Virus genome (UHGV): UHGV-0385696 | DNA length: 5,192 nucleotides | Direction: 5' to 3' (one strand) | From: a virus | Part shown: positions 1-5,192 of the stretch, piece by piece | Position numbering within the stretch: the first letter of the stretch is position 1 | How the letters are laid out: every line of letters starts with the position of its first letter | Notes under the pieces: generated by a model | What the model was told of the DNA's origin: nothing | The model's input: only the letters and a program-made list of their open reading frames with translations | Databases searched by the model: none | Translations under genes and position numbers: made by a program

Positions 1-890
1 TGCTGATTATGAAAATCTGCTATCGTCTTAAGCTGATAACCAGCAGGACGAGGTAAACCAGCCTTATCAAAAGCAGCACCTAACTCACCTTCTCCAATAT
101 ACTGAGGTAAAGAAAGGAAATGATTAAGCGATTCATTACCATACGAAAAAGCCAAAGACAAAGCCTCATATTTAGCCTTATCTTGAAGATACGGCTGAAT
201 AGATTCAGACAACTGAGCAGACAATTCATTAACACGAATCTGAGACGAATGAAGAGCAATAGTCGAATTAGCTAAACTCCGATCAATCGAAATACGAGCA
301 TTATCTACTGCAACCTGATGAGCAAACGACAAATTAAACTGACGAGCATTCTCTTTACGATTAGCATCTGAAATATCTTTCTCAGTCTTATTACGTTCAG
401 TAGCAATATTCTCATTGGACTGAGTCTGAACATCGACATTACGCTCATTAGACTTAGTCTGCATACCTGTAACCTCTTTCTGAGTAGTATTATGAGCTTC
501 AGCAACCTTTTCACTAGACTGAGTCTGCATCTCTGTAACCTCTTTCTGAGCTTGTATCTTATCCTTTTCGAGCATAGCGCCGACAATCGTCTGTACCATC
601 TGTAACACGCCCTGAGTATCAATAGGCGCAGAGTTAGGCGGTTGCGGAGCATTGCCGACTGCAGACTCCATAACGGCACCGCCATGAGCATATACAAGAT
701 TAGGATTCAATCCAGCCGCACGCAAGCGTGCCATCTGAGCAGTAGGGGCATTATAAGCGTTCATTTTATCCTGCATATAATTCATCCTATCCCATTGCTC
801 ATCAGACCTAGCCTGCGCATACTGATTATTAATGAAACCTCCAAGCAAAGAGGCACCAGCTCCAATTATTGCGGGTATAGCGGAAATCAT
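1..890 (-). CDS. VP2: Minor capsid / DNA pilot protein VP2, N-terminal 296 codons. The ATG is at 890-888 and the ORF runs off the left edge of the window. It continues in frame at 5192 if the molecule is circular.
   Basis: Hand translation of the reverse complement gives 296 codons with no stop: MISAIPAIIGAGASLLGGFINNQYAQARSDEQWDRMNYMQDKMNAYNAPTAQMARLRAAGLNPNLVYAHGG... The Gly/Ala-rich N-terminus and the 'AGLNPNLVY' motif are typical of Microviridae VP2 pilot proteins. The gene lies 7 nt downstream of the VP1 stop on the same strand. The supplied ORF track missed it only because no stop occurs inside the window. Confidence 0.8.
   Translation of the reverse strand, partial: MISAIPAIIGAGASLLGGFINNQYAQARSDEQWDRMNYMQDKMNAYNAPTAQMARLRAAGLNPNLVYAHGGAVMESAVGNAPQPPNSAPIDTQGVLQMVQTIVGAMLEKDKIQAQKEVTEMQTQSSEKVAEAHNTTQKEVTGMQTKSNERNVDVQTQSNENIATERNKTEKDISDANRKENARQFNLSFAHQVAVDNARISIDRSLANSTIALHSSQIRVNELSAQLSESIQPYLQDKAKYEALSLAFSYGNESLNHFLSLPQYIGEGELGAAFDKAGLPRPAGYQLKTIADFHNQ
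418..550 (-). repeat. Imperfect direct tandem repeat inside the VP2 coding sequence. Copies are at about 451-484 and 517-550 (31/34 identical, 66 nt apart), with a partial third copy at 418-428.
   Basis: Plus strand 451-484 is gacttagtctgcatacctgtaacctctttctgag and 517-550 is gactgagtctgcatctctgtaacctctttctgag. Both copies are in frame and encode repeated QKEVT(E/G)MQT(Q/K)S(S/N)E(K/R) units in VP2. Confidence 0.75.
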
Positions 891-897
891 AATATCA

Positions 898-2817
898 TCA
901 TCTTAAAACATTACCATCATAACGAGCTAGCGGACGCAATACATCCACATTATTATAAGTAACAGACAATACGTGATTATCTACAGGCTTATCTACAACA
1001 CGCGACAGGGTACGAATATATGTCCAACCTGGAAAACCAAAGGTATATGGAACAGTAACAGTTGAAGAATAAACACCGTAATCAATAAAGAAAGGAAAAA
1101 CCAAATCACCACGAGTAAGATATGAAATCTCAGATAAGCGATAATCTCCTTCTAAAGCCTGACTTTTAGCAACACGACGGAAAACAAGATCTGACGAAGA
1201 ATCTATAAGAAAAGAACCAGCAGTAGACGCATCCTTAACCCTAGAAAGACACGAAAACATAAATCTAAAATCTCCCTGAGAAATATTTGACTGATTAACA
1301 GATATAGACGGCCTAGCTAAAAGATCATCAGATATCCTCTCGACAACTGCTATCGACAAATCATAAGTAAGCGGAGCTTTATCAATATCATATCCTAACT
1401 TAATATGAGCTTTATATAACGCACCGTTAGGTGAAAAACCATCTGGAGCCCAAACATAACCAGCAACAGTCTGCATAGATTCCAAAGTAGTACCTTGAGT
1501 AGTTTCAATATTTGTAGCAGTACCACTAAACCTATAAAGATACAAAGGTTCATCACCGGTAAATGAAAATATACGATTATCGGGATGGCAAGTAACAAAA
1601 TCTACCGATAACTTCTCTTTGGAAATATCGCGCGACAGATGCCAATAATCAAGCGAACGCCTAAAATCTCCAGATACTACATCATTACCATAACGATAAT
1701 CATCATACCTAGGAACATATCCGAAAGCTTCATCTTTAGATCGAGCAACATCAAGTTCACGTCCCTCTATCTCTTGATAACCAAGCGCGGAGAAATGAGG
1801 ATTAAAGAAATCAAAATAAGTCCTACGAGTGAACATCTTAGGACAACCACCGATATTTGACGGACGAGGACGAACAAAATGCAAACCAATAATCAAGCCA
1901 TGTTCATACACATCATACTGAATCTGACCGGTACGATTAACAGACACAGACTTACCATAACTTTCACCAACAGAGCCAAGTTCAGAAGGCGCTGTCTGGT
2001 CTACATCTGAAACATTAAGAACGTAACTATCACCACCTAGATACTTAGGGATCTGTACTCTAGCATCAAGCGGTTCAACTCCAAAGAACTCCTTAATATA
2101 ATTAGCATACTTACCACCAACACGCAAAAGACGCTCACGGAAAGACTGCAAACGCTCAGCTAAACGCATCTCAGGCACAGTAATAGTATTATTACCATCC
2201 ATATCCAACTGAACCATATTACCGTACTGCGTAGAGGTATGAGCGCTAGTAAAGTAATCAAGTCCCTCATTAACATACATCACATTACCAATGTATTTGC
2301 GCAGAGAAGCACTACTAAAATTTTCGGGGCGCAACTGATCAACATAACGTTCATCAAGATCCGACCTCATATAGTAGTGATTATAGATCAGATAATAAGC
2401 TAGTAGGGGAGTAGCATTAAGATCCTTAAGCGCATTAGCAGGATTAACATCATCATTAGATGTAGCAAGTCCAAAATACTCTAGCAAAGGCTTCTCTATA
2501 AAAAGATCCTTAAAGGTCTTGGAACTATACTGTAGATACTTATCCATACCTGGCACAGTCTGACCACTATCAGGATCAGTCAGTATCTGCTCATAGTTAG
2601 GTATCAACAGACGATAAGGCACATAATAGTACCTCTGGAAGTAATCAAGTCTATGCATCAACGGGGATAACATAGGCTGGAGACGTACAAGCGTACTAGA
2701 TTGTACGCGATACTTATCACCGGGAACTACTTCCTGGCAAAGAAATGGGATTAATTGACCCATCTCAAAGCTAGAACGGACTTCATGATCTAGCGAATAC
2801 TTAGTTAGATTTGGCAT
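898..2817 (-). CDS. VP1: Major capsid protein VP1 (phiX174 F-protein homologue), 639 aa.
   Basis: A long intact ORF. Its N-terminus ...FEMGQLIPFLCQEVVPGDKY... matches the conserved Microviridae VP1 N-terminal signature (F.MGQLIP..C.EV.PGD). Start is ATG at 2817-2815 and stop is TGA at 900-898. The gene is tightly packed between the 132-aa ORF (3-nt gap) and VP2 (7-nt gap). Confidence 0.95.
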   Translation of the reverse strand: MPNLTKYSLDHEVRSSFEMGQLIPFLCQEVVPGDKYRVQSSTLVRLQPMLSPLMHRLDYFQRYYYVPYRLLIPNYEQILTDPDSGQTVPGMDKYLQYSSKTFKDLFIEKPLLEYFGLATSNDDVNPANALKDLNATPLLAYYLIYNHYYMRSDLDERYVDQLRPENFSSASLRKYIGNVMYVNEGLDYFTSAHTSTQYGNMVQLDMDGNNTITVPEMRLAERLQSFRERLLRVGGKYANYIKEFFGVEPLDARVQIPKYLGGDSYVLNVSDVDQTAPSELGSVGESYGKSVSVNRTGQIQYDVYEHGLIIGLHFVRPRPSNIGGCPKMFTRRTYFDFFNPHFSALGYQEIEGRELDVARSKDEAFGYVPRYDDYRYGNDVVSGDFRRSLDYWHLSRDISKEKLSVDFVTCHPDNRIFSFTGDEPLYLYRFSGTATNIETTQGTTLESMQTVAGYVWAPDGFSPNGALYKAHIKLGYDIDKAPLTYDLSIAVVERISDDLLARPSISVNQSNISQGDFRFMFSCLSRVKDASTAGSFLIDSSSDLVFRRVAKSQALEGDYRLSEISYLTRGDLVFPFFIDYGVYSSTVTVPYTFGFPGWTYIRTLSRVVDKPVDNHVLSVTYNNVDVLRPLARYDGNVLR

Positions 2818-2820
2818 AGT

Positions 2821-3219
2821 TTATAGATCTTCTATCAGTGAATAATTCAGCAGGCGGGCAAACTCCCAAATGGAGGGCGTCCAACCTTGTTCAACGTGCC
2901 ACATTGAGTAAAGAAGGACAACATACTCAAGGGTAGTATCTATATCCTCATCTTCATTGATCAATTGACCAACAAAGGAGATATAAGCAGCGGTATCGTT
3001 ACCATCTTCTTTCGGTGCCCAATATCGTATTATATCACGAGGTGTTTTTGCATCGTGAAGATTACGATAATTATAGACAAGGAGGAAAGCAGCACGGACA
3101 CCGTACTTCATATCCGAGAACTGACAGAAACCATTCTTAGGCTCTGTTTGACCCTTCCAATTATTAGCAGGGTTATACCGTATATTAAACGGGTTATTTC
3201 TATACTTACAAGTGTTCAT
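2821..3219 (-). CDS. Hypothetical 132-aa protein in the position that gokushovirus VP5 occupies (between Rep and VP1). Function unknown.
   Basis: ATG at 3219-3217 and stop TAA at 2823-2821, 3 nt before the VP1 ATG. It sits 6 nt after the stop of the upstream small ORF. There are no internal stops, and it reads on the same strand and in the same tight packing as the known genes. The sequence MNTCKYRNNPFNIRYNPANNWKGQ...GFCQF...YGVRAAFLLVY has a conserved-looking N-terminal motif and an acidic C-terminal half. I cannot assign it to a family from memory. Confidence 0.6.
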   Translation of the reverse strand: MNTCKYRNNPFNIRYNPANNWKGQTEPKNGFCQFSDMKYGVRAAFLLVYNYRNLHDAKTPRDIIRYWAPKEDGNDTAAYISFVGQLINEDEDIDTTLEYVVLLYSMWHVEQGWTPSIWEFARLLNYSLIEDL

Positions 3220-3225
3220 AGCATA

Positions 3226-3354
3226 TCAGATTAAGAATACAGACCAACCAAAGGAGACCAAAAGCACTCCAATAGCTACAAGTAGCAAAATGATAGGGAT
3301 TCGAAACTTACGCAACTTTGCGAAGAATCCGATTTTAGGTTTGAGAATACTCAT
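3226..3354 (-). CDS. Small cationic single-pass membrane protein of 42 aa, MSILKPKIGFFAKLRKFRIPIILLLVAIGVLLVSFGWSVFLI. It may instead initiate at the upstream ATG at 3432, giving 68 aa and overlapping the Rep 3' end by 77 nt.
   Basis: The ATG at 3354-3352 lies 1 nt after the Rep TAA (sense strand reads TAA-T-ATG). The stop TGA at 3228-3226 lies 6 nt before the next gene's ATG. The basic N-terminal region (K5, K7, K13, R15, K16, R18) is followed by a roughly 24-residue hydrophobic C-terminal helix. The ORF fills the Rep-VP5 gap exactly, on the sense strand. Confidence 0.45.
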   Translation of the reverse strand: MSILKPKIGFFAKLRKFRIPIILLLVAIGVLLVSFGWSVFLI

Positions 3355-3355
3355 A

Positions 3356-4294
3356 TTACAAAGGGGATTTTTTGTTATTAGCGCGGATAGATTTAGACAT
3401 ACGGTCTTGTATGTAGCGCGCATTTTCCACATACTGTTTTACTGTTAGATTAGCGTCAGACGCGATTTCAGATATACGGGCTAATTTAGCCTCAGGCGAT
3501 ATATCGGGGGCAATAGCTTCGCGCCATATCTCTGGCACAAGCTTCTTTAGATAGATACGCGGTAGCGTATAGGAGTGACCTCCGATAGCATAAGTAGGAT
3601 AGGACTCACCTGGTTCGAGGTGATCCCAAAACCAACGGATAAAGGCAGGCTCACGCAGGAGCTGACAGCCTAAACCTTGGCTAGCAACAATGAAACTAAA
3701 CTTTTTCAGATAATACTCAACTATATAACGATGCTGAAGATCTCGATTAGACCATATATGATTAAAGATATAATCTACTGATCGACCGGAAACCTTGACA
3801 TTACGAAACTGCTTAGTAACATACTTAGATAGATAATGTATCCGAGCAGGAGTGACAAAATCACACTGTATATTACCATAAGTCCAAGTATCAGATATTA
3901 GACGGCGCATATCCGTGAGAGTCATAGACTTATCAAGATATAATATCACATGGTAGTGAGGGCGCAAAGACTCATCGCCATACTCGTGACAGAGGAAATA
4001 CCGAACTTTGGCAGGCTGTAACGCCTTACGAAGTCGCTTAAGCCAGCGCTGATAATGATATTTCAAGGGCATTCGCAAGTTTGAGGAACCGTGAAACGGA
4101 AGACCTAACAAGGCTGTATCATTGTACGTAAGAGTACAGAAAAACGCAGATTCTGAATACTGCAATTCAACTGTATTACGGAACATCCAAGACGATCGCT
4201 TATTAGATTGACAAGCGTAACAAGTACCACAGGGCACTTTGATAAATTTTCCCGTCTTTGGATTCAAGACTTGTATTTGATTAACACATAGCAT
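3356..4294 (-). CDS. VP4: Replication initiation protein VP4/Rep, a rolling-circle HUH endonuclease of the phiX174 gpA-like superfamily, 312 aa.
   Basis: The N-terminal Cys cluster (...VPCGTCYACQ) and motif I FFCTLTYND. Motif II (HUH) is LRPHYHVILY. Motif III, the tandem catalytic Tyr, is YLSKYVTK (compare phiX174 A protein YVAKYVNK). Start is ATG at 4294-4292 and stop is TAA at 3358-3356. Confidence 0.95.
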   Translation of the reverse strand: MLCVNQIQVLNPKTGKFIKVPCGTCYACQSNKRSSWMFRNTVELQYSESAFFCTLTYNDTALLGLPFHGSSNLRMPLKYHYQRWLKRLRKALQPAKVRYFLCHEYGDESLRPHYHVILYLDKSMTLTDMRRLISDTWTYGNIQCDFVTPARIHYLSKYVTKQFRNVKVSGRSVDYIFNHIWSNRDLQHRYIVEYYLKKFSFIVASQGLGCQLLREPAFIRWFWDHLEPGESYPTYAIGGHSYTLPRIYLKKLVPEIWREAIAPDISPEAKLARISEIASDANLTVKQYVENARYIQDRMSKSIRANNKKSPL

Positions 4295-4434
4295 TTACTA
4301 GAATGAGTTAAATGTTTAGTTAGAAAACACGCTTTTATAATTTTCAAAGTAGTATCTTCCAACTCTCTAGGACAAATGTACTACAAATTATTTAGACAGA
4401 CAACACACGATACAAATACATCGTGGTGTCACTT

Positions 4435-4466
4435 GGCGATTACATGTCAAGTAATAGGTAATCGCC
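4435..4466. other. Perfect 9-bp inverted repeat, ggcgattac ... gtaatcgcc, separated by a 14-nt spacer. On the sense strand the spacer contains TTGACA.
   Basis: Positions 4435-4443 are the exact reverse complement of 4458-4466. The spacer is atgtcaagtaatag, and its reverse complement includes TTGACA. The element lies about 140 nt upstream of the Rep ATG on the sense strand. Confidence 0.6.
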
Positions 4467-4500
4467 TTTCTCTCTCGTGATAATTAACGGGCGGGGGGGC

Positions 4501-4520
4501 AGTCCGAAGGACTTATTCGG
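4501..4520. other. Small alternative hairpins in the GC island: agtcc-gaa-ggact (4501-4513) and ccgaa-ggactta-ttcgg (4504-4520).
   Basis: Short 5-bp inverted repeats read directly from the sequence. The two foldings are mutually exclusive. They lie immediately next to the G7 tract at 4493-4499. Confidence 0.4.
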
Positions 4521-4526
4521 CTATTG

Positions 4527-4565
4527 CCATTGCCCCCACCTCAAAAGAGGTGAGGGGGGCAATGG
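4527..4565. other. Extended imperfect stem-loop. The stems are ccattg/caatgg (6 bp), cccc/gggg (4 bp) and cacctc/gaggtg (6 bp), with an AAAA loop (TTTT on the sense strand). A GG internal bulge and an A bulge interrupt the stem.
   Basis: Checked base by base on the given strand. Positions 4537-4542 pair with 4547-4552, 4533-4536 with 4554-4557, and 4527-4532 with 4560-4565. The GC content is far above the genome background. Confidence 0.7.
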
Positions 4566-4595
4566 ACAAGCCATCAGCCCCCGCACCCATTAATT

Positions 4596-4898
4596 TCAAT
4601 CGGCTACGGGAGCCGTACCGGTCTCAACTGGCGCAGGAGCATCAACTTGCACCGGCTGAACCTTAGACAATAGATTATCTACATCAGATACCGTCATATG
4701 CCTAAAATCATACTTAGTAATATCTGGAGTGTCTAGAGTGTCCGAAGTGTCCTCAGACAATGATAATCCAACATTAAGCGCTTGACCGTCCATTAACTGC
4801 TTAACAAGTATAGACAGGTCTACAGTCTGATTCGGTAAAGTGTCAGACACTACACTCTGTGGCACACGAGCCACATACTTATAACTTCTCTTTTCCAT
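4596..4898 (-). CDS. Acidic 100-aa protein with a Pro/Ala-rich C-terminus. It is a candidate internal scaffolding protein (VP3-like) on the grounds of synteny and charge.
   Basis: ATG at 4898-4896 and stop TGA at 4598-4596. The sequence MEKRSYKYVARVPQ...SEDTSDTLDTPDITKYDF...VQVDAPAPVETGTAPVAD has acidic residues about twice as frequent as basic ones. The gene sits between VP2 and Rep, where gokushoviruses carry VP3. I do not recognise any sequence similarity from memory. Confidence 0.5.
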   Translation of the reverse strand: MEKRSYKYVARVPQSVVSDTLPNQTVDLSILVKQLMDGQALNVGLSLSEDTSDTLDTPDITKYDFRHMTVSDVDNLLSKVQPVQVDAPAPVETGTAPVAD

Positions 4899-5016
4899 GA
4901 TTATTAAAATTACGAATCTTGCGAATTATACTAAGAGTCAATGTCACAATAACCCAAACAGCACACGCAAAAAAAGCAACCATAACAACATAGGTTAATA
5001 AATCTGCGAAATTCAT
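4879..5016 (-). CDS. Small single-pass membrane protein of 45 aa, MNFADLLTYVVMVAFFACAVWVIVTLTLSIIRKIRNFNNHGKEKL. The ORF track's 66-aa version begins at a GTG at 5079 inside the VP2 3' end.
   Basis: The ATG at 5016-5014 lies 37 nt downstream of the VP2 stop. The stop TAA at 4881-4879 falls after a 20-nt overlap with the following 100-aa ORF (ATGGAAAAGAGAAGTTATAA). The protein has a short N-terminus, a hydrophobic helix of about 25 residues and a basic C-terminal tail (RKIRNFNNHGKEKL). Confidence 0.4.
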   Translation of the reverse strand: MNFADLLTYVVMVAFFACAVWVIVTLTLSIIRKIRNFNNHGKEKL

Positions 5017-5053
5017 AGCTATATAATTAGTTACGCGACAAAGATAAAACAAA

Positions 5054-5192
5054 TCATTTAATAGTAGCAGCTGCAACACCTAACTTAATAGGAGTAGAAG
5101 ACGCATTCCAAAAGGCATTCCAACCAGCATACCAAGCAGCAGCGTCGGCACGCTCAAAATCAGCTTCACCCGTTTTCTTCCACAACTCAAAC
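5054..5192 (-). CDS. VP2: 3' end of an ORF entering from beyond the right edge of the window, with stop TGA at 5056-5054. If the molecule is circular it joins in frame to the VP2 ORF at positions 890-1, giving a VP2 of about 341 aa.
   Basis: The reverse complement of 5057-5191 translates as FELWKKTGEADFERADAAAWYAGWNAFWNASSTPIKLGVAAATIK*. The leftover 'ca' from positions 2-1 plus the complement of 5192 ('g') forms CAG, which is exactly in this open frame. The other two frames hit stops immediately. Confidence 0.6.
   Translation of the reverse strand, partial: FELWKKTGEADFERADAAAWYAGWNAFWNASSTPIKLGVAAATIK

Follow-up and report, generated by a model that had tools for sequence, protein, structure and literature searches.

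A 5192-nt circular microvirus genome opened within VP2, with close relatives integrated at a conserved 28-bp site in Porphyromonas-like bacteria

The enterogokushovirus EC6098 has no integrase; it carries a phage dif-like motif beside VP4, and its prophages have on one side a host dif that is conserved and on the other a phage dif that varies more (Kirchberger and Ochman 2020, PMC7062461). In EC6098-type prophages the host motif is conserved on one side, the phage motif varies in its XerD arm and the site is found at the VP4 N-terminus (PMC7062461). The BMVs, or "Alpavirinae" (Krupovic and Forterre 2011, PMC3091885), are microviruses integrated as proviruses in Bacteroidales genomes, and the pattern of host and phage motifs at the att sites of the window's relatives matches the descriptions of both groups (PMC7062461, PMC3091885). 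The stretch of DNA analysed here (the window, 5192 nt in full) resembles EC6098 in lacking an integrase and in having a phage dif-like motif adjoining VP4 (Rep), and EC6098 (capsid 8DES) is also the best structural match of its VP1 (Foldseek E 1e-25). They differ in several respects: within the aligned part VP1 is ~28% identical, the alignment of VP1 to 8DES (452/639 columns) does not include the window's beta insertion of ~190 aa, and EC6098 has a smaller genome (4.3-4.7 kb) and an enterobacterium, not a member of the Bacteroidota, as its host. Dependence on Xer has been shown for EC6098, whereas for the window we only infer it. With the BMVs the window and its integrated relatives share the absence of a recombinase, flanking dif-like direct repeats and the absence of a J/VP8-like protein; BMVs, however, are ~6.3 kb, infect Bacteroides and Prevotella and carry a VP3-like ORF after VP1, where the window has VP2.

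Classical Gokushovirinae (Chlamydia phage Chp2, Bdellovibrio phage phiMH2K and SpV4) lack the spike protein G and the external scaffold D, as does the window, and the Chp2 order ORF4-ORF5-VP1-VP2-VP3 matches the window's Rep, small ORF, VP1, VP2 and VP3-position ORF. In contrast, VP1 is ~26% (Chp2/phiMH2K) and Rep 27-36% identical, no homologues of the VP3, VP5 or J/ORF8 of this group were found in the window, and the window additionally has an endolysin and two membrane-protein ORFs. The term gokushovirus-like, used in an earlier reading of the sequence alone (the sequence-only reading), is thus apt only in a broad sense, given the EC6098 match on the one hand and these differences on the other.

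The GenBank relatives PV067918.1 (Microviridae sp. isolate DZY05_k141_10672), OP549879.1, OP549878.1, PV067921.1 and PV067916.1 come from human samples; they are circular, 5098-5184 nt long and collinear with the window, with the same gene order and 78-85% nucleotide identity over 56-89% of the genome. Their Rep, endolysin and 100-aa protein are 84-94% identical to those of the window, whereas VP1 is only 64-70% identical and VP2 only 42-76% identical to their annotated pilot proteins, because the hypervariable modules differ. Annotation in these records is limited to 3-7 genes, with no att site. On its nucleotide identity of ~83%, the window is a different species-level lineage and a new member of a known group.

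Circular closure and the exact length of 5192 nt were shown directly by independent public assemblies. Two contigs from two different runs (L004 and L005; ERR8081435, ERR8083400) were 100% identical to the circularised window over their full length. They measure 5222 nt with a 30-nt terminal overlap and 5220 nt with a 28-nt terminal overlap, respectively, leaving a unique length of 5192 nt in each. Both are linearised inside VP1, at window positions ~2587 and ~2630, and therefore both span the 5192->1 junction, which they cross with 0 mismatches and 0 gaps. When the window's ends were joined artificially (4793-5192 followed by 1-400) and aligned with PV067918.1, no gap appeared at the joint and identity was 84% over 789 columns. 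A terminal overlap and a long internal repeat were looked for in the window itself and neither was found; it is therefore a single monomer. These results bear out the sequence-only reading of a complete, circularly closed Microviridae genome cut within VP2. The terminal overlap that it proposed to look for in assembler contigs is present at k-mer size, and beyond this overlap the source-type contigs contain no extra flanking sequence.

The VP2 gene is read in one frame across the ends, as had been proposed: it leaves two nucleotides at position 1, and the codon bridging the ends consists of bases 2, 1 and 5192. The joined protein has 342 aa (296 codons, one junction codon and 45 more), one more than the 341 first counted. 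Of the three minus-strand frames running down from 5192, the VP2 frame stays open for 45 codons and the other two close after 1 and 36, so that describing it as the only open frame was a slight overstatement. By chance a frame would stay open for 45-46 codons with a probability of ~0.06, whether computed from base composition or from shuffles of the terminal 139 nt, and the ORF argument is therefore weak on its own. VP2 matched phrog_8689 "pilot protein for DNA ejection" (E 7e-18) and scored 22.3 bits against Pfam Microvir_H, below the cut-off of 22.7. Gene callers reported a 342-aa VP2 gene in L004 and L005, where the gene is contig-internal. Homologues align through the 5054-5192 segment, in agreement with the predicted continuation of homology across the junction: the VP2 of PV067918 is also 342 aa long, and its tail begins FELWKK as in the window and ends AAASIK (AAATIK in the window). 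The pattern HN...W...GW...WNA...P is kept in the C-termini of more distant VP2 types.

Table 1 Coordinates of features in the 5192-nt window
Feature	Position	Strand	Details
Whole window	1..5192		One complete circular Microviridae genome, opened by the assembler inside VP2
VP2, 5' part	1..890	-	ATG 890-888; codons 1-296 and first 2 nt of codon 297
VP1 (major capsid protein), 639 aa	898..2817	-	Pfam Phage_F E 6e-55; phrog_514 E 1e-98
VP1 hypervariable all-beta insertion, aa ~420-612 (~190 aa)	982..1560	-	Ahead of the last, invariant capsid strand
Enc34/PHA02564-type endolysin, 132 aa	2821..3219	-	phrog_873 "endolysin" E 6e-25
42-aa single-pass membrane protein ORF	3226..3354	-	Exactly fills the Rep-endolysin gap
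Rep (VP4), rolling-circle replication initiator, 312 aa	3356..4294	-	Pfam REP_ORF2-G2P E 2e-18; phrog_942 E 7e-50
dif-like attP	4293..4320	.	+ strand reads ATTTACTAGAA / TGAGTT / AAATGTTTAGT (11-6-11); overlaps Rep start codon by 2 nt
Candidate Bacteroidota-type -7 box (TAnnTTTG)	4373..4380	-	TACATTTG; 79 nt upstream of Rep ATG
Hairpin CACGA...TCGTG	4406-4425	-	Intergenic DNA fold; spans 4406..4466 with the other hairpin
Hairpin GGCGATTAC...GTAATCGCC	4435-4466	-	Invariant; DNA fold and alignment of intergenic region
G+C-rich Y-shaped (three-way junction) structure	4478..4598	-	Coding/viral strand; begins at the last gene's stop codon
100-aa acidic protein, VP3 position	4596..4898	-	84-97% identical in relatives
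45-aa single-pass membrane protein ORF	4879..5016	-	ATG 5016; overlaps start of 100-aa gene
VP2, 3' part	5054..5192	-	Last base of codon 297, 45 codons, TGA 5056-5054

The genome carries seven conserved intact ORFs, every one on the minus strand, in the order Rep, 42-aa membrane protein, endolysin, VP1, VP2, 45-aa membrane protein and 100-aa acidic protein, followed by a 301-nt structured intergenic region. By the rule of the family the minus strand of the window would be the packaged strand, and single-strandedness would likewise follow from family membership. The gene set listed earlier (Rep, a VP5-position ORF, VP1, VP2 and a VP3 candidate) is all present; the two conserved small membrane-protein ORFs had been overlooked. 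Rep, 84-93% identical in relatives, contains the motifs FFCTLTY (51-57), HYHVILY (113-119) and YLSKYVTK (154-161); two Tyr lie in the third of these. The AlphaFold model of VP1 had a pLDDT of 81.7, and its best Foldseek matches were EC6098 8DES and SpV4 9CGM, then the F proteins of phiX174, G4 and alpha3. In the hypervariable insertion the model shows ~11 beta strands, with pLDDT mostly 78-91. Across 55 clade representatives the capsid core had a median identity of 91%, compared with 22% in the hypervariable segment. The latter measures 175-228 aa, and at 40% identity at least 11 types of it can be told apart; a tblastn of VP1 against all other microviruses ends at about aa 420-430. The hypervariable beta domain, together with the variable part of VP2, would set host-strain specificity. 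The exact VP1 sequence was not found in the gene index, which records only one product per gene, so that a miss there does not prove absence.

Close relatives integrate site-specifically, leaving hybrid attL/attR sites and empty attB sites. In Porphyromonas-like genomes they were always found in the same place, a conserved 28-bp site flanked by a fimbrillin gene and pyrD, and their proviruses are bounded by the 28-bp motif, with the host version always on the Rep side and the phage version at the far site. One provirus of 5186 nt lies in a contig of Porphyromonas sp. UMGS166 with bacterial genes on either side, and contigs of six further samples (L011-L013, L017-L019) share this insertion locus; among them the host flank takes at least four different sequences. 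In another contig, L014, phage and host sequence meet at this same att motif, and the right flank of the contig resembles that of L017. Empty host sites contain one copy of the motif; the flanks of two of them (L027, L028) match those of the lysogens L018/L019 and L013. Such relatives are proviruses in Porphyromonas-like gut, oral and vaginal bacteria. One VP1 relative carries the NCBI name "Porphyromonas sp.", and CRISPR-based host predictions in a study containing a clade relative include Porphyromonas (PMC12450867). The window represents the free form, and extrapolation from relatives of 84-89% identity suggests that its virus infects Porphyromonas-like Bacteroidota.

We consider it very probable that the window is an entire microvirus genome, a 5192-nt circle opened arbitrarily within VP2, with the gene, host and lysogeny proposals made here. 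It could instead be a linear fragment, either a piece of a provirus contig or an incomplete genome with missing ends, in which the VP2 frame match is coincidental. Such a match does arise at the chance given above, and relatives do sit integrated in bacterial contigs; but two independent assemblies close at exactly 5192 nt with full identity through the junction, the junction is gap-free against an 84%-identical GenBank genome, the VP2 tail is homologous to those of relatives, and the window has no host flank, while its phage-type attP is intact. We count this reading as refuted and regard it as extremely improbable. Somewhat more weight, though still very little, falls to the reading that the assembler fused two or more related, co-occurring strains into a chimera, circular but non-existent as a genome. 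The clade is a mosaic in which the VP1 hypervariable segment and the central and C-terminal parts of VP2 are swapped among otherwise ~90% identical genomes, with module borders at window positions ~516, ~991, ~1561 and ~4898, so co-occurring strains could be merged by an assembler. Against this, two different runs yielded the same 5192-nt sequence, the seven ORFs are all intact, and the proviruses L018/L019 are collinear with the window at 89% through Rep, the endolysin and all of VP1, hypervariable type included.

No recombinase or integrase domain was found in any window ORF, and Xer-type integration is suggested for that reason: host Xer-type tyrosine recombinases would recombine the phage dif-like site with the host site and so allow the virus to lysogenise. 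Judged by eye, the arms of the att site resemble those of E. coli and B. subtilis dif, and its spacer TGAGTT differs from the textbook dif spacers. The att junctions are precise reciprocal hybrids of the two 28-bp sites, in an 11-6-11 arrangement with the exchange between the arms, and therefore bear the signature of tyrosine-recombinase site-specific recombination. This signature speaks against integration of the clade by the phage HUH Rep acting on an origin-like host sequence beside rep, even though the attachment site abuts the Rep start codon and the two catalytic tyrosines of Rep could carry out cleavage and joining. The same arrangement in the enterogokushovirus EC6098 experimentally needs XerC and the dif motif (PMC7062461), and we judge integration by Rep to be very improbable. 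The Xer route for the window virus would follow the mechanism established experimentally for EC6098 and proposed for the Bacteroidetes BMVs.

The VP5-position ORF did not prove to be a VP5: it is not homologous to VP5, and its 132-aa product is an endolysin of the Enc34 type (PHA02564; Cernooka et al. 2022, PMC8943055; PDB 7Q47). It matched 7q47 with E 2e-6 as a single sequence and 2.5e-8 as a profile, and a PDB sequence match to 9vvp Gp29 was also obtained. Its model (pLDDT 85.6) shares the all-helical fold of 7q47 over the whole length (Foldseek E 1e-6, TM 0.70), and in D3112-like, N4-like and other phages its homologues bear the annotation endolysin or "structural protein P5". The NNP.NIR, RWAP and TxAY motifs are kept, including the Trp and Tyr implicated in catalysis (W67 and Y79, aligned with Enc34 Trp79 and Tyr95; PMC8943055), and motif resemblance alone suggests E110 (HVEQG) as the counterpart of the catalytic Glu131 (RHENG). 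Unlike the Enc34 enzyme, the window protein has only 132 aa and lacks a C-terminal transmembrane domain, and a 42-aa membrane protein has its own gene directly upstream.

This 42-aa protein has a basic N-terminus and one hydrophobic helix; every relative examined has a counterpart of exactly 42 aa and conserved sequence, which gene callers reported in L017 and L018. Family searches with it gave no match, and it may be a holin-like lysis partner. At the position of the 45-aa ORF all relatives have an ORF of 43-46 aa whose single hydrophobic helix varies in sequence and whose C-terminal ...F(R/N)N(H)GKEKL is conserved; gene callers reported it in L012-L014 and L017-L020. The GTG-started 66-aa ORF of the mechanical list probably does not give the true start. 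The 45-aa ORF matched holin_2 weakly (E 0.011, far below the cut-off). Host lysis would use the endolysin and, putatively, one or both small membrane proteins. The 100-aa protein belongs to a small family (42 clusters; 19 representatives among 1.84 billion proteins) and had no match in Pfam, PHROG or NCBIfam. As a VP3 candidate it has the expected position and is acidic, but no homology to gokushovirus VP3 was detectable (hhalign against Chp2 and phiMH2K VP3, E 0.46-0.48), so the VP3 label rests on position only.

None of the seven start codons (0/7) is preceded by a Shine-Dalgarno sequence, an absence usual in Bacteroidota and in keeping with the proposed host. The Bacteroidota -7 promoter consensus is TAnnTTTG, and TACATTTG upstream of Rep is a candidate -7 box within a block, AAATAATTTGTAGTACATTTGT, that is invariant in six genomes; genome-wide the pattern is not enriched (7 found, 4.25 expected). 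A scan gave a terminator-like match in the region of the two intergenic hairpins. The DNA fold of 4295-4595 had an energy of -58.4 kcal/mol (z = -10). G-U/G-T pairs in the Y structure indicate the coding strand. Across 11 distinct sequences 94.6% of its cells were paired, and 16/44 pairs showed compensatory double changes, compared with 6.6 +/- 1.8 in shuffles (0/500 reach 16) and at most 7 when the partners were slid.

Every long ORF of the window lies on the minus strand. When the window is read as linear, the VP2 (DNA pilot protein) ORF beginning at ATG 890 runs for 296 codons and two bases before reaching position 1. On the circle, bases 2, 1 and 5192 form a codon, and the frame then continues for 45 codons to TGA 5056-5054, as the sequence-only reading had stated; the joined protein has 342 aa in total, one more than the 341 aa claimed there. 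The same reading held that only this frame remains open. The matching frame is indeed open to its TGA, but one of the remaining two frames also runs 36 codons downward from 5192, the other stopping after 1. An open run this long is expected by chance with a probability of ~0.06, as estimated from base composition or from shuffles of the last 139 nt, so the frame match is real but, taken alone, weak evidence for circularity.

The closure was decided by independent assemblies. A look-up of the exact Rep protein gave two public contigs from separate sequencing runs, and an exact-sequence look-up with VP1 returned no contig. The contig from run ERR8081435 (L004) is 5222 nt long, has a 30-nt direct end repeat and is opened in VP1 at window position ~2587; that from run ERR8083400 (L005) is 5220 nt long, has a 28-nt direct end repeat and is opened in VP1 at ~2630. 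After subtraction of the end repeats, both have a unique length of exactly 5192 nt, and both align to the doubled window at 100% identity over their full length. Because they are opened inside VP1, the 5192->1 joint of the window is internal to both, where it is crossed with 0 mismatches and 0 gaps, and gene callers found the 342-aa gene at this position. A literature search for ERR8081435 and ERR8083400 gave no result. Among GenBank phage records, megablast identified five Microviridae genomes that are circular, human-associated and 5098-5184 nt long, with 78-85% identity (PV067918.1, OP549879.1, PV067921.1, OP549878.1 and PV067916.1), all rotated to the VP1 start. An artificial junction fragment (4793-5192 joined to 1-400) aligned with PV067918.1 as a single block of 789 columns at 84% identity, and the joint was free of gaps.

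The window could in principle be a linear fragment, a circle lacking a segment at the junction, or a dimer. The window has no terminal overlap; the linear fragment is nevertheless ruled out by the closure of the two contigs together with the gap-free junction alignment to PV067918.1, and a missing segment by the same alignment and by the contigs reading straight through the joint. A dimer is ruled out by the window's having no long internal repeat. Flanking sequence of other origin, which would have contradicted closure, is absent from both contigs, whose only additions are the terminal overlaps. With identical sequence, overlapping ends and a unique length of 5192 nt, they establish the window as a complete, circularly closed genome.

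The opening of the circle inside VP2, also proposed from the sequence, is borne out by the joined ORF and by homology across the joint. The pilot protein of PV067918 likewise has 342 aa; its tail begins with FELWKK as in the window and ends almost identically (AAASIK versus AAATIK). For more distant VP2 types the alignment still extends through the tail, so that the 5054-5192 segment is shared by homologues. The joined VP2 matched five pilot-protein PHROGs at E < 1e-4 and a sixth more weakly, the best being phrog_8689 (E 7e-18); besides phrog_8689, six PHROG families were matched, five of them annotated as pilot proteins. The score against Pfam Microvir_H was 22.3 bits, slightly below the cut-off of 22.7. 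The protein is a Microviridae DNA pilot protein of the H/VP2 type.

Features of the circular genome and of the host attachment site
Feature	Position (nt)	Strand	Description
Rep	3356-4294	minus	PF23343, E 2e-18; phrog_942, E 7e-50
42-aa ORF	3226-3354	minus	occupies exactly the space from Rep to the endolysin gene; basic N-terminus and one hydrophobic helix
VP1 major capsid protein	898-2817	minus	Pfam Phage_F PF02305, E 6e-55; phrog_514, E 1e-98
VP1 hypervariable insertion	982-1560 (aa ~420-612)	minus	~190 aa, before the last jelly-roll strand
45-aa single-helix ORF	4879-5016	minus	between VP2 and the 100-aa gene, overlapping the latter
100-aa acidic ORF	4596-4898	minus	VP3 position
Y-shaped three-way junction	4478-4598	minus	G+C-rich; first ~120 nt of the intergenic region, from the stop codon of the last gene
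Phage site attP	4293-4320	read on plus	ATTTACTAGAA-TGAGTT-AAATGTTTAGT
Host site attB (empty-site contig L027)			AAAAACTAGAA-TGAGTT-TTATGTTTAGT
28-bp dif-like site			AAAAACTAGAATGAGTTTTATGTTTAGT

The coding density is 93%, and the seven ORFs on a single strand are consistent with the Microviridae rule that the packaged ssDNA has mRNA sense. The genome size of 5192 nt lies within the range of the small circular genomes of this family (order Petitvirales, ~4-6.5 kb). Rep contains three rolling-circle motifs, including HYHVILY and YLSKYVTK with Y154 and Y158, and is a superfamily-I HUH protein with two catalytic tyrosines. The predicted VP1 model (pLDDT 81.7) has the single jelly-roll of F/VP1-type capsid proteins and matches 8DES, 9CGM, 1GFF and 2BPA, the gokushovirus EC6098 and SpV4 capsids being closest and the phiX174-type F proteins following.

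An ORF of 132 aa sits between Rep and VP1, the position of ORF5/VP5 in Chp2, and had been listed as the VP5-position ORF. The protein has no similarity to VP5. Its sequence matches include phrog_873 'endolysin' (E 6e-25), the endolysin catalytic domain of Hafnia phage Enc34 (PDB 7Q47) and many tailed-phage proteins labelled endolysin or 'structural protein P5'. Its AlphaFold model (pLDDT 85.6) was aligned by Foldseek to 7Q47 over the full length (TM 0.70, E 1e-6, 151 columns) and shows the all-helical lysozyme-like fold of the Enc34 type (PHA02564). The fold prediction identifies the protein as an Enc34-type endolysin with predicted muralytic activity, in place of a VP5. Trp79 and Tyr95 of the Enc34 endolysin have been linked to catalysis by Cernooka et al. 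(PMC8943055), and Trp67 and Tyr79 of the 132-aa protein align with them. The profile search of the PDB ended short of the catalytic glutamate; Glu110 (HVEQG), nearly invariant within the family, resembles catalytic Glu131 (RHENG) by motif only, in a segment left unaligned by HMMER. The 42-aa membrane-protein ORF, unchanged in length and conserved in sequence in all relatives examined, is a candidate holin because it lies immediately upstream of the endolysin gene. Several microvirus families are known to carry additional lysis genes in the VP4-VP1 interval (PMC9239249).

The 100-aa ORF had been proposed as a VP3 candidate, and its position and acidity agree with this, but homology to gokushovirus VP3 was undetected. 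The protein is strongly conserved within the clade; its remote relatives number a few dozen and are 89-123 aa long. Searches of Pfam, PHROG and NCBIfam and a blastp search against gokushovirus VP3 gave no match. A Pfam scan of 20 family members gave a spurious DEC-1_N match only, and a PHROG scan of 10 remote relatives was empty. Two hhalign runs against the VP3 of Chp2 and phiMH2K were insignificant (E 0.46-0.48), the same 12-13 residues being picked both times, and the sequence surrounding two remote relatives offered too little context to link them with VP3. The small ORFs all have at most 21% Lys+Arg, and none is an Arg/Lys-rich protein of the J/ORF8 type.

The genome is therefore gokushovirus-like in the broad sense only: the VP1 fold is closest to EC6098, but the scaffolding VP3 (Pfam Chlamy_scaf), the VP5 and the J/ORF8-type protein of Gokushovirinae in the strict sense were not found. 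VP1 identity is ~26% to Chp2 and phiMH2K and 32-36% to Parabacteroides phage YZ-2015b, and the probable place of the genome is Suborder III as defined by Kirchberger et al. 2022 (PMC9239249). The gene order described for BMV (Bacteroidales microvirus proviruses)/Alpavirinae (PMC3091885) is unlike that of the window, as compared by description only. The other marks of that group, Bacteroidales proviruses with dif-like repeats and without an integrase, are found in the provirus-bearing contigs of relatives (L008, L011-L014 and L017-L019) and not in the window itself.

These proviruses define an attachment site. The phage and host sites are both laid out as 11-6-11 and have the same spacer; exchange takes place between the arms. 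The Rep-side junction of every provirus carries the host version, ACTAAACATAAAACTCATTCT, and the far-side junction, ACTAAAC-(ATTT/GTAT/TTAT)-AACTCATTCT, carries the version that free genomes have, the window among them. In metagenome contigs, a pattern scan revealed empty sites at L027 2099-2121 and L028 3103-3125 (TAACTAAACATAAAACTCATTCT), each with one host-version copy. On the left and on the right, the flanking sequence equals that of lysogens L018/L019 and L013; occupied and empty alleles of one locus therefore coexist in public data. A 28-bp dif-like attP, hybrid attL/attR and an empty attB are the features of an integrative element exploiting Xer (IMEX), as is the lack of an own recombinase: no recombinase or integrase was found in the conserved ORFs with Pfam, PHROG and NCBIfam (VP2 with Pfam and PHROG only). 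The right arm of the host site agrees at 9/11 positions with what we take to be the XerD arm of E. coli dif, and at 8/11 with that of B. subtilis dif. GC skew of the provirus flanks, which are short, gave no clear replication-terminus signal at the host site. The att layout of the relatives matches that of the enterogokushovirus EC6098, whose integration was shown experimentally to need XerC and the phage dif motif; in that system a conserved host motif is paired with a phage motif whose XerD arm varies, and the site may extend as far as the N-terminus of VP4 (PMC7062461). It also matches that of the BMV proviruses, for which dif-type integration has been proposed (PMC3091885).

The host was approached through the same relatives. 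A VP1-alignment scan covering one genome per prokaryotic species returned one relative, in a 40-kb contig of 'Uncultured Porphyromonas sp. UMGS166'. This provirus of 5186 nt has the gene order of the window and is flanked by bacterial genes: pyrD/pyrK at one end, and at the other those for RecF, DapA, a FabK-like protein and a Fimbrillin_C protein. The contigs L011-L014 and L017-L019 were obtained by looking up relatives of the 100-aa protein. Those from six further samples (L011-L013 and L017-L019) carry an insertion at this very place, fimbrillin gene on one side and pyrD on the other, with at least four distinct host flank sequences; L014 provides an additional junction with a right flank similar to that of L017. 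For many VP1 relatives the contig is 17-149 kb long, and one relative is named Porphyromonas sp. by NCBI. The probable host is a Porphyromonas-like member of the Bacteroidota of the human gut, mouth, airways and vagina. We infer from these relatives that the window genome itself could integrate, in such a host and with dependence on Xer. The proviruses L018 (3880-9000) and L019 (3794-9100) carry the window's VP1 type at 89% nucleotide identity; their gene calls are shortened for Rep (276 and 303 aa) and VP2 (273 and 172 aa), which may reflect provirus decay or assembly error.

Complete microvirus genomes are known by thousands, and the window is an ordinary complete member of a known but little-described, human-associated, Porphyromonas-linked and integration-capable microvirus clade. 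The exact circle was already public, unannotated, in assemblies, and GenBank holds relatives at ~83% identity. The finding is thus routine and its value chiefly practical, namely a complete genome for reference use, a corrected annotation of its seven genes, a probable host and a defined attachment site. For Bacteroidota, the clade offers clean natural cases of dif-type lysogeny without an integrase, the site being available both occupied and empty, and it exemplifies a capsid protein with a near-invariant core and one hyperdiverse surface domain.

This domain was characterized in 55 clade representatives. VP1 residues 1-418 and the last 26 residues are nearly invariant, with a median core identity of 91%, and the insertion between them has a median identity of 22%, ranges from 175 to 228 aa in length and, at 40% identity, divides into at least 11 types. 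It forms a separate all-beta domain in the predicted model; a fold search with the whole VP1 model returned capsid cores only. The window's insertion type is shared by the representatives P0069-P0076 and the proviruses L018 and L019. A second variable block comprises the central and C-terminal part of VP2 together with the 45-aa ORF, and contains the window junction. The 45-aa ORF is present in every relative examined, its helix variable in sequence and its C-terminal ...NGKEKL conserved. Within VP2, aa ~114-175 (window 368-550, minus strand) contain imperfect direct repeats of 40-61 nt with spacings of 66 and 99 nt (families D1 and D2), which encode repeated QKEVTxMQTxS-like units; relatives vary here by insertion or deletion of whole units.

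The 301-nt intergenic region, folded as ssDNA, reaches -58.4 kcal/mol (z = -10 versus shuffles). In its Y-shaped element, 94.6% of cells pair across 11 distinct sequences, and compensatory double changes occur in 16 of 44 pairs, compared with 6.6 +/- 1.8 in shuffled alignments (0/500 shuffles reach 16) and at most 7 in slid controls. The G-U/G-T pairs point to folding on the coding/viral strand. The element is possibly a terminator, an mRNA 3' end, a complementary-strand origin or a packaging signal.

Further work may be worthwhile only on the hypervariable domain of the capsid protein and on the covarying Y-shaped structure. Tentatively, and with the odds somewhat against it, we suggest that an exchangeable cassette for host recognition is built into the otherwise frozen genome of the clade and, separately, that the Y-shaped element may be a new kind of ssDNA signal, for a complementary-strand origin or for packaging, and not a plain terminator. 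One part of such a cassette would be the ~190-aa all-beta VP1 domain, with its at least 11 unrelated types on ~91%-identical cores; the other would combine the variable part of VP2, its centre and C-terminus, with the 45-aa membrane protein. If so, temperate Porphyromonas microviruses would switch strain specificity via recombination of modules and not by point mutation.

With regard to expression, none of the seven start codons is preceded by a Shine-Dalgarno sequence within 25 nt upstream. TAnnTTTG is the -7 promoter motif of Bacteroidota. One copy, TACATTTG, lies at 4373-4380 (minus strand) within an invariant block 79 nt upstream of Rep, and a further one lies at 5039-5046 (minus strand), 23 nt upstream of the 45-aa ORF. 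The motif shows no enrichment genome-wide (7 versus 4.25 expected; 27/200 shuffles reach 7), and the box upstream of Rep is suggestive by its position in the invariant block alone. The lack of Shine-Dalgarno sequences and the TAnnTTTG boxes fit Bacteroidota expression signals. Sites found by a sigma-70 promoter and terminator scan were no commoner than in shuffles, and Rfam (E <= 1) and tRNA scans of the window were empty. A hairpin at 4435-4466 (minus strand; GGCGATTAC-CTATTACTTGACAT-GTAATCGCC) is almost invariant in six genomes and has a TTGACA hexamer in its loop. At 4406-4425 (columns ~175-195 of the intergenic alignment), the window and PV067918 have CACGATGTATTTGTATCGTG and four relatives have CACGATACAAATACAT; the inner ~12 nt are mutually reverse-complementary, which suggests inversion of a small hairpin loop between lineages.

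Follow-up and report, generated by a model that had tools for sequence, protein, structure and literature searches.

The short reading frame that follows the replication initiator gene of this microvirus, here called TM-A, is a genuine gene maintained by purifying selection, and its 42-residue product is predicted to be a cationic protein that spans the membrane once and is anchored there by its C-terminal part. It is encoded immediately ahead of an enzyme predicted to be an Enc34-type endolysin catalytic domain. We tentatively favour, with somewhat less than even confidence, the reading in which TM-A is one membrane component of a multi-gene lysis system of the holin-endolysin type, a role in lysis that we infer, together with the topology of the protein, from its sequence and its gene neighbourhood. 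The window (the whole stretch of DNA that was analysed, 5192 bases) is one complete circular microvirus genome, since the 342-aa VP2 ORF closes across the two ends once they are joined. The minus strand carries all of its substantial ORFs, and along the coding strand the order is VP2, a second small membrane ORF (TM-B), a 100-aa acidic protein, an intergenic region, Rep, TM-A, a 132-aa ORF and VP1, with the following coordinates:

890..1 / 5192..5054, across the ends, minus strand: VP2 pilot protein, 342 aa, an ORF on the joined sequence
4879..5016, minus strand: TM-B, 45 aa, MNFADLLTYVVMVAFFACAVWVIVTLTLSIIRKIRNFNNHGKEKL, with a predicted membrane segment, then a basic tail ...RKIRNFNNHGKEKL, net +4
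4898..4596, minus strand: 100-aa acidic protein
4595..4295: intergenic region
3356..4294, minus strand: Rep, the rolling-circle replication initiator and upstream neighbour of TM-A (PF23343, E 2e-18; phrog_942, E 7e-50)
3352..3358, minus strand: Rep/TM-A junction, made up of the Rep stop TAA (3356-3358), a 1-nt spacer and the TM-A ATG (3352-3354)
3226..3354, minus strand: TM-A, 42 codons, product MSILKPKIGFFAKLRKFRIPIILLLVAIGVLLVSFGWSVFLI, with stop TGA at 3226-3228 and ATG at 3352-3354
2821..3219, minus strand: predicted Enc34-type (PHA02564) endolysin catalytic domain, 132 aa (phrog_873, 7q47, Foldseek)
2817..898, minus strand: VP1 major capsid protein (PF02305)

This temperate virus is a microvirus of the Bacteroidales type and occurs as a prophage in Porphyromonas contigs. 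An earlier note on this DNA had placed it among the gokushovirus-type microviruses, with no recognised lysis gene, a placement which does not hold given the integrated near-identical genomes and the Enc34-type endolysin domain predicted beside TM-A. The near-identical genomes are integrated between a Fimbrillin_C gene and pyrD-type genes in three bacterial contigs, a further near-identical prophage is carried by an assembly labelled "uncultured Porphyromonas sp.", and more distant integrated relatives are found in a Porphyromonas MAG (L024) and in two other long contigs, one of them L016. In the window, the prophage ends correspond to positions 4297-4329, shortly before the Rep start codon, and each prophage junction carries one copy of a duplicated core, ACTAAACATTTAACTCATTCTAG, of about 23 bp. 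This duplicated core agrees with the dif-like, Xer-dependent integration that has been proposed for Bacteroidetes microviruses (PMC3091885). Relatives were gathered from GenBank phage records, IMG/VR, metagenome contigs, a species-level genome collection and contigs encoding protein matches; the scans of IMG/VR and of metagenomes with Rep and endolysin profiles recovered mostly close relatives and few intermediates.

That TM-A is a real gene, as the earlier note had argued from its fit into the gene packing, is borne out by these relatives. The ORF is intact in 28 related loci, representing 19 distinct nucleotide sequences, and always has 42 codons except in one lineage at 57% identity, where it has 44; its frame is the only one of the six that is open across all of the genomes examined (10/10). 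Pooled pN/pS is 0.31 for TM-A, while the flanking genes have 0.19 (Rep) and 0.18 (the gene downstream), with a median dS near 1, and the variable sites at codon positions 1, 2 and 3 number 22, 13 and 34, respectively, an excess at the third position. About 7.5% of the possible single-base changes in TM-A would break the ORF, so that the probability of its having come through 69 or more changes by luck is about 0.005. Moreover, when the 136-nt gap was shuffled, only 0.5% of the shuffles contained an ORF that reached 40 aa and included a membrane-like segment. TM-A evolves faster than its flanking genes, with an amino acid identity among relatives of 57-95% as against 83-96%. It is hardly credible that TM-A is an untranslated, conserved spacer ORF whose hydrophobicity is a by-product of T-rich sequence: AT-rich microvirus DNA does give many hydrophobic ORFs in alternative frames, some of them passively conserved (one inside VP1, for example), and the five closest GenBank records leave TM-A unannotated, but TM-A has stayed open in all 19 distinct sequences with no gene overlapping it, its variation shows the low pN/pS and third-position excess given above, its start keeps a fixed distance from the Rep stop, and independent automatic gene callers predict it on metagenome contigs. 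The longer, 68-aa product from an upstream ATG (3226..3432, minus strand), which had been offered as an alternative, has to be given up, because in 7 of 10 relatives the ORF stands in a different frame with respect to Rep and is preceded by a stop codon 7 codons upstream of the ATG.

The location of the gene is as first described, 1 nt past the Rep stop and 6 nt ahead of the next gene (Rep ends at 3356 and the next gene starts at 3219). Spacing between the Rep stop and the TM-A start is 1-2 nt in all relatives, a fixed stop-start junction that suggests translational coupling, and the distance from TM-A to the endolysin gene is 4-7 nt in 28/28 loci. The whole string of Rep, TM-A, endolysin gene and VP1 is tightly packed, with junctions of 1-7 nt, and a scan found no terminator-like or above-chance promoter-like site between these genes, Bacteroidales promoters being outside the models of the tool. 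A stop-codon read-through fusion of TM-A and the endolysin (SAR-like) was considered and rejected: the two are in frame in the window, 6 nt apart, but gaps of 4 or 7 nt occur in 4 of 10 relatives.

The N-terminus with six positive charges was correctly described, as residues 1-20 hold six K/R and zero D/E, and residues 21-42 have a mean Kyte-Doolittle hydropathy of 2.80. The transmembrane helix of 24 residues that had been assigned to the protein stands as a single hydrophobic C-terminal stretch, its length being 22 residues after Pro20 and 24 only when counted from Ile19. AlphaFold2, run on a 16-sequence alignment, predicts a single helix over residues 8-41, the most confident part being residues 21-30 (pLDDT 95). 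TM-A ends inside this hydrophobic helix with no residues beyond it, and all six charges are N-terminal. Invariant among the relatives are 15 positions (M1, K7, G9, F10, F11, R15, R18, P20, L23, L25, V30, F35, G36, W37 and L41). An N-terminal amphipathic segment resembling an antimicrobial peptide was ruled out, the hydrophobic moment being only 0.1-0.2.

Searches against Pfam, PHROGs, NCBIfam and PADLOC gave zero matches to TM-A. A word-indexed profile search of 5.8 billion proteins returned 16 clusters only, of 41-44 aa and all from one clade, and exhaustive HMMER over 1.84 billion cluster representatives returned nothing but TM-A's own cluster, so that by all of these searches TM-A is an orphan family. 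Inside the clade its pairing with the endolysin is universal. In the sister clade (L016, L018, L024) the endolysin is 51-58% identical, the Rep stop overlaps the endolysin start and there is no ORF between them, and two rodent-gut microviruses (L075, L077) show the order Rep-endolysin-VP1, likewise with no ORF between Rep and endolysin. Hence TM-A is not obligatory for this endolysin, and from this distribution it may be an accessory, clade-specific gene.

In more distant genomes the place directly ahead of the endolysin is taken by membrane ORFs of other kinds, one of 61 aa with two segments in L068 and one of 77 aa with three segments in L073. Together with this endolysin, an upstream membrane ORF is present in L068, L073 and L042 and absent from L074-L077 and L017, in a small sample with a high background of hydrophobic ORFs. 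Among distant microviruses that do not have this enzyme, membrane ORFs located in the gap are uncommon, 6 of 10 genomes having none. The sister clade also carries ORFs of TM-A-like layout overprinted inside the endolysin gene (L016, 4155..4268; L024, 2215..2355), which are about 40% identical to each other; hydrophobic ORFs in alternative frames are common.

The gene downstream of TM-A had been listed as an ORF in the VP5 position, a label that its matches replace. Its 132-aa product matches phrog_873 'endolysin' (E 6e-25) and PDB 7q47, the catalytic domain of the phage Enc34 endolysin (E 1.8e-6 by sequence and 2.5e-8 by profile), and the search against Pfam gave no match. For its AlphaFold2 model (pLDDT 85.6), the sole significant PDB neighbour in Foldseek is again 7q47 (TM-score 0.70, E 1e-6). 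The proposed catalytic residues of the Enc34 enzyme are Trp79, Tyr95 and Glu131 (PMC8943055; PMC9502842). W67 (in WAP) and Y79 of the 132-aa protein align with Enc34 W79 and Y95, and E110 lies in a VEQG motif common to the homologues (hydrophobic-E-(N/Q)-G, VEQG/ENG), corresponding to Enc34 E131 by motif and not by residue-level superposition. The protein is predicted from this model and these alignments to be an Enc34-type endolysin catalytic domain, with an all-helical lysozyme-like fold and a Trp-Tyr-Glu groove.

Neither a signal peptide nor a membrane segment was found in this enzyme, the maximum 19-residue hydropathy being about 1.3 (a figure from a homologue). Given that it has no export signal, a membrane-permeabilising partner is required for it to cross the cytoplasmic membrane. 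Tailed-phage homologues are annotated as endolysin, as beta-N-acetylglucosaminidase or as virion/P5-like structural protein, and homologues have also been assayed as endolysins (PMC8943055); by analogy with PM2 P5, which is structural, the enzyme could instead be a virion-associated entry lysin. The catalytic domain family as a whole is repeatedly coupled to membrane modules. In Enc34 ORF39 and M4Lys, a C-terminal two-helix membrane domain is needed for holin-independent toxicity (PMC8943055), in one of the collected loci the catalytic domain is fused to an N-terminal membrane segment, and in five Bacteroidales tailed prophages an enzyme of about 135 aa has multi-pass or spanin-like membrane proteins as its neighbours. 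TM-A would thus be one clade-specific, apparently dispensable solution.

TM-B, the second small membrane ORF, is located between VP2 and the 100-aa gene, and its 3' end runs into the start of the latter. It is present in all of the genomes that cover this junction (20/20), in sequence types that are highly divergent and yet constant in layout; a 35-aa counterpart occurs in the sister clade (L016), and ORFs of similar layout follow VP2 in the distant L042 and L073. It matches the NF037944 holin_2 family only weakly, at E 0.011, the 15.9 bits falling short of the cutoff of 50. Judged by its layout, TM-B looks like a candidate holin of the canonical type and, by textbook criteria, is more holin-like than TM-A. 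The sequence types of TM-A and TM-B assort freely among genomes, with no co-variation signal between them.

In the holin-endolysin-type model that we tentatively favour, ribosomes would translate TM-A along with the rest of the lytic gene string, probably re-initiating at the stop codon of Rep, and the product would be tail-anchored in the cytoplasmic membrane, with its N-terminus cytoplasmic according to the positive-inside rule, residues 21-42 spanning the membrane and nothing exposed to the periplasm. Late in infection or after prophage induction it would build up in the membrane, where it would act together with the adjacent enzyme and probably with TM-B. There it may help to form the lesion that passes the cytosolic endolysin to the murein, as a co-holin, or alternatively it may serve as an accessory protein that times or modulates TM-B. 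Holin genes are classically found in this position, as small membrane genes directly ahead of the endolysin. Support for this location of holin genes is available in the literature (PMC1950889), and in PM2 an endolysin of Enc34-like type (P5) is accompanied by two small lysis factors, P17 and P18 (PMC9502842). We favour the reading of TM-A as a lysis component because it adjoins a signal-less endolysin and because enzymes of this family are found time and again together with membrane segments. Several points weigh on the other side: TM-A has no homologues among holins or in any other family, its charged domain is N-terminal where that of a holin is usually C-terminal, the sister clade as well as L075 and L077 keep the endolysin without it, and at 42 aa it is shorter than any described holin that we know of.

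Among the alternatives, a membrane protein unrelated to lysis, acting in superinfection exclusion or lysogenic conversion or as an anchor for replication or assembly, is unlikely. Such roles would suit a temperate phage that is integrated in Porphyromonas contigs, as well as a family which is restricted to one clade, dispensable in sister lineages and faster in its evolution than the neighbouring genes. However, TM-A lies inside the packed Rep-TM-A-endolysin-VP1 string, and the lack of an above-chance promoter or terminator within that string implies that it is expressed with the lytic genes and not from a repressed prophage; nor did it match any defence or exclusion family in PADLOC.

It is quite unlikely that TM-A is a stand-alone single-gene lysis (Sgl) protein, or amurin, which would inhibit an enzyme of the peptidoglycan-precursor pathway (MraY or MurJ, for instance) and cause autolysis alone. 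The phage genome is indeed very small, and the size and layout of TM-A recall MS2 L (PMC10688784) and the 37-aa LysM (PMC12506998). Its 15 invariant residues, including P20 and F35-G36-W37, suggest sequence-specific contact over a generic hydrophobic plug. TM-A is moreover an orphan, possibly of de novo origin, and many Sgl genes arose de novo. Sgl phages, however, are characteristically without a muralytic enzyme of their own, and here an endolysin is encoded next door; with its own muralytic enzyme the phage does not need an amurin, and what it does need is a way across the cytoplasmic membrane for an enzyme without a signal. A conserved Leu-Ser dipeptide in the hydrophobic domain is the hallmark of MS2 L, and no such dipeptide is present in residues 21-42 in any of the 16-19 variants of TM-A. 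Furthermore, the layout of phiX174 E is reversed, E being overprinted inside another gene, and close relatives survive without TM-A. An amurin is in our view less economical, and less likely, than the holin-endolysin-type reading. Of the lysis factor of amurin or holin-like kind that the earlier note had proposed, the membrane architecture is retained and lysis is still the most plausible role, and it is the stand-alone amurin that is disfavoured, all the more as TM-B is the more holin-like of the two membrane proteins.

More speculative, and improbable in our judgement, is a scenario in which TM-A originated de novo from the spacer between Rep and the endolysin gene and binds or escorts the signal-less enzyme in trans, as the Enc34/M4Lys-type module does in cis. 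The two would make up a two-peptide, holin-independent device for export and lysis, of which the overprinted ORFs of the sister clade would be the analogue. If this were true, lysis in this clade would be multi-gene, in a family that is regarded as single-gene.

We give very little credence to TM-A as a packaging protein of the phiX174 J or gokushovirus VP8 kind, in which the basic N-terminus would neutralise ssDNA and the hydrophobic C-terminus would dock on the capsid interior. Those proteins are likewise tiny, and a basic N-terminus followed by a hydrophobic or aromatic C-terminus is the pattern by which such proteins have been nominated in other small microviruses (PMC9865509); TM-A is also a small gene upstream of the capsid gene block. 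Its 22 L/I/V/F residues, mean hydropathy of 2.8 and confident continuous helix, however, point to a full-length membrane span and not a short aromatic tail, its six basic residues amount to a much lower basic content, and it is missing from sister clades whose capsid and Rep are the same.

How microviruses other than the phiX174 group exit from their host is largely unknown. Putative endolysins (M15 peptidases) had been noted in some microviruses by 2012 (PMC3394797), and the searchable literature yielded no description of a membrane partner for microvirus endolysins. That an endolysin has a small membrane protein for a neighbour is in itself a known arrangement; what is new is to find an orphan 42-aa family in this place in a Porphyromonas microvirus, along with a second small membrane ORF, for which the searchable literature held no prior description. 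TM-A, the predicted Enc34-type endolysin and TM-B make a compact, directly testable three-gene set, and Porphyromonas is a clinically relevant genus for which few phage tools exist. If the set works as proposed, it would mean multi-gene lysis in this Microviridae lineage, and it would offer very small membrane-active peptides together with a lysin active on Bacteroidales cell walls.

To our knowledge, phiX174 E is the only characterised lysis protein of a microvirus. Like TM-A, it is a single-pass membrane protein of the Microviridae with an invariant proline near the membrane boundary, but E, which inhibits MraY, has an N-terminal membrane domain and a C-terminal basic part and is overprinted in gene D, whereas TM-A has the reverse layout, occupies its own spacer and shows no homology to E. 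MS2 L and the L-like proteins of ssRNA phages share with TM-A the basic N-terminal and hydrophobic C-terminal parts and the setting of a very small phage (PMC10688784), but TM-A has about half the length of MS2 L, is not homologous to it and belongs to a genome with an endolysin. Enc34 ORF39 and M4Lys have a membrane module tied to the same catalytic-domain family (PMC8943055), as is proposed for TM-A; in them, two helices are fused in cis at the C-terminus, whereas TM-A has one predicted helix, is encoded by a separate upstream gene and has no sequence similarity to theirs. Holins differ from TM-A in that they have a highly charged hydrophilic C-terminal cytoplasmic domain, which TM-A does not have and TM-B does. 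TM-A has no sequence relationship to any holin family in Pfam, NCBIfam or PHROG and, besides being only 42 aa long, has no conserved dual start and is missing in sister lineages which have retained the endolysin. What TM-A does have in common with the holin cassettes, PM2 P17 being an example, is a small membrane protein with a single predicted segment and one basic cluster, whose gene stands immediately upstream of that of a signal-less endolysin.

The VP2 pilot-protein ORF crosses the ends of the window, which is therefore a complete circular genome without terminal redundancy, and the features of this genome considered first are the following.

1-890 and 5054-5192, minus strand: VP2 pilot-protein ORF, 342 aa, spanning the window ends
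4297-4329: candidate attP core (ACTAAACATTTAACTCATTCTAG), close upstream of Rep, whose ATG is at 4294
4406-4425, minus strand: terminator-like hairpin in the intergenic stretch that follows the 100-aa acidic-protein gene
4879-5016, minus strand: TM-B, a second conserved small membrane ORF, 45 aa

This genome and its relatives are strongly mosaic. Comparison of window 898-2817, which encodes the major capsid protein VP1, and of the VP2 region with L001-L004, L038-L041, and L051-L056 has shown that genomes with ~93% identical Rep and endolysin share either ~68-71% or ~92% identity in VP1, and 42-72% in VP2. Types of TM-A, the 42-aa small membrane ORF between the Rep and endolysin genes, and types of TM-B assort independently among the compared genomes, which points to frequent recombination.

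TM-B carries a membrane segment on its N-terminal side followed by a basic tail with a GKEKL end, and it overlaps the 100-aa gene at the 5' end of that gene. TM-B was found in all 20 genomes covering this junction (20/20), its sequence types being highly divergent, and its match to holin_2 is below threshold. The hairpin at 4406-4425 is the sole terminator-like one, and set against shuffled sequences it is no more frequent than chance.

Integrated copies in L019, L022, L023, and L051, whose host is Porphyromonas, have both ends mapping to 4297-4329 and both carrying the repeat, and the host flanks are not alike between some of these loci; this segment is probably the attP core.

Hydrophobic alternative-frame ORFs were found within two larger genes.

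L016 4155-4268 and L024 2215-2355: ORF with an ATG start in the +1 frame of the endolysin gene, 37 and 46 aa
Window 2160-2276, minus strand, L016 4952-5173, and L024 2993-3226: hydrophobic ORF inside VP1 (…IWFSWIWMVIILLLCLRCV)

The ORF embedded in the endolysin gene of L016 and L024, members of the sister clade without TM-A, shares the TM-A layout of a basic N-terminus and hydrophobic C-terminus, and may be an overprinted TM-A analogue or else an artefact of composition. Its two versions are only ~40% identical, and in the window clade the same +1 frame is interrupted or has no ATG. The VP1-internal ORF, kept across these clades and treated as a passive by-product, served as a cautionary control for claims of overprinting.

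Two forms of the enzyme itself were recorded.

Window 2821-3219, minus strand: Enc34-type (PHA02564) endolysin catalytic domain, with W67, Y79, and E110 conserved
L026 5863-6384: version with an N-terminal membrane segment (MNKRDDILVILGVAALGTAAYMLY...), 173 aa

The former is the ORF that the earlier note had placed at the "VP5 position," and in the closest GenBank records it is either without annotation or named "hypothetical." The L026 version, on a contig whose Mycobacteriaceae label is probably a binning error, has an architecture that reads as SAR-like. In Bacteroidales tailed prophages, two proteins come after an enzyme of the window's type (L035 2173-3396; L036 5977-7200; L037 5974-7119), the first with a membrane segment at its N-terminus and a coiled-coil-like region, the second with a lipoprotein-type signal (…TSC/ACS) and a membrane segment at its C-terminus, and they resemble either two paired spanin-like proteins or a unimolecular spanin.

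Follow-up and report, generated by a model that had tools for sequence, protein, structure and literature searches.

A conserved three-way junction beside the putative Rep nick site of a microvirus genome, a candidate complementary-strand origin

Introduction

The sequence analysed here (the window) is 5192 nt long, and its long ORFs are all on the minus strand. Among them are the genes for the major capsid protein (898-2817; Pfam Phage_F, E = 6e-55) and for the rolling-circle initiator Rep (3356-4294; Pfam REP_ORF2-G2P, E = 2e-18; PHROG 942, E = 7e-50). Complete circular “Microviridae sp.” genomes from human samples match the window at ~83% identity over 89% of its length. The strand of the ORFs, the capsid and Rep matches and this identity thus establish the window as a microvirus genome whose coding strand is the minus strand, which, from what is established for the family, we take to be the packaged strand as well.

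The last ORF of the operon (100 aa, minus strand, 4596-4898, TGA stop at 4596-4598) has no family match in a Pfam/PHROG-type profile search. Between its stop and the start of Rep lies 4295-4595, the sole long non-coding stretch of the window. A preliminary description, made from the sequence alone, had pointed to a GC-rich island in the only large intergenic region of an otherwise AT-rich genome, and had proposed a bulged hairpin within it as the Rep nicking/origin structure, a packaging signal or an RNA processing site. The island is as described: 4482-4595 has a GC content of 57%, while the genome as a whole has 40.5% and the remaining intergenic region 33.7%. The proposed role fared differently.

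Results

The GC-rich island folds into a three-way junction

Minimum free energy (MFE) folds of the window, folds of its relatives and a covariance model (R1) define one element of 114 nt on the minus strand (4482-4595), a three-way junction of the helices P1, P2 and P3 with 45 pairs and one branch point. The closing stem, P1, was found by inverted-repeat search and by MFE folding. Its 5′ strand, AATTAATGGGTG-C-GGGGGC (4577-4595), starts 1 nt past the TGA stop of the 100-aa ORF, and its 3′ strand is GCCCCC-C-CGCCCGTTAATT (4482-4500). The 19 positions form 18 pairs around a single pyrimidine-pyrimidine mismatch, C4583 opposite C4494. Two of the pairs, 4589.4488 and 4585.4492, are G.T wobbles, which, as read directly from the sequence, exist on the sense strand only.

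P2 is a long bulged arm (minus strand, 4519-4572) consisting of a basal helix (GGCT../..AGCC) and an apical hairpin, CCATTGCCCCC-CTC-ACCTC-TTTT-GAGGT-GGGGGCAATGG, at 4527-4565. Inverted repeats and folds agree on 6 + 5 + 5 = 16 bp on the sense (minus) strand, with a 3-nt bulge and a TTTT loop; the hairpin begins 30 nt past the stop of the 100-aa ORF and lies 233 nt before the Rep ATG at 4294. This is the three-segment stem of about 16 bp, some 230 nt before Rep, of the preliminary description, which is accurate for the hairpin itself; the hairpin is one arm of the larger junction. P3 is a small hairpin in the MFE folds, AGTCC-TTC-GGACT (minus strand, 4501-4513).

The homopolymer tracts noted earlier are likewise present, namely G7 (4493-4499), G6 (4554-4559) and C5 (4533-4537), together with a second C5 (4578-4582). 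Four of the five G/C runs of at least 5 nt in the 5192-nt window are inside the element. The island's opening sequence, cgggcgggggggc, reads as first given, with its start corrected by one base to 4488.

Folding of the region as both DNA and RNA, suggested as a check, upheld the structure. The free energy of the sense strand is -38.7 kcal/mol for DNA (z = -8.2) and -71.9 kcal/mol for RNA (z = -8.4), and in each case 0 of 200 shuffles were as stable. With RNA parameters, the sense strand folds more stably than the antisense strand in every one of the nine copies compared; with DNA parameters it does so in eight, and the ninth is a tie. Across copies, three P1 positions switch between a G.U-type wobble and a Watson-Crick pair, and the same positions would be A.C mismatches on the opposite strand. 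Since the sense strand folds better and the wobbles are tolerated on that strand only, the pattern is consistent with an element that acts as a single strand of coding sense, either as packaged DNA or as mRNA, which are alike in sequence.

The fold is conserved by compensatory changes

Copies were gathered from IMG/VR, JGI metagenomes, GTDB genomes and contigs encoding Rep homologues; in GenBank, five microviruses have the intergenic region, at 73-85% identity. In related microviruses and prophages, model R1 identifies 16 copies on the sense strand, of which 13 are distinct. Folded singly, all 13 distinct copies give the same junction. In the covariance-model alignment, standard pairs occupy 91.3% of cells, compared with 44-56% when the partners are slid by 1-3 columns, and 24 of the 45 pairs are changed on both sides, compared with 2-7 in the slid controls. 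None of 500 shuffles matches the observed pairing or covariation. This alignment is fitted to the structure, and RNAalifold was run on a plain MAFFT alignment as an unfitted control; it recovered P1, the apical part of P2 and P3, with 12 compensated pairs.

The helices differ in how they are maintained. P1 (helix 1) is paired in 95.7% of cells with seven pairs changed on both sides, and every copy has C/C, T/C or T/T in the mismatch column. The basal P2 helix has a sequence unrelated to that of the window in L004 (GATGCCT/AGGCATC) and in L005 and L012 (ACACGGCT/AGCCGTGT), and is still paired. In the same three copies P3 (helix 4) reads GCC-TCA/TAG-GGC instead; three of its pairs are changed on both sides, and pair 96-104 of the RNAalifold result is UA in ten copies and GC in three. 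The apical 27 nt of P2 (C5-6, the CTC bulge, ACCTC-TTTT-GAGGT and G5-6) show no change across 12 of the 13 distinct copies. They are altered with their pairing kept in L038, whose Rep is 77% identical.

The check for conservation and covariation in relatives that had been proposed for the hairpin therefore came out strongly positive, and the junction is a real and strongly conserved structure that favours the sense strand. Its range is limited to relatives with a Rep identity of at least 77%: model R1 finds no match in the more distant L032, L033 and L035.

A separate hairpin carries the putative Rep nick site

An inverted repeat on the minus strand at 4435-4466, GGCGATTAC-[CTATTACTTGACAT]-GTAATCGCC, forms a hairpin of 9 bp with a 14-nt loop containing ACTTGACAT, 15 nt downstream of the junction on the sense strand. 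The loop presents ACTTG^ACAT, which matches the phiX174 nick core AACTTG^ATAT(T); in the phiX174 record the rep_origin is annotated at 4306, within CCAACTTG^ATATTAAT. The motif ACTTGAYAT has a single occurrence in the window, at 4444-4452 in this loop. From this match we infer a Rep nick between G4448 and A4447 of the minus strand, and the hairpin is the putative plus-strand origin.

The origin hairpin is kept in L032, L033, L035, L038, L044 and L045, down to 35-37% Rep identity, and its stems in relatives are wholly different in sequence yet complementary (GCGATTAC, GCGGTTAC, CTGGCAAATAT, CTGGACATT). In all relatives examined it is followed by (A)TGACACC and then by a third small hairpin. The counterparts in the window are the AAGTGACACC box and the hairpin CACGAT-GTATTTGT-ATCGTG (minus strand, 4406-4434), which form part of this conserved origin module. 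When IMG/VR was scanned for the origin-hairpin pattern, the same three contigs came up and no others.

The GC hairpin is also an intergenic stem-loop upstream of Rep, as are the nicking structures of many Rep-encoding ssDNA replicons, and its structure is conserved, so it could be taken for the nick site, as the preliminary description did. However, we consider this very improbable. The only nick core sits in a different hairpin, which persists with compensatory stems to 35% Rep identity, whereas the GC element is confined to relatives at 77% or more. A scan of the whole window for ACTTG^ATAT found none in the GC element, and the TTTT loop has no nick-like motif. The hairpin at 4435-4466 is thus a much better candidate for the plus origin, and it is this hairpin, not the GC element, that resembles the phiX174 origin and the stem-loops at which Rep-encoding ssDNA replicons are nicked. 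The resemblance to phiX174 lies in the core: its nick site is inside gene A and outside any hairpin loop, while the core of the window is in a hairpin loop. Nicking by Rep elsewhere, named in the preliminary description as the outcome that would count against its proposal, is what the hairpin at 4435-4466 predicts, as far as sequence can tell.

One junction occupies two slots of the intergenic layout

TAnnTTTG is the -7 promoter consensus of Bacteroidetes, and TACATTTG at 4373-4380 (minus strand) fits it as a putative promoter box of the Rep-first operon, although the number of such motifs is not by itself significant. L032, L033, L035, L038 and L044 also have a box of this type, placed between the origin hairpin and Rep.

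At the other end of the operon, the terminator scan calls canonical terminators 24-29 nt past the last stop in L032 and L035, whose Rep proteins are 55-56% identical to that of the window. The former reads TCCCTCCTC-TCTC-GAGGAGGGA followed by TTTTTATT, and the latter GGGGGGC-TTCT-GCCCCCC followed by CTTTTTTT. A similar terminator was seen by eye after the last ORF of L045. Relatives at 35-61% Rep identity have, in addition, a separate large fold directly 5′ of the origin hairpin (L044, 266 nt, z = -9.05; L045, z = -4.17; L033, z = -8.9; L035, z = -6.4). In a search of L032, L033 and L035, model R1 matches nothing, so these folds have no detectable homology to the junction and their equivalence to it is positional only.

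Because the relatives have a terminator plus a separate large fold, a folded element beside the origin that is not a terminator appears to be a general feature of the lineage. The order of box, origin hairpin, fold and terminator in the window and its relatives suggests a common layout: promoter, Rep ... capsid ... last ORF, terminator, large fold, origin hairpin. In the clade of the window, one 114-nt junction fills both the terminator slot and the large-fold slot, and no other obvious terminator follows the last gene. A survey of host terminators, run on L036, gave 12 sites against 11.2 expected.

The element has some features of a terminator

The junction lies where a terminator would be expected, on the sense strand, downstream of the last gene and 1 nt past its stop. 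A classic terminator is a simple GC-rich hairpin with a loop of 3-8 nt and a U-run that starts within 0-2 nt, and a terminator scan of 4200-4950 did not call the junction. The apical hairpin at 4527-4565 is not followed by a T-run; CAAUGGCAAUAG comes next. With no T-run after the hairpin, a negative scan and a branched element, the earlier judgement that this is not a classic intrinsic terminator is borne out.

The tail of the whole junction is richer in U. Past the 3′ strand of P1 it reads TTAATTAT in the window and TTTTTATTAT in L005 and L012. Counted after the last G-C pair of P1, the window has UUAAUUAUCA with 5 U in 10; several copies have 4, and L005 and L012 have 8, of the ten, and the tail is partly paired with an upstream A-run. 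The U-tract of the window, UUAAUUAU, is weak.

Searches for known families

A search of all Rfam families on both strands with E values up to 10 gave chance matches only, the best of those overlapping the element being Pab91 with 18 bits (E = 9.7), where the gathering score is 71. A tRNA/tmRNA search found none. A hammerhead ribozyme, which has the conserved core CUGAUGA...GAAA and was suggested by CUGAUG at the P1/P2 junction, was rejected because this motif is not conserved and reads GTGAA, TCGAA, GGTTA or GGTGC in relatives. A G-quadruplex or i-motif was rejected as well, since four runs at a suitable spacing are present on neither strand and relatives differ in their runs. As for a host repeat or mobile element, a scan of 185,579 genomes with the apical motif found only a prophage-bearing Porphyromonas contig and chance matches in bacteria of high GC content, and the corresponding scan of metagenomes found only phage relatives, CRISPR spacers and chance matches.

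Discussion

One possible role for the junction is that of a complementary-strand (single-strand) origin, which may also serve as the transcription stop of the operon. We rank this reading first, tentatively and with rather less than even confidence, because a pure terminator would need less structure than is conserved here, the U-tract is weak, P1 abuts the stop codon, rolling-circle replicons need a folded and orientation-specific single-strand origin, microviruses provide precedents, and the element is positioned 5′ of the predicted nick. In keeping with such an origin, the element is non-coding, and its extensive intrastrand pairing is conserved as structure. It ends 15 nt 5′ of the hairpin with the putative nick core, and the single-strand origins of rolling-circle plasmids and filamentous phages are usually found just 5′ of the nick site. 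The better folding of the sense strand (nine of nine copies with RNA parameters, eight of nine with DNA parameters) and the sense-only wobbles are consistent with an origin that acts on one strand, although an mRNA would share the same sense. Rolling-circle replicons as a rule have folded, orientation-specific single-strand origins, which RNA polymerase, primase or a primosome recognises (PMC4595007). For other microvirus clades, such a role has been proposed for conserved hairpins that lie in the intergenic region upstream of Rep and show compensatory changes (PMC9865509).

We then propose a model for the complementary-strand origin. The packaged, coding-sense strand of this temperate Bacteroidales microvirus would fold into the 114-nt junction. 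When the ssDNA circle enters the cell, the folded junction would stay free of SSB and could be recognised by a host priming enzyme, which may be primase, RNA polymerase or a primosome loader of the PriA type. Candidates for the recognised features are the apical hairpin, which is invariant and has the CTC bulge, and the pyrimidine mismatch that is conserved in P1. At the junction the host enzyme would lay the primer for the minus strand. Because the junction is sited ~30-150 nt 5′ of the predicted nick at 4448/4447, it would be in the last piece of the viral strand to be displaced during rolling-circle synthesis, as are the single-strand origins of filamentous phages and rolling-circle plasmids. 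In its slot after the last gene, the junction probably doubles as a transcription stop or as a protective 3′ structure of the single operon.

Several observations weigh against a complementary-strand origin. The element has no sequence similarity to known single-strand origins and no Rfam match, and the folds of distant relatives are alike by position only. No other obvious terminator follows the last gene in the clade, and a purely RNA-level role would explain the placement equally well. The frequent G.U-type wobbles and the U-rich tail of L005 and L012 would be expected of an RNA terminator, and the complementary origins of phiX174 and G4 are not beside the plus origin.

Comparison with known origins points both ways. 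The primosome-assembly (n′/PriA) hairpin of phiX174 and the G4-type primase hairpins are, like the element, folded non-coding segments of the packaged strand that are kept as structure, and the role proposed here is the same, with no similarity in sequence. However, they form a single hairpin or three separate hairpins in the F-G spacer, whereas the element is one three-way junction directly 5′ of the plus origin in a phage of a Bacteroidales host. The passage of PMC9865509 that cites Shlomai and Kornberg 1980 describes the complementary-strand hairpins of enterobacterial Microviridae as the entry site for host priming of the minus strand. The intergenic hairpins of reekeekee- and roodoodooviruses, located between the last gene and Rep, are identical in their loops, and the changes in their stems are compensatory (PMC9865509); they belong to different clades, differ in sequence and are simple hairpins of 13-64 nt, not a three-way junction. 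Two large microvirus surveys do not mention intergenic hairpins.

The ssoA/U/T/W plasmid origins, sso1 of ICEBs1 and the minus-strand origin of f1/M13 are orientation-specific and, like the element, strongly folded, non-coding, variable in sequence and conserved in structure (PMC4595007). The element is shorter than most of these, and lacks both their conserved motifs and a -33/-7 promoter mimic. An inspection of the stems by eye found no Bacteroidetes promoter-like pair, TTTG...TAnnTTTG (-33/-7), and a promoter mimic for priming by RNA polymerase was accordingly rejected. In ssoA-type origins the RSB and CS-6 (TAGCGT) motifs are conserved. The 114-nt sense sequence contains no TAGCGT, only TAGCCG. 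A location just upstream of the nick, as established for sso origins, is shared if the nick is where predicted.

It is tempting to speculate that the junction is a previously undescribed type of complementary-strand origin of non-enterobacterial microviruses, which mimics a branched replication intermediate and recruits the restart or priming machinery of Bacteroidales (e.g., PriA or primase), and whose RNA form terminates the sole operon. This fuller version is possible but doubtful. If it were true, one compact element would have a job on each nucleic acid.

The main rival, which we rank second and consider unlikely if taken by itself, is that the junction acts at the RNA level only, as an elaborated intrinsic terminator or a 3′-end protective structure of the Rep-to-ORF100 operon with no role in replication. 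The two readings are not mutually exclusive. The junction directly follows the last stop codon on the sense strand, in the slot where L032 and L035 have canonical terminators and in a clade without another one. Like a Rho-independent terminator, it is a GC-rich sense-strand structure after the last gene; its 3′ tail is U-rich to a degree that varies between copies, and its wobble pairs are frequent. However, termination needs neither 114 nt nor a branch point, an invariant apical hairpin and bulge, or a conserved mismatch. Most copies have a poor U-tract (4-5 U in 10), which is paired with the upstream A-run, and the scan does not call the element. P1, at 1 nt past the stop, would be within the footprint of the terminating ribosome, while the canonical terminators of relatives start 18-29 nt downstream. 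Finally, the relatives keep large folds besides their terminators. Were the junction a terminator only, it would be an ordinary feature of unusual shape.

A transcript element recognised by a protein or an RNA, such as an RNase III-type processing site, a binding site through which a phage protein controls Rep, or an aid to packaging, is improbable. The invariant apical hairpin, the bulge and the mismatch would suit sequence-specific recognition, and long irregular stems generally resemble processing sites. However, no known family matches, and the element, which comes after the last gene and before the promoter-like box, is not part of a leader that it might regulate. As to packaging, in phiX174 it is coupled to Rep-driven synthesis and needs no separate signal.

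The preliminary description had also read the unequal G/C homopolymers as slippage-prone sites that could modulate the structure. On this view they would be contingency sites that switch the structure on and off. The run lengths do vary among relatives: the arms (C/G) are C6/G5 in the window and C7/G6 in L013, L018 and L021, and TC6/G6 occurs too. But the C-run and the G-run lengthen together, always leaving the 3-nt CTC bulge; the C-run exceeds the G-run by its last C, which is part of this bulge. Since the lengths change together, the inequality reflects a conserved bulge and not slippage. Changes that are always matched between the arms, with helix and bulge kept, indicate purifying selection on the structure, and switching by slippage is hardly credible.

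The same compensated indels bear on a small protein-coding gene, suggested by the GenBank annotation of a 65-aa hypothetical protein over the homologous region of OP549878. They argue for selection on the helix and against coding, because +1/+1 changes shift the frame between the arms. The longest sense ORF across the element in the window has 28 aa, and the 65-aa CDS has no counterpart. Substitutions are patterned as paired helices, and no conserved, synonymous-biased frame was seen. A coding gene can be dismissed, and the 65-aa annotation should be dropped whichever role the element has.

Together, these comparisons suggest that the element is best filed as a structural variant of a rolling-circle phage's single-strand origin, its terminator or both. 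Among the commonest phages of human-associated microbiomes are the microviruses outside the phiX174/G4 group, and for the conversion of their ssDNA to duplex the element is a well-delimited candidate supported by covariation. Because the candidate is delimited, the plus origin is beside it and the hosts are identifiable, the question of conversion is directly testable with few constructs. The hosts are Porphyromonas-like Bacteroidales, identifiable through prophages and CRISPR spacers.

The phage lineage is temperate: Rep homologues 56-93% identical to that of the window occur in bacterial contigs with host genes on both sides (L033-L036 and L041-L043). Several of the prophages adjoin a Fimbrillin_C gene, and one copy is in a contig named Porphyromonas sp. 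UMGS166. In L020, L021, L028, L036 and L042, both prophage ends map to 4293-4321 of the window (minus strand), where a dif-like attachment site, ACTAAACATTTAACTCATTCTAGTAAAT, overlaps the start of Rep. Such dif-like att sites are known for Bacteroidales microviruses from the work of Krupovic and Forterre (PMC3091885). With a temperate lineage of this kind and a forked hairpin with a stem mismatch, the junction could be likened to the folded single-stranded attP(+) of CTXphi, which is integrated by Xer recombination. However, this can be set aside: all prophage junctions fall at the dif-like site, ~160 nt away, the element is intact inside the prophages, and P1 does not resemble the att core.

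Long CRISPR arrays with the repeat GTCGCACCCC[A/G]CACGGGGTGCGTGAATTGAAAC were seen in two metagenome contigs. The L024 contig has eleven short matches to the window (32-36 nt, 89-100% identity) and a further spacer that copies the apical hairpin of the element, and the L020 contig has six (29-37 nt, 91-100% identity). In L020, a whole phage genome lies between two CRISPR repeats with its junctions at the same att core, and the two pieces flanking the phage sum to a normal 34-nt spacer. This arrangement is either an integration into a spacer or an assembly chimera.

Probable plus-strand origin module

On the - strand of the window, a hairpin at 4435-4466 carries in its loop ACTTGACAT, the Rep cleavage core of phiX174. 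It is directly followed by a AAGTGACACC box (4425-4434, - strand), after which a third hairpin is located at 4406-4425 on the same strand. The origin hairpin, the box and the third hairpin are all kept in relatives down to 35% Rep identity, with compensatory changes in the stems. Judged from the sequence, the module at 4406-4466 is likely the plus-strand origin, and Rep is predicted to nick it between positions 4448 and 4447.

The loop of the third hairpin (window 4406-4425) occurs in two orientations in the alignment of intergenic regions from the window and its relatives (columns 190-206). The window and PV067918 have GTATTTGTAT at this place; the same loop is inverted to ATACAAATAC in the related genomes L001, L002, L003 and L005, with the stem unchanged. 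This inversion among relatives looks like a hairpin-loop flip.

Attachment site and related prophages

Bacteroidales contigs, one of which is named Porphyromonas sp. UMGS166, carry related genomes as prophages. In the window, a dif-like attachment site at 4293-4321 overlaps the start codon of Rep, and matching prophage att positions are found in the contigs L021 (5083-5110 and 10210-10231), L036 (7870-7895 and 13050-13072) and L042 (7060-7090). Both prophage ends bear the imperfect direct repeats ACTAAAC..CTCATTCT. Several prophages are adjoined by a Fimbrillin_C gene. An HTH_3-family gene adjoins the prophage in two relatives (L033 7176-7694 and L035 5622-6095); these genes share the same host neighbour gene (DUF4301), lie on opposite sides of the prophage and may be of either host or phage origin.

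In L036 and L042, the right end of the prophage contains a promoter-like TAnnTTTG box (window 4373-4380), the origin hairpin and the GC-rich element, while Rep (window 3356-4294) is placed at the left end. Thus, integration at the att site cuts Rep off from its putative promoter, and this split could provide a repressor-free silencing of the prophage.

CRISPR arrays matching the phage

Long CRISPR arrays are present in two contigs, L024 (3273-10192) and L020 (727-2223 and 7468-8267), with a 33-nt repeat ending in ATTGAAAC that looks type I-C-like. The L024 array shows 11 short matches to the phage at 89-100% identity, and the L020 array shows 6 at 91-100%. An additional L024 spacer (5874-5912) is a copy of the apical hairpin of the GC-rich element (window 4523-4560).

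A complete phage relative lies at L020 2224-7442, flanked by CRISPR repeats on both sides. The junctions of this insert are at the att core and are shared with the chromosomal prophages, the pieces flanking it (9 and 25 nt) together have the length of an ordinary spacer (34 nt), and the CRISPR repeats to its left and right differ by one base. The insert may represent integration of the phage into a spacer, or it may be an assembly chimera.

Coding calls and gene features

A 65-aa "hypothetical protein" (UYL88490.1) is annotated at 498-692 of OP549878 (L002), over the GC-rich element and the origin hairpin. Since no counterpart ORF is conserved in the window or the other relatives, UYL88490.1 is probably a spurious gene call.

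Between Rep and the capsid gene, a 132-aa ORF (window 2821-3219, - strand) aligns with a portion of PHROG 873 ("endolysin", E = 6e-25), as well as with fragments of tape-measure and head families. Its product may be a small cell-wall-acting domain. Tandem Repeats Finder detected no tandem repeats in the window; the pilot-protein gene of relatives holds 33/66-nt tandem repeats (L020 3491-3656; L021 8899-8974).
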